A stretch of DNA of 32,000 nucleotides from positions 4,226,768-4,258,767 of the forward strand of contig JAIZWK010000001.1 in the NCBI GenBank assembly GCA_021498095.1. Reading direction: 5' to 3'. The notes beneath the pieces are model-generated. The model saw only the letters and a program-made list of their open reading frames with translations, was not told the origin of the DNA and did no database searches. Source of the DNA: Candidatus Harpocratesius repetitus (lineage in GTDB: Archaea; Asgardarchaeota; Lokiarchaeia; Sigyniarchaeales; Promethearchaeaceae). Position numbers and translations under genes: made by a program. Shown piece after piece: positions 1 through 32,000 of the stretch; positions within the stretch are counted from its first letter, which is position 1, and every line of letters begins with the position of its first letter.

Positions 1-333
1 TCGAAATCGTTCGTGTATTTGATCAAGCGTTATTACAAAATGAGATGGCAGATCGAAACCGCTTTTCGCGATGTGGAGGTGCATAAAGGAATTTGGCGGT
101 CAAACAACGATGCAACTCGACTCTTTGCTGAAATGGGGAAATATCTGCTCTTTAATATGTGGCAATTCGAACGAGATCAAATTCGCCCAGAGAGACGTTT
201 GACCTTTCAAGAGTTTCGAGATTGGCTTGTAGATGAAATTTCTCAGACAATTAACCTCTAAATCTTCAAATTTCGACTGAAACAAAAAAGGAAGGAAAGA
301 AAATGTAAAAAACATTATTTCATTGGGAACTGT
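1..333 (+). mobile_element. Right end of an ISH3/IS4-superfamily insertion sequence (transposase C-terminus plus putative right TIR), truncated by the window edge
   Basis: The frame is open from base 1 to 261: SKSFVYLIKRYYKMRWQIETAFRD, with the Y-x2-R-W-x-I-E DDE motif. ttgggaactg at 324-333 is the reverse complement of cagttcccaa at 8182-8191, and CAG-starting TIRs are typical of ISH3. Confidence 0.8.
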
Positions 334-395
334 AAAAGGAAATAATAAATGAATACATAACTCAAAAATGTAGTTCGTATAAAATAAAATAAAAT

Positions 396-1275
396 TTAAT
401 TAAAATATTCACGTTTCATTACCTTTTGAGAAAATTTTGCCATAGTTAAGGGTTTTTGAAGAGAATTTGCAAAATTAATACATTTTTTCAAGGTTTCTTC
501 GAATTGATATCCCACATATGAAGATCGGTGAGCATCAGATCCAAAAACAAGTGGAATTTCTCGTTCAATACATGCTTTAATCATTTCATCATGGGGATAC
601 TGCTCCTTAACTGGTCGATATAATCCAGAATGATTTATTTCTACAGCCATCTCACCAGTTCTTTTCACTTCATCTAAGAATTTCATTTTAAGATCCCAAA
701 TTTCGTCCGATCTACCAAAATATGTTCCGTATTTTTTTAGGAAGATCGCAGTGACCAACAATTTGAAATACACCAGTTTTAACCATTTTAATCAAATTCT
801 TATAATACTCCGAAAAAATCGTTTCTTCTCCAAATTTTTGAAATTTTTCCATAATATCAGGAGAATCAACTGGAAAAGGAATTTCATCATCAATTTTTAT
901 TATATGAATAGATCCGATGAGATAATCAAGTTTAGACTCATATTTTTTTAGTTCAGAGTATAATTGTGAAAGAACGTGCGGATCAGGATAGTAATCCACT
1001 TCAGAAGCGATTTTAATTTGAATTTTATCAGAATATTTGGATTGAAGAATTCTACATTCTTCAAGATACTCAGCAAATTGATCTCTTGGCATTGCAAACT
1101 GTTCTGCATTTGCTTCTTTTGGTAAAAAAAACATCGGAAAATGATCTGACAACCCTATTTCTTGCAATCCTATTTTTATGGCTTGTTGAACATATTCTTG
1201 CAATTTTCCAACTGCATGTCCACAACGTTTTGAATGAATATGATAATCCCAGAGATCTTGAATAGAAGCACACAC
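396..1275 (-). CDS. hisK: PHP-family histidinol-phosphatase (HisJ/HisK type), split by one extra base in an A7 run
   Basis: Motifs DYHIHS, CGHA, SDHFPM, EVDY, GSIH, GHCDLPKK, then EINHSGL and GSDAH in the second frame. The span is 880 nt (293 codons + 1). Removing one T from the T7 run at 732-738 gives ...LPKKYGTYFG. Confidence 0.8.
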
Positions 1276-1313
1276 TAGTGAAAAAAAGATGGAATAGAAA
1301 AAAATTTTTGCTT

Positions 1314-1817
1314 CTATCCATTCTCTCTTTCAATTATTTTTATTATTTGAATACAACAACGTTCAATAAGTAAAAACGTAGGTGTAACATCAATATAGAA
1401 ATCTTCACTTGGATCTCTAATTCGTTCATCGATTCCAGCAGCTTCATTAAGAATTAGAATTTTTTTTTTCATTTCCTCAACTTTTGTTGGAAAAAAGTCA
1501 TAAAGCAAATCACGTTGTAGAAATCTATCCATAACAAAAATAATGTCTTTCGTTACCAGCCAATTTTTACTAACTCGATGTGTTTCCATCATATCTGTTG
1601 TTCCAAATCCTCTTTGCTGCAAGAATCCTTTGGCTGAATTAGAAATAGATCGATTTGTTCTTTTATATCCTGCATCATAAAATCGAATTTGCCGAATTTT
1701 GGGGTTTTTTGATTGAACAGCTAAATCACGAAAAAGATAAGCAGCCACAGGGCTTAGAGTGGTATTATCCATGCATACTATTCCAATACTTTCAATATTT
1801 TTGTAAATTGATATCAT
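1314..1817 (-). CDS. Low-molecular-weight protein tyrosine phosphatase/ArsC-fold protein with a degenerate P-loop
   Basis: IVCMDNTTLSPVAAYLF aligns with the VCxGNxCRSPxAE P-loop. Downstream DIIFVMD and IRDP match the family layout. The catalytic Arg position is Leu. Confidence 0.7.
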   Translation of the reverse strand: MISIYKNIESIGIVCMDNTTLSPVAAYLFRDLAVQSKNPKIRQIRFYDAGYKRTNRSISNSAKGFLQQRGFGTTDMMETHRVSKNWLVTKDIIFVMDRFLQRDLLYDFFPTKVEEMKKKILILNEAAGIDERIRDPSEDFYIDVTPTFLLIERCCIQIIKIIERENG

Positions 1818-1956
1818 AGAACTTGATCTCCTTAAATGTTTATTGTAGCACCAAAATTTAAAAATATATAAGAAAATATAAGATCCTAGAATATTTATTA
1901 CAAGAGAGAAACGAACAAAGGTATTTTTCGTTCAATATTTTTTTTGGGGGAATTTC

Positions 1957-3819
1957 ATGGAAAATTTAGAAAATAAAGCAAATTCTCAGTTTGCAGAAAT
2001 TGGAAGAAAAGATGTAAACCAGTTATTATTTCAAATTTTAGAAACAAAAAGACCCACAGAAATGTTAGAAAGAATCCTTTCTAAAAGTTCTGAACTACTT
2101 CAAGCCGATGCAGCTACAATAGTTTTATGGAAATCAGGTTTGGGGGTCTTTAATACTTTGATAAACATCCCTCCACAAATTCCACTTAAAGGAACATTAT
2201 TAACTCCAGATAAAGGAGGATTAGATGGAAGAATTTTGCGAGAATCCTCAAAAAAATTCATTCAGTTAACAAATTACTCAAAAAATATGGATGCATTTCC
2301 CCCTTTAAAAGAAGCTGGCTTTCAATTCGCGATTGGAGGACGAATAAATATTCAAGATGGGTTAATTCTTGCAACAGTATGCTTCTATTTTTTAAAGCGT
2401 TCAAAAAGATTTAATGAAGAAGAACTAAGAGATTTCCCAATAATTTTATCACAGATTGGAATTGCAATATTGAATGCATATCTTTATCAAAAATTGGAAG
2501 ATATATCTATACTAAATAAAGAAACAACCAATTTTATGGATCTTTTAATTAACTCTACTCCAGATATTATCATCAATACAGATTTGAATGGAAAAATAAA
2601 ATTATGGAATCGATCTGCAGAGGAAATTTTAGGATTTTCATCAAATGAAGTAATGACTGCAAAATTACCTTTGAAAGAAGGAGAAAATGAAGAAAAATTC
2701 TATGTTCTTTTTTCAAAAGCTCGAAAAGGTGAATCAATATTTAATCATGAAATTTTATTCAAAAAGAAAAAAAATAAGAAGAATTCAACGAAAAATATAA
2801 TTGCTAGAATTAATTTATCATTAATTCCTGTATACAATCAACAAGATGTAATTGAATCCATTTTACTTACAGGAAAAGACTTATCAGAAGAACATATATT
2901 GCAAGAAAAGGTAAATAAGATTAATTTTGAACTGAATCAAAAAAATATTGCTTTATTGAAAAAAGAAAAATTACTATATAAAACAAAGAAAGAATTAGAT
3001 ACAGCAGAGAAATTTGCTTCGATAGGGACAATTATTGAAAGACTAAATCACCAAATTAATAACCCTCTAATGGGTCTACTTTCACTCTTATCAATATCTA
3101 TCGAAGATATTAAGGAAATTTCTGAAAGATTTCAAAATAAAAAAGAAAACATACCGAAAATGGTAAAGAATCTCCAAGAATCCTTACTCCCCCAACTTAA
3201 AGATAGTGTTGCACTTGGATATCGAATAAATGAAGTTTTAAAGCACGTTCGTTTTTTTTCAGAAGTTGCTAAAGAAATTCATTTTAGAAAAAGTACTAAT
3301 TTAGTTGAGGTAATTAATCAGACTTTAGATAAATATAAGGAAAAAGAATTTTCAAAACAAATAGAAATTAAAAAGAAAATTGACTTAAAATCAGCTTTAA
3401 TTTATGGAAATTTCAAACAGCTTCAGTTTGTTATTGATTCACTTATTGAAAATGCAATAAAGGCAATAGAATTGAATACAAATTCAAAAAATAAAGGAAT
3501 TATTGAAGTTAATTTAATGGAATATATTGTAAATAAACGAAGATATTATCGTATGGAAATCTCAGATAATGGAATTGGATTAACCCAAGATCAAATAGAA
3601 AATCTTTTTGATCCTTTTTATATTAATTGGCCAGATTGTATCCAAATGACAAAAACACAATCAAAACTACATGTTGGATTAAGTCTTGCAATAGTAAAAC
3701 TAATAATGATTAATCATAACGGGTATATAGATATATTATCCAAAAATATTGATACATATAATTTCACACAAGAAGAAATCAAAGGAACAAAATTTATCTT
3801 GGATTTTCCTAGTTTATAA
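1957..3819 (+). CDS. GAF-PAS sensor histidine kinase
   Basis: GAF-like N-terminus; PAS (PDIIINTDLNGKIKLWNRSAEEILGF); H-box LNHQINNPL; N-box LIENAIKA; G1 SDNGIG; F-box LFDPF; atypical G2 HVGLSL. Confidence 0.9.
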   Translation: MENLENKANSQFAEIGRKDVNQLLFQILETKRPTEMLERILSKSSELLQADAATIVLWKSGLGVFNTLINIPPQIPLKGTLLTPDKGGLDGRILRESSKKFIQLTNYSKNMDAFPPLKEAGFQFAIGGRINIQDGLILATVCFYFLKRSKRFNEEELRDFPIILSQIGIAILNAYLYQKLEDISILNKETTNFMDLLINSTPDIIINTDLNGKIKLWNRSAEEILGFSSNEVMTAKLPLKEGENEEKFYVLFSKARKGESIFNHEILFKKKKNKKNSTKNIIARINLSLIPVYNQQDVIESILLTGKDLSEEHILQEKVNKINFELNQKNIALLKKEKLLYKTKKELDTAEKFASIGTIIERLNHQINNPLMGLLSLLSISIEDIKEISERFQNKKENIPKMVKNLQESLLPQLKDSVALGYRINEVLKHVRFFSEVAKEIHFRKSTNLVEVINQTLDKYKEKEFSKQIEIKKKIDLKSALIYGNFKQLQFVIDSLIENAIKAIELNTNSKNKGIIEVNLMEYIVNKRRYYRMEISDNGIGLTQDQIENLFDPFYINWPDCIQMTKTQSKLHVGLSLAIVKLIMINHNGYIDILSKNIDTYNFTQEEIKGTKFILDFPSL

Positions 3820-3918
3820 TTTAGCTAAAAAGGAGAAGATCTTAAATATTAATAAAATACCAAAGAATATATAGAAGCTTCATCTTGAAAGTTAGGCATT
3901 CTCAAAAGTGATCATACT

Positions 3919-4593
3919 ATGACAGATAAAAAGGGAAAGGCATCAAACATTAATTCTCTTACTCATGAACAAGGAAAAATATTAATAATTGATGATGAGA
4001 TCGCCTTAAGAAAATCATTAAAAAAAATGCTGGAAAGAGCAGGCTTTTACTGTGAAACAGCATTTGATTATTCAAGTGCACAAGAAGCGGTAGAAAATCT
4101 TAATTTCGATTTAATTTTAGTAGATATAATACTACCTGAAATGAATGGGTTATCATTAATTGCAAAACTTCAAGATAAGATAAAAATTTCGAGTGCAATT
4201 ATTTTTGTTACTGGTGAACCTAATTTAGAAACAGCAATGCAAGCTATTAAATTAGGTGCTTATGATTATTTAGAAAAACCCACTCAGCGAACAGTTTTAA
4301 TTGAATCAATAAAGCGAGCACTTTTGCGTAGGGGATATAAACTTAAAGTTGCTGGAGAAGAAATCCAAAAAACAATAAATTTAAATTCAACTATAATAAA
4401 AACCGAAAAATACCAGATGAATGAAGAACTTAAAGAAGAATTTCAAAAATGTGTTAATACGATCCATAATGCACTTCTAGAATTAAAAAAAAAATATGGA
4501 GAAGAATTATCCACTGATCAAAGATTACTTTTAAATCAAATTGCTCAAAGTAATGGAAAATTAAAAAAAACATTAAAAAAAATCACAGAATAA
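3919..4593 (+). CDS. Response regulator (REC domain plus helical C-terminal domain)
   Basis: IIDDE, phospho-acceptor LVDIILPEMNG, VTG and YLEKP; directly downstream of the kinase. Confidence 0.9.
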   Translation: MTDKKGKASNINSLTHEQGKILIIDDEIALRKSLKKMLERAGFYCETAFDYSSAQEAVENLNFDLILVDIILPEMNGLSLIAKLQDKIKISSAIIFVTGEPNLETAMQAIKLGAYDYLEKPTQRTVLIESIKRALLRRGYKLKVAGEEIQKTINLNSTIIKTEKYQMNEELKEEFQKCVNTIHNALLELKKKYGEELSTDQRLLLNQIAQSNGKLKKTLKKITE

Positions 4594-4603
4594 TGAAAAT
4601 TAC

Positions 4604-5154
4604 GACTATTTTTAAGGATAAAGGATCAATTAAGAGAAGCCATATTTTTTAAATTATTCCCAAATTATCTTTCAAATATTTATTTTTGGCAACATAATTG
4701 AAACTTGAAAGCAAAACATACAATATTTTAAAGCTTTTGACAAAGAAAAGCATGGATATGCAAAAATTGATTTTTTTTATAAAACTCTCAAACTAGCAAA
4801 AAATATGCTTTCCGCAGTTACAGTTGCTATCAAGAAAATACAAGACTATGTGTGCAAAAGTTATATCGATTTATCCTGCAGAGAATATGATTAGTGTGAT
4901 TGAGATTCGCGTGTATTTAACTGTTCTTAAAACACATGAAGGCTTAGAACAGTGACTTCGAGTATATATTAAAATCACAAATGAACCCGAAATCTTAGGA
5001 ATAGCCATTGTTCCACACCGATTTAGCCCCAAAATTCTATTCAATGTATAGAACAATTCAATAATTAAACGATTATTTCAATTAAACGAAAAATTGGGGA
5101 AAAAAATTCAAACCGAGGTGTCAATGAATTGATCCTTCGTAATTAAAAATAGCC
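4604..5154 (+). mobile_element. 551-bp non-autonomous TIR element (MITE-like or internally deleted IS)
   Basis: 28-bp imperfect TIRs at 4604-4631 and 5127-5154 (23/28 match), flanked by the perfect 8-bp direct repeat AAAATTAC at 4596-4603 and 5155-5162. Confidence 0.85.
4887..5132 (+). pseudogene. Decayed C-terminal ORF remnant inside the 551-bp element, ending within the right TIR
   Basis: One frame reads ...IVPHRFSPKILFNV*NNSIIKRLFQLNEKLGKKIQTEVSMN* with two internal stops. It is homologous to 11392-11536. Confidence 0.6.
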
Positions 5155-5270
5155 AAAATTACAAATAATTATTTTTTTTATATAATCTCGATTTATCTTC
5201 TACTTATAACAAATGAACAAGATAAAGATTTATTTTGAACGTTCGCTTCATCATAGTGGGAGATACACAG

Positions 5271-7220
5271 ATGTTTAATATAAGACTCAAGCAATTAAAA
5301 AGAAGAATTTATACTTATTATTCACAATTGACAAATCTTTCAATTCAACAATTTGCATCTCAAGTTTTAGCGGAGGTATTTGGAGAAAATTGGGAAAATA
5401 CAGAAGATGTAATCTCACCCATCCAAGATATTTTAATAGTACTGGATCAAATTAATATTTTAGGACAAATTTTCGGGAGAGGTGTCTCTCATATGGCAGT
5501 TGAAGAGCCGCATCATGAAATCTTTTATAAACTCCAATGCTTGTTCAATTTAGGAAAAATATTTATTCAAACTCTCTCTGAAAATGAATGTAATTTTTCA
5601 GATTTTAATCCACGCCAAATTATTCTTTCGGAAGAAAAATTTGAAACACTTCAAAATCAATTGCGTCCCATTAAAAAGAATGAAAACCACAGCCTTACAA
5701 CAATTGAAAGCATCGTTCAATATGTTTTAGATCATGCATTTGAAGAATACAATGAGTTTTGTTCAGTAAACTCTTGGAATGAATTACTTAGTTATATTTT
5801 CCAAGTTGATTTGGAAGATGAAACGAAAGGTGCTAAAAAAATTAAACAAACAAATATTAAAGAATTGCTTCTTTCAGAACAGGTAGAAGGCGCTTTAATC
5901 GAATCAATTTTTCGAAAATATGATGGTTTATTGGCTTATACCATGAGTATGCTTACAATGTTATCAAGTACAAAGTATTCGGAAAAGTATACTCCATATC
6001 TGAACAAAATACTAGAAAAATTAGGCACATCAACTAAAGTAATTCTTTTACAAGGTAGATTGACGAAAGATTTCGAAATTTTGCATGAATTGGAAAAGGA
6101 TATCAGAGATTTACAAACTAAAATTTCAGGAAAGATTAAATCTCTTCAAATAGCAATTAGTGAAAAAAAAATTCAAAATTTCTTTAATTACTTATTACAT
6201 CTTCCAAAATTATCAAAAGAGATGAAATTTCCTGAAAGTTTAGAAGAAGCTCCAGGATTTGAAGAGCTGACAAAAAATGGACGAATCAAGATGATGATGA
6301 ATTCAATAATTCCTAAATGGAGTCATTATAAAGAAATTTTCACCGATATTCGGAATTCTTTGATAAATTTTGATGAATTTTTTGACAAGATGATTAGAGG
6401 AGTTAACGATATCACTGCAGATCTTTTTGCTGAAGGTTTTCAAGCATCTATTCCATTACAAGATGTTGAAACCTGTGAACGGGCAGGAATTCATGTTAAA
6501 AACCTTACAGCAACATTTTCATCTCAGAAAACTCAGATTTCAGACGAAGATTTTGATATAAAACAAAAATTACTGCGAAAATTTGAAGATATGTTGCACG
6601 ATTTACAAACAATTCTACGTCAAAAAACTACAGAAGAAGAAGCAATTAAAGTAGAGCCTCAAATTTTTACACCACTATTAAATATAATTTCTGGTCTTTA
6701 CACTCAATGGACGGAAAACAAAGTTTTGTCCGCTTTTAAAGAAGAAGCAATCATGGTTTCTCGTTATTTACAGTCAATCTTAAATATAATTGAAAGTATA
6801 TACAAGAAAATTAAACCTTTTGAGAAAAAATTCCTTAATCGAGAGAATATCAAGAATTTACAAGTAGAACATGAATACTATATGGATAAAATGAGCGAAA
6901 TAATGATGATTTTGAAAGTATCATTATTCACTAACGATTTAACAAAAAATATATGGCATTTGTCTCGTGATTATGTATTGAAAATTGGAAAAAATGCAAA
7001 ATATATAATCAATCCAGATGAAATTAGCAAATTAATCAGCGATATGCCCAAAACATTGAAACGAGAATATATGCAACGTTTAATAACACAAGAACAAAGA
7101 AAGGAGAAGATGAAATATTATTCGAAAGTTAATGAAATCATAGAAAATTTGAAAAATATTCCACTTTCTGAAAGAGAATTGTTGATACCATATGAAGAAA
7201 TCAAAAAAATGATTAAATAA
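5271..7220 (+). CDS. Large hypothetical, predicted all-helical protein (about 649 aa)
   Basis: Long uninterrupted ORF; ATG at 5271 preferred over TTG at 5235; rich in E/K/I/L; no motif recognised. Confidence 0.75.
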   Translation: MFNIRLKQLKRRIYTYYSQLTNLSIQQFASQVLAEVFGENWENTEDVISPIQDILIVLDQINILGQIFGRGVSHMAVEEPHHEIFYKLQCLFNLGKIFIQTLSENECNFSDFNPRQIILSEEKFETLQNQLRPIKKNENHSLTTIESIVQYVLDHAFEEYNEFCSVNSWNELLSYIFQVDLEDETKGAKKIKQTNIKELLLSEQVEGALIESIFRKYDGLLAYTMSMLTMLSSTKYSEKYTPYLNKILEKLGTSTKVILLQGRLTKDFEILHELEKDIRDLQTKISGKIKSLQIAISEKKIQNFFNYLLHLPKLSKEMKFPESLEEAPGFEELTKNGRIKMMMNSIIPKWSHYKEIFTDIRNSLINFDEFFDKMIRGVNDITADLFAEGFQASIPLQDVETCERAGIHVKNLTATFSSQKTQISDEDFDIKQKLLRKFEDMLHDLQTILRQKTTEEEAIKVEPQIFTPLLNIISGLYTQWTENKVLSAFKEEAIMVSRYLQSILNIIESIYKKIKPFEKKFLNRENIKNLQVEHEYYMDKMSEIMMILKVSLFTNDLTKNIWHLSRDYVLKIGKNAKYIINPDEISKLISDMPKTLKREYMQRLITQEQRKEKMKYYSKVNEIIENLKNIPLSERELLIPYEEIKKMIK

Positions 7221-7245
7221 CTATAAAATTGCAAATAATTTTTGA

Positions 7246-8004
7246 TTAACGCTTATTTTTGGTTCTTTTTTTGGTTTTTGAAATTCTTGAATCATTTTTC
7301 TGAATTTTCTTTTCACAATTCTTTTCAATTGGGCAGATATCACATAGAGGGTTAATAGGCTTACAAATATTTTTACCAAAACTCACCATAGTGTAATTAA
7401 TTCGCATCCATTCCTCTTTTGGAAATAGTTTCTCCAAAGCATGCTCTGTTTTTTCTGGAGTTTTTGTTTCAACCCAACCGATCCTATTTGCAATTCTGTG
7501 CACATGTGTGTCAACAGGAATTGCAGGCTTATTGAAAGAAACAACCAGAACGCAATTTGCTACCTTTCTTCCTACTCCTGGTAATTGAACTAATAGGGAA
7601 AGATCATCCGGTACTTTATCATTATATTTTTCATGAATAATTCGAGCCGTTTCTTTTATTCTTTTAGCCTTTTGTTTGTATGTCCCACTACTGTGTATTA
7701 ATTCTTCAATGTGTTCAATTGGAGCCTCTGCAAGATCCTTGGGTGTTGAATAATGTTGCCAAAGATTTTCAATCACTTTAATGGTCGTTTCATCACGGCT
7801 TCTTACTGATAAAATTGTGGCAACTAAAGTTTTAAATGCATAAGGTTTTCGAATTTCAGAAGAATTGAACTGATAATTTTTAGGATCCGGCTGTAATTGT
7901 TCCAAAAGTAGAGAATATCCCTTAATTGTATCAAACATTTTATGAAGCATTTCCACTCGACATTTTTCATCTTTACACGAGATTATGCTTCCTTTATTCT
8001 TCAT
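7246..8004 (-). CDS. nth: Endonuclease III (HhH-GPD DNA glycosylase/AP lyase with 4Fe-4S cluster)
   Basis: LVATILS; HhH LPGVGRKVAN with catalytic Lys; PVDTHVHRI with catalytic Asp; C-x6-C-x2-C-x5-C. ATG at 8004 preferred as start. Confidence 0.92.
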   Translation of the reverse strand: MKNKGSIISCKDEKCRVEMLHKMFDTIKGYSLLLEQLQPDPKNYQFNSSEIRKPYAFKTLVATILSVRSRDETTIKVIENLWQHYSTPKDLAEAPIEHIEELIHSSGTYKQKAKRIKETARIIHEKYNDKVPDDLSLLVQLPGVGRKVANCVLVVSFNKPAIPVDTHVHRIANRIGWVETKTPEKTEHALEKLFPKEEWMRINYTMVSFGKNICKPINPLCDICPIEKNCEKKIQKNDSRISKTKKRTKNKR

Positions 8005-8181
8005 ACGTATAGAAAGCACTGAAAATAGAAAAAGATAATAATTAGTAGTTATAAGCGCACCGATCAAAAATCGAATAATTAAGAAGAAAAAGGGTTATTT
8101 TTAAAGATGAAGGATCAATTAGGAGAACTATTCCATAAATAACTATTTCTTTTGGAGCAGAATGAAGAAGAGAATGAAAAA

Positions 8182-8850
8182 CAGTTCCCAACTATTCGAC
8201 AAAAATATTAAATCAGAAATAAGCTCTCTTATCTAGTGTTTGCATCAACAAGAATAAAAGAAAAGAAAAGGATGCCTTCATTATCATAGAGCGATGATTC
8301 ATGGACTATATAAATCTTTTTTTGTAGGATATCATCATGTGGCAAAAGAAGAATCTAAAATTCCATATATGCTTGATATTACTGATTGGTTAATAAATTT
8401 GGGAGTAGAAATCAAAGTTTGTGTGATTGATCGTGAATACTACCTTCAAAATATTTTAAAATCATATAAAAATCTGGGAATTCCTGTAATCACACCTGCA
8501 AAAAACTACAAACAACTTAAAAAAGCAAAAAAAGAGTATATTTTAGGAAATAAAGAGAGGATTCAAGCCTTCACAATAAGAAGTAAGAATAGAACGAACC
8601 AAAAGCGAAAATTTACACGTTGCTGGGTCCATTTATTTCCTCGAGGAAAACAGAATCTAAATGATTTGAAATACGCCTATCGACAAGGATGACTAAGTTT
8701 AAATGAAATGTGTGAATAATTATATGGTTTAATTACTAGTATTCCACAATAATATCGCTTAAAGTCTTTCGTGTACCTATTCAAGCAATATTACAAAATG
8801 AGATGCAAATTGAGACAACTTTTCGTGATATAAGCACAAATAAAATCCTT
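8182..8850 (+). pseudogene. ISH3/IS4-like transposase pseudogene A (5'-truncated)
   Basis: VCVIDREYY motif; in-frame stops at 8690, 8717 and 8750; then KSFVYLFKQYYKMR-(1-nt deletion)-QIETTFRD, homologous to the ORF at 1-261. Candidate left TIR cagttcccaa at 8182. Confidence 0.8.
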
Positions 8851-9910
8851 CAGCCATGGATTCTTCATTTACAAAATAAAATATCCGCTGTAGAAGAGGC
8901 AAAGTGTCAAGTTGAAATAATTGAAGCCGATAGGGGTTATTATAACTCTGAATTTTTTGCACATTCTTATTTAGGAAAGATGCGGGGGTTTGACGTACCG
9001 TCTGAGCTTATCCGCTGTAATGTACCAACTAAATTTACTGCAGGGAAAAAAGAGTCTATATGGAATTTTCTGATTGATGACAAATTTAAGCAAGTTTCTC
9101 TACATTCTATGCAGATAAACCATTATTGTCCAATGAATCTTCGAGATTTATGCCGTAAATATAATGTTCCTTATGAAGATGGATATTATAAGATTCCTGT
9201 TGCCCAGGTTGTTTTAGTAGATGAATATCAAAAAGGAAAATCCAGATCATTTGAATCTATAAAAAATGAAGCTTTTTTAATCCAAAATAAAGTTCTTTCT
9301 ATTCAGGAGCAGTTAAAACTTGTTGAAGATGAGTATTTCAAATTCCAACAAGCGACTAAAAAAAATCCGCACCGACTCAAATACAGGAAAGCCAAACGAC
9401 GGAAAAAATTCAGCAATAGCGTGGAAGAACGACTTTATTGTCTCCATTATTCACTCTATGATCACAAAATTCGTTTGGAAGAGAAAAAAAAATAAATTAA
9501 TTCATGTTGTCACCTTCTTTACCATCTCAACTGCACCCGGAGAAGATCCTACTAAGTTAAACGGAAAATTTATCAAATTTGCAAGGGATTATCATGAACG
9601 ATGGCGGATTGAAAAAGGTTTTCGAGATACTAAATACCAATTTTTATATAAGAGTCGTTCCCAAAAATCTACATGACGACAATTTTATTGGATCGCAGGA
9701 TTAGAATTGTATAATCAATGATAGCGACATAAACTGCTGGATCTTTTAGTACAAGAACAGAGTAGCGTCCACAATATTGTTCCGTGGAATTCTCGATGTC
9801 GACATATCCGAAAAAAATTAAAGAAAAAAAGACGTACAAAATGGTCTGCCAAGTATTATTTGCTACGTTTATGGGAAACTGGACTTAATTTATGGCTAAA
9901 TCAATTTTAG
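8851..9910 (+). pseudogene. IS4-superfamily (DDE_Tnp_1-like) transposase pseudogene B, fused to remnant A
   Basis: IEADRGYY; frameshift in the A9 run at about 9484-9492; YHERWRIEKGF; several stops after 9673; last frame ends LWLNQF* at 9910. The junction position is approximate. Confidence 0.75.
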
Positions 9911-9956
9911 ATGCAGAAGATAAAAGTTAAAAAGTGAAAAAATAAAAATAATGAAT

Positions 9957-10004
9957 CCGTTCACGAAACCATTCACGAAAACGTTCGAGAAACTGTTCAT
10001 GAAA
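9957..10004. repeat. Four tandem 12-bp units with TTC-N2-GAA palindromic cores
   Basis: ccgttcacgaaa / ccattcacgaaa / acgttcgagaaa / ctgttcatgaaa. Confidence 0.8.
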
Positions 10005-10006
10005 AA

Positions 10007-10231
10007 ATGAGCCTAATTATTTACGCTAAACCGCTTAATCTTGAAGAAAATCAAGAAATTAATGAATTATATGCCCACTTGGTAAAATTAGCCGGCGCCA
10101 TCAAATTTACAAGAAAACTTTCTGCTCTAAAAGAAATATTTATTTATGGATTGTTGATCAAGTTGTTGATCGGATCTCTAATCATTTTCGAGATACTAAA
10201 AGGATCAGACATCATGACAACCTATCTTTGA
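10007..10231 (+). CDS. Small hypothetical ORF or gene remnant (74 aa)
   Basis: ORF only; no recognised motif; lies inside the mobile element. Confidence 0.25.
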   Translation: MSLIIYAKPLNLEENQEINELYAHLVKLAGAIKFTRKLSALKEIFIYGLLIKLLIGSLIIFEILKGSDIMTTYL

Positions 10232-10311
10232 TTTCAAGATGCGCGAGTATAGTATAAAAAATCGTCTGTGGAAAGTTTTTTTTTAATCTTCCAATTATTT
10301 TCATTATAATA

Positions 10312-11337
10312 ATGAATCTTTACAAATTGATAAAATCTAATTTAGAAAAAGAAAAAATCCTAGAATTTATTAAGAAAGAATTGGAAATTGGTTTTGATGT
10401 TAGGGCCGATATTAAGTATGCCTTAAGTTGTGCTGCTAAAAATGGACGTTTAGATGTGATTGAATTTTTGCTGGAGCGCAGTGCGGATGTTCATACCGAT
10501 ATAGATCGTGCCTTACAATTGGCTGTCGAATGGGGGGATTTAGATGTGGTTAAATTTTTGGTCGAAAATGGTGCGGATGTTCATGCCGATGATGATTATG
10601 CCTTAAGGCGTGCTGCTGAAGATGGGTGTTTGGAAATGGTTGAATTTTTGGTAGAAAGTGGTGCAGATATTCATGCCGATGATGATTATGCCTTAAGATA
10701 TGCTGCTAAAGGAGGGATTGTGGACGTGGTTAAATTTTTGGTCGAAAATGGTGCGGATATTCATGCCGATAATGATTATGCCTTAAGAATGGGCCTTTTT
10801 CATGAACATTGGAATATTGTTAAATTTTTGGTAGAAAGTGGTGCGGATATTCATGCCGATGATGATTATGCCTTAAGGCGTGCTGCTGAAGATGGGTGTT
10901 TGGAAATGGTTGAATTTTTGGTCGAAAATGGTGCGGATATTCATGCCGATAATGATTATGCCTTAAGGCGAGCTGCTAAAGGAGGGAATGTGGACGTGGT
11001 TAAATTTTTGGTCGAAAATGGTGCGGATATTCATGCCGATAATGATTATGCCTTAAGAATGGGCGTTTTTCTTGAACATTGGAATATGGTTAAATTTTTG
11101 GTAGAAAGTGGTGCGGATATTCATGCCGATGATGATTATGCCCTAAAGTACACTGCCAAAGGATGGTATGTGGACGTGGCCATATTTTTGGTCGAAAATG
11201 GTGCAGATATTAGTGCAATAAAAGAATATAAAGCAATCCTCAGTCAGCTTCGCAAAATATTCGAAAATAAGGGTGATCACAGCAATTTATTAGAAAAAAT
11301 CAACCAATATTTAAAAATTAATAAAATTATCCTTTAA
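10312..11337 (+). CDS. Ankyrin-repeat protein with short 30-aa repeats
   Basis: About 9 repeats of the type ADIHADDDYALRxAAxxGxxxVVKFLVExG on a 90-bp period; intact ORF. Confidence 0.92.
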   Translation: MNLYKLIKSNLEKEKILEFIKKELEIGFDVRADIKYALSCAAKNGRLDVIEFLLERSADVHTDIDRALQLAVEWGDLDVVKFLVENGADVHADDDYALRRAAEDGCLEMVEFLVESGADIHADDDYALRYAAKGGIVDVVKFLVENGADIHADNDYALRMGLFHEHWNIVKFLVESGADIHADDDYALRRAAEDGCLEMVEFLVENGADIHADNDYALRRAAKGGNVDVVKFLVENGADIHADNDYALRMGVFLEHWNMVKFLVESGADIHADDDYALKYTAKGWYVDVAIFLVENGADISAIKEYKAILSQLRKIFENKGDHSNLLEKINQYLKINKIIL

Positions 11338-11391
11338 AACCACCTCAATTAAATAAATTACAATACCAGCAATAATTCCAATCGATATTTG

Positions 11392-11536
11392 CCAATCTTT
11401 GAAAATACAATTGTAACGCATCGATTTAGCCCAAAAATACTCTTTAATGAATGGAATAATTCAGGAATTTGACGAATTTATCAATTACACAAAATTTCGG
11501 AGAAAAAAATATAAAACCGAAGTGTCTGTGAATTGA
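11392..11536 (+). pseudogene. C-terminal ORF remnant at the right end of the 3.47-kb element
   Basis: IVTHRFSPKILFNEWNNSGI*RIYQL...TEVSVN*, homologous to about 4989-5132; the stop lies inside the TIR. Confidence 0.6.
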
Positions 11537-11604
11537 TCCTTCGTCATTAAAAATCGCTAGAAAAAGAAATATTTTTAGAATTTTTTGATAAAATATTCAA
11601 TACT

Positions 11605-12591
11605 ATGAAAAAATGGGGAAGAATAGCATTAATATTTTTTATATTAGTTATCTTGGGTGGAGCTGGTACTTATATATATCTTTTCGATATTTTTGCACCC
11701 AAATCGCAAATATCACAAGCGAGCTTTACCATTAACGGTCAGAACGTGAGTGATTTCTGCTATTTACTTCAATATAACAAGTATAATTCAGCAGAGGATG
11801 CAATCACACAAATGAGCGATACAGAATATGATCTTTTTGTTATTGATATGTATTTTGATGAAAATCCGTGGAGTACAGAACAAATCAGCAATTTAAAAGA
11901 ATCTTTAAGTGAAAATCAAGAACGAATTGTTCTTTGTTATATCTCGATCGGAGAAGCTGAATCCTATCGCCCATATTGGAATGCTTCATGGGATGCAGAT
12001 GAAGATGGAATTCCAGATGATGGTGCACCATCATGGCTGGATCAAGAAAATCCTGACTGGGAAGGCAATTACAAAGTAAGATATTGGGATCCTACATGGC
12101 AAACACTTATTTTTGGAACAAATACTTCATATTTAGATCAAATTATTAATATTGGATTTGATGGAGCTTATTTAGATATTATTGATGCTTTTGAGTATTA
12201 TGAAGAACAAGGCATAGAAGATGCCGCAGAAAGGATGGTGGATTTTGTGACGAATTTATCTTCATATTGTAAAGCGATTAACCCCGAATTTTTAATTGTT
12301 CCGCAAAATGGTGAATATTTAGGTAATTTTGCTAATTACTTAGACGCAATAGACGGTATTGGAAGGGAAGACGTATTTTTTACAGGAAACAGAAGAAATT
12401 CAGCAAGTACAGTCAATGAAACAACTTCCAATTTAGCTTTATTCTTGGAAAAAGGTTGCTTTGTTCTTAATATTGAATATCCCAGTTTTCCAGTATACAT
12501 CAGAAATTCTTATGAATTGGGTGCTCAATATGGATATATTACATATGTTGGACCGCGTGAACTTGATGAAATAGCCTATTATCAAAGATAA
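11605..12591 (+). CDS. MJ1477/TM1410-type putative glycoside hydrolase (GH114/PelA-like endo-alpha-1,4-polygalactosaminidase fold), N-terminally membrane-anchored or secreted
   Basis: CYISIGEAESYRPYW, ENPDWEGNYKVRYWDPTWQ, GFDGAYLD, PQNG and DGIGREDVF; hydrophobic N-terminal segment after KKWGR. Confidence 0.85.
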   Translation: MKKWGRIALIFFILVILGGAGTYIYLFDIFAPKSQISQASFTINGQNVSDFCYLLQYNKYNSAEDAITQMSDTEYDLFVIDMYFDENPWSTEQISNLKESLSENQERIVLCYISIGEAESYRPYWNASWDADEDGIPDDGAPSWLDQENPDWEGNYKVRYWDPTWQTLIFGTNTSYLDQIINIGFDGAYLDIIDAFEYYEEQGIEDAAERMVDFVTNLSSYCKAINPEFLIVPQNGEYLGNFANYLDAIDGIGREDVFFTGNRRNSASTVNETTSNLALFLEKGCFVLNIEYPSFPVYIRNSYELGAQYGYITYVGPRELDEIAYYQR

Positions 12592-12689
12592 AATAGAAAC
12601 TTATCAAATTTTTTGCGATTACAGTTGTTAATACATGCTTTTCATATTAATTCATGAAATTCATTAAATATTTTTCCTTTTTTTTTCTT

Positions 12690-13526
12690 GTGAAGAAAAA
12701 ATTTGTATTAAGTGATCTTGATGGAACCTTATTAGACGAACCAAATGGATTAAGTTTTGAAAATTTGACTAGATTGAACAAATTAATTGATTCGGGTCTT
12801 CAGTTTTCCATTGCCACTGGTCGAGATCTAAAAAAGGCAAAAAAGGTCTTAGCTGGTGTACATTTAAAATATCCTGTAATATTAAATAATGGCGCTTTTT
12901 TAGGAAATTTAAAAACGGGTGAATTTTCTAAAATCACCACTATACCCCGAGAAATCTTTTCCACAATTTTTTCTTGGAGTGAAATGATAAAGTTAAAACC
13001 TATTGTTATGATTAGTTTTGACCAAATAAATAAGAAAGTTAAAATGGAAAAGGGGACATGGGGAAAAAAAGGTATTAAATATCTAACCCAAGATCAAATT
13101 GATAATTTAATTTCGCAAGATATTGTTAGTCTCCAATTTCATGCCCAAAAAGATGATCTTTTCCCTTTTTATCAAAAAATTCTGCAAGAATTTCCTGATC
13201 AAATAAAAATAGTATTTATCGAAGATGTTGGTTATAAAAAACTAAATATTAACGGAGAATGGTTTTGGTTAGAAATTAATGGCCCTAAAGCGGGAAAAGG
13301 AAACATGATGAAAGAATTAGCCATGATGTTCCAATACAAACTTGAAGATTTTGTTGTATTTGGGGATAATATTAATGATCTTGAACTTATGCAAATGGCA
13401 GGACTTAGTGTGGCTGTTGAAGATGCACAACCTGAAATAAAGGAAATTGCAGATGTCATTACTGAAAGCTCAAACAATATGGGTGTGGTTAAATTTATCG
13501 AAAAAAATATTGATGAATTTATTTAG
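12690..13526 (+). CDS. Cof-type HAD-IIB hydrolase
   Basis: DLDGTLL, ATGR, GKG and GDNINDLELM; GTG at 12690 preferred as start. Confidence 0.9.
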   Translation: MKKKFVLSDLDGTLLDEPNGLSFENLTRLNKLIDSGLQFSIATGRDLKKAKKVLAGVHLKYPVILNNGAFLGNLKTGEFSKITTIPREIFSTIFSWSEMIKLKPIVMISFDQINKKVKMEKGTWGKKGIKYLTQDQIDNLISQDIVSLQFHAQKDDLFPFYQKILQEFPDQIKIVFIEDVGYKKLNINGEWFWLEINGPKAGKGNMMKELAMMFQYKLEDFVVFGDNINDLELMQMAGLSVAVEDAQPEIKEIADVITESSNNMGVVKFIEKNIDEFI

Positions 13527-15015
13527 CTTCTTTTGTTGATTCAATTATTTTTTCAGAAAAATTATCTGGGCTACGCAATCGAGCTAAAATATCATCTAAA
13601 CTCTCACCTTCAATTTCTAATGCGATAGTTTTACCATCTGTTTGAACTTTCACAGGAGAATCATCAATATCTGTAATCTTTGGAATATTCCTAACAGATA
13701 TTTTCATATTTTTTGAAATGAGTTTTTCAATTATTTCTTCACCTGATAAATTCCCAATTTCTTGAATTGGAATTGAGTTCAATTCTTCATCAAATTCTTC
13801 ACCGGAAAGAATTCCGCGATACAACAACCCTTGTTGATGAATTTTTTTCTTAATTTCATCAGATGTAAGATCACCACCTACTTTCCCTTCAGATATTTCT
13901 CCCAATCCGTGCATAAGTTCTTGTAAATCAGAAATGATTTCTTCACTTATTTCAGAATTCTTCAATAATAGTATTTCTTGTTCCATTATTCGCGCTTTTT
14001 TAATACGTTCTTCAATATTTGGAATCTGAGCTAAAATTTCAAGTTGTTTACGTCTTTCATTTAAAAGAGATTCTCGTTCTTGCTGCTTAGCAATTTTGAT
14101 TTCGTCATAATGATCTTTAAAATATGTAATACTATAATTAATTAAATCTGCGACATCTCTCCATTCATTTTTTTGAACAAGACTTTCAATCCATAAAAGT
14201 AAATGACGCTTTATTGGAACAGTAATGAGTTTATGGTCGCGAGATACATGTTTTTCAGTATCAGGTGGTTCTAGCAGCCATTTAAAGATATTTGCAATAA
14301 AATCTTGGTTATTTAGGGCAAAAAAACCATATGCAGAAGAAAGAGAAGAGAGCATGGATACAGTAGGTAGTCCAATCACACGACCTTTATAGACTTTAGA
14401 GTAAATTGCCATAATTGATTTCCAGGCATCAACATCTTCAACCCATTCACCATCTATCCATTCAGTACTATAAGCATTAATACTTGATCGTGCTAGAGGT
14501 ATTACGTCTATATTTAGATCAGCAGCGATTAACTGATCGATTTCAATTGAACAAGCACTCGATAGTACAATAGAAGATATATTCCGGGTTGTTGGATGAG
14601 GCTCAAAATCACTGATAATTACTCTCGATTCTTGTCTTTGAAAGTGAACTGAATCATATATAATATTATTTTTATATTTAAAACCAAAAAATTGAGTTAA
14701 TTCTGATAAATTTGAATCTGTTCCAAAATCTCCACCTTCATCATGGAAAATTAATAGATTACCACCTTTACGAACGTACTCTACTAATACTTTTATCTCA
14801 TCTGAACTAAATTTCGATTCCCTAGGTCCACCAATAACCACTAATCGATATTTCTTTAATTTCTTAATATTTGTAAAACCTGCTTGAATTTTTCCTAATC
14901 TAAAGGATGAAGAAAAGAGAAATTGAGTAAAATCTGCATTACTGGGAGATTCAATGGTTAAAGTATTTTGATGGCTGTAATCAAAGCATATCGTATTTTC
15001 TAAAATATTAGGCAT
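13519..15015 (-). CDS. GIFT (GldG/IFT52-like, DUF4350-related) domain plus ribbon-helix-helix-like segment and coiled coil
   Basis: LVVIGGPRESKFSSDEIKVLVEYVRKGGNLLIFHDEGG...SNLSEL...NIFKWLL, then an RHH-like ITVPIKRHLLLWIESLVQKNEWRDVADLINYSI and a charged helical tail. Confidence 0.7.
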   Translation of the reverse strand: MPNILENTICFDYSHQNTLTIESPSNADFTQFLFSSSFRLGKIQAGFTNIKKLKKYRLVVIGGPRESKFSSDEIKVLVEYVRKGGNLLIFHDEGGDFGTDSNLSELTQFFGFKYKNNIIYDSVHFQRQESRVIISDFEPHPTTRNISSIVLSSACSIEIDQLIAADLNIDVIPLARSSINAYSTEWIDGEWVEDVDAWKSIMAIYSKVYKGRVIGLPTVSMLSSLSSAYGFFALNNQDFIANIFKWLLEPPDTEKHVSRDHKLITVPIKRHLLLWIESLVQKNEWRDVADLINYSITYFKDHYDEIKIAKQQERESLLNERRKQLEILAQIPNIEERIKKARIMEQEILLLKNSEISEEIISDLQELMHGLGEISEGKVGGDLTSDEIKKKIHQQGLLYRGILSGEEFDEELNSIPIQEIGNLSGEEIIEKLISKNMKISVRNIPKITDIDDSPVKVQTDGKTIALEIEGESLDDILARLRSPDNFSEKIIESTKEAK

Positions 15016-15109
15016 AGTGGTAATAATCACTTCTATTATTATGCTAAATTATTTATCTTTTTTGAAGCTAAAATAGCTTTCTAATTATCAAAGGATCATT
15101 TTATTATCT

Positions 15110-15652
15110 TTATGATTCAGGAAATTCAACATCTAACCTTTTTTTCTGTCTGAGAAAAATGGTTGGAATCCCTTGTAGCAAAGCTTTTTTTCGTAGTTTC
15201 TTGTCATTAGTGGCTAAATAAATTCTGTAGTTTTTTTTCAGTAATTTTTGATCATTCTTTTTTGTTTTTTCTTCTTTTATAAAACAAAATTTATGAATAA
15301 TCTCTAAAAGAAAATCATCTACAGAAATAGCATGCTGAGATTTATCGGATAGTTTAGAGTAATTTATAGATTGCTCGAATTTAAAAGAATCTCGTTCTGC
15401 TTTAAATATTTCATATTTATGTCGCTCTAATATTTGTCTTGCAAGATTATAATTTTGTCGAAGAACCGTTGACCGCGATTCTTTTGCAATTTTTTCATCC
15501 AATTCAGTAAATACTGCTGAAGGTACAATCAATTTATATGAACCTGGAATCAATTGGTTGAATTGCTCATAAATGTCTATTTTAAATTGGGCAGGAATTA
15601 ATAAAAAATTAGCATCTAAAAAAATATAATAGATTATTGCCATTAAAACCAT
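15110..15652 (-). CDS. PIN-domain nuclease, Fcf1/Utp23-like (archaeal rRNA-processing type)
   Basis: FLDANFLL, VFTEL, VDDFLL and LATNDKKLRKK...GIPTIFLRQKKRL. Confidence 0.85.
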   Translation of the reverse strand: MVLMAIIYYIFLDANFLLIPAQFKIDIYEQFNQLIPGSYKLIVPSAVFTELDEKIAKESRSTVLRQNYNLARQILERHKYEIFKAERDSFKFEQSINYSKLSDKSQHAISVDDFLLEIIHKFCFIKEEKTKKNDQKLLKKNYRIYLATNDKKLRKKALLQGIPTIFLRQKKRLDVEFPES

Positions 15653-15663
15653 TATTTTATTGA

Positions 15664-17202
15664 TTAAATATTATTATAAAAATCTGAAAGTCTTTCTTTT
15701 TCTTTTTTCTTTCGCTCCTTTTCTTCTTCACTAAGATTATCATTTATATTTTCATTGAAAATCGGTTTATCCGTCGTTGGCGGTGCAAATGGTTTTGGTT
15801 CAGTAGTTGGCGGTGCAAATGGTTTTGGTTCAGTAGTTGGCGGTGCAAATGGTTTTGGTTCAGTAGTTGGCGGTGCAAATGGTTTTGGTTCAGTAGTTGG
15901 CGGTGCGAATGGTTTTGGTTCAGTAGTTGGCGGTGCGAATGGTTTTGGTTCAGTAGTTGGCGGTGCAAATGGTTTTGGTTCAGTAGTTGGCGGTGCAAAT
16001 GGTTTTGGTTCAGTAGTTGGCGGTGCAAATGGTTTTGGTTCAGTAGATGGCGGTGCGAATGGTTTTGGTTCCGTAGTTGGCGGTGCAAATGGTTTTGGTT
16101 CCGTAGTTGGCGGTGCGAATGGTTTTGGTTCCGTAGTTGGCGGTGCGAATGGTTTTGGTTCCGTAGTTGGCGGTGCAAATGGTTTTGGTTCAATAGTTGG
16201 CGGTGCGAATGGTTTTGGTTCAGTAGTTGGCGGTGCAAATGGTTTTGGTTCAGTAGTTGGCGGTGCAAATGGTTTTGGTTCAGTAGTTGGCGGTGCAAAT
16301 GGTTTTGGTTCAGTAGTTGGCGGTGCAAATGGTTTTGGTTCAGTAGTTGGCGGTGCGAATGGTTTTGGTTCAGTAGTTGGCGGTGCAAATGGTTTTGGTT
16401 CAGTAGTTGGCGGTGCAAATGGTTTTGGTTCAGTAGTTGGCGGTGCAAATGGTTTTGGTTCAGTAGTTGGCGGTGCGAATGGTTTTGGTTCAGTAGTTGG
16501 CGGTGCAAATGGTTTTGGTTCAGTAGTTGGCGGTGCGAATGGTTTTGGTTCAGTAGTTGGCGGTGCGAATGGTTTTGGTTCAGTAGTTGGCGGTGCAAAT
16601 GGTTTTGGTTCTGAAATTTCAGATTCTACTTTATTAATTTCATCTTTATTAGGAGGTAGTTTTACACCATTTATCTCTAAAACTCGTCGAAATATCATAT
16701 CAAATGCCTTTTTTACTCCTGTTCCATCTTTTGATGAAATTTTTATATGATCAAACATATTCAAAGGTTCTAAAAATTCTTTAGCATATTCATCACTAAC
16801 AGTTATATCTTCAACGCGGTCAAGTTTTGTACCAACAAATAAAATCGGAAGATTTGGATCTTGTTTTCTAATAATATTTACCCATTCTTCTAATCCATCT
16901 AAAGTTCGAAGTCTTGTTAAATCATATAATAAAAGTGCACCCCGTGCACCAGCAACATAAGAATCTAGCATAAATCGAAATCTCTCTTGCCCACCAAAAT
17001 CCCATAGTTGTCCCACAACTTCTACAGAATCTGGATGACCAGGTGGACCAATTGTTGAATTAAGAAGATGAAACTCAACGCCAATTGTCATTGCGGTCTG
17101 TTCTTGAAATTTACCTGTTACGGCACGAGTTAACAGTGTAGTTTTTCCTACACCACCTTGCCCTGCCACGAGGATTTTGAATACGTATTTCTTTTTTTTC
17201 AT
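15664..17202 (-). CDS. Rab-like small GTPase with a 280-aa proline-rich tandem-repeat tail
   Basis: G1 GQGGVGKT, switch I TIGVEF, G3 WDFGGQERFR, GARGALLLYDLT, G4 TKLD, G5 SSK. Start is ATG 17202 (512 aa). No C-terminal Cys. Confidence 0.92.
   Translation of the reverse strand: MKKKKYVFKILVAGQGGVGKTTLLTRAVTGKFQEQTAMTIGVEFHLLNSTIGPPGHPDSVEVVGQLWDFGGQERFRFMLDSYVAGARGALLLYDLTRLRTLDGLEEWVNIIRKQDPNLPILFVGTKLDRVEDITVSDEYAKEFLEPLNMFDHIKISSKDGTGVKKAFDMIFRRVLEINGVKLPPNKDEINKVESEISEPKPFAPPTTEPKPFAPPTTEPKPFAPPTTEPKPFAPPTTEPKPFAPPTTEPKPFAPPTTEPKPFAPPTTEPKPFAPPTTEPKPFAPPTTEPKPFAPPTTEPKPFAPPTTEPKPFAPPTTEPKPFAPPTTEPKPFAPPTIEPKPFAPPTTEPKPFAPPTTEPKPFAPPTTEPKPFAPPTTEPKPFAPPSTEPKPFAPPTTEPKPFAPPTTEPKPFAPPTTEPKPFAPPTTEPKPFAPPTTEPKPFAPPTTEPKPFAPPTTEPKPFAPPTTEPKPFAPPTTDKPIFNENINDNLSEEEKERKKKEKERLSDFYNNI
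15772..16611 (-). repeat. 28 x 30-bp coding tandem repeat (EPKPFAPPTT)
   Basis: Unit GAACCAAAACCATTTGCACCGCCAACTACT on the minus strand. Variants are mostly synonymous (TTT/TTC, ACT/ACG), with one PTI unit and one PST unit. Confidence 0.97.
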
Positions 17203-17952
17203 GAGGGAGCGTCCGTCCTTGTGACTGAATTTTGGATCAGAGAGTTTGAATGTTCTCAAATCTAAGTATAATAATATTATATAGAATGCTGATGATATAA
17301 TAAAATTTTGTTTTTGGATAGGTGTAATTTCTTTGGAAAAACAAAAGACTTTTTCAAAGAGCAAAATACATTTCCGAAAAAAGCTTTTGACGGAAAAAAG
17401 AACCTAAGGAATTTAACTTAGATATTAATTTTTACCAAACACTTGAATTTTCCAATTATTAACGGATGTTGAAAATATTTTAGAAACACAATCCAGTGTT
17501 AGCCCGATTATAGTTAATGATCAATGATTTTCACACAAGGACTATTAGTATTTATTATTTAAATAAATAATTTCGAAATATTAAAAATTTAATCAAAAAT
17601 CAAATTTATCATCATTCATCCTATTTCTATATTTCGTTAGCTCAATAATTGGCATCCCGATCTTTTAGATTATAAAACGAATATAATCAAATCAGAGAAT
17701 AAAATTTAATTAATGCAGGTGAAAAAATTGAATAAAAAATCAGAACTTTCCAATAAATTACGTTGCCATATGTTGGAACCATCATTCTATTTTAAAGTAT
17801 TATAGAATATTCAACTCAATAAATTGATGAATAAAAAACCAGTAAAAAAATTGAATATAAAAAAAAACTTTACTCGACGCACCCTTTTTTTTCACAATTA
17901 ATTTCCTTCCTTCATACAATCCTTCATAGAAATATCAACTCTTAAACCCCTC

Positions 17953-17986
17953 GGAAAGCTATCTGGCCTCCAACAGATAGCTTTCC
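17953..17986 (+). terminator. Perfect 13-bp-stem hairpin followed by a T-rich tract (terminator-like or structured element)
   Basis: GGAAAGCTATCTG-gcctccaa-CAGATAGCTTTCC, then actctttttgtttg. Confidence 0.45.
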
Positions 17987-18122
17987 ACTCTTTTTGTTTG
18001 CTATAGAGTATTTTTGCAAAATCATTCTGAAAATGGAAAAAGTAAATAGAAAATGTAAATATTTTAGGGATTCTTGCATTTTACTTATCCAGTAATTTGT
18101 TATCTAACTATATAGTAAAAGA

Positions 18123-19097
18123 ATGAGAATAATGGGACACAATTTTAATGAAGTTCATAATCGTAAAGACACCGATTCAATTAAATGGAATCCGAAATTA
18201 TTGGAAGAATGGTTCCATGTTAAAGATGTTCTACCCTTGTGGGTGGCAGATATGGATTTTCGCGCACATGAATCAATTATTAAAGCTATAAAAGATCGGG
18301 CTGAACATGGCATTTTTGGTTATTGTTTTGCTGATGATAGTTATTATCACTCCGTTATAAATTGGTTTGATCAAAACCATAATTGGAAAATTAAAAAAAA
18401 TTGGATAGTAATCATTCCTGGAGTTGTCCCTGCTATAAATATGCTGATTCAAGCTTTTTCTCGACCGGGAGATCAGATTATAATCCAAGAACCTGTTTAC
18501 TATCCTTTCAAAGAAGGAATTCTCGCTAATGGGCGTCGACCTTTAAAATTGTTAATGGTCGATATGAGATGGATTTTGAAGATTTAGAAAAGAAAATTCA
18601 AAAAAAGCGCGTCAAAATGCTAATTTTATGTTCACCTCACAATCCTGTTGGACGTGTTTGGAGTAGAGAGAAATGAATTCAAAACGACCTTGCAAGCTTT
18701 GGGATTATCAGTAGGTGCTAATATTTTTGGAATGCTTGCTATAAAGACAGCATATAATAAAGGAAAAGACTGGTTAAAAGATGTTCTTAATTATATTTAT
18801 CAAAATTATCTCTTTTTAAAGCAAGATCTCTCACAATATTTGCCGGAAGCCATTGTATTTCCTTTAGAAGGAACTTATTTAGCTTGGGTCGATTTCCATT
18901 CCTTAGGTATTACTTCAAAAGAATTGGATCTTCTTCTTAAGCATCAAGCTAAAGTATTACTTGATGACGGTGGGATGTTTGGAGAATGTAGCCAAGGATT
19001 TCAGCGTTTTAATATTGCATGCCCACGTAAAGTTTTAGAAGAGACTTTAAATAGAATAGTTAATGCAGCTAGCATCTATATTCAAGAAAATCATTAG
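18123..19097 (+). pseudogene. patB: PatB/MalY-family PLP-dependent cystathionine beta-lyase pseudogene
   Basis: SIKW, LPLWVADMDF, GIFGY, PVYYPF; frameshift near 18545; [15 protein letters not shown] joined directly to NEFKTTL, so the SDEIH and SKTFN segments are missing; C-terminal EGTYLAWVDF and QRFNIACP. Confidence 0.85.
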
Positions 19098-19921
19098 TTT
19101 TCTTTTTTTCTATTCTTTTTTTTACGCGGTTTTATAAAAATTGCCGCTTTTTGATGGCATATCTCTTGAAACGGGCATTCTGCACATTTTGGTTGTTTTC
19201 GACAGACTCGTACACAGTGTTGTACAATTAATGCATGATACTCATTAAATACTGCTACATTGGGTTCTAAGTTATGGTGAAAAAAGGTCTGAAGTTCATC
19301 ATATTTCGGTTTTTGCGCAAAATATCCCATATATAGCATTAATCGATATGTATAAGCATCTATTACAAAAATAGGTCGATTGAATCCATATAATAAAATT
19401 GAGTCTGCAGTTTCTGGACCAATTCCCTTAACTTGAAGAAGAGCTTTGCGTAATTTCATCGTTTCTATGAATTTTAGATCTGATATTGATTGATTTTGCA
19501 AGAATGTGCACAAATTTTGAAGTTTAATTGCTTTTTGATTGTAATAACCTGATGATCTGATAATTTCAGCTAAGAAATCTTGTTTACATTCAAGAATTTT
19601 CTTCTTATTAAGCAATCCATGTTTTGCTAAGTTTCCTAAAGCCTTATCTGCATTTTCCCAAGAGGTGTTCTGAGTTAAAATTGCACCGATCATTATTTCA
19701 AAAATATCTTCTTCTGAATGAGGATAATTGTATTCTCCTGGATGATACCAAGTATTTTTCCCACGTTCTGTTGGATTCTGTCTTGATTTTTGCAATCTCA
19801 TTAATGGCCACCATCCTTGTGGGCCATATTTTGAATAAAGCAAATTATATAACTCATTCAATTCAGGTAAATCTTGAACTTTGTGTTGTCTTATAGATCT
19901 TATAGGTTTTTGATCAGCCAT
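19094..19921 (-). CDS. Endonuclease III-related HhH-GPD protein (MJ1434-like)
   Basis: YGPQGWWP, GAILTQNTSW, VKGIGPETADSILLY (Glu at the lyase Lys position), FVIDAYT and an Fe-S Cys motif. Confidence 0.88.
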   Translation of the reverse strand: MADQKPIRSIRQHKVQDLPELNELYNLLYSKYGPQGWWPLMRLQKSRQNPTERGKNTWYHPGEYNYPHSEEDIFEIMIGAILTQNTSWENADKALGNLAKHGLLNKKKILECKQDFLAEIIRSSGYYNQKAIKLQNLCTFLQNQSISDLKFIETMKLRKALLQVKGIGPETADSILLYGFNRPIFVIDAYTYRLMLYMGYFAQKPKYDELQTFFHHNLEPNVAVFNEYHALIVQHCVRVCRKQPKCAECPFQEICHQKAAIFIKPRKKKNRKKEN

Positions 19922-19960
19922 CCTTTATCTCCATTAAAAAAACAGAATTTAGCATAAAGA

Positions 19961-21073
19961 TTAAGAGAAATGCGTTATAACATAATCGAAGCAAATTTGA
20001 CAAGGATTCTCGAAATGATTGATCTTTTCTTTAAAATTATTGCTAAAACGATTTATTTCTGGGCCATTATCAAGAATTTCAAGTGCTTTTTTCACAATTT
20101 CATTTGGATTTCGAATGTGATGCATCGGAAAGCCATTTTCTACCAGAAAAATTTCTTGAGGTGCGGTTTTTCCTGGAAAAAATTCAATACTGGGAACATT
20201 CAGCAAACTGGATTCACGCACTATCGTTCCCCCTCCACTTATCACCAACGCTGAATAAAAACATAGATCCACTATATGTGGTAAATATTGTGTAATAATA
20301 ATGTTTGAATGTGTTGTATAGGTGCTTAATTGTTCTCTAAGCCATTTTTCTTGTTTATCTGATCTTACTAAAAGAAAATAAGTCATTTCTGGATGTTTTT
20401 CATAGATTTCGGGGAAAAATTGATTGATTAATGTTTCTTCAGGCTTTAATTTGTTTAAAAAATAATCTGCAAATGCTGGTTCACTCCTGATTAGCACAAA
20501 TTGACCCCTTTTCAAGTTAAATTTTTCTAGAACTTTTGGATTTGGAGTATAGTGGCTCAACCAAGCAATTTCATCAATGCCGTTGTATCTTATAAATTTA
20601 TCGGGATGTGCATAAATATTTAAATAATCTTTCAAAGGGATGCATTTGGGTGTAATTACTTTATCTATAAAGGGAAACAACTGCTTAGAAACAAAATAAC
20701 TGCGGGGTTCATCGCTAAATCCAATTGAAGGAATTCCTAATCCCATAGATAGTCGAGGACCTTCCACTGAACCGAAAGTAACAAAAAAATCAGGTTTGAA
20801 TGGAACTACAACGTCAAATAAACCTTGTAAACGTTCAATATATGCTTGCATTTTGCCTTCGATGGTATCTCCTCCATGTTTTCCAACAGCAGTATATGGA
20901 ATCTGAAGATCATCGAGTATTTTATATGTAGAATCAAAATCTCGAGCAGTGATCAAAAGTTGTGCTCCTTCATTTTGAAACCATTGAATCATTTGTGCGA
21001 ACATAATTGGTGCTTTTGGTTCTTCCAAATCAATCCATATTTTTTTCTCAGTTAACCGCTTCACGCTTAACAA
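19961..21073 (-). CDS. DUF354-family protein (GT-B-like fold)
   Basis: KIWIDL, LITARDF, VGKHGG and ISGGGTIVRESSLLNVPSI. Confidence 0.8.
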   Translation of the reverse strand: MLSVKRLTEKKIWIDLEEPKAPIMFAQMIQWFQNEGAQLLITARDFDSTYKILDDLQIPYTAVGKHGGDTIEGKMQAYIERLQGLFDVVVPFKPDFFVTFGSVEGPRLSMGLGIPSIGFSDEPRSYFVSKQLFPFIDKVITPKCIPLKDYLNIYAHPDKFIRYNGIDEIAWLSHYTPNPKVLEKFNLKRGQFVLIRSEPAFADYFLNKLKPEETLINQFFPEIYEKHPEMTYFLLVRSDKQEKWLREQLSTYTTHSNIIITQYLPHIVDLCFYSALVISGGGTIVRESSLLNVPSIEFFPGKTAPQEIFLVENGFPMHHIRNPNEIVKKALEILDNGPEINRFSNNFKEKINHFENPCQICFDYVITHFS

Positions 21074-21126
21074 AAATATGTATAATTAAAAAATTTATCT
21101 TATAAGATATATTTAAAAATTAGATA

Positions 21127-21173
21127 TTATCGAAATTTTTCACTTTATCGAAATTTTTCACATTATCGATAAT
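21127..21173. promoter_or_regulatory. 18-bp-period direct repeats ending in a 12-bp palindrome, in a divergent promoter (candidate operator)
   Basis: TTATCGAAATTTTTCAC at 21127-21143 and 21145-21161, then ATTATCGATAAT at 21162-21173. Confidence 0.45.
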
Positions 21174-21198
21174 TATTAATCAGATACTGGTGAATAAA

Positions 21199-21798
21199 AT
21201 GACTGAACAAGAAAAGAAATTGAATTATACCGTGCAAAAACATGCAATTTTAAATAAACAGCCAGTTTATGGACCGAATTCACATTTCGCTGGCCAAGAA
21301 AAGACTTTACCTCCTACAGAAATAGGTGAAGGCTCTATAATTTGTTCTCATGCAGTAATTTATGCAGGTACAAAATTAGGAAAGAAAGTTTTCGTAGCTG
21401 ATGGTGCTTCAATTCGAGAAAATGTTACCATTGATGATATGGCGGTAATTGGAAGAATGGTCACAGTAGAGTGTAATACAAAAATTGGAAAGCGTTCAAA
21501 AATCCAAACTGCAGCTCACATTACCGGGGATTGTATAATAGGTGATGATGTTTTTATTGGTCCTGAAGTGACAACTATGAATGATCTCTATATGGGGGCA
21601 AAAGAAACTGAGATGAAGGGACCAATTATTGAAGATGGGGCATTGATCGGAGGAAATGCGACATTATTACCCGGAGTAAGAATCGGAAAAAATGCAGTAG
21701 TTGGCGCCGGTTCTGTTGTTACTAAGGATGTACCTGCAAATGAAGTTTGGGTGGGTAATCCTGCAAAAAAAATAAAAATGAGAGATTGGAATCAATAA
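21199..21798 (+). CDS. Hexapeptide-repeat (left-handed beta-helix) sugar N-acetyltransferase, WbpD/WlbB-like
   Basis: Hexapeptide repeats; [13 protein letters not shown]; [33 protein letters not shown]; GNPAK. Confidence 0.88.
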
Positions 21799-21834
21799 TA
21801 TCAAATATTTTTTCATTTACGAATTTTTCATTCA

Positions 21835-23178
21835 TTAATTTTCCTTTGTTTTATGTTGATGTCGGCGTAATGTCTGCCAGAAATATGCAAGCGTGATAAT
21901 ATACCACAAAATCAAGATTACTCCGCCAATTAATATACCAAACAACCAATTAACTGGCTTGCTAATAATAAATTGATCAATAATAACTAAAAATACAAAA
22001 GCTATTCCCAATAAAACAATCATTATAATTGAAAGCCCCAATATTTTAGGAAGAAGAGAAATTACTAGTAAAATCACGATTAGGCTAATAGAGACAACTC
22101 CTACTATTTTAAATGTATCATAAGGACTGAAGAAGGGAAGCATTAATAATGCTGCAAGAAGGCTGAAAACACCTGAAATTATCGAAAGTCCAAAAAAATG
22201 ACTAACTAGGTCTTTTTCACTTAATGCACTTGTGGCTGTAAGTAAACGGGGTAATGTCAGTGGTGCATCTGGTTCTTTTGAAGCAATAATCAAATCATTT
22301 TCAAGTAAATAAATATCCTTTTTTCCTATGGTATGACTTTCCTTAAAACCGCGAACAGAGGCGATTACATAAAAACTATTGAAAATTTGTGGTAACATGA
22401 CCAATATCATAATTGTTTCTATCGATCCAAATATTCCTACCAAAGCAATGGATGCTCCAATTACTAAAGTCCCAGTATCGCCAGGAAAAATTTTAGCGGG
22501 ATATTTATTATATAAGAAAAATGCAAAAATTCCTGCAAATGTAATCATTCCATAAATTATTCCTTGACTGGAACCTATTAGAAAAGAAGCCAAAATCATA
22601 AAAATCAAAGCGATTGAAGTTGTTCCAGAACCTTCGCCATTATAACCTTCCAGCATATTAACCGTATTTGTCATAACAATTATAATTATAGGAAGAGTGA
22701 GTGGATAGATAATAGTTAATTGAAGACGACCTAAAACAGGTAAAACTGGATTTGATACTTTTATAAAACCAACAAATGGTAAATTTGCTATAAAGACAGG
22801 AAGGCCTGTAACAAACATTAGAATAATTTTTTTTAATGAAGATAACTGTTTTCGATCATCAATCCATCCAACTATCGTTGCTATGGCAATTGTAAGATTA
22901 AATATAAACAGTTCATGCCAAAAAATTGGAAAAACAAGACTAATCAGCGTAAAACCGATAATAATTGTGATTGAAAACCCAATTCCTCCTGATTCTGCTG
23001 TTTCGGGGCGATCTTTTTTATGAATATCGTATCCTACATATCCTTTTCGCTTCATCCATGAAATTATATATGGATACAGCCAAAATGTAAAAGTAAAAAC
23101 AAAAAGAGTAATCAAGATAAGAAGTAGTATTTGGTACCATTCCATTTGTAATTGGGAAAGAGGAATCATTGTATTCAC
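21835..23178 (-). CDS. UDP-GlcNAc:polyprenyl/dolichyl-phosphate GlcNAc-1-phosphotransferase (MraY/GPT family, AglH/DPAGT1-like)
   Basis: HKKDRPETAESGG, GWIDD, NTVNMLEGYNG, YNKYPAKIFPGDTG, PQIFNSF; many TM helices and an extended TM C-terminus. Confidence 0.88.
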   Translation of the reverse strand: MNTMIPLSQLQMEWYQILLLILITLFVFTFTFWLYPYIISWMKRKGYVGYDIHKKDRPETAESGGIGFSITIIIGFTLISLVFPIFWHELFIFNLTIAIATIVGWIDDRKQLSSLKKIILMFVTGLPVFIANLPFVGFIKVSNPVLPVLGRLQLTIIYPLTLPIIIIVMTNTVNMLEGYNGEGSGTTSIALIFMILASFLIGSSQGIIYGMITFAGIFAFFLYNKYPAKIFPGDTGTLVIGASIALVGIFGSIETIMILVMLPQIFNSFYVIASVRGFKESHTIGKKDIYLLENDLIIASKEPDAPLTLPRLLTATSALSEKDLVSHFFGLSIISGVFSLLAALLMLPFFSPYDTFKIVGVVSISLIVILLVISLLPKILGLSIIMIVLLGIAFVFLVIIDQFIISKPVNWLFGILIGGVILILWYIITLAYFWQTLRRHQHKTKEN

Positions 23179-23231
23179 TTAGTTGAATAAAAGCATTGTA
23201 TATTAAATGAATTCTGATACAAATAGAATAA

Positions 23232-23897
23232 TTACTCCATATGTTCATTGAGGAGTGGAATGGCAAATATCTCCCAAATAGGGCGATTCTCTAAGTTGAC
23301 CTTTTTTACTACTTTTAATAATTGTCGATGGTAAATTTCAGGAATTGAATTAAATAATTTTTCTAAAATATTTTCTCCTAATGAAATTCTTTCCATAAGA
23401 GGAACGATCCATTTTTGTGGGATTTTTGCATAGATTCCTTCAATTAATATCAATTTCTGATATAGTTCAAGGGTTTCTGAGCCATATTTGTCAATTAAAT
23501 TATCAATAGTTGTTCTAAATGACTCAAATTCACTAGCTCGATAGATTCTTTTCTTTTCTCCTGAAATTAATTCACTTTCATATGCTGCTTCAAATAATTC
23601 TGTTATTTCCTTTGCCATTCCAGATAAAATAGGTTCAATCATATAACCCAGAGGCATAGAGTAGTTTATCATCAATACTGAAAATACATAAATTCCAGGG
23701 CTGAAACGAGCTTCTAAATTACCTGAACGAATTAGTGAAACACCCTCTGGAAAACCAATTTCTTGAGCAAATCCATTAAGTGCAGTTAAAAAACCCCCTA
23801 TGAGTTGATCACGGTTATTCTGATCACTATTTATGATATCATATTTATGAAGAAGCGTGCCTGTTTTTGTTATTATATATATTTCTACTAACACCAC
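23232..23897 (-). CDS. Longin-like domain protein (Asgard type) with a C-terminal helical extension
   Basis: EIYIITKTGTLLH, LIGGFLTALNGFAQEI, beta strands, then ELFEAAY...FESFRTTIDNLI, matching the longin beta-alpha pattern as recognised by eye. Confidence 0.65.
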   Translation of the reverse strand: MVLVEIYIITKTGTLLHKYDIINSDQNNRDQLIGGFLTALNGFAQEIGFPEGVSLIRSGNLEARFSPGIYVFSVLMINYSMPLGYMIEPILSGMAKEITELFEAAYESELISGEKKRIYRASEFESFRTTIDNLIDKYGSETLELYQKLILIEGIYAKIPQKWIVPLMERISLGENILEKLFNSIPEIYHRQLLKVVKKVNLENRPIWEIFAIPLLNEHME

Positions 23898-23968
23898 TTT
23901 TTATCAAAGTACAATAAGAAGATATAACCTAAAAAATGAAGGAATCTTTGCACTATTTGGCAATTATC

Positions 23969-25117
23969 TTATCTTTCTGTAAAATATTTTAGGAGAGTTT
24001 CGGTGATGTAATCAATTTGGCTATCCGTCATGCTAGAGACCATTGGGAGTTCAAAATGATTTCTTGCAATATGCTCAGCATTAGGACAGTGTGTTTTAGA
24101 ATAATCCGGAAAATTGACCACACGAGCCATATAGAAATTATTAATATTTTGGTATGCTGGTTGCTCATAAGACAAGACTGAATAAATTGTGCGTGACGAG
24201 ATATGGTTTATCTTAAGATATTTTATTAAATCCTGCGGTGTAATTGATGGATCATTAATTACTGGAGCAAAAATATAATCTGACATTTGATGACCAGGTA
24301 ACTGCTTTTGAAGCCGTAAAAATTTCTGTTCACCCAAAATTTTTCTATAAAGATTCCCATTTCGATGTCGTCTGGCAAGTATTTTTTCTGCTCGATCCAT
24401 TTGAACATTCATTATAGCTGCAGACATATCTGTAATTCGATAATTGAAGCCAATTCGATAATGGTTATAACCACCTTTTGGATCACGACCGTGATTTTTC
24501 AAACTTTGGATTTTATCATATACTTCTTCAGAATTACAGACAATTGCTCCACCTTCACCTCCAACTAGGTTTTTTGTTCCATAAAATGAAAAAGAGCCGA
24601 TATCTCCGAAATTACCAACATGAACTCCATTAATACGAGCATCATGAGCTTGAGCGCAATCTTCAATCACTTTTAGATCATGCTTTTCAGCAATCTCCAT
24701 GATTTCTTGCATATTACACGGATTTCCAAAAATATGAACCGGCATAATTGCCTTAGTTTTTTCTGTTATTGCTTGTTCTATTTTATTAGGATCTAAATTA
24801 AATGTCTCTGGATCAACATCAACAAACTTTGGGATTGCTCCATTAAATAGAATAGAATTAGATGAAGCAATAAAGGTAAAAGGTGTGGTAATAACTTCAT
24901 CACCTGGACCAATATCCATTGCAGTTAATGCAAGGTGAAGAGCGCAAGTTCCATTCGTAACAGTTGAAACATATTTACTTCCTGTAAACTGTCCAAATTT
25001 TTTTTCAAATTCCCGAGCATTTTTACCTTCGATTAAATAACGACTTTTCACGACTTCTTCTACAGCTTTAAGTTCTTGCTCAGCGATATTAACATCAACA
25101 ACAGGAATATCTTTCAT
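23969..25117 (-). CDS. DegT/DnrJ/EryC1/StrS-family PLP sugar aminotransferase
   Basis: NGTCALHLAL, GPGDEVITTPFTFIAS, MPVHIFG, EDCAQAH, SFYGTKN (PLP Lys) and GFNYR; true start is ATG 25117. Confidence 0.93.
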   Translation of the reverse strand: MKDIPVVDVNIAEQELKAVEEVVKSRYLIEGKNAREFEKKFGQFTGSKYVSTVTNGTCALHLALTAMDIGPGDEVITTPFTFIASSNSILFNGAIPKFVDVDPETFNLDPNKIEQAITEKTKAIMPVHIFGNPCNMQEIMEIAEKHDLKVIEDCAQAHDARINGVHVGNFGDIGSFSFYGTKNLVGGEGGAIVCNSEEVYDKIQSLKNHGRDPKGGYNHYRIGFNYRITDMSAAIMNVQMDRAEKILARRHRNGNLYRKILGEQKFLRLQKQLPGHQMSDYIFAPVINDPSITPQDLIKYLKINHISSRTIYSVLSYEQPAYQNINNFYMARVVNFPDYSKTHCPNAEHIARNHFELPMVSSMTDSQIDYITETLLKYFTER

Positions 25118-25243
25118 TTTTTTTATCGTGATAAGAAAGGATCCATGCATCAAAAAATTTATTTTACAAGGGTTTTTACAAGAGTTATCATTATTCAAAG
25201 AACTTGATTTATTTTGAAAAAAATCCTTCATTTGAGATTTAAA

Positions 25244-26464
25244 ATGGACACAGAAACACAGCAAAAATTGAAAAGTGATTATTATGAATTGCTTCAATAT
25301 TTTGAAGAACAACAAGCTATAAGCAATTTATCGCAAATCAATCTAAAATGCTCCAAGCAAGAAGGAGAAAAGATTGTTCTTGCTTATCCTATTCAAGGGT
25401 TGTTAAAATATCATGGAATGACTGATCCTTTAGAGAGAATTGCCTATTTCTCAAGTATTTCTCTAAATAATGGAGTAGGTGCAACAATTACCTACGTTCA
25501 CCTTTCACGACAACGTGAAAAGGATATCTTGATATTAAATGGAACTAAAATCGATGTTTCATCAAGAATCTATAAGCGAGTATTGCAGCAATTAAATCTA
25601 ATTCGCGCTATGACCCAATTATCTAGTAAGGCATTGATTATCAGCAGAAATGTATATTTTTCTGACAATAATCCAAATACTTTTAGAACAATTAAAGAAA
25701 AGGGATTGGGAACTTCTGCTTCAGCAGGAGCGGCAATTGCGACTGCAATCATGCATATAATATATCCAAATCGTTCTGAAATCTTAAATAATCCTCAAAT
25801 TAGAAGTATTTTTGCTCGATTTTTAGCAGGTAGTGCTTCACGAAGTGCTACAGGTGGAATCAGTCTTTGGTTATCGCATCCTTCTGCAAAATCATTAGAG
25901 TCATTCAGTCTCAGACTTGATCAATTAGAAGATCGAAATTTCTTAAATGAGATTGTTCTTTTTACAATTCCCTTAATATCAGAATTAAAAACTGAACATG
26001 CTCATACTAGTGCTCCAAATTCACCTTATTTTCAAAAATGGGCACTCCAAAGAAAAGATAAAATTATCCAATTTATTGAAGCAATTAAAACACATGACTT
26101 TAAACGTTTAGGGGAATTAGCAGAGGAAGATACACTTGCTTTGCATGCTATTTCGATGACGACAGGTATTAATGACTATATTTTAGCTTGGAAATCTGAA
26201 ACCTTATTAATCATGAAGTTGATCCAAAGAATGCGAAAAGAAAAGAAGATCCCAATATATTATTCAATTGATACTGGTCCCACAGTTGTAATTATAACAC
26301 TTAAATCATTCAAAGATTTTGTTTTTACGGAATTGAAGAAACATTTTCCAAAAGTTCCAATATTAATAAGTAAAATTCAAGGTGCTCCAAAAATTATTGA
26401 ACCAGATTCACATGAGTACTCTCTTATTCGTGAGGACCTATTAAAATTTCGACATTTCCGTTAA
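25244..26464 (+). CDS. mvaD: GHMP-family (phospho)mevalonate decarboxylase, haloarchaea-type PMD-like
   Basis: AYPIQGLLKYHGM, SSISL, GLGTSASAGAA, SASRSATG, AEEDTL and SIDTGPTV. Confidence 0.85.
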   Translation: MDTETQQKLKSDYYELLQYFEEQQAISNLSQINLKCSKQEGEKIVLAYPIQGLLKYHGMTDPLERIAYFSSISLNNGVGATITYVHLSRQREKDILILNGTKIDVSSRIYKRVLQQLNLIRAMTQLSSKALIISRNVYFSDNNPNTFRTIKEKGLGTSASAGAAIATAIMHIIYPNRSEILNNPQIRSIFARFLAGSASRSATGGISLWLSHPSAKSLESFSLRLDQLEDRNFLNEIVLFTIPLISELKTEHAHTSAPNSPYFQKWALQRKDKIIQFIEAIKTHDFKRLGELAEEDTLALHAISMTTGINDYILAWKSETLLIMKLIQRMRKEKKIPIYYSIDTGPTVVIITLKSFKDFVFTELKKHFPKVPILISKIQGAPKIIEPDSHEYSLIREDLLKFRHFR

Positions 26465-26498
26465 TTTATCTAAATATACAGAATTCTGTTGATTAATT

Positions 26499-27644
26499 AT
26501 GAGTCTTTCAAAATTTTACAAAAAATCAATTAAAGAACGCCGCTTAATAATTCAATCATTAAAAGATATTCCTTTATCAGAAATGAATTTATTAAATCAT
26601 GAGAGTTATATACCAAATGATAAACTAGATTTAATGATTGAGAATGTTTTGGGATACTATCCTCTTCCATTTGGTATTGCTACTCATTTTAATGTAAACA
26701 AAAAGGAATATCTTATTCCTATGGTAATTGAAGAACCATCTGTTGTTGCTGCTGCTTCAAAATCTGCAAAAATTGCCAAGATTCATGGAGGTTTTTCATC
26801 TGGACCAATTCAACCTCTTATGATCGGTCAAATTCAAATATGTAATATTGATTCAAAGGAAGAACGGAATGAAATTTTCGAATATATTCATAAAAATAAA
26901 GACAATTTAATTTGTTTTTTAAACAAGCAAGATCCTGTCCTAATTGAACACAATGGTGGAGTTAAAGACATTCAGATAAGGGAAATTACTAATAATGATC
27001 AATTATTTATTATCCTTCATGTAATCGTAGATGTTCGTGATGCCATGGGTGCAAATATTATAAATACGATGGTTGAACGTTTGGCAGATAAACTTCGCCC
27101 AGAAATTCCTGGAAGAATCAATCTAAGAATCATATCAAATCTAGCAATTCATAGGGTTGCTAAATCTCGTGCAATTTTTGATAAAGATGCTCTAGGTGGG
27201 AAAGAAATAGTAAAGAATATTCTCGATGCTTATTTTTTTGCATTAAATGATCCATTTCGTGCAGCAACTCATAATAAAGGTATTATGAATGGTATAGATG
27301 CAGTCGCTATTGCTACAGGGAATGATTTTCGTGCATTAGAAGCAGGAGCACATGCTTTTGCATCATTTTCAGGTCAATATTTACCTTTAACACGTTATTT
27401 TCTCCATCCAGAGGGGCATCTCATTGGAGAAATAGAATTACCATTAGCAATGGGAACAATCGGGGGAATGATTTCCAAACATCCCGGTGCCCAACTTAGT
27501 TTAAAGATCATGGATATTAATTCAGCAGAAGAATTATGTCAAGTTACCGCTGCTGTTGGATTAGCTCAAAACCTCGCTGCTTTAAGAGCATTAGCAGATG
27601 AAGGAATTCAAAAAGGTCATATGAAATTACACAAGCGAATATAA
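26499..27644 (+). CDS. mvaA: Class II HMG-CoA reductase
   Basis: IENVLG, EEPSVVAA, DAMGAN, ATHNKGIMNG, GNDFRALEAGAH and EGIQKGHMKLH. Confidence 0.93.
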   Translation: MSLSKFYKKSIKERRLIIQSLKDIPLSEMNLLNHESYIPNDKLDLMIENVLGYYPLPFGIATHFNVNKKEYLIPMVIEEPSVVAAASKSAKIAKIHGGFSSGPIQPLMIGQIQICNIDSKEERNEIFEYIHKNKDNLICFLNKQDPVLIEHNGGVKDIQIREITNNDQLFIILHVIVDVRDAMGANIINTMVERLADKLRPEIPGRINLRIISNLAIHRVAKSRAIFDKDALGGKEIVKNILDAYFFALNDPFRAATHNKGIMNGIDAVAIATGNDFRALEAGAHAFASFSGQYLPLTRYFLHPEGHLIGEIELPLAMGTIGGMISKHPGAQLSLKIMDINSAEELCQVTAAVGLAQNLAALRALADEGIQKGHMKLHKRI

Positions 27645-27676
27645 AGAAAACTTAATCACTTTATCATTTGATTATT

Positions 27677-28645
27677 ATGGAAAAGATCTCTATTTCAACA
27701 CCAGGTAAATGCATATTGTTTGGAGAACACGCCGTTGTTTATGGATATACTGCATTAGTATCGACAATTGATATGAAATCTGTTTGCACAATCCGAAATA
27801 TTAATTCAAATGGAATAAAATTCAATTTTCCAAATTATCAAAAAAAAATTCAACTAAAATCACTAGATTTAATAGAGAATGAAATTGAAATCTTTAACTC
27901 AAAATTTGAATCCTTTTCCCACTTTTTAAAGACTCTTAAAAAAATCGAAAATGAATGCTCTCTTTCTTTAAATGGCATTGAAATTGAAATATCTTCCTCA
28001 TTATGGTCTAATTCTGGATTAGGTTCGTCTGCTTCAACTGCATCCGCTTTTATTCAAGCAGTTAATCAGTTTTTTAACTTAAAATGGAGTATGGATAAAA
28101 TTAATAGTTATACATATTTTATGGAAAAATTTATTCATGGAAATCCTTCTGGAATTGATAATACAGTTATTAATTATGGAGGTTTTTTACTTTATCAGAA
28201 TAAAAAATTTAAAAGCATTAAGAATACACCTAGAATTCCTTTATTAATTATTAATTCAGGTCAAAGCCATCGAACTTTTCAAGCAGTAAAACAAGTAAAA
28301 GAAATGTTTGACAAAGATCCTAAAGAAATAGATGAAATTTTTAAGAAAATCGACCAAATTGCCAATAAAAGTGTTGAATTTATTAATAATGGCGATGTTG
28401 AACAATTAGGGGCTTTAATGAATCAAAACCAAATATTGCTTGAGAGATTAAATCTCTCCACTCCACAAATCTCCAAAATTATTAAAATGGGTTCTTCAAT
28501 CGATATATATGGAGTTAAAATAACAGGAGCAGGGTTAGGTGGGGCATTGATTGCAGTTGGGACGCAGAAATGTCTTTTACAATATCAAGAAAAATTACAT
28601 TCATTAGGTTATCAATCAATTATCACTTCAATTGGAGGGAAATAA
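27677..28645 (+). CDS. mvk: Mevalonate kinase
   Basis: PGKCILFGEHAVVYG, GLGSSAS, HGNPSGIDN and KITGAGLGG. Confidence 0.93.
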   Translation: MEKISISTPGKCILFGEHAVVYGYTALVSTIDMKSVCTIRNINSNGIKFNFPNYQKKIQLKSLDLIENEIEIFNSKFESFSHFLKTLKKIENECSLSLNGIEIEISSSLWSNSGLGSSASTASAFIQAVNQFFNLKWSMDKINSYTYFMEKFIHGNPSGIDNTVINYGGFLLYQNKKFKSIKNTPRIPLLIINSGQSHRTFQAVKQVKEMFDKDPKEIDEIFKKIDQIANKSVEFINNGDVEQLGALMNQNQILLERLNLSTPQISKIIKMGSSIDIYGVKITGAGLGGALIAVGTQKCLLQYQEKLHSLGYQSIITSIGGK

Positions 28646-28655
28646 ATTATTAGAG

Positions 28656-29506
28656 ATGAAAGTCAATCGTCAAATTTTGAGATATCAAACATAACTATAA
28701 TAAAATTAGGTGGTAGTTTAATTACTGATAAAACTCAACCCTTTTCTGTTAGACACGGCATTATAGAATCGATTGCACTTCAATTAAAGGATTTCTTAAT
28801 TAATTCAAATAATCCTATTATTCTCGTTCATGGTGGTGGTTCTTTTGGACATCCTATGGCACAAAAATATTCAATTCAGCAAGGATATAATCCAAATATT
28901 CCAAATCAAATAAAAGGCTTATTATCAACTCATCAAAAAATGCTAGAATTGAATCAAATTATTATTGATATTTTTTCTTCTTTGGACTTAAAAGTGCTTT
29001 CATTTCCTCCAAGTCTTTTATTTATAGAGGAGGATTCCCAACTAAGATTTTACGGAAAGGAGATTTTAGAACAGATTCTTCATTGGAAAATAATTCCTGT
29101 TTTATTTGGTGATGTTTTGTTTACTTCTTCCCATAATTTCAAAATACTTTCCGGGGATACCATAATTTCTCATCTTTGTTTTGAATTTGGAGATCATATC
29201 ATTAAAAATGTAATTTTCTCTATTGATCAAGATGGAATTTTAGAAAAAGAAAAGGATTCTGATCAGTTACATATAATTCCGCATTTAACTCCGTCAGAAT
29301 TAAAAAGATTTCATATTAAAGACCCATTTATTCATATCGATAAGAAATTTGATGTAACAGGAGCGATGGCAGGAAAAATAAAAGAAATTATTAAGATTTC
29401 AAATATTGGTATTACTGTCAAAATTATCAATGGTAAAACTCAAAATCTTCTTTTAGATACTTTATTTGATCGAGAACGTATTTCTACAACGATATCAGAA
29501 AATTAA
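28656..29506 (+). CDS. ipk: Isopentenyl phosphate kinase, with an apparent 1-nt deletion near the 5' end
   Basis: The frame of ORF 28856 extends upstream through IIKLGGSLITDK and VHGGGSFGHP; later motifs are GDV, LSGD and DVTGAMAGK. ATG 28656 is one base out of frame (span 851 nt). Confidence 0.85.
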
Positions 29507-29544
29507 TGATATAAGAATAAAAAGTAGGAATGTTCGTATTATAA

Positions 29545-30300
29545 TTATGCACCTTTTCGCCGATTTCGGCGAATATATTCCTTTAAATCTTCAAGTAACA
29601 TAGACTCATTGTAATCAGGCCATAATTCTTTTCTAAAGCGAAATTCTGCATAAGAAGCATCCCAAAGCAAGAATCCTGAAATGCGTGCACCATCTTCCAT
29701 TCCTGTACGAATTAAGTAATCTAGTTCGGGAAATTCTTTTGTATAAAGACACTTTTTTATGGTATCTTTTGATATTTCTTCTTTAGAATAACCATTTTCA
29801 ATGATTTCTTTTACAGCATCTACAATTTCTTCTTGACCATCATAATTTATGCATACATTTATGAAAAAATCGTGATATTTTTTTGTTATTTGATTTACTT
29901 TTTTAATTCCATTTTGTATGTCCTTAGGTAATTCATTAATTCTTCCAATTATCTTAACCCTAACTTTATTATCATGAATAGCAGGATCTGAAATTACATC
30001 ATTTACACTTTTTAGCAGTAAATTAAATAAATATGATATTTCTTTTAGACTTCTTTTTCTTACATTTTCTGAAGAAAGGGCATAAATACTTAGATACTTG
30101 ATTTTAGCATCAAAAAAAGCATATAATATTTTTTTTAAAGTCTTGTAACCTTCCATATGTCCTTTTAATGTATTCTTTATACCTTGGCGTTTAATCCATC
30201 TTCGATTACCATCTAAAATAATACCAACGTGTCTTGGTAATTGTTCTTTATAAAAAAGATGAATTTTTGATAAACTGTCGATTTTATCAAGTTCTTCCAT
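29545..30300 (-). CDS. uppS: cis-prenyltransferase (polyprenyl/undecaprenyl diphosphate synthase)
   Basis: HVGIILDGNRRW, GHMEG, SSEN, NYDGQEEI, DYLIRT, RISGFLLW and WPD. Confidence 0.93.
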   Translation of the reverse strand: MEELDKIDSLSKIHLFYKEQLPRHVGIILDGNRRWIKRQGIKNTLKGHMEGYKTLKKILYAFFDAKIKYLSIYALSSENVRKRSLKEISYLFNLLLKSVNDVISDPAIHDNKVRVKIIGRINELPKDIQNGIKKVNQITKKYHDFFINVCINYDGQEEIVDAVKEIIENGYSKEEISKDTIKKCLYTKEFPELDYLIRTGMEDGARISGFLLWDASYAEFRFRKELWPDYNESMLLEDLKEYIRRNRRKGA

Positions 30301-30340
30301 TTCCTTATGGTAAGAAAGGTGGGGATTTCATATAAAAGCG

Positions 30341-32000
30341 ATGGATGAAATTTTGAATAAATTTGATAAACTTCGGAACTTTTTTGAAAATATGAAAAAG
30401 AATTTTCAAATCCTTTTATTAGGATTATTTATTTTCGGAACGATTGGAATCATCATATTATTATATTTTACAAGTGTTATTATTATTCCAAATAATATTG
30501 TTGACATAGGATTATGGATTGGATTTTGGGTATTTTGGATTGCATTAGTTAATGAAGGATTGCATTGGATTAAAAATGGAAAACGAAGTGATTGGGCAGA
30601 TATCGTTGCAATCTTATTTCTATTTATTACTGTTTTTCTTATTACTAGAGATGTTCTACTTTCTTTTGTTGGAGCATTCTCAATATATTTACTCTTTGGT
30701 ATTGATGAATTAAAAGAATATGAAATCTTGAACAAGATTGTTTTAATTTCAGTAATTACATACAATGTAATATTTATCGCTGGAATACTTGATGAAATTT
30801 TCCAGAAGGAAGGATTCTGGCAAAATATTGCTTTTTCATTTAGTTTTTGGTTGATATTAATATTAGGATTTGCATTTTTTGGGAGAAAATACTTAGTTGT
30901 TTTCCGCTTTATGAGTGTTCAATATTTAACTTTATTGCTTTATGTGGTTGCATGGTTGGTCATTGTGATGATCAATGGTATGTTTTCAATTAATTTTAAC
31001 CAATATATTTATGAAGCACTTATACTGACCAATTTAATCATCTATGCTTTCAGTGGACCATTAATTAATATCTTAATGGGTTATAAACAAGAAGATGATC
31101 CTCAATTAAATCAAATGGTGAAGGAAGTTGCTGAAAAGGTTGGCCTAAATCCAAATAAGATTCAAGTTCGATTTGGAAAATATCCAATTTTGAATGCAAT
31201 GGCTTATGGTGCATTTTGGAATATGAATATGGCAATTATTGCCCCAGATAAAAAAAGTATTCCTATTAATGAATTAAAGGGAATTATTGCACATGAATTA
31301 GGCCATTTAAAGCAGAAACATACCCTTTTTTTAACATTAGTTTCAACTGTTGAAATTATCATATTTCAATTGTTAAAATGGCCTGTTACAATGTATGATT
31401 ATGTTTTTAACAAAGAAAACCAACCTTTTGAGATGTGGGTCTTTTTATTAATTAATTTTGGAATTTCTATCTTTTTATATATTTTTGTTCGCTATCTTGA
31501 AGGTCATGCTGATAAAGTTGCAAAAACTGGAGGATATGCTTCAAGTATTTCTAAAGGGTTGTATAATTTAGAATCGTTTTATGCTACCAGTCATGAAATT
31601 GGATTAGATGCAACATTATTAAGTGATGAAAAAGTCTCTGAAAAGAATCAAATGTTGCAATATTACAGCACTGCAGTATATTTAAACAAAATGATTATAA
31701 AACCCTCTCGGGGAATCTTGATGTCAAATTTTATTAATTCTCATCCTCCTTCTTTCCATCGAATCATGATTCTTTTGGATGAAAATGGTTTTTCTCCTTT
31801 GCAAGAGTCATTTATGCCTGTTCTGTTTTTAAATCGGAAAAAAGCAAGAGAATTCTGCATTAAAACTAACGATGCACGGCAGAAATATATGGAATTGGTA
31901 AATCAGAAAATAAAAGAAAAATTTCATTTTGAAAGAATAACAGAGTTTCATAAGACTCTTCAGCAAAAGGAATTTTATAGTTATAAAATCGGAAAAACAT
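30341..32000 (+). CDS. M48-family (HtpX/Ste24-like) membrane zinc metalloprotease, truncated by the window edge and absent from the ORF track
   Basis: Open frame from ATG 30341 to the window end; multi-TM N-terminus; NAMAYG; HELGH at 31292; RYLEGHAD; SHPPSFHRI. Confidence 0.88.
   Translation, partial: MDEILNKFDKLRNFFENMKKNFQILLLGLFIFGTIGIIILLYFTSVIIIPNNIVDIGLWIGFWVFWIALVNEGLHWIKNGKRSDWADIVAILFLFITVFLITRDVLLSFVGAFSIYLLFGIDELKEYEILNKIVLISVITYNVIFIAGILDEIFQKEGFWQNIAFSFSFWLILILGFAFFGRKYLVVFRFMSVQYLTLLLYVVAWLVIVMINGMFSINFNQYIYEALILTNLIIYAFSGPLINILMGYKQEDDPQLNQMVKEVAEKVGLNPNKIQVRFGKYPILNAMAYGAFWNMNMAIIAPDKKSIPINELKGIIAHELGHLKQKHTLFLTLVSTVEIIIFQLLKWPVTMYDYVFNKENQPFEMWVFLLINFGISIFLYIFVRYLEGHADKVAKTGGYASSISKGLYNLESFYATSHEIGLDATLLSDEKVSEKNQMLQYYSTAVYLNKMIIKPSRGILMSNFINSHPPSFHRIMILLDENGFSPLQESFMPVLFLNRKKAREFCIKTNDARQKYMELVNQKIKEKFHFERITEFHKTLQQKEFYSYKIGKT

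Follow-up and report, generated by a model that had tools for sequence, protein, structure and literature searches.

The nth/GH114 locus and the unit inserted in it

In the 32,000-nucleotide stretch of the Candidatus Harpocratesius repetitus genome analysed here (the window), two divergent housekeeping genes are separated by a 3.5-kb unit that carries an intact ankyrin-repeat gene between transposon ends. To its left lies nth (7246-8067, minus strand), encoding an HhH-GPD endonuclease III-like protein according to Pfam, with a likely start Met at 8004; to its right lies a GH114-family gene (11605-12591, plus strand; Pfam, orthologues). By direct reading of this spacer, 3466 bp are enclosed by inverted ends and by a flanking target-site duplication (TSD), AGAAAAAG, of which the left (8085-8092) and right (11559-11566) copies agree at 8/8 positions, all 16 nt being untouched. 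This corroborates the 8-bp duplication around 3466 bp reported in the initial annotation. The probability of such a flanking repeat by chance, for this spacing and in this genome, is 7e-5. The 28-bp terminal inverted repeats (TIRs) described at the same time are present, at 8093-8120 and 11531-11558, but they are imperfect, with 22/28 positions complementary (92% over a 24-nt core). The core occurs four times in the window, whereas shuffled sequences give an expectation of 0. With nth starting at 8004, removal of the element and of one repeat copy leaves 88 + 38 = 126 bp, the spacer length that had been proposed.

DNA derived from the family of insertion sequences (IS) to which these ends belong is restricted to about 86 bp on the left and 165 bp on the right, and homology of the unit to the family is confined to its ends. 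One is a left end and the other a right end, in inward-facing orientation, and each of their TIRs matches that of the 1593-bp parent IS at 25/28 positions. The left end (8093-8177, plus strand) is made of the TIR and a diverged IS subterminal region reaching up to the insertion of another IS, here IS-X. BLAST homology to the 1593-bp IS and to its miniature derivatives (MITEs) spans 8096-8127, and the alignment beyond 8127 suggests a diverged homology that continues further inward. The right end (11394-11558, plus strand) corresponds to IS positions 1430-1593 and is 83.5% identical to the autonomous copy over 165 bp; it contains what remains of the cognate transposase ORF, a decayed C-terminal stretch comprising its last ~50 codons, and at its tip an A replaces the G of the family. 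No resident family copy is more than 83% identical to the ends, whereas nearest neighbours among the other members share 92-100% identity. That the ends have diverged to this extent while the TSD is still 8/8 suggests that their divergence predates the insertion at nth/GH114.

Between the ends, the transposase-gene region of the IS is replaced by IS4/ISH3-like debris, a gene fragment and the ankyrin gene. The debris belongs to two elements unrelated to the family. IS-X, a 1450-bp IS with the TIR CAGTTCTCAA, is represented at 8178-8836 (plus strand) by its positions 1-90 and 610-1187, with an internal deletion of ~520 bp and a truncated 3′ end, as established by comparison with resident copies (91% identity) and by a Pfam DDE_Tnp_1 piece in ORF 8294-8692. 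The fragment at 8832-9949 (plus strand; NCBIfam ISH3) is the 3′ 1.1 kb of IS-Y, a 2013-bp element encoding a 584-aa ISH3/IS4-like transposase. It retains positions 895-2013, reaching the right terminus, with a broken frame (ORFs 8803-9495 and 9320-9676), and is 92% identical to the copy at genome positions 1590133-1592145. The initial annotation had regarded every transposase inside the unit as broken; fragments they are, but not of the element's own transposase. An IS4/ISH3-type (DDE_Tnp_1) enzyme was therefore rejected as the cognate one, because both IS-X and IS-Y have their own ends and copies elsewhere. Both fragments are nearest to this genome's own copies (91-92%, versus 86% in the congener G006), so the interior arose at least partly within this lineage, possibly at the present site. 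A 6-bp AATGAA on either side of the IS-X/IS-Y block was judged a chance occurrence, because the two termini are not mutual inverted repeats. No IS-X right end was found downstream of the ankyrin gene, and hence no compound structure bounded by IS-X.

The gene fragment (9998-10165, plus strand), identified by orthologue comparison, is the 3′ part of a genus-specific gene of 203-210 aa. Its identity is 55% with the orthologue of G006, against 44% over a shorter stretch with the copy that this genome has at 1418993-1419625. Within it, positions 10120-10150 (minus strand) are an inverted 31-nt copy (29/31) of the left subterminal sequence 8132-8162, the sole such match in the genome (E 2.6e-6), which might represent filler templated at the junction of a rearrangement. 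The internal junctions of the unit are of ordinary kinds, either deletion or IS-terminus junctions. Nearby, at ~10185, there is a 16-nt exact repeat of 9619-9634; as this repeat was the sole evidence for a third DDE_Tnp_1 relic and tblastx found nothing there, the relic was discarded.

The ankyrin-repeat gene (10312-11337, plus strand; Pfam Ank_2, E 3e-52) encodes 341 aa in an intact frame, with about ten 30-residue repeats and a higher-order duplication of 270 bp. By tblastn the genome has no other gene of this kind, and the 60 bp upstream of the ankyrin gene are AT-rich. Blastn and tblastn, with the interior and the ankyrin protein as queries, found no second copy or donor of 9950-11393 in the genome. 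Since this segment is unique and the gene fragment is nearer to G006, no locus still resident in the genome served as the template of the passenger. Among 5.8 billion protein sequences, the best homologues of the ankyrin protein reach 49-51% identity; the top two come from unrelated low-GC organisms, on contigs that are ordinary and have no transposase in the vicinity. At the DNA level, among 14 genomes of the taxonomic family, only a paralogous, larger ankyrin gene was found, in G006 and at a different syntenic locus, and the corresponding locus of the present genome has no ankyrin gene. Altogether, no second insertion site, donor or close passenger was recovered from this genome, 161 members of the class and the protein databases.

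Two congeners reveal the state of the site without the unit. In G005 (contig C90), the GH114-family gene and nth are divergent neighbours with no sequence gap, a clean empty site. Their order is the same in G006 (contig C91), which also has no element, but the empty site there contains a stretch of N with a 55-bp overlap duplicated on its flanks, so that only G005 is clean. HAD-GH114-nth synteny is retained in both, and the ankyrin gene is absent from nth/GH114 in both. Because nth and GH114 are adjacent in two congeners without element or ankyrin gene, the whole 3.5-kb unit, with its intact passenger, is an insertion between two housekeeping genes. G005 and G006 are distant congeners (58-62% GH114 identity), and the insertion is thus dated only loosely.

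The parent IS family and its transposase

The IS family to which the ends of the unit belong is an active one in the genome of this Asgard archaeon. Some 70 occurrences of family ends are found in 4.36 Mb, forming 31 inward-facing pairs and 8 solo ends, and 25 of the 31 pairs are flanked by a perfect 8-bp TSD. The pairs comprise 20 MITEs (~550 bp), seven copies of ~1.6 kb and four of odd size. Apart from the ankyrin-carrying unit, odd-sized pairs are MITEs with a nested IS, and solo ends are truncated copies; nested IS occur inside other family members in pairs of 845, 1994 and 2380 bp. Four of the seven ~1.6-kb copies, each of 1593 bp, contain an intact transposase ORF of 460 aa; a copy at genome positions 2844825-2846417 encodes this transposase. 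The four copies identify the autonomous partner missing from the window, and their ORF ends in ...TEVSVN, as had been predicted from the window alone. The proposed non-autonomous member of a genuine TIR/8-bp-TSD family is thereby substantiated. So is the count of two members in the window, the second being a MITE of 551 bp (4604-5154, plus strand; TSD AAAATTAC) made of IS positions 1-128 and 1163-1593. Its breakpoints, 128 and 1163, are unlike those of the ankyrin-carrying unit (~86 and 1430), which is accordingly an independent derivative. A genome-wide catalogue of TIRs and cargo had been recommended; inspection of the 31 pairs and 8 solo ends found no further cargo-bearing member, leaving the ankyrin gene as the sole case.

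A scan of 161 genomes of the class showed the TIR pattern to be essentially limited to this genome, with the proviso that metagenome-assembled genomes often lose repeats. In public collections, the element-specific left end had 3 metagenome and 23 genome matches. The former were dismissed since the remainder of the TIR is absent; the latter are in unrelated bacteria, in a number about as chance predicts.

The cognate transposase (460 aa) combines a zinc ribbon, an HTH region and a DDE domain distantly like that of IS6. The catalytic residues D162, D221 and E381 are invariant in an alignment of 17 sequences, an AT-hook-bearing insertion of ~125-160 residues sits between the second D and the E, and a model of the protein shows an RNase H-like fold. 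The D162-D221 distance of 59 residues fits the IS6 spacing (~60), whereas that of D221-E381 is 160 residues against ~35 in IS6. All 17 aligned relatives match NCBIfam NF033587 (best E 6.8e-9) and 15/17 match PF13610 (best E 2.6e-7), all of them far below the curated cut-offs; the genome's own transposase reaches 16.8 bits with NF033587, for which the cut-off is 125 bits, and gave no match to PF13610. These weak but consistent sequence matches point to a transposase distantly like IS6 (IS240-type), and the 8-bp TSD of the IS6/IS26 family is also found here. Models of ISL3, to which the TSD length and protein size of this family would fit as well, gave fewer and weaker matches than those of IS6 (NF033550, 11/17 relatives, best E 4e-6; PF01610, 5/17). 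None of the 17 relatives matched an IS1595 model in Pfam or NCBIfam (E <= 0.01). The IS1595, IS256 and IS4 affiliations put forward in the initial annotation thus find no support. In the PDB, the single transposase sequence found no match, and the transposase profile found only a marginal HMG-I/Y AT-hook match.

How the ankyrin gene came to lie between the ends

We consider, with a probability of about 0.6, that the unit is a non-autonomous, passenger-carrying derivative of the 1593-bp IS and that the ankyrin gene travelled with its ends. The parent IS encodes the 460-aa transposase and generates 8-bp TSDs. In the precursor route that appears most likely, two family copies would have flanked a locus. 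Deletions would then have fused IS-X to IS-Y, and also the region downstream of the ankyrin gene to IS position 1430. The ankyrin gene would already have lain inside the ends at the time of transposition, whether of the unit itself or of a larger composite precursor. Insertion of the unit into the 126-bp divergent nth/GH114 spacer must be due to a family transposase supplied in trans. A composite transposon with two complete IS copies does not correspond to the present structure, which has only one left and one right end, each internally truncated; a composite precursor is possible, though itself no longer visible. Since the unit is seen as a single copy, mobilisation by these ends is an inference, and the most likely reading is that a transposon carried the accessory ankyrin-repeat gene to its present locus. 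The initial statement that the transposon 'has mobilised' this gene goes further than the findings, which are an insertion at a site that is empty in congeners and no second site, donor or empty-site joint.

Remodelling in place is the main alternative, though a rather unlikely one. An autonomous IS would have inserted at nth/GH114 and made the TSD, IS-X and IS-Y would later have nested inside it, deletions would have removed the transposase, and the segment with the gene fragment and the ankyrin gene would have arrived afterwards, the ankyrin gene never being moved by the TIRs. A possible route for this arrival is a circular intermediate of IS-Y plus flank, recombining with the nested IS-Y and followed by deletion. 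The passenger segment indeed abuts the right terminus of IS-Y without a gap (9949/9950), and is thus DNA that once flanked an IS-Y insertion. The resemblance of the IS-X and IS-Y fragments to resident copies, the nested IS that have demonstrably hit other family members and the single-copy state of the unit point in the same direction. Yet non-mobile DNA must in this case enter a resident IS via at least one homology-free junction, that of the ankyrin downstream region with IS position 1430, and a surviving donor of the passenger segment is absent from the genome. Moreover, the ends would have diverged by 17% from the family while 16 nt of duplication stayed untouched.

These elements abound in the genome, and the left and right ends are both truncated derivatives; one may also imagine two independent family insertions on either side of an ankyrin gene that was in the nth/GH114 spacer beforehand. 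We regard this as highly improbable: the identical 8-mer outside both ends is what a single event produces, the pair consists of a left and a right end in inward orientation, and in the congeners nth and GH114 are adjacent with no ankyrin gene. Just as improbable is an assembly artefact, in which repeats would have caused a chimeric join. The region is repeat-rich, short-read contigs break within the IS-X and IS-Y fragments, and no single contig of two public runs, X1 and X2, crosses the whole 3466-bp unit. Against this, independently assembled contigs from a public run, probably that of the genome's source sample, bridge the left junction (7600-8411), the inner junction from IS-Y through the gene fragment into the ankyrin gene (9848-10575) and the right junction from the ankyrin gene through the right end to GH114 (11113-12100), with 0-1 differences from the genome. 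As both outer junctions and the one leading to the ankyrin gene are thus bridged, misassembly is unlikely. Nor was any joint skipping the element, as expected of an empty site, found in the contigs of X1 and X2.

Relation to known mobile elements

The preferred reading, a passenger-carrying derivative of an IS, would make the unit a mobile insertion cassette (MIC), a category of ISfinder exemplified by MIC231 of the Bacillus cereus group. MICs have the TIRs of an IS family and a TSD, contain passenger gene(s) but no cognate transposase, and are presumed to be mobilised in trans. MIC231 derives from IS231 (IS4 family) in Firmicutes and exists in several copies with varied cargo. Likewise, the unit has ends of an IS family with autonomous members, the TSD of that family, an intact passenger and no cognate transposase. 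It differs from MIC231 in its IS6-like parent, its Asgard host, its single copy and an interior consisting largely of debris from other IS. As a passenger-carrying non-autonomous IS, encountered once, it is a genuine case of an element type already known. The term MIC is used in PMC2266710 and PMC6542083.

The IS6/IS26 family includes a clade of long members with a zinc finger (clade h), two MITEs and the passenger-carrying ISDsp3 (PMC7986276). With it the present family shares the 8-bp TSD, short ends (many start with GG), one DDE transposase in which the first two D residues are ~59 residues apart, the N-terminal zinc finger of longer members, and the existence of MITEs along with one passenger-carrying member. 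On the other hand, its transposase scores 16.8 against 125 bits, has 160 instead of ~35 residues from the second D to the E, AT-hooks included, and is encoded by an element of 1593 bp. This large AT-hook-bearing insertion is where it departs from IS6.

In Asgard archaea, aloposons have been described in Heimdallarchaeia (PMC8813620) and IS-like elements in Atabeyarchaeia (PMC11529989), the latter study naming aloposons as the sole integrated non-viral mobile elements previously reported in this group. As an integrated non-viral mobile element with cargo, the unit resembles aloposons; these are large, located at tRNA genes and encode giant proteins, and share nothing with a 3.5-kb TIR/TSD element of the DDE-IS type. 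Cargo-bearing non-viral elements are hardly described in Asgard archaea, for which the papers cited here name only aloposons and a few IS-like elements. The locus presented here is a cleanly delimited case, with family, autonomous partner, TSD and empty site all documented.

Plants harbour non-autonomous DNA transposons that capture genes, the Mutator-type Pack-MULEs and the Pack-TIR elements, in hundreds to thousands of copies. The unit recalls them by transposon ends around captured genes or fragments, a mosaic interior and trans mobilisation, although this is an analogy only. Tentatively, one might go further and suppose that this Asgard IS family, distantly like IS6 and with AT-hooks in its catalytic domain, can capture chromosomal genes and move them as Pack-MULE-like cassettes. 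The ankyrin cassette would be the first case detected and could still be mobilised by the four transposases resident in the genome; we hold this to be doubtful. If true, Lokiarchaeia would possess a transposon route for the shuffling and horizontal spread of repeat-protein genes of a type that is counted among eukaryotic signature proteins. IS derivatives with a passenger being well known in bacteria, the value of the unit is that of a catalogue entry and a test system rather than a new principle. The IS family is experimentally tractable, with its four intact transposases, 20 MITEs and defined 28-bp ends.

The unit and its insertion site

The ankyrin-carrying unit between nth and the GH114 gene measures 3466 bp. 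Direct reading of 7900-11800 places its TIRs at 8093-8120 and 11531-11558 and finds AGAAAAAG on both sides (8085-8092 and 11559-11566), bearing out the TIRs, the 8-bp duplication and the length proposed in the initial annotation. The TIRs are imperfect, with complementarity at 22 of 28 positions and 92% over a 24-nt core. Within the window this core occurs four times, against 0 expected; the remaining two delimit a 551-bp MITE of the same family (4604-5154).

In two genomes of the same genus, G005 and G006, the order HAD-GH114-nth is kept, GH114 and nth being divergent neighbours. The sequence between them is continuous in G005 (contig C90; GH114 12590-13540, nth 13618-14394). In G006 (contig C91; GH114 3745-4728, nth 4966-5724) the spacer holds about 100 N (L023, 4786-4885) with an identical 55-bp sequence on either side; this run is probably a scaffolding artefact, an unmerged overlap rather than hidden sequence. 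IS ends and ankyrin genes are missing from both spacers, and therefore the whole unit was inserted in this lineage. Relatives were checked for a TIR-free ankyrin gene at this position, which would have contradicted transposition, and none was found; in a genome from another genus, a beta-lactamase-like gene lies between GH114 and nth. Misassembly had also been raised. At the contig level only, independent contigs from a public run cross both outer junctions as well as the junction into the ankyrin gene.

A family with a long transposase

The window belongs to a single contig of 4,361,485 bp (31% G+C). There the TIR core is found at about 70 places and makes up 31 pairs facing inward: 20 measure 549-552 bp, seven measure 1592-1612 bp, and the lengths 845, 1994, 2380 and 3466 bp are represented once each. 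Perfect 8-bp repeats flank 25 of these pairs and 7/8 repeats two more, the chance of an 8/8 match at such spacing being 7e-5. Genome-wide, the 25 perfect duplications have a high A+T content and form approximate palindromes (purine or C, A-A-A-A/T-T-T, variable base), which suggests a target preference of the family. The MITEs correspond to IS positions 1-128 joined to 1163-1593. Four of the seven 1.6-kb copies (genome 2844825-2846417, L001; 1484883; 2063713; 2091946) retain an intact ORF of 460 aa (463 aa from GTG), and all four end in ...NQTEVSVN, the C-terminus that had been predicted from the coding remnant in the unit's right end.

This genome's transposase has no significant Pfam match and matches the NCBIfam IS6 model weakly (16.8 bits; cut-off 125). 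Its more than 200 homologues are 440-470 aa long, with named sources all in Lokiarchaeia, Promethearchaeota or 'Ca. Harpocratesius sp.'. Residues invariant across 17 aligned sequences include a CPxC...C...C zinc ribbon, D162 (DET), D221 (DAW) and E381 (NNLAEN). The DDE residues are spaced by 59 and 160 residues, the second interval accommodating a basic AT-hook-like KKRGRPKG / KRGRKG stretch and a beta-rich insertion. Weak matches to IS6 are displayed by 17 of 17 sequences, to Pfam DDE_Tnp_IS240 by 15 and to ISL3 by 11; IS1595, the family first suspected, is matched by none. In the AlphaFold model (pLDDT 79), an RNase H-like core is accompanied by the beta-rich insertion and by a disordered loop that contains the AT-hook; among solved structures, those of the ISCth4 transposase and of retroviral integrases resemble it best. 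We read this protein as a distant, long IS6 relative, below every curated family threshold. The 8-bp duplication and GG-type ends agree with those of IS6, among whose members two MITEs and one passenger-carrying element are listed (PMC7986276).

Origin of the ankyrin passenger

Only 8096-8127 and 11394-11558 of the unit can be aligned with the family; diverged left-end homology probably extends as far as about 8177. Two unrelated IS4/ISH3-like elements have left fragments inside: IS-X (8178-8836; full length 1450 bp, about nine copies), with an internal deletion and 3' truncation, and the 3' 1.1 kb of IS-Y (8832-9949; full length 2013 bp, 584-aa ISH3-like transposase), which reaches the IS-Y right terminus. 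For the segment 9950-11393, no further copy was found anywhere in the genome. It includes a 3' gene fragment (9998-10165) for an acidic protein of 203-210 aa that seems confined to this genus, the intact ankyrin gene (10312-11337; 341 aa, about 10 repeats of 30 residues) and a 56-bp spacer preceding the right end (11338-11393). No paralogue of the ankyrin protein was found in this genome at E below 0.1. At 10120-10150 the passenger contains 31 nt that repeat, in inverted orientation and with 29/31 matching, the unit's own left subterminal sequence (8132-8162), and an exact 16-nt direct repeat occurs both in the IS-Y fragment (9619-9634) and upstream of the ankyrin gene (10185-10200). Either could be templated filler left where rearranged pieces were joined.

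We favour, with a probability of about 0.6, that the ankyrin cargo already lay between the ends before transposition here and was carried in. The precursor would have been two family copies flanking the ankyrin gene, from which ordinary IS insertions and deletions could yield every internal junction. The gene fragment at 9998-10165 is nearer to the G006 orthologue (55% identity) than to the resident copy (only 44%), which was counted for carriage. The unit could instead have been rebuilt at this site after insertion, a possibility we hold to be distinctly less likely. Its passenger begins exactly at the IS-Y terminus, its IS-X and IS-Y fragments are nearest to resident copies (91-92%, versus 86% in G006), and nested IS insertions into family members are common in this genome, all of which fit remodelling in place. 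Against remodelling, and for carriage, stand the absence of a resident source for the passenger DNA and the divergence of the ends, whose identity to resident copies does not exceed 83% (92-100% between other members and their neighbours), even though all 16 nt of the duplication are intact. The small remainder falls to minor rivals. The identical 8-mers on the two sides and the empty site rule out two separate insertions flanking the ankyrin gene.

Known element types and traces of rearrangement

In structure the unit, present in this genome as a single copy, corresponds to a mobile insertion cassette; we consider it a well-documented further case of this known type. The Asgard papers considered here describe aloposons and a few IS-like elements (PMC8813620, PMC11529989), and nothing of the unit's kind appears in them; nor is it treated in a 2026 archaeal IS survey (PMC13343696).

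Elsewhere in the genome, some family copies are without matching duplications or minus one end (512265-512815, 1965998-1966548, 2464413-2466024), and solo ends are present at 1277359, 1594349-1594498, 1877443, 3084881, 3364563 and 3918042. The MITE at 512265 adjoins an IS-Y fragment (512828-513165). All of this points to rearrangements mediated by IS. Three MITEs contain nested elements: a 1448-bp IS-X2 copy at genome 3910766-3912759 (L002), and related inserts, one with a 496-aa ORF and one of about 295 bp, at an identical MITE position in 2232791-2235170 (L003) and 1493385-1494229.

Genes for the acidic protein (genome 1418993-1419625; L026, 1129-1740 of G006 contig C40) always adjoin a 440-449-aa membrane-transporter-like gene, and the stray fragment in the unit is the 3' part of a second, diverged copy. 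Within the ankyrin gene, 10544-11083 is a tandem duplication of 270 bp (three repeats) with 94% identity, in which 13 codons differ (9 non-synonymous and 4 synonymous changes), mostly at positions variable between repeats.

Follow-up and report, generated by a model that had tools for sequence, protein, structure and literature searches.

A soluble GIFT-domain protein with a divergent ribbon-helix-helix module, conserved in one order of Asgard archaea

The gene described here is a real one, conserved in a single order of Asgard archaea, and it encodes a soluble and modular protein in which a GIFT domain is followed by a ribbon-helix-helix (RHH) module. It lies on the minus strand (13519..15015) of the window, i.e. 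the whole stretch of 32,000 nucleotides from Candidatus Harpocratesius repetitus that was analysed. With a probability of about one half, we read this GIFT-RHH protein as NikR/PutA-like, either a one-component regulator or an adaptor of the nucleoid, and not as a subunit of intraflagellar transport (IFT). No literature on Asgard GIFT proteins or on a GIFT-RHH fusion was found in the searchable library, and the combination of the two domains is undescribed.

As deduced from the list of open reading frames and their translation, the coding sequence comprises 498 amino acids from the ATG, with the stop codon included in the coordinates. Translation from a GTG in the same frame, at 15030, would lengthen it by five residues (ORF 13519..15030, 503 aa). 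The ATG is the likely start codon on sequence grounds, because a 71%-identical orthologue opens with MPQIHENT at this point and the database copy is 498 aa long; residue numbers given below are nevertheless counted from the GTG (503-aa version). The motifs TICF, LVVIGGPRESKFSSDEIKVLVEYVRKGGNLLIFHDEGGDFGTDSNLSEL, GRVIGL and NIFKWLL, quoted in the original prediction, were all found in the translation. Its view of a cytoplasmic GIFT protein devoid of signal peptide and transmembrane segment was borne out as well: no membrane segment (maximal Kyte-Doolittle 19-residue mean of 1.36) and no hydrophobic N-terminus or signal peptide were detected in the protein.

Known carriers of GIFT domains are the ciliary scaffold protein IFT52, the OST subunit OST48 and secreted bacterial GldG-type proteins. 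The domain encountered here, a flavodoxin-like alpha/beta fold, covers residues about 10-258 (14257..15003, minus strand), and its assignment by Pfam, PDB and Foldseek searches, with both sequence and predicted model, is far above chance. Pfam family PF09822 (ABC_transp_aux) scored 49.3 bits (5.2e-13; curated cut-off 34.7) and PF23355 (IFT52_GIFT) 37.8 bits (1.4e-9; curated cut-off 27.2); both were matched by 23 out of 23 aligned orthologues. Among PDB sequences, phmmer matched IFT52 chains alone (1.1e-10 with the single sequence, 7.6e-16 with the family profile). The Foldseek comparison with IFT52 that had been suggested along with the original prediction agreed with it: the AlphaFold model, whose GIFT core displayed pLDDT values of 80-92, retrieved IFT52N in first position (E 6e-13, TM 0.76-0.82 on the target), followed by OST48/Wbp1 and then by ThuA-like proteins. 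Homology of this N-terminal domain to the IFT52 head, to GldG and to OST48 was shown in this way. Column conservation by group revealed that the polar positions D17, H20, D126 and H145, plus C160, are kept in all sampled prokaryotic GIFT groups. IFT52 displays K, R, R and A at H20, D126, H145 and C160, respectively, and the polar cluster D17/H20/D126/H145 is gone there.

The RHH-like module, which had been placed at about 14105-14235, was recovered at 14104..14235 (minus strand, residues 266-309) by hhalign, by a model of the isolated slice, by Foldseek and by VIA-align. It is composed of a strand (KLITVPI), helix A (275-286) and helix B (293-306), and the family signature reads K-L-I-N/T-I-x-L...W...W-x-N-x-(S/A)-D-I-I-N. 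Aligned by hhalign to a profile built from 35 Asgard RHH_1 (CopG-type) domains, the module reached a probability of 92% (P 5.7e-7), in register across the strand and both helices; its score of 31 compares with a maximum of 12 among 100 column shuffles. When the whole family alignment served as query, the best RHH match fell at 266-309. In Asgard CopG-type proteins the corresponding strand reads MKLITVHL, almost the same as KLITV.I, and their Y-P-N-R-S-E-A-I-R aligns with the family segment W-x-N-x-S/A-D-I-I-N.

The slice model reached a pLDDT of 90.7, its strand being extended and unpaired in the monomer. The top 11 Foldseek and top 8 VIA-align matches of the slice were RHH proteins, and superposition on the top RHH structures gave rmsd values of 1.5-2.4 A over 40-50 residues and VIA Z values of 4.2-6.8; NikR, PutA and SvtR superposed at about 2 A over 43-46 residues. 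Structural Z and E values were modest, as is usual with a domain of this size. No match was obtained with Pfam at E<=10, either for the slice or for the C-terminal half, no relevant NCBIfam RHH model matched the protein, and an RHH_1 profile search over the source genome did not pick up its gene. Profile alignment and predicted structure nonetheless show that the RHH fold following the GIFT domain is a true, though divergent, one. It is considered a discrete conserved module because short paralogues of ~310 aa consist of GIFT and RHH alone and stop after helix B.

Downstream of helix B, the protein continues as a charged helical stalk (13894..14109, minus strand, residues 308-379), for which AlphaFold secondary structure indicated three long helices. 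The coiled coil announced in the original prediction is therein preserved as far as long helices are concerned; weak family-profile matches to SMC and keratin hint at a putative coiled-coil-like character. The family alignment uncovered a motif, DLxE(I/L)MxxLxxI(T/S)xGxVG, common to most orthologues (13837..13938, minus strand, residues about 365-398). The remaining C-terminal tail (13522..13836, minus strand, residues 399-503) varies between lineages. In the present protein it is modelled with low confidence (pLDDT 36-74) as a small beta-hairpin and two helices. Some orthologues of family f3 display a SAP/HeH tail (Pfam 3.9e-4 and 0.01) and most of those of f1 a tail with the motif AD..LD.ALKSLGSFDEFSKKL, while the genus of the source organism has another form. 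Residues 259-503 yielded no usable match in the ESM Atlas.

The GIFT-RHH family was found in 27 out of 151 sampled Asgard genomes, all from the source organism's own order, and in none of the 123 genomes outside it, where the GIFT-RHH form was looked for at E<=1e-30. Within this order, which includes Lokiarchaeum ossiferum and Promethearchaeum syntrophicum, a GIFT match was obtained in 41 of 41 genomes and the GIFT-RHH form in 40 of 41. Lokiarchaeia-type genomes hold several cytosolic GIFT paralogues, which were assigned to groups a to e, the orthologues of the present protein forming group a. The 3' end of the gene overlaps by eight bases a convergent gene for a Cof-type HAD phosphatase (12654..13526, plus strand; Pfam Hydrolase_3, 2.5e-45). 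This phosphatase is a recurrent neighbour within the taxonomic family of the source organism: the same convergent pairing was encountered in genomes G001, G002, G010 and G011, and a 36%-identical HAD was paired likewise with a short GIFT-RHH paralogue in G004 and G009. Neighbouring genes were mostly of the housekeeping type and no regulon was indicated.

A regulator or adaptor of the NikR/PutA type would work as follows. All known RHH proteins dimerise through an antiparallel ribbon of their N-terminal strands. Since RHH proteins pair their strands in this manner, two GIFT-RHH chains may by analogy be expected to form such a ribbon, and thus a homodimer showing two GIFT heads. Contact with nucleic acid would most likely be made by the ribbon and, in some lineages, by the SAP/HeH tail too. 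The polar cluster of the GIFT head (D17, H20, D126 and H145, plus C160) is a candidate sensor for a ligand, a metal or a partner, and a sensing head joined to an RHH module would act in the manner of NikR and PutA. The solubility of the protein, its conserved polar cluster, the discrete RHH module and the gene's own upstream region speak for this reading; the missing Pfam and NCBIfam RHH matches, the reduced basic character of the module, the upstream regions of ten orthologous loci, in which no common operator-like repeat was seen, and neighbours that indicate no regulon weigh against it.

A tentative alternative is a scaffold in the cytoplasm, dimeric but without DNA binding, in which the RHH module would be a dimerisation clasp and GIFT heads, stalk and tail would bind partner proteins. 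It is favoured by the composition of the module, which is poorer in basic residues than usual in DNA-binding RHH domains: helix B starts with N-x-(S/A)-D instead of R-S-E, Leu occupies one outward-facing position of the ribbon, a second position varies, and the net charge is 0. Variable tails, a long helical stalk and the upstream regions, where no conserved operator-like repeat was seen across ten orthologous loci, point in the same direction, as does the GIFT domain of IFT52, a protein-protein interface that binds the TPRs of IFT88 and the coiled coil of IFT57/38 (PMC9753473). The analogy is weak at the polar face, however, where archaeal GIFT domains retain residues that IFT52 lost. Moreover, K267, I269 and N298 are each kept in at least 90% of orthologues, a conservation of the ribbon exceeding the needs of a clasp, and the SAP/HeH tails of some orthologues point to nucleic acid; a scaffold is the less likely of these two readings. 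Since in structure the RHH module resembles antitoxins most closely, a VapBC-like partnership with the product of the PIN gene located directly upstream on the same strand (15110-15652, minus), or a trio completed by the Ras/Roc GTPase gene beyond it (15664-17364, minus), was also considered. At 13 other loci, among them those of two congeneric genomes, neither neighbour adjoined the orthologue, and the two congeneric genomes have a TYW2/Trm5-type methyltransferase gene in the upstream position; the trio was rejected on this basis. With a protein of 498 aa that is nearly universal in its order and displays housekeeping synteny, and with a gene preceded by its own AT-rich region of 94 bp carrying a TATA-like element, an antitoxin-like role is highly improbable. 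Least credible of all is an accessory role of the GldG type in an ABC-2 exporter. PF09822 did yield the best Pfam score and NCBI labels several orthologues 'Gldg family protein', but eukaryotic IFT52s match PF09822 too, so that this match does not discriminate. The GldG model TIGR03521 scored 25.4 bits against an equivalog cut-off of 389.85, on which ground membership was rejected, and the protein has neither signal peptide nor membrane segment. No genes for an ABC ATPase, an ABC-2 permease or DUF4340 were found near the gene or in 12 related loci with wide flanks, in contrast to the Bradyrhizobium GldG operon, which does carry ABC genes. A tblastn search against plasmids returned one bacterial GldG gene and nothing else.

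The original prediction placed the protein near the IFT-B core subunit of cilia. In a related reading it would be the immediate archaeal ancestor of IFT52 or its sister, and would count among the Asgard 'eukaryotic signature proteins' as a member of the core of intraflagellar transport. The resemblance to IFT52 is real at the level of the domain: IFT52 is the best match among solved structures in sequence and fold, although the PDB hit lists contain no GldG structure and are biased in that respect, and the family HMM scores 28-60 bits on IFT52s and 15-30 bits on alpha-proteobacterial GldG. The protein does not, however, stand out as a special relative of IFT52. Identity over its GIFT domain was 20.6% to IFT52s and 20.4% to alpha-proteobacterial GldG, and paralogue d of the same genome came closer to IFT52 (25% versus 21% identity; 57.7 versus 37.8 bits with PF23355). 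In a careful ML tree, the protein was nested inside an order-specific paralogue clade, a+b+e (100/91), and IFT52 sat on a long branch within a backbone without resolution; a green-algal IFT52, P0179, had led to 120 eukaryotic IFT52 sequences, and the prokaryotic sample of the tree was narrow and biased to relatives of paralogue d, which had been used as query in the search for representatives. Grouping IFT52 with the orthologues of the present protein alone cost 16.7 lnL and was marginally rejected by the AU test (p 0.032), whereas IFT52 as sister to a+b+e was not rejected (p 0.335). The sister grouping of Asgard and eukaryotic GIFT domains envisaged in the original prediction was thus not established; the opposite outcome, a position within GldG, did not emerge either, as the protein branched outside the sampled bacterial GldG clade. 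At E<=0.1, the IFT52 central domain (PF23352, binding IFT88/IFT70) matched neither the protein nor the 4.36-Mb genome, and IFT46 (PF12317) gave no match in the genome. Nor did the C-terminal, IFT46-binding domain of IFT52 (PF21178), in what was a weak search given that control genomes also gave none. With the middle and C-terminal domains and IFT46 absent from the genome, orthology with IFT52 was rejected. Considering also the divergence of IFT52 at the conserved polar positions, this gene is very unlikely to be a direct forerunner or sister of the ciliary subunit.

The NikR/PutA-like reading sets the GIFT domain in a context unlike those known for it, as a soluble head on a dimer module of the DNA-binding type. 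It offers a concrete hypothesis for a prokaryotic cytosolic GIFT domain, namely a sensor with a conserved His/Asp/His/Cys cluster, and it can be tested at the bench, the family being nearly universal in the order of the two best-known cultured Asgard archaea. For eukaryogenesis a caution is in order: resemblance to IFT52 at the domain level does not make the GIFT-RHH gene an IFT precursor. On a speculative and unlikely extension, the head domain of IFT52 would have been taken from the cytosolic Asgard GIFT radiation, with a+b+e as its sister, and its ancestral task would have been to sense a ligand or a partner as part of a dimer bound to DNA; if so, a core scaffold domain of the cilium would have begun within an archaeal chromatin-linked regulator.

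Among known systems, IFT52 (OSM-6/BLD1; IFT-B1 core; PF23355; PDB 5FMR, 5FMS and 8BD7 chain B) shares a homologous GIFT fold with the present protein, and both are cytosolic and soluble. Positions in common are P69, E78, G89-G90, G99-G100, N107, G116, G216, N241 and W251-L252, within a whole-domain identity of 21%. The central and C-terminal regions of IFT52 have no counterpart here; RHH module, stalk and tail stand in their place. GldG/ABC_transp_aux proteins (PF09822; TIGR03521), accessory to bacterial ABC-2 gliding and export systems, also display a homologous GIFT domain and keep D17, H20, D126 and H145, but the archaeal protein shares only 20% identity with them, is neither secreted nor membrane-anchored and belongs to no ABC operon. 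The other cytosolic GIFT paralogues (groups b to e, including a 508-aa protein of the same genome at 1444-2967 of locus L001) have the soluble GIFT head in common with it. Of these, group b has the RHH module but neither stalk nor tail, and the other three (c, d and e) are devoid of RHH. Group d, more similar to IFT52 than the present protein, carries a long disordered stretch as well as a coiled coil at the C-terminus.

With the CopG/Arc/MetJ superfamily (RHH_1, PF01402), the module shares the beta-alpha-alpha fold. The sequences closest to it belong to archaeal CopG-type proteins encoded in the same genomes ('MKLITVHLPE...YPNRSEAIR'), and the closest structures are the ParD/PrpA antitoxins, NikR, PutA52 and SvtR. 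Strand KLITV.I and the pattern aromatic-x-N-x-S/A-acidic-I-I at the start of helix B are CopG-like features. The module reaches no Pfam or NCBIfam threshold for RHH, its basic R-S-E and R positions are replaced, and it displays two invariant tryptophans that are specific to the GIFT-RHH family. Like NikR and PutA, the protein joins its RHH to a larger domain that does not itself bind DNA; here the RHH is C-terminal to this partner domain and is then followed by the long helical stalk.

The target of this analysis, a minus-strand GIFT-RHH gene, could be read from a GTG (13519..15030, 503 aa) or from an ATG (13519..15015, 498 aa); residue numbers are counted here from the GTG. The ATG was aligned with the start (MPQIHENT) of the closest orthologue (71 % identical) and the database copy is 498 aa long, so that 13519..15015, the extent given in the original prediction, is likely the gene; all motifs quoted there were found in its translation. 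A membrane segment or signal peptide was already considered absent and this was confirmed by a polar N-terminus and by 19-residue Kyte-Doolittle means, which peaked at 1.36. A perfect 6-3-6 palindrome (AAGCTA-AAA-TAGCTT, 15065-15079) was located 50-64 nt upstream of the ATG (AT-rich spacer). It was not kept upstream of the gene in nine orthologues and could have arisen by chance.

The GIFT domain of the protein is real, as had been proposed. Both PF09822 (ABC_transp_aux, 5.2e-13) and PF23355 (IFT52_GIFT, 1.4e-9) were matched above cut-off, and the same two models were matched by 23/23 aligned orthologues. IFT52 chains were the sole significant PDB sequence matches (5FMR at 1.1e-10, 8BD7_B and 5FMS), the family profile reaching 7.6e-16 against PDB IFT52. 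In an AlphaFold model built from the 23-orthologue alignment, the GIFT core displayed pLDDT values of 80-92; in Foldseek, N-terminal domains of IFT52 came out on top (E between 6e-13 and 4e-11; TM on the target 0.76-0.82), ahead of OST48/Wbp1 and ThuA-like proteins. No GldG structure was encountered among the PDB-sequence or Foldseek matches, so the position of IFT52 as closest structure partly reflects what has been solved.

The RHH module is real but divergent. Pfam and NCBIfam gave no match in this part of the protein, and an RHH_1 search over the same genome recovered eight other genes and missed this one. Residues 262-312, cut from the family alignment, were compared by hhalign with a profile built on 35 RHH_1 domains that came from this genome and 12 relatives: probability was 92 % (P 5.7e-7) and the register held across the strand and both helices, with a score of 31 against a maximum of 12 in 100 column shuffles. 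When the alignment of the entire protein was used as query, residues 266-309 gave the best local match to the RHH profile. The strand KLITVPI was nearly the same as MKLITVHL of archaeal CopG-type proteins, and W-x-N-x-(S/A)-D-I-I-N was aligned with their Y-P-N-R-S-E-A-I-R. An AlphaFold model of residues 258-345 (50 homologues, pLDDT 90.7) began with an extended segment, followed by helices at 275-286 and 293-306 and then by a long one at 308-334. Its best 11 Foldseek matches were all RHH proteins (PrpA/ParD, ParD2, NikR; rmsd 1.5-2.3 Å over 40-46 columns), at E > 0.2 as expected given 45 residues. VIA-align, which is independent of Foldseek, had RHH antitoxins among its eight best matches (Z 4.8-6.8) and further retrieved NikR, PutA52, SvtR, omega, ORF56 and AmrZ at rmsd ~2 Å. 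The RHH originally placed at 14105-14235 was thus recovered at 14104-14235. Short paralogues (~310 aa) end directly past RHH helix B, which indicates that the module is a discrete unit.

Beyond it, AlphaFold models displayed a charged stalk of helices 308-334, 339-357 and 363-379, and the motif DLxE(I/L)MxxLxxI(T/S)xGxVG was conserved in the family alignment. The tail varied with lineage: a SAP/HeH tail (Pfam HeH 3.9e-4) was found in some orthologues of family f3 of the order, most of those in family f1 had the motif AD..LD.ALKSLGSFDEFSKKL, and the genus studied here had yet another form.

GIFT matches were present in 41/41 genomes of the order, with three to six per genome. GIFT-RHH forms (E<=1e-30) were detected in 27/151 sampled Asgard genomes, all 27 from this order, and in 0/123 Asgard genomes outside it. 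Named relatives were Promethearchaeota MAGs, Lokiarchaeum ossiferum and Promethearchaeum syntrophicum, the latter two with orthologues each 49 % identical to the target. Orthologues already carry diverse labels: "IFT52 GIFT domain-containing protein" in UniRef (P. syntrophicum), "Gldg family protein" at NCBI (several) and "Arc/MetJ-type RHH regulator" at JGI (two). No paper linking Asgard archaea to IFT52 or to a "GIFT domain" turned up in the literature library that was searched.

Five paralogue groups were distinguished: a (the target gene; GIFT, RHH and stalk), b (~310 aa; GIFT and RHH), c (~310 aa; GIFT only), d (455-510 aa) and e (~250 aa). In the group-d paralogue of the same genome (508 aa; locus L001, 1444-2967, plus strand; G000:C1:253363-254886), a GIFT head is followed by a long stretch of low complexity and, at the C-terminus, by a coiled coil. 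This protein matched PF23355 with 57.7 bits but not PF09822, and PDB IFT52 at 2.4e-12; judged by sequence, it resembles IFT52 more than the target does. Its large clade takes in Helarchaeota, Ranarchaeia and one Korarchaeota-labelled MAG. Two further giant ORFs with GIFT matches (1766 and 1287 aa) were found at loci L003 and L004. In f3 (L099 2625-9054 and equivalents L100-L104), a conserved block comprised, in this order, gyrB, gyrA, a small cupin gene on the opposite strand, the group-b paralogue and, directly downstream of it, a Metallophos_2 phosphoesterase; in genome G016 (L106 2117-7698) a short GIFT-RHH paralogue lay between two large proteins that matched MIT (3.5e-12 for one of them) and TPR domains.

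The group-d head retrieved 890 matches from 1.84 billion representatives, the best 150 of which included a green-algal IFT52. From this, 120 eukaryotic IFT52s were gathered, and an alpha-proteobacterial GldG set was obtained via a plasmid match. Across the aligned GIFT domain, the target shared 20.6 % identity with IFT52s, 20.4 % with the GldG set and 31.5 % with group b, against 25.1 % between group d and IFT52. In a FastTree of 195 rows, IFT52 adjoined the clade of d-type proteins, with a support of 91 (not starred), and the target belonged to another clade, together with b, c and e. P0135, a protein of 1886 aa annotated in the crinoid Anneissia japonica with eight GIFT-like stretches, joined the IFT52 clade there on a long branch; it could be either a contaminant or a eukaryotic GIFT protein other than IFT52. 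The more careful tree (71 rows, 234 columns, LG+C20+F+G4) recovered a clade a+b+e (100/91) with group a nested among b; the backbone was not resolved around IFT52, whose branch was 2.3 substitutions per site long. AU tests did not reject IFT52+(a+b+e) (delta lnL 2.7, p 0.335) and marginally rejected IFT52+a alone (delta lnL 16.7, p 0.032). D17, H20, D126 and H145 were conserved across all sampled prokaryotic GIFT groups, bacterial GldG included, and C160 in groups a, b, d and others; in contrast, IFT52 displayed K, R, R and A in place of H20, D126, H145 and C160. No IFT52 central domain, C-terminal domain or IFT46 was found in this genome. Together, these comparisons indicate that the target is a true domain-level homologue of IFT52 but not an IFT52 orthologue. 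Within a prokaryotic sample of group-d relatives and one narrow bacterial clade, it is not the closest archaeal relative of IFT52. The proposed closeness to the ciliary IFT-B core subunit therefore held for domain homology but not for degree, as group d is more IFT52-like and the identity of the target to IFT52 is at GldG level.

Upstream of the target lie genes for a PIN_9/PIN_4-domain protein (180 aa, 15110-15652, minus) and, beyond it, a Ras/Roc-family small GTPase (15664-17364, minus; Pfam Ras 3e-32). Both were missing at the orthologous locus of 13 other genomes, including the two of the same genus, where a TYW2/Trm5-type methyltransferase occupied the upstream position; the GTPase-PIN-GIFT trio is thus specific to this genome. 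The C-terminal region of the GTPase contained ~28 near-perfect 30-bp repeats (15776-16611) encoding the decapeptide PFAPPTTEPK, with long spurious ORFs in the reverse frames of this array. Judged by eye, adjacent plus-strand ORFs at 18123-18587 and 18648-19097 (154 and 149 aa) resembled the N-terminal and the C-terminal portion of a single pyridoxal-phosphate aminotransferase or C-S lyase, whose gene may have been split or frameshifted. Besides the TYW2/Trm5-type methyltransferase, conserved neighbours were housekeeping genes (endonuclease III, rhomboid, PCMT, a methyltransferase-like gene). A Cof-type HAD phosphatase is convergent with the target and overlaps its 3' end here and in genomes G001, G002, G010 and G011, and a 36 %-identical HAD is paired likewise with the short paralogue b in G004 and G009. 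GH114 and GH2 glycoside hydrolases were close by where this pairing occurred; here the GH114 gene (11605-12591, plus; hydrophobic N-terminus) follows a gene for an ankyrin protein of ~ten repeats (10312-11337, plus; Ank_2 3e-52). Adjacency of GH114 and HAD to the GIFT-RHH gene was conserved in close relatives only, and these neighbours are a lead to sugar-phosphate metabolism rather than evidence of co-regulation.

Direct support extends to the domain homologies and folds of the protein, its solubility and its conservation. Two chains would form a homodimer through the RHH, this dimer would contact nucleic acid, and the GIFT head may serve as sensor or partner-binding part. NikR and PutA, which likewise join an RHH to a larger sensor or enzyme domain, are the nearest working analogues. 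The reduced number of basic residues in RHH helix B and in the ribbon, together with a module net charge of zero, speaks against DNA binding and makes a pure dimeric scaffold a serious rival.

Follow-up and report, generated by a model that had tools for sequence, protein, structure and literature searches.

We found that a gene of a Lokiarchaeial (Promethearchaeota) archaeon codes for a 512-aa protein in four parts, which are, from N- to C-terminus, a Ras/Rab-like G domain, 28 tandem EPKPFAPPTT units, a mixed-charge K/E segment and the tip LSDFYNNI. The tail of this GTPase is a single, late, lineage-specific gain that was then kept; its repeat array is young, its tip is conserved among orthologues, and the gene has a conserved pairing with a PIN nuclease gene. 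Judged from its sequence, the product is best explained as a functional Rab-like GTP switch. The terminal helix and the conserved aromatic peptide, in place of a lipid anchor, most likely dock this switch onto a partner. We hold with moderate confidence that a Rab-like switch acquired a 'tether-and-dock' tail in one sub-clade, that is, a flexible tether ending in a protein-docking motif which may be PIP-box-like or ribosomal-stalk-like.

The gene, its G domain and its repeat array

The window is the whole stretch of 32,000 nucleotides that was analysed, and the source genome is a closed single-contig Lokiarchaeial chromosome of 4.36 Mb. The 512-aa protein is encoded on the minus strand at window positions 15664-17202, with its ATG at 17202 and the stop codon TAA at 15664-15666 (Table 1). 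A longer frame that opens with TTG from 17364 is not needed since the N-terminus MKKKKYVFK agrees with the orthologues. A 331-aa plus-strand frame and a 284-aa minus-strand frame over the array were rejected as by-products of the repeat; orthologues were found only for the frame that is continuous with the G domain.

The G domain matched Pfam Ras (PF00071) at 2.6e-32 over residues 9-175 (112.1 bits, cut-off 21.6), Pfam Roc at 1.3e-24 and TIGR00231 small_GTP at 2e-21. We found G1 (GQGGVGKT, 14-21), switch I T39 in IGVEF, G3 (DFGGQ, 68-72), G4 (TKLD, 125-128) and G5 (SSK, 156-158), which together with the Pfam score place the protein among the Ras-superfamily small GTPases. The best 60 PDB matches listed were Rabs without exception and included RabA1a, Rab11, Rab14, Rab25, Rab1, Rab43, Ypt1 and Ypt6. 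The top matches were RabA1a and Rab11, at 7.5e-28 and below, and the Rab relatives ranged from 1e-28 to 1e-22. The RabF1-F5 motifs of eukaryotic Rabs are IGVDF, KLQIWDTAGQE, RFRSIT, YYRGA and LVYDIT. Set against these motifs, the counterparts IGVEF, VGQLWDFGGQE, RFRFML, YVAGA and LLYDLT are close for F1 and F5 and match in part for F2-F4. In an alignment of 20 orthologues ~60% of the G-domain columns do not vary, the catalytic Gln72 is present, and an AF2 model of the 91%-identical orthologue P0002 predicts a Ras-like alpha/beta fold for the G domain.

With 37 genomic matches in the source genome, the G domain belongs to an expanded paralogue set. Only one of the 33 matches inspected, the 512-aa GTPase itself, has a Pro-rich repeat tail and an aromatic tip. 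A genome-wide search for PKPFAPP or the strict tip pattern likewise found no gene besides this one.

Tandem Repeats Finder reported the array with period 30, 27.9 copies, 97% matches and a score of 1560, and a unit-by-unit parse gave exactly 28 units. The array is 40% Pro and 19% Thr, with one Phe per unit. Seven DNA variants occur among the units; their order, ABBABAAABAAAAECDDCFAAABBAAAG, is not periodic, and exact repeats inside the array reach 179 nt at most. The variation comprises three synonymous third-position sites and two singleton replacements (T to I and T to S). Since the variants are mostly synonymous, the repeat peptide is under purifying selection in the GTPase frame. Both the 97% DNA identity and this mostly synonymous variation mark the array as young, and same-genus relatives have ~4-6 degenerate units and linkers of 86-113 aa, compared with 306 aa here. 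Thus the first-pass annotation, which had described an intact Rab-like G domain followed by 28 near-perfect EPKPFAPPTT repeats of recent expansion, was right on each of these points. The same-genus orthologue P0002 has a stretch similar to the post-array spacer, PKFINSEKNEENLT.

A 301-nt inner part of the array was matched in read sets X1 and X2, which are probably the source sample, and, as a small share, in one marine-sediment run. These matches are unitigs of 31-60 nt, too short to span the array or to give its copy number, and no RNA data set was among those listed as matching. The 28-copy array is likely a length-variable locus and might be used as a strain marker.

Table 1. Features of the tailed GTPase gene and its downstream neighbour, in window coordinates.
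Feature	Position	Strand	Basis
Rab-like G domain, aa 1-180	16663..17202	minus	Pfam Ras, TIGR00231, PDB matches
Lead-in to array, non-repetitive, aa 181-197, VKLPPNKDEINKVESEIS	16612..16662	minus	translation
28 units EPKPFAPPTT, 30 nt / 10 aa each, aa 198-477	15772..16611	minus	TRF and unit parse
Post-array spacer, aa 478-491, DKPIFNENINDNLS	15730..15771	minus	translation
Mixed-charge K/E segment, aa 492-504, EEEKERKKKEKER, predicted helical	15691..15729	minus	orthologue comparison, AF2
Conserved C-terminal tip LSDFYNNI, aa 505-512	15667..15690	minus	orthologue comparison
Fcf1/Utp24-like PIN_9 endonuclease gene, 180 aa	15110..15652	minus	Pfam PIN_9 1.1e-16

Orthologues of the tail and the neighbouring PIN gene

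The orthogroup, delimited at E<=1e-55, was found in families f1 and f3 of one order only (56 of 59 genomes) and in none of the 191 other sampled genomes of the phylum. G-domain identity across the two families is 56-91%. In the tree, Lokiarchaeum ossiferum NEF87_003621 and 15 other tail-bearing proteins group in a single clade (support 96/97), which is nested among tail-less orthologues of 171-191 aa. Orthologues from three genera of the same family and from all of family f3 stop directly after helix alpha5. Tailed orthologues span three genera, among them Lokiarchaeum ossiferum and a clade with contigs labelled Prometheoarchaeum. Because the one tailed clade is nested in tail-less orthologues, the tail is not homologous to the hypervariable region of eukaryotic Rabs, and the earlier suggestion that it is an expanded form of that region is unsupported.

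Across the tailed orthologues the linkers measure 76-306 aa with 20-39% Pro and, in most, a median unit spacing of ~9-16. The linker of the 512-aa GTPase is by far the longest (306 aa versus 76-209 aa). The units themselves differ, for example EPKPFAPPTT, TPEPKPFTPTPTP, PSPAPFSAPST, EPPTIPTPVS and SQPPFIPPT; the repeat unit, its copy number and even the KPF motif are free to vary across the clade. What is kept, in 22 of 23 proteins, is the combination of a Pro-rich linker, a K/E segment and an [L/F]xx[F/Y][F/Y] tip.

The tip motif consists of [L/F]-x-x-[F/Y]-[F/Y] and then 1-6 polar residues to the C-terminus; the tail of the 512-aa GTPase ends ...EEEKERKKKEKERLSDFYNNI. We found this motif in 22 of the 23 tail-bearing orthologues, and the remainder of the tail is unalignable. 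The exception is the tail-bearing metagenomic protein P0007, which ends PPFFG without the tip. In all 22 motif-bearing orthologues the 28 residues before the tip include 13-22 charged ones and carry a net charge of ~+1 to -6. A core of the form [LIM]xx[FY][FYL] lies near the C-terminus of 224 of the 4765 long frames of the source genome, compared with ~170 after shuffling. Since the motif is short and common in the genome, its weight comes from conservation alone. LIR/AIM, YxxPhi, FFAT and HbYX (which requires a penultimate Tyr) were considered as identities of the tip and rejected, since the residues that define these motifs are not kept across the orthologues.

AF2, run on the orthologue alignment, predicted that the G domain is folded, that the linker has no structure and that a single helix lies at the C-terminal end. 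In the model of P0002 this helix comprises residues 275-291, that is, the K/E segment plus tip, at pLDDT ~70. The stretch equivalent to the lead-in was modelled as coil with pLDDT <50, and the region equivalent to the array was without secondary structure. The 512-aa protein has no Cys in its tail and no TM segment, and no Cys lies near the end of any orthologue. The first-pass annotation had proposed a long tether with a conserved-looking terminal peptide and no prenylation Cys, and the orthologue comparison bears out this proposal.

The PIN_9 gene begins 11 nt downstream of the GTPase stop codon and is the only PIN_9 gene of the source genome. A profile of its orthologues matched 5yz4, 'rRNA-processing protein fcf1', best (1.3e-6) and then Utp24/FCF1, and the acidic residues D13, E50, D112 and D150 are invariant or nearly so. 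Of the 23 loci of relatives that gave a PIN hit, 19 have a tblastn match that begins, on the same strand, 11-62 nt beyond the GTPase stop; at one further locus the distance is 166 nt, across an assembly gap. The pairing was also present in four public contigs. The 512-aa GTPase thus belongs to a PIN-paired Lokiarchaeial orthogroup, defined by at least 55% G-domain identity and an Fcf1-like PIN gene directly downstream on the same strand. Co-oriented and tightly spaced across the order, the two genes are probably co-transcribed.

The GTPase-PIN pair holds where other neighbours have been rearranged; in the source genome eIF1A and Spt5 lie ~115 kb away. The PIN neighbour is also found beside tail-less orthologues; whatever connects the two genes therefore does not depend on the tail. 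The IFT52/GIFT gene on the other side of the PIN gene (13519-15030) was rejected as a functional partner since none of the four public contigs examined has it at the corresponding place; three of them carry eIF1A there, and the L. ossiferum contig carries a chemoreceptor gene.

Possible functions of the tail

The tail consists of three modules, a disordered Pro/Thr-rich linker of units with ~10-aa periodicity, a short mixed-charge K/E helix and a C-terminal short linear motif. The Leu and the two aromatic side chains of the tip may insert into a hydrophobic pocket of a partner protein, as PIP boxes do on PCNA; ribosomal P-stalk tails on translational GTPases offer a second model for such insertion. 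The tip is similar to docking peptides encoded in the source genome itself, those of Fen1, RNase HII, aP1 and aP0. The linker would provide reach only; from its chain length we roughly estimate ~12 nm for a coil and at most ~90 nm for a fully extended chain. Since it would set reach only, replication slippage could alter the sequence and number of its units freely, and in the source genome it recently ballooned to 28 units that are nearly identical. At the opposite end, the G domain would read out GTP/GDP and would probably work with the PIN nuclease. A complex prediction of PCNA with the last 60 tail residues, run without controls, gave a score of 0.02 against a mark of 0.32, which counts neither for nor against binding.

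The repeats could instead form a multivalent docking array that recruits many copies of a proline-motif reader or drives condensate-like clustering, with the tip secondary. The first-pass annotation had taken the KPF and PxxP of each unit as docking motifs. Each unit has a PxxP, and one proline-flanked hydrophobic residue occurs every ~10 residues. A hydrophobic residue (F, Y, I or V) lies among the prolines in every unit of every orthologue; an inert spacer would need none, which suggests that the linker is not purely an inert spacer. The strong amplification to 28 units in the source genome points the same way, as does a second Lokiarchaeial Rab-like family that has long tails with EFAAPPVPEP-type repeats (12 xPF motifs in the source-genome copy). 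However, the motif differs across the clade, from KPFAPP in the 512-aa GTPase to APFSAP in Lokiarchaeum and TIPTPV, almost without aromatics, in Prometheoarchaeum-type proteins. The EPPTIPTPVS units of the latter, with little or no Phe, leave the KPF/PxxP claim weak. Valency is unconstrained, as copy number runs from ~4 to 28. By-eye comparison with reader classes yielded no fitting proline-motif reader: EVH1 (FPxPhiP), Homer (PPxxF), WW (PPxY), UEV (P[ST]AP) and profilin classes were each rejected, as none fits the units across the clade. Pfam Profilin had no matches in the source genome in a search that a control showed to be uninformative, and Loki profilins reportedly lack polyproline binding (PMC8410842). 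We consider this array reading unlikely. Docking-array and tether readings can coexist.

Less probable again is a lipid-free membrane anchor, in which the K/E helix and aromatic tip would form a membrane-inserting amphipathic helix that functionally replaces the prenylated tail of Rabs. A hydrophobic moment of 0.63 was obtained for the last 11 residues of the 512-aa GTPase, which follow KKKEKER and turn L, F, Y and I to the same face (i, i+3, i+4, i+7), and AF2 predicts a terminal helix. No prenyl-Cys was found in Asgard Rab-like proteins in published work (PMC10933270), so that another mode of anchoring would be needed if they act on membranes. These features are not conserved, however. The 18-residue ends of the orthologues have a mean hydrophobicity of -0.26 to +0.09, a moment of 0.23-0.39 and a net charge of -3 to +3, and over the 28 residues ahead of the tip the net charge lies between 0 and -6. 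In Prometheoarchaeum-type proteins prolines and an acidic run (KKPKKDPEED) directly precede the tip, which offers just three conserved hydrophobic residues with polar ones after them. The marks of an amphipathic membrane-targeting helix (conserved positive charge, high moment, hydrophobic face) were therefore not found across the orthologues. An anchor of the lipid type is unlikely as well, given that Cys and a TM segment are absent and that positive charge is not conserved.

It is very improbable that the array is a largely neutral low-complexity expansion, produced by slippage and itself functionless, in which case only the G domain would matter and the array length may be over- or under-called. 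The array is young, and as its length greatly exceeds that in every relative, no particular length is required. In relatives assembled as short-read MAGs the arrays are interrupted, by an N-run in G002 and by contig ends in G007 and G013, which shows that such arrays are hard to assemble. Yet all 16 tail-clade members in the tree keep the tail, the tip and synonymous variation are as described above, and the aperiodic variant order, the 179-nt limit on exact repeats and the closed contig make the array look resolved and not extrapolated.

Asgard archaea have dozens of Rab/Ras-like GTPases, and how these act without prenylation, and on which targets, matters for models of eukaryogenesis. The tether-and-dock reading would make the tailed orthogroup a different solution, a late-acquired, lipid-free tail with a freely evolving proline-rich leash and a short, putative docking peptide as its sole conserved element. 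Tailed and tail-less orthologues in sister genera, two of them probably with cultured members, provide a clean natural experiment. The Fcf1/Utp24-like operon partner points away from membrane traffic, and knowing what the tip binds would give one member of the Asgard GTPase expansion a cellular role.

Comparison with known systems

The 512-aa GTPase resembles eukaryotic Rabs such as Rab11, Rab1/Ypt1 and Rab14 in its G-domain fold, in IGVEF, RFR, LLYDLT and the catalytic Gln, and in having a variable C-terminal extension after helix alpha5. It differs in its G3 motif (WDFGGQ versus WDTAGQ; G4 is TKLD) and has neither a C-terminal Cys nor a prenylation box (CC, CXC, CAAX). Its tail is 332 aa long, compared with ~30-40 aa in eukaryotic Rabs, and is not ancestral but was gained late within one archaeal family.

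With the described Asgard Rab-like GTPases (Thor-Rab, PDB 7EZB; MK-D1; Tran et al. 2024, PMC10933270) it shares an archaeal G domain without a prenyl-Cys, and neither REP nor RabGGTase was found in Asgard archaea (PMC10933270). Structural work stated that Asgard Rab-like proteins have no C-terminal extension (PMC10933270); the tailed orthogroup, in contrast, carries a long extension of conserved design in three genera. Similar in layout are the zinc-ribbon-tailed Lokiarchaeial Rab-like GTPases (G000:C1:811967-813838; P0027-P0041), which also have long Pro-rich disordered repeats, a K/E-rich run and a small terminal module. These belong to another paralogue family (WDTGGQ), end in a Cys4 zinc ribbon and have no PIN neighbour.

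Bacterial SSB has an OB fold, a Pro/Gly-rich disordered linker whose length varies between species, and an acidic tip ...DDDIPF that serves as a protein-interaction hub. The likeness is one of analogy only, a folded domain, a variable disordered linker and a conserved hydrophobic-ended tip; fold, tip sequence and domain of life are unrelated.

PIP-box proteins (Fen1, RNase HII, p21) likewise carry an h-x-x-a-a core at the extreme C-terminus. In the source genome Fen1 ends QKTLSDFL and RNase HII ends QKKITDFS, and the LSDF core of the GTPase tip is identical to that of the Fen1 PIP box. Both of these proteins have the canonical PIP-box Gln, whereas none of the 22 motif-bearing orthologues does (K, R, D or E stands there), and the long mixed-charge run before the motif is unlike PIP-box proteins. 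We know of no link between Rab-like GTPases and the sliding clamp.

The P-stalk proteins (aP1, aP0, P1/P2) share the order of a folded domain, a flexible hinge, a K/E-rich run and a C-terminal peptide of the form L-x-x-hydrophobic-aromatic. In the source genome both aP1 and aP0 finish with an A/P-rich hinge, then a K/E run and LGALFG; the end of aP1 reads ...KKEEKKEEKPEEPAGLGALFG. The stalk tip is a proven docking helix, and in archaeal aP1 L103, L106 and F107 of LSALFG contact aEF1A (PMC4267659). The tails have no sequence homology, however: the GTPase tip has F/Y-F/Y and not L-F, followed by 1-6 residues where the stalk has a terminal Gly. The 512-aa GTPase had no Pfam Ribosomal_60s match and does not keep the L-F-G end of the P-stalk C-terminal domain, and the GTPase linker, built of repeats, is up to ~10x longer than the hinge. 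That the tail mimics a P-stalk tail and thereby tethers a Rab-like switch, together with its operon partner, the Fcf1/Utp24-like rRNA nuclease, to translational GTPases or (pre-)ribosomes is highly doubtful. If such mimicry were true, a branch of the 'trafficking-type' GTPases of Asgard archaea would serve ribosome biogenesis or the control of translation and not act on membranes.

The GTPase gene and its repeat array

The Rab-like GTPase is read from an ATG at window position 17202 to a stop at 15664-15666. Because its orthologues open with the same N-terminus (identical MKKKKYVFK or MGKKKYVFK), the gene limits proposed in the first-pass annotation, 15664-17202, are exact and a longer frame starting at TTG is not needed. 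Pfam assigns residues 9-175 to Ras (2.6e-32) and Roc (1.3e-24), and none of the five G motifs is disrupted: DFGGQ keeps its catalytic Gln, and G4 reads TKLD. The best 60 solved structures listed are Rabs throughout, RabA1a and Rab11 scoring 1e-28 to 1e-25. This bears out the intact Rab-like G domain recognised earlier.

Parsed unit by unit, the array consists of exactly 28 EPKPFAPPTT units, and Tandem Repeats Finder returned a period of 30 nt, 27.9 copies and 97% matches, so that the 28 near-perfect repeats originally described stand. At the DNA level seven variants of the unit can be told apart, arranged without periodicity as ABBABAAABAAAAECDDCFAAABBAAAG. They vary at three synonymous third positions, the only replacements are two singletons, and the longest exact repeat inside the array measures 179 nt. 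This is consistent with a resolved sequence on which purifying selection has acted in the GTPase frame, and is at odds with an assembler loop. Two other frames open across the array were dismissed as shadows of the repeat. Positions 15664-17202 of the window hold a real gene with a real repeat. The tail beyond the array contains no Cys, in agreement with the reported absence of a prenylation Cys; Asgard Rab-like proteins have been described as lacking both a C-terminal extension and a prenyl-Cys (PMC10933270).

The genome, a single contig of 4,361,485 bp (31% GC), holds 37 matches to this G domain, and among the 33 of these inspected the GTPase is the sole one with a Pro-rich repeat tail. Database hits carry the label Promethearchaeota, and the closest relative with a name is Lokiarchaeum ossiferum, which marks a Loki-type Asgard archaeon. 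A second Rab-like paralogue, of the WDTGGQ type, ends in a zinc ribbon and belongs to another family widespread in Lokiarchaeia, which combines EFAAPPVPEP-type repeats with K/E runs; in its relatives (P0027-P0041) the same type of repeat accompanies long K/E runs.

Features of the GTPase locus and of genes compared with it (G000:C1, the single contig of the genome)
Feature	Coordinates	Strand	Remarks
GTPase	window 15664-17202	-	512 residues
Repeat array	window 15772-16611	-	aa 198-477
Stretch after array			DKPIFNENINDNLS; directly follows the 28 units
Mixed-charge run			EEEKERKKKEKER; after DKPIFNENINDNLS, before tip LSDFYNNI
PIN_9 protein	window 15110-15652	-	180 aa; starts 11 nt downstream of GTPase
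IFT52/GIFT-like (GldG-like)	window 13519-15030	-	503 aa; downstream of PIN
Gap upstream of GTPase	window 17203-18122		0.9 kb; no ORF >=100 aa
Class I/II aminotransferase, broken	window 18123-19097	+	three pieces, frames 3/2/3
Ankyrin-repeat protein	window 10312-11337	+	90-nt units
Second Rab-like paralogue	G000:C1:811967-813838	+	418-aa disordered tail, 12 xPF motifs, terminal Cys4 zinc ribbon
Fen1 region	G000:C1:3942846-3943121		
RNase HII	G000:C1:1181693-1182298		
eIF1A	G000:C1:4358715-4359068		
Spt5	G000:C1:124-906		

Conservation and origin of the tail

The architecture is common to 20 public proteins (54-91% identity over the aligned part), among them L. ossiferum NEF87_003621 (417 aa) and a clade with contigs labelled Prometheoarchaeum. 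Linker sequence is not conserved among orthologues. Its length ranges from 76 to 306 aa, MAG-derived tail lengths being lower bounds because relatives' short-read MAGs break inside their own arrays (a run of N in one, contig ends or frame loss in two; L016/G002, L019/G007, L021/G013). The units vary (EPKPFAPPTT, TPEPKPFTPTPTP, PSPAPFSAPST, SQPPFIPPT, EPPTIPTPVS), and Phe is nearly absent from them in the Prometheoarchaeum-type clade. What the linkers share is 20-39% Pro, richness in Ser/Thr, units of ~9-16 residues and a hydrophobic residue in each unit. Next comes, likewise conserved, a K/E segment of mixed charge, some 20-25 residues long and with a net charge of about +1 to -6. In 22 of 23 proteins the chain then closes with the motif [L/F]-x-x-[F/Y]-[F/Y] and 1-6 further polar residues. 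The tip first noted as conserved-looking is thus conserved in an otherwise unalignable tail. For P0002, a shorter same-genus orthologue (91% identical), AF2 with the orthologue alignment predicted a Ras-like fold, no secondary structure over residues 181-274, and one helix (275-291) over the K/E run and tip.

The linker in this genome is the longest by far. In the two congeners the linker measures about 86-113 aa, its 4-6 degenerate units sharing the EPKPF core, and the 28-copy array is therefore a recent, lineage-specific amplification, as had been proposed.

An orthologue was found in 28 of 40 relatives' whole genomes (E<=1e-60). In the phylum sample (E<=1e-55) it was restricted to two families of one order, f1 and f3 (56 of 59 genomes), and was not found in the 191 other genomes. 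Orthologues in genera g2, g3 and g7 of the same family and in all of f3 are 171-191 aa long and end right after helix alpha5. In a maximum-likelihood tree of the G domain, 16/16 tail-bearing proteins form one clade (support 96/97) nested among tail-less ones, so that the tail was gained once, late, and then retained. It is not homologous to the eukaryotic Rab hypervariable region, and the first-pass reading of it as an expanded form of that region is not supported in the sense of homology.

The PIN gene and its neighbourhood

A profile of PIN orthologues best matched Fcf1/Utp24 rRNA-processing endonucleases (5yz4 at 1.3e-6). The four acidic active-site residues are conserved. The genome has no other PIN_9 gene, and members of the family occur in all four archaeal control genomes. 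The GTPase-then-PIN order is held in tailed and tail-less lineages across two families of the order: of the 23 relatives' loci that have a PIN hit, 19 show the match beginning on the GTPase strand 11-62 nt beyond the GTPase gene, and in one further locus the distance, across an assembly gap, is 166 nt. Four public contigs also carry the pairing. In this genome the pair is intact although eIF1A and Spt5, which normally come next, now lie ~115 kb away. This gene order suggests that the pair may be functionally linked to the processing of RNA or ribosomes and not to membrane traffic.

The IFT52/GIFT-like gene was rejected as a conserved neighbour. Its place is taken by eIF1A then Spt5 in three related contigs and by a chemoreceptor gene in L. 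ossiferum, so the GTPase-PIN-GIFT trio is peculiar to this genome. Four related contigs carry a divergent FAA-hydrolase gene upstream of the GTPase; here it is absent. Against the intact version in a same-genus relative (401 aa), the broken aminotransferase lacks about residues 182-257; it is likely a pseudogene. The ankyrin-repeat gene shows a 270-nt higher-order duplication (TRF 91%, 2.5 copies).

A proposed docking role for the tail and its resemblance to known tips

We infer that this Rab-like GTPase of an Asgard archaeon uses a derived, lipid-free tail for docking. In this tether-and-dock reading the protein would be a GTP switch, the linker would be a freely evolving disordered leash, its reach tunable by slippage, and the terminal helix would dock a partner protein via its Leu and aromatic face. 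Because every unit keeps a hydrophobic residue, the repeats may themselves contribute weak multivalent contacts. Loki profilins reportedly do not bind polyproline (PMC8410842). There is little support for the tip region as an amphipathic helix that binds membranes, its charge, hydrophobicity and hydrophobic moment being modest and not conserved.

For docking by the tip, PCNA-like, stalk-like (translation GTPases) and intramolecular modes are candidates. The bare core motif occurs at 224 of 4765 C-termini of the genome vs about 170 after shuffling, and the motif gains meaning solely through its conservation in a tail that otherwise cannot be aligned. Fen1 and RNase HII of the same genome each finish with a canonical C-terminal PIP box (QKTLSDFL and QKKITDFS, respectively) and are useful PCNA-binding-motif references for this organism. 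The LSDF core of Fen1 is identical to that of the GTPase tip, KERLSDFY; however, the Gln present in both enzymes is missing from the tip and all its orthologues. In the stalk proteins aP1 and aP0 of this genome, an A/P-rich hinge leads through a K/E run to a terminal LGALFG, a layout that parallels the GTPase tail. In Pyrococcus aP1, L103, L106 and F107 of LSALFG contact aEF1A (PMC4267659). The likeness of the tip to the PIP box and the stalk tail is short-motif resemblance, not homology.
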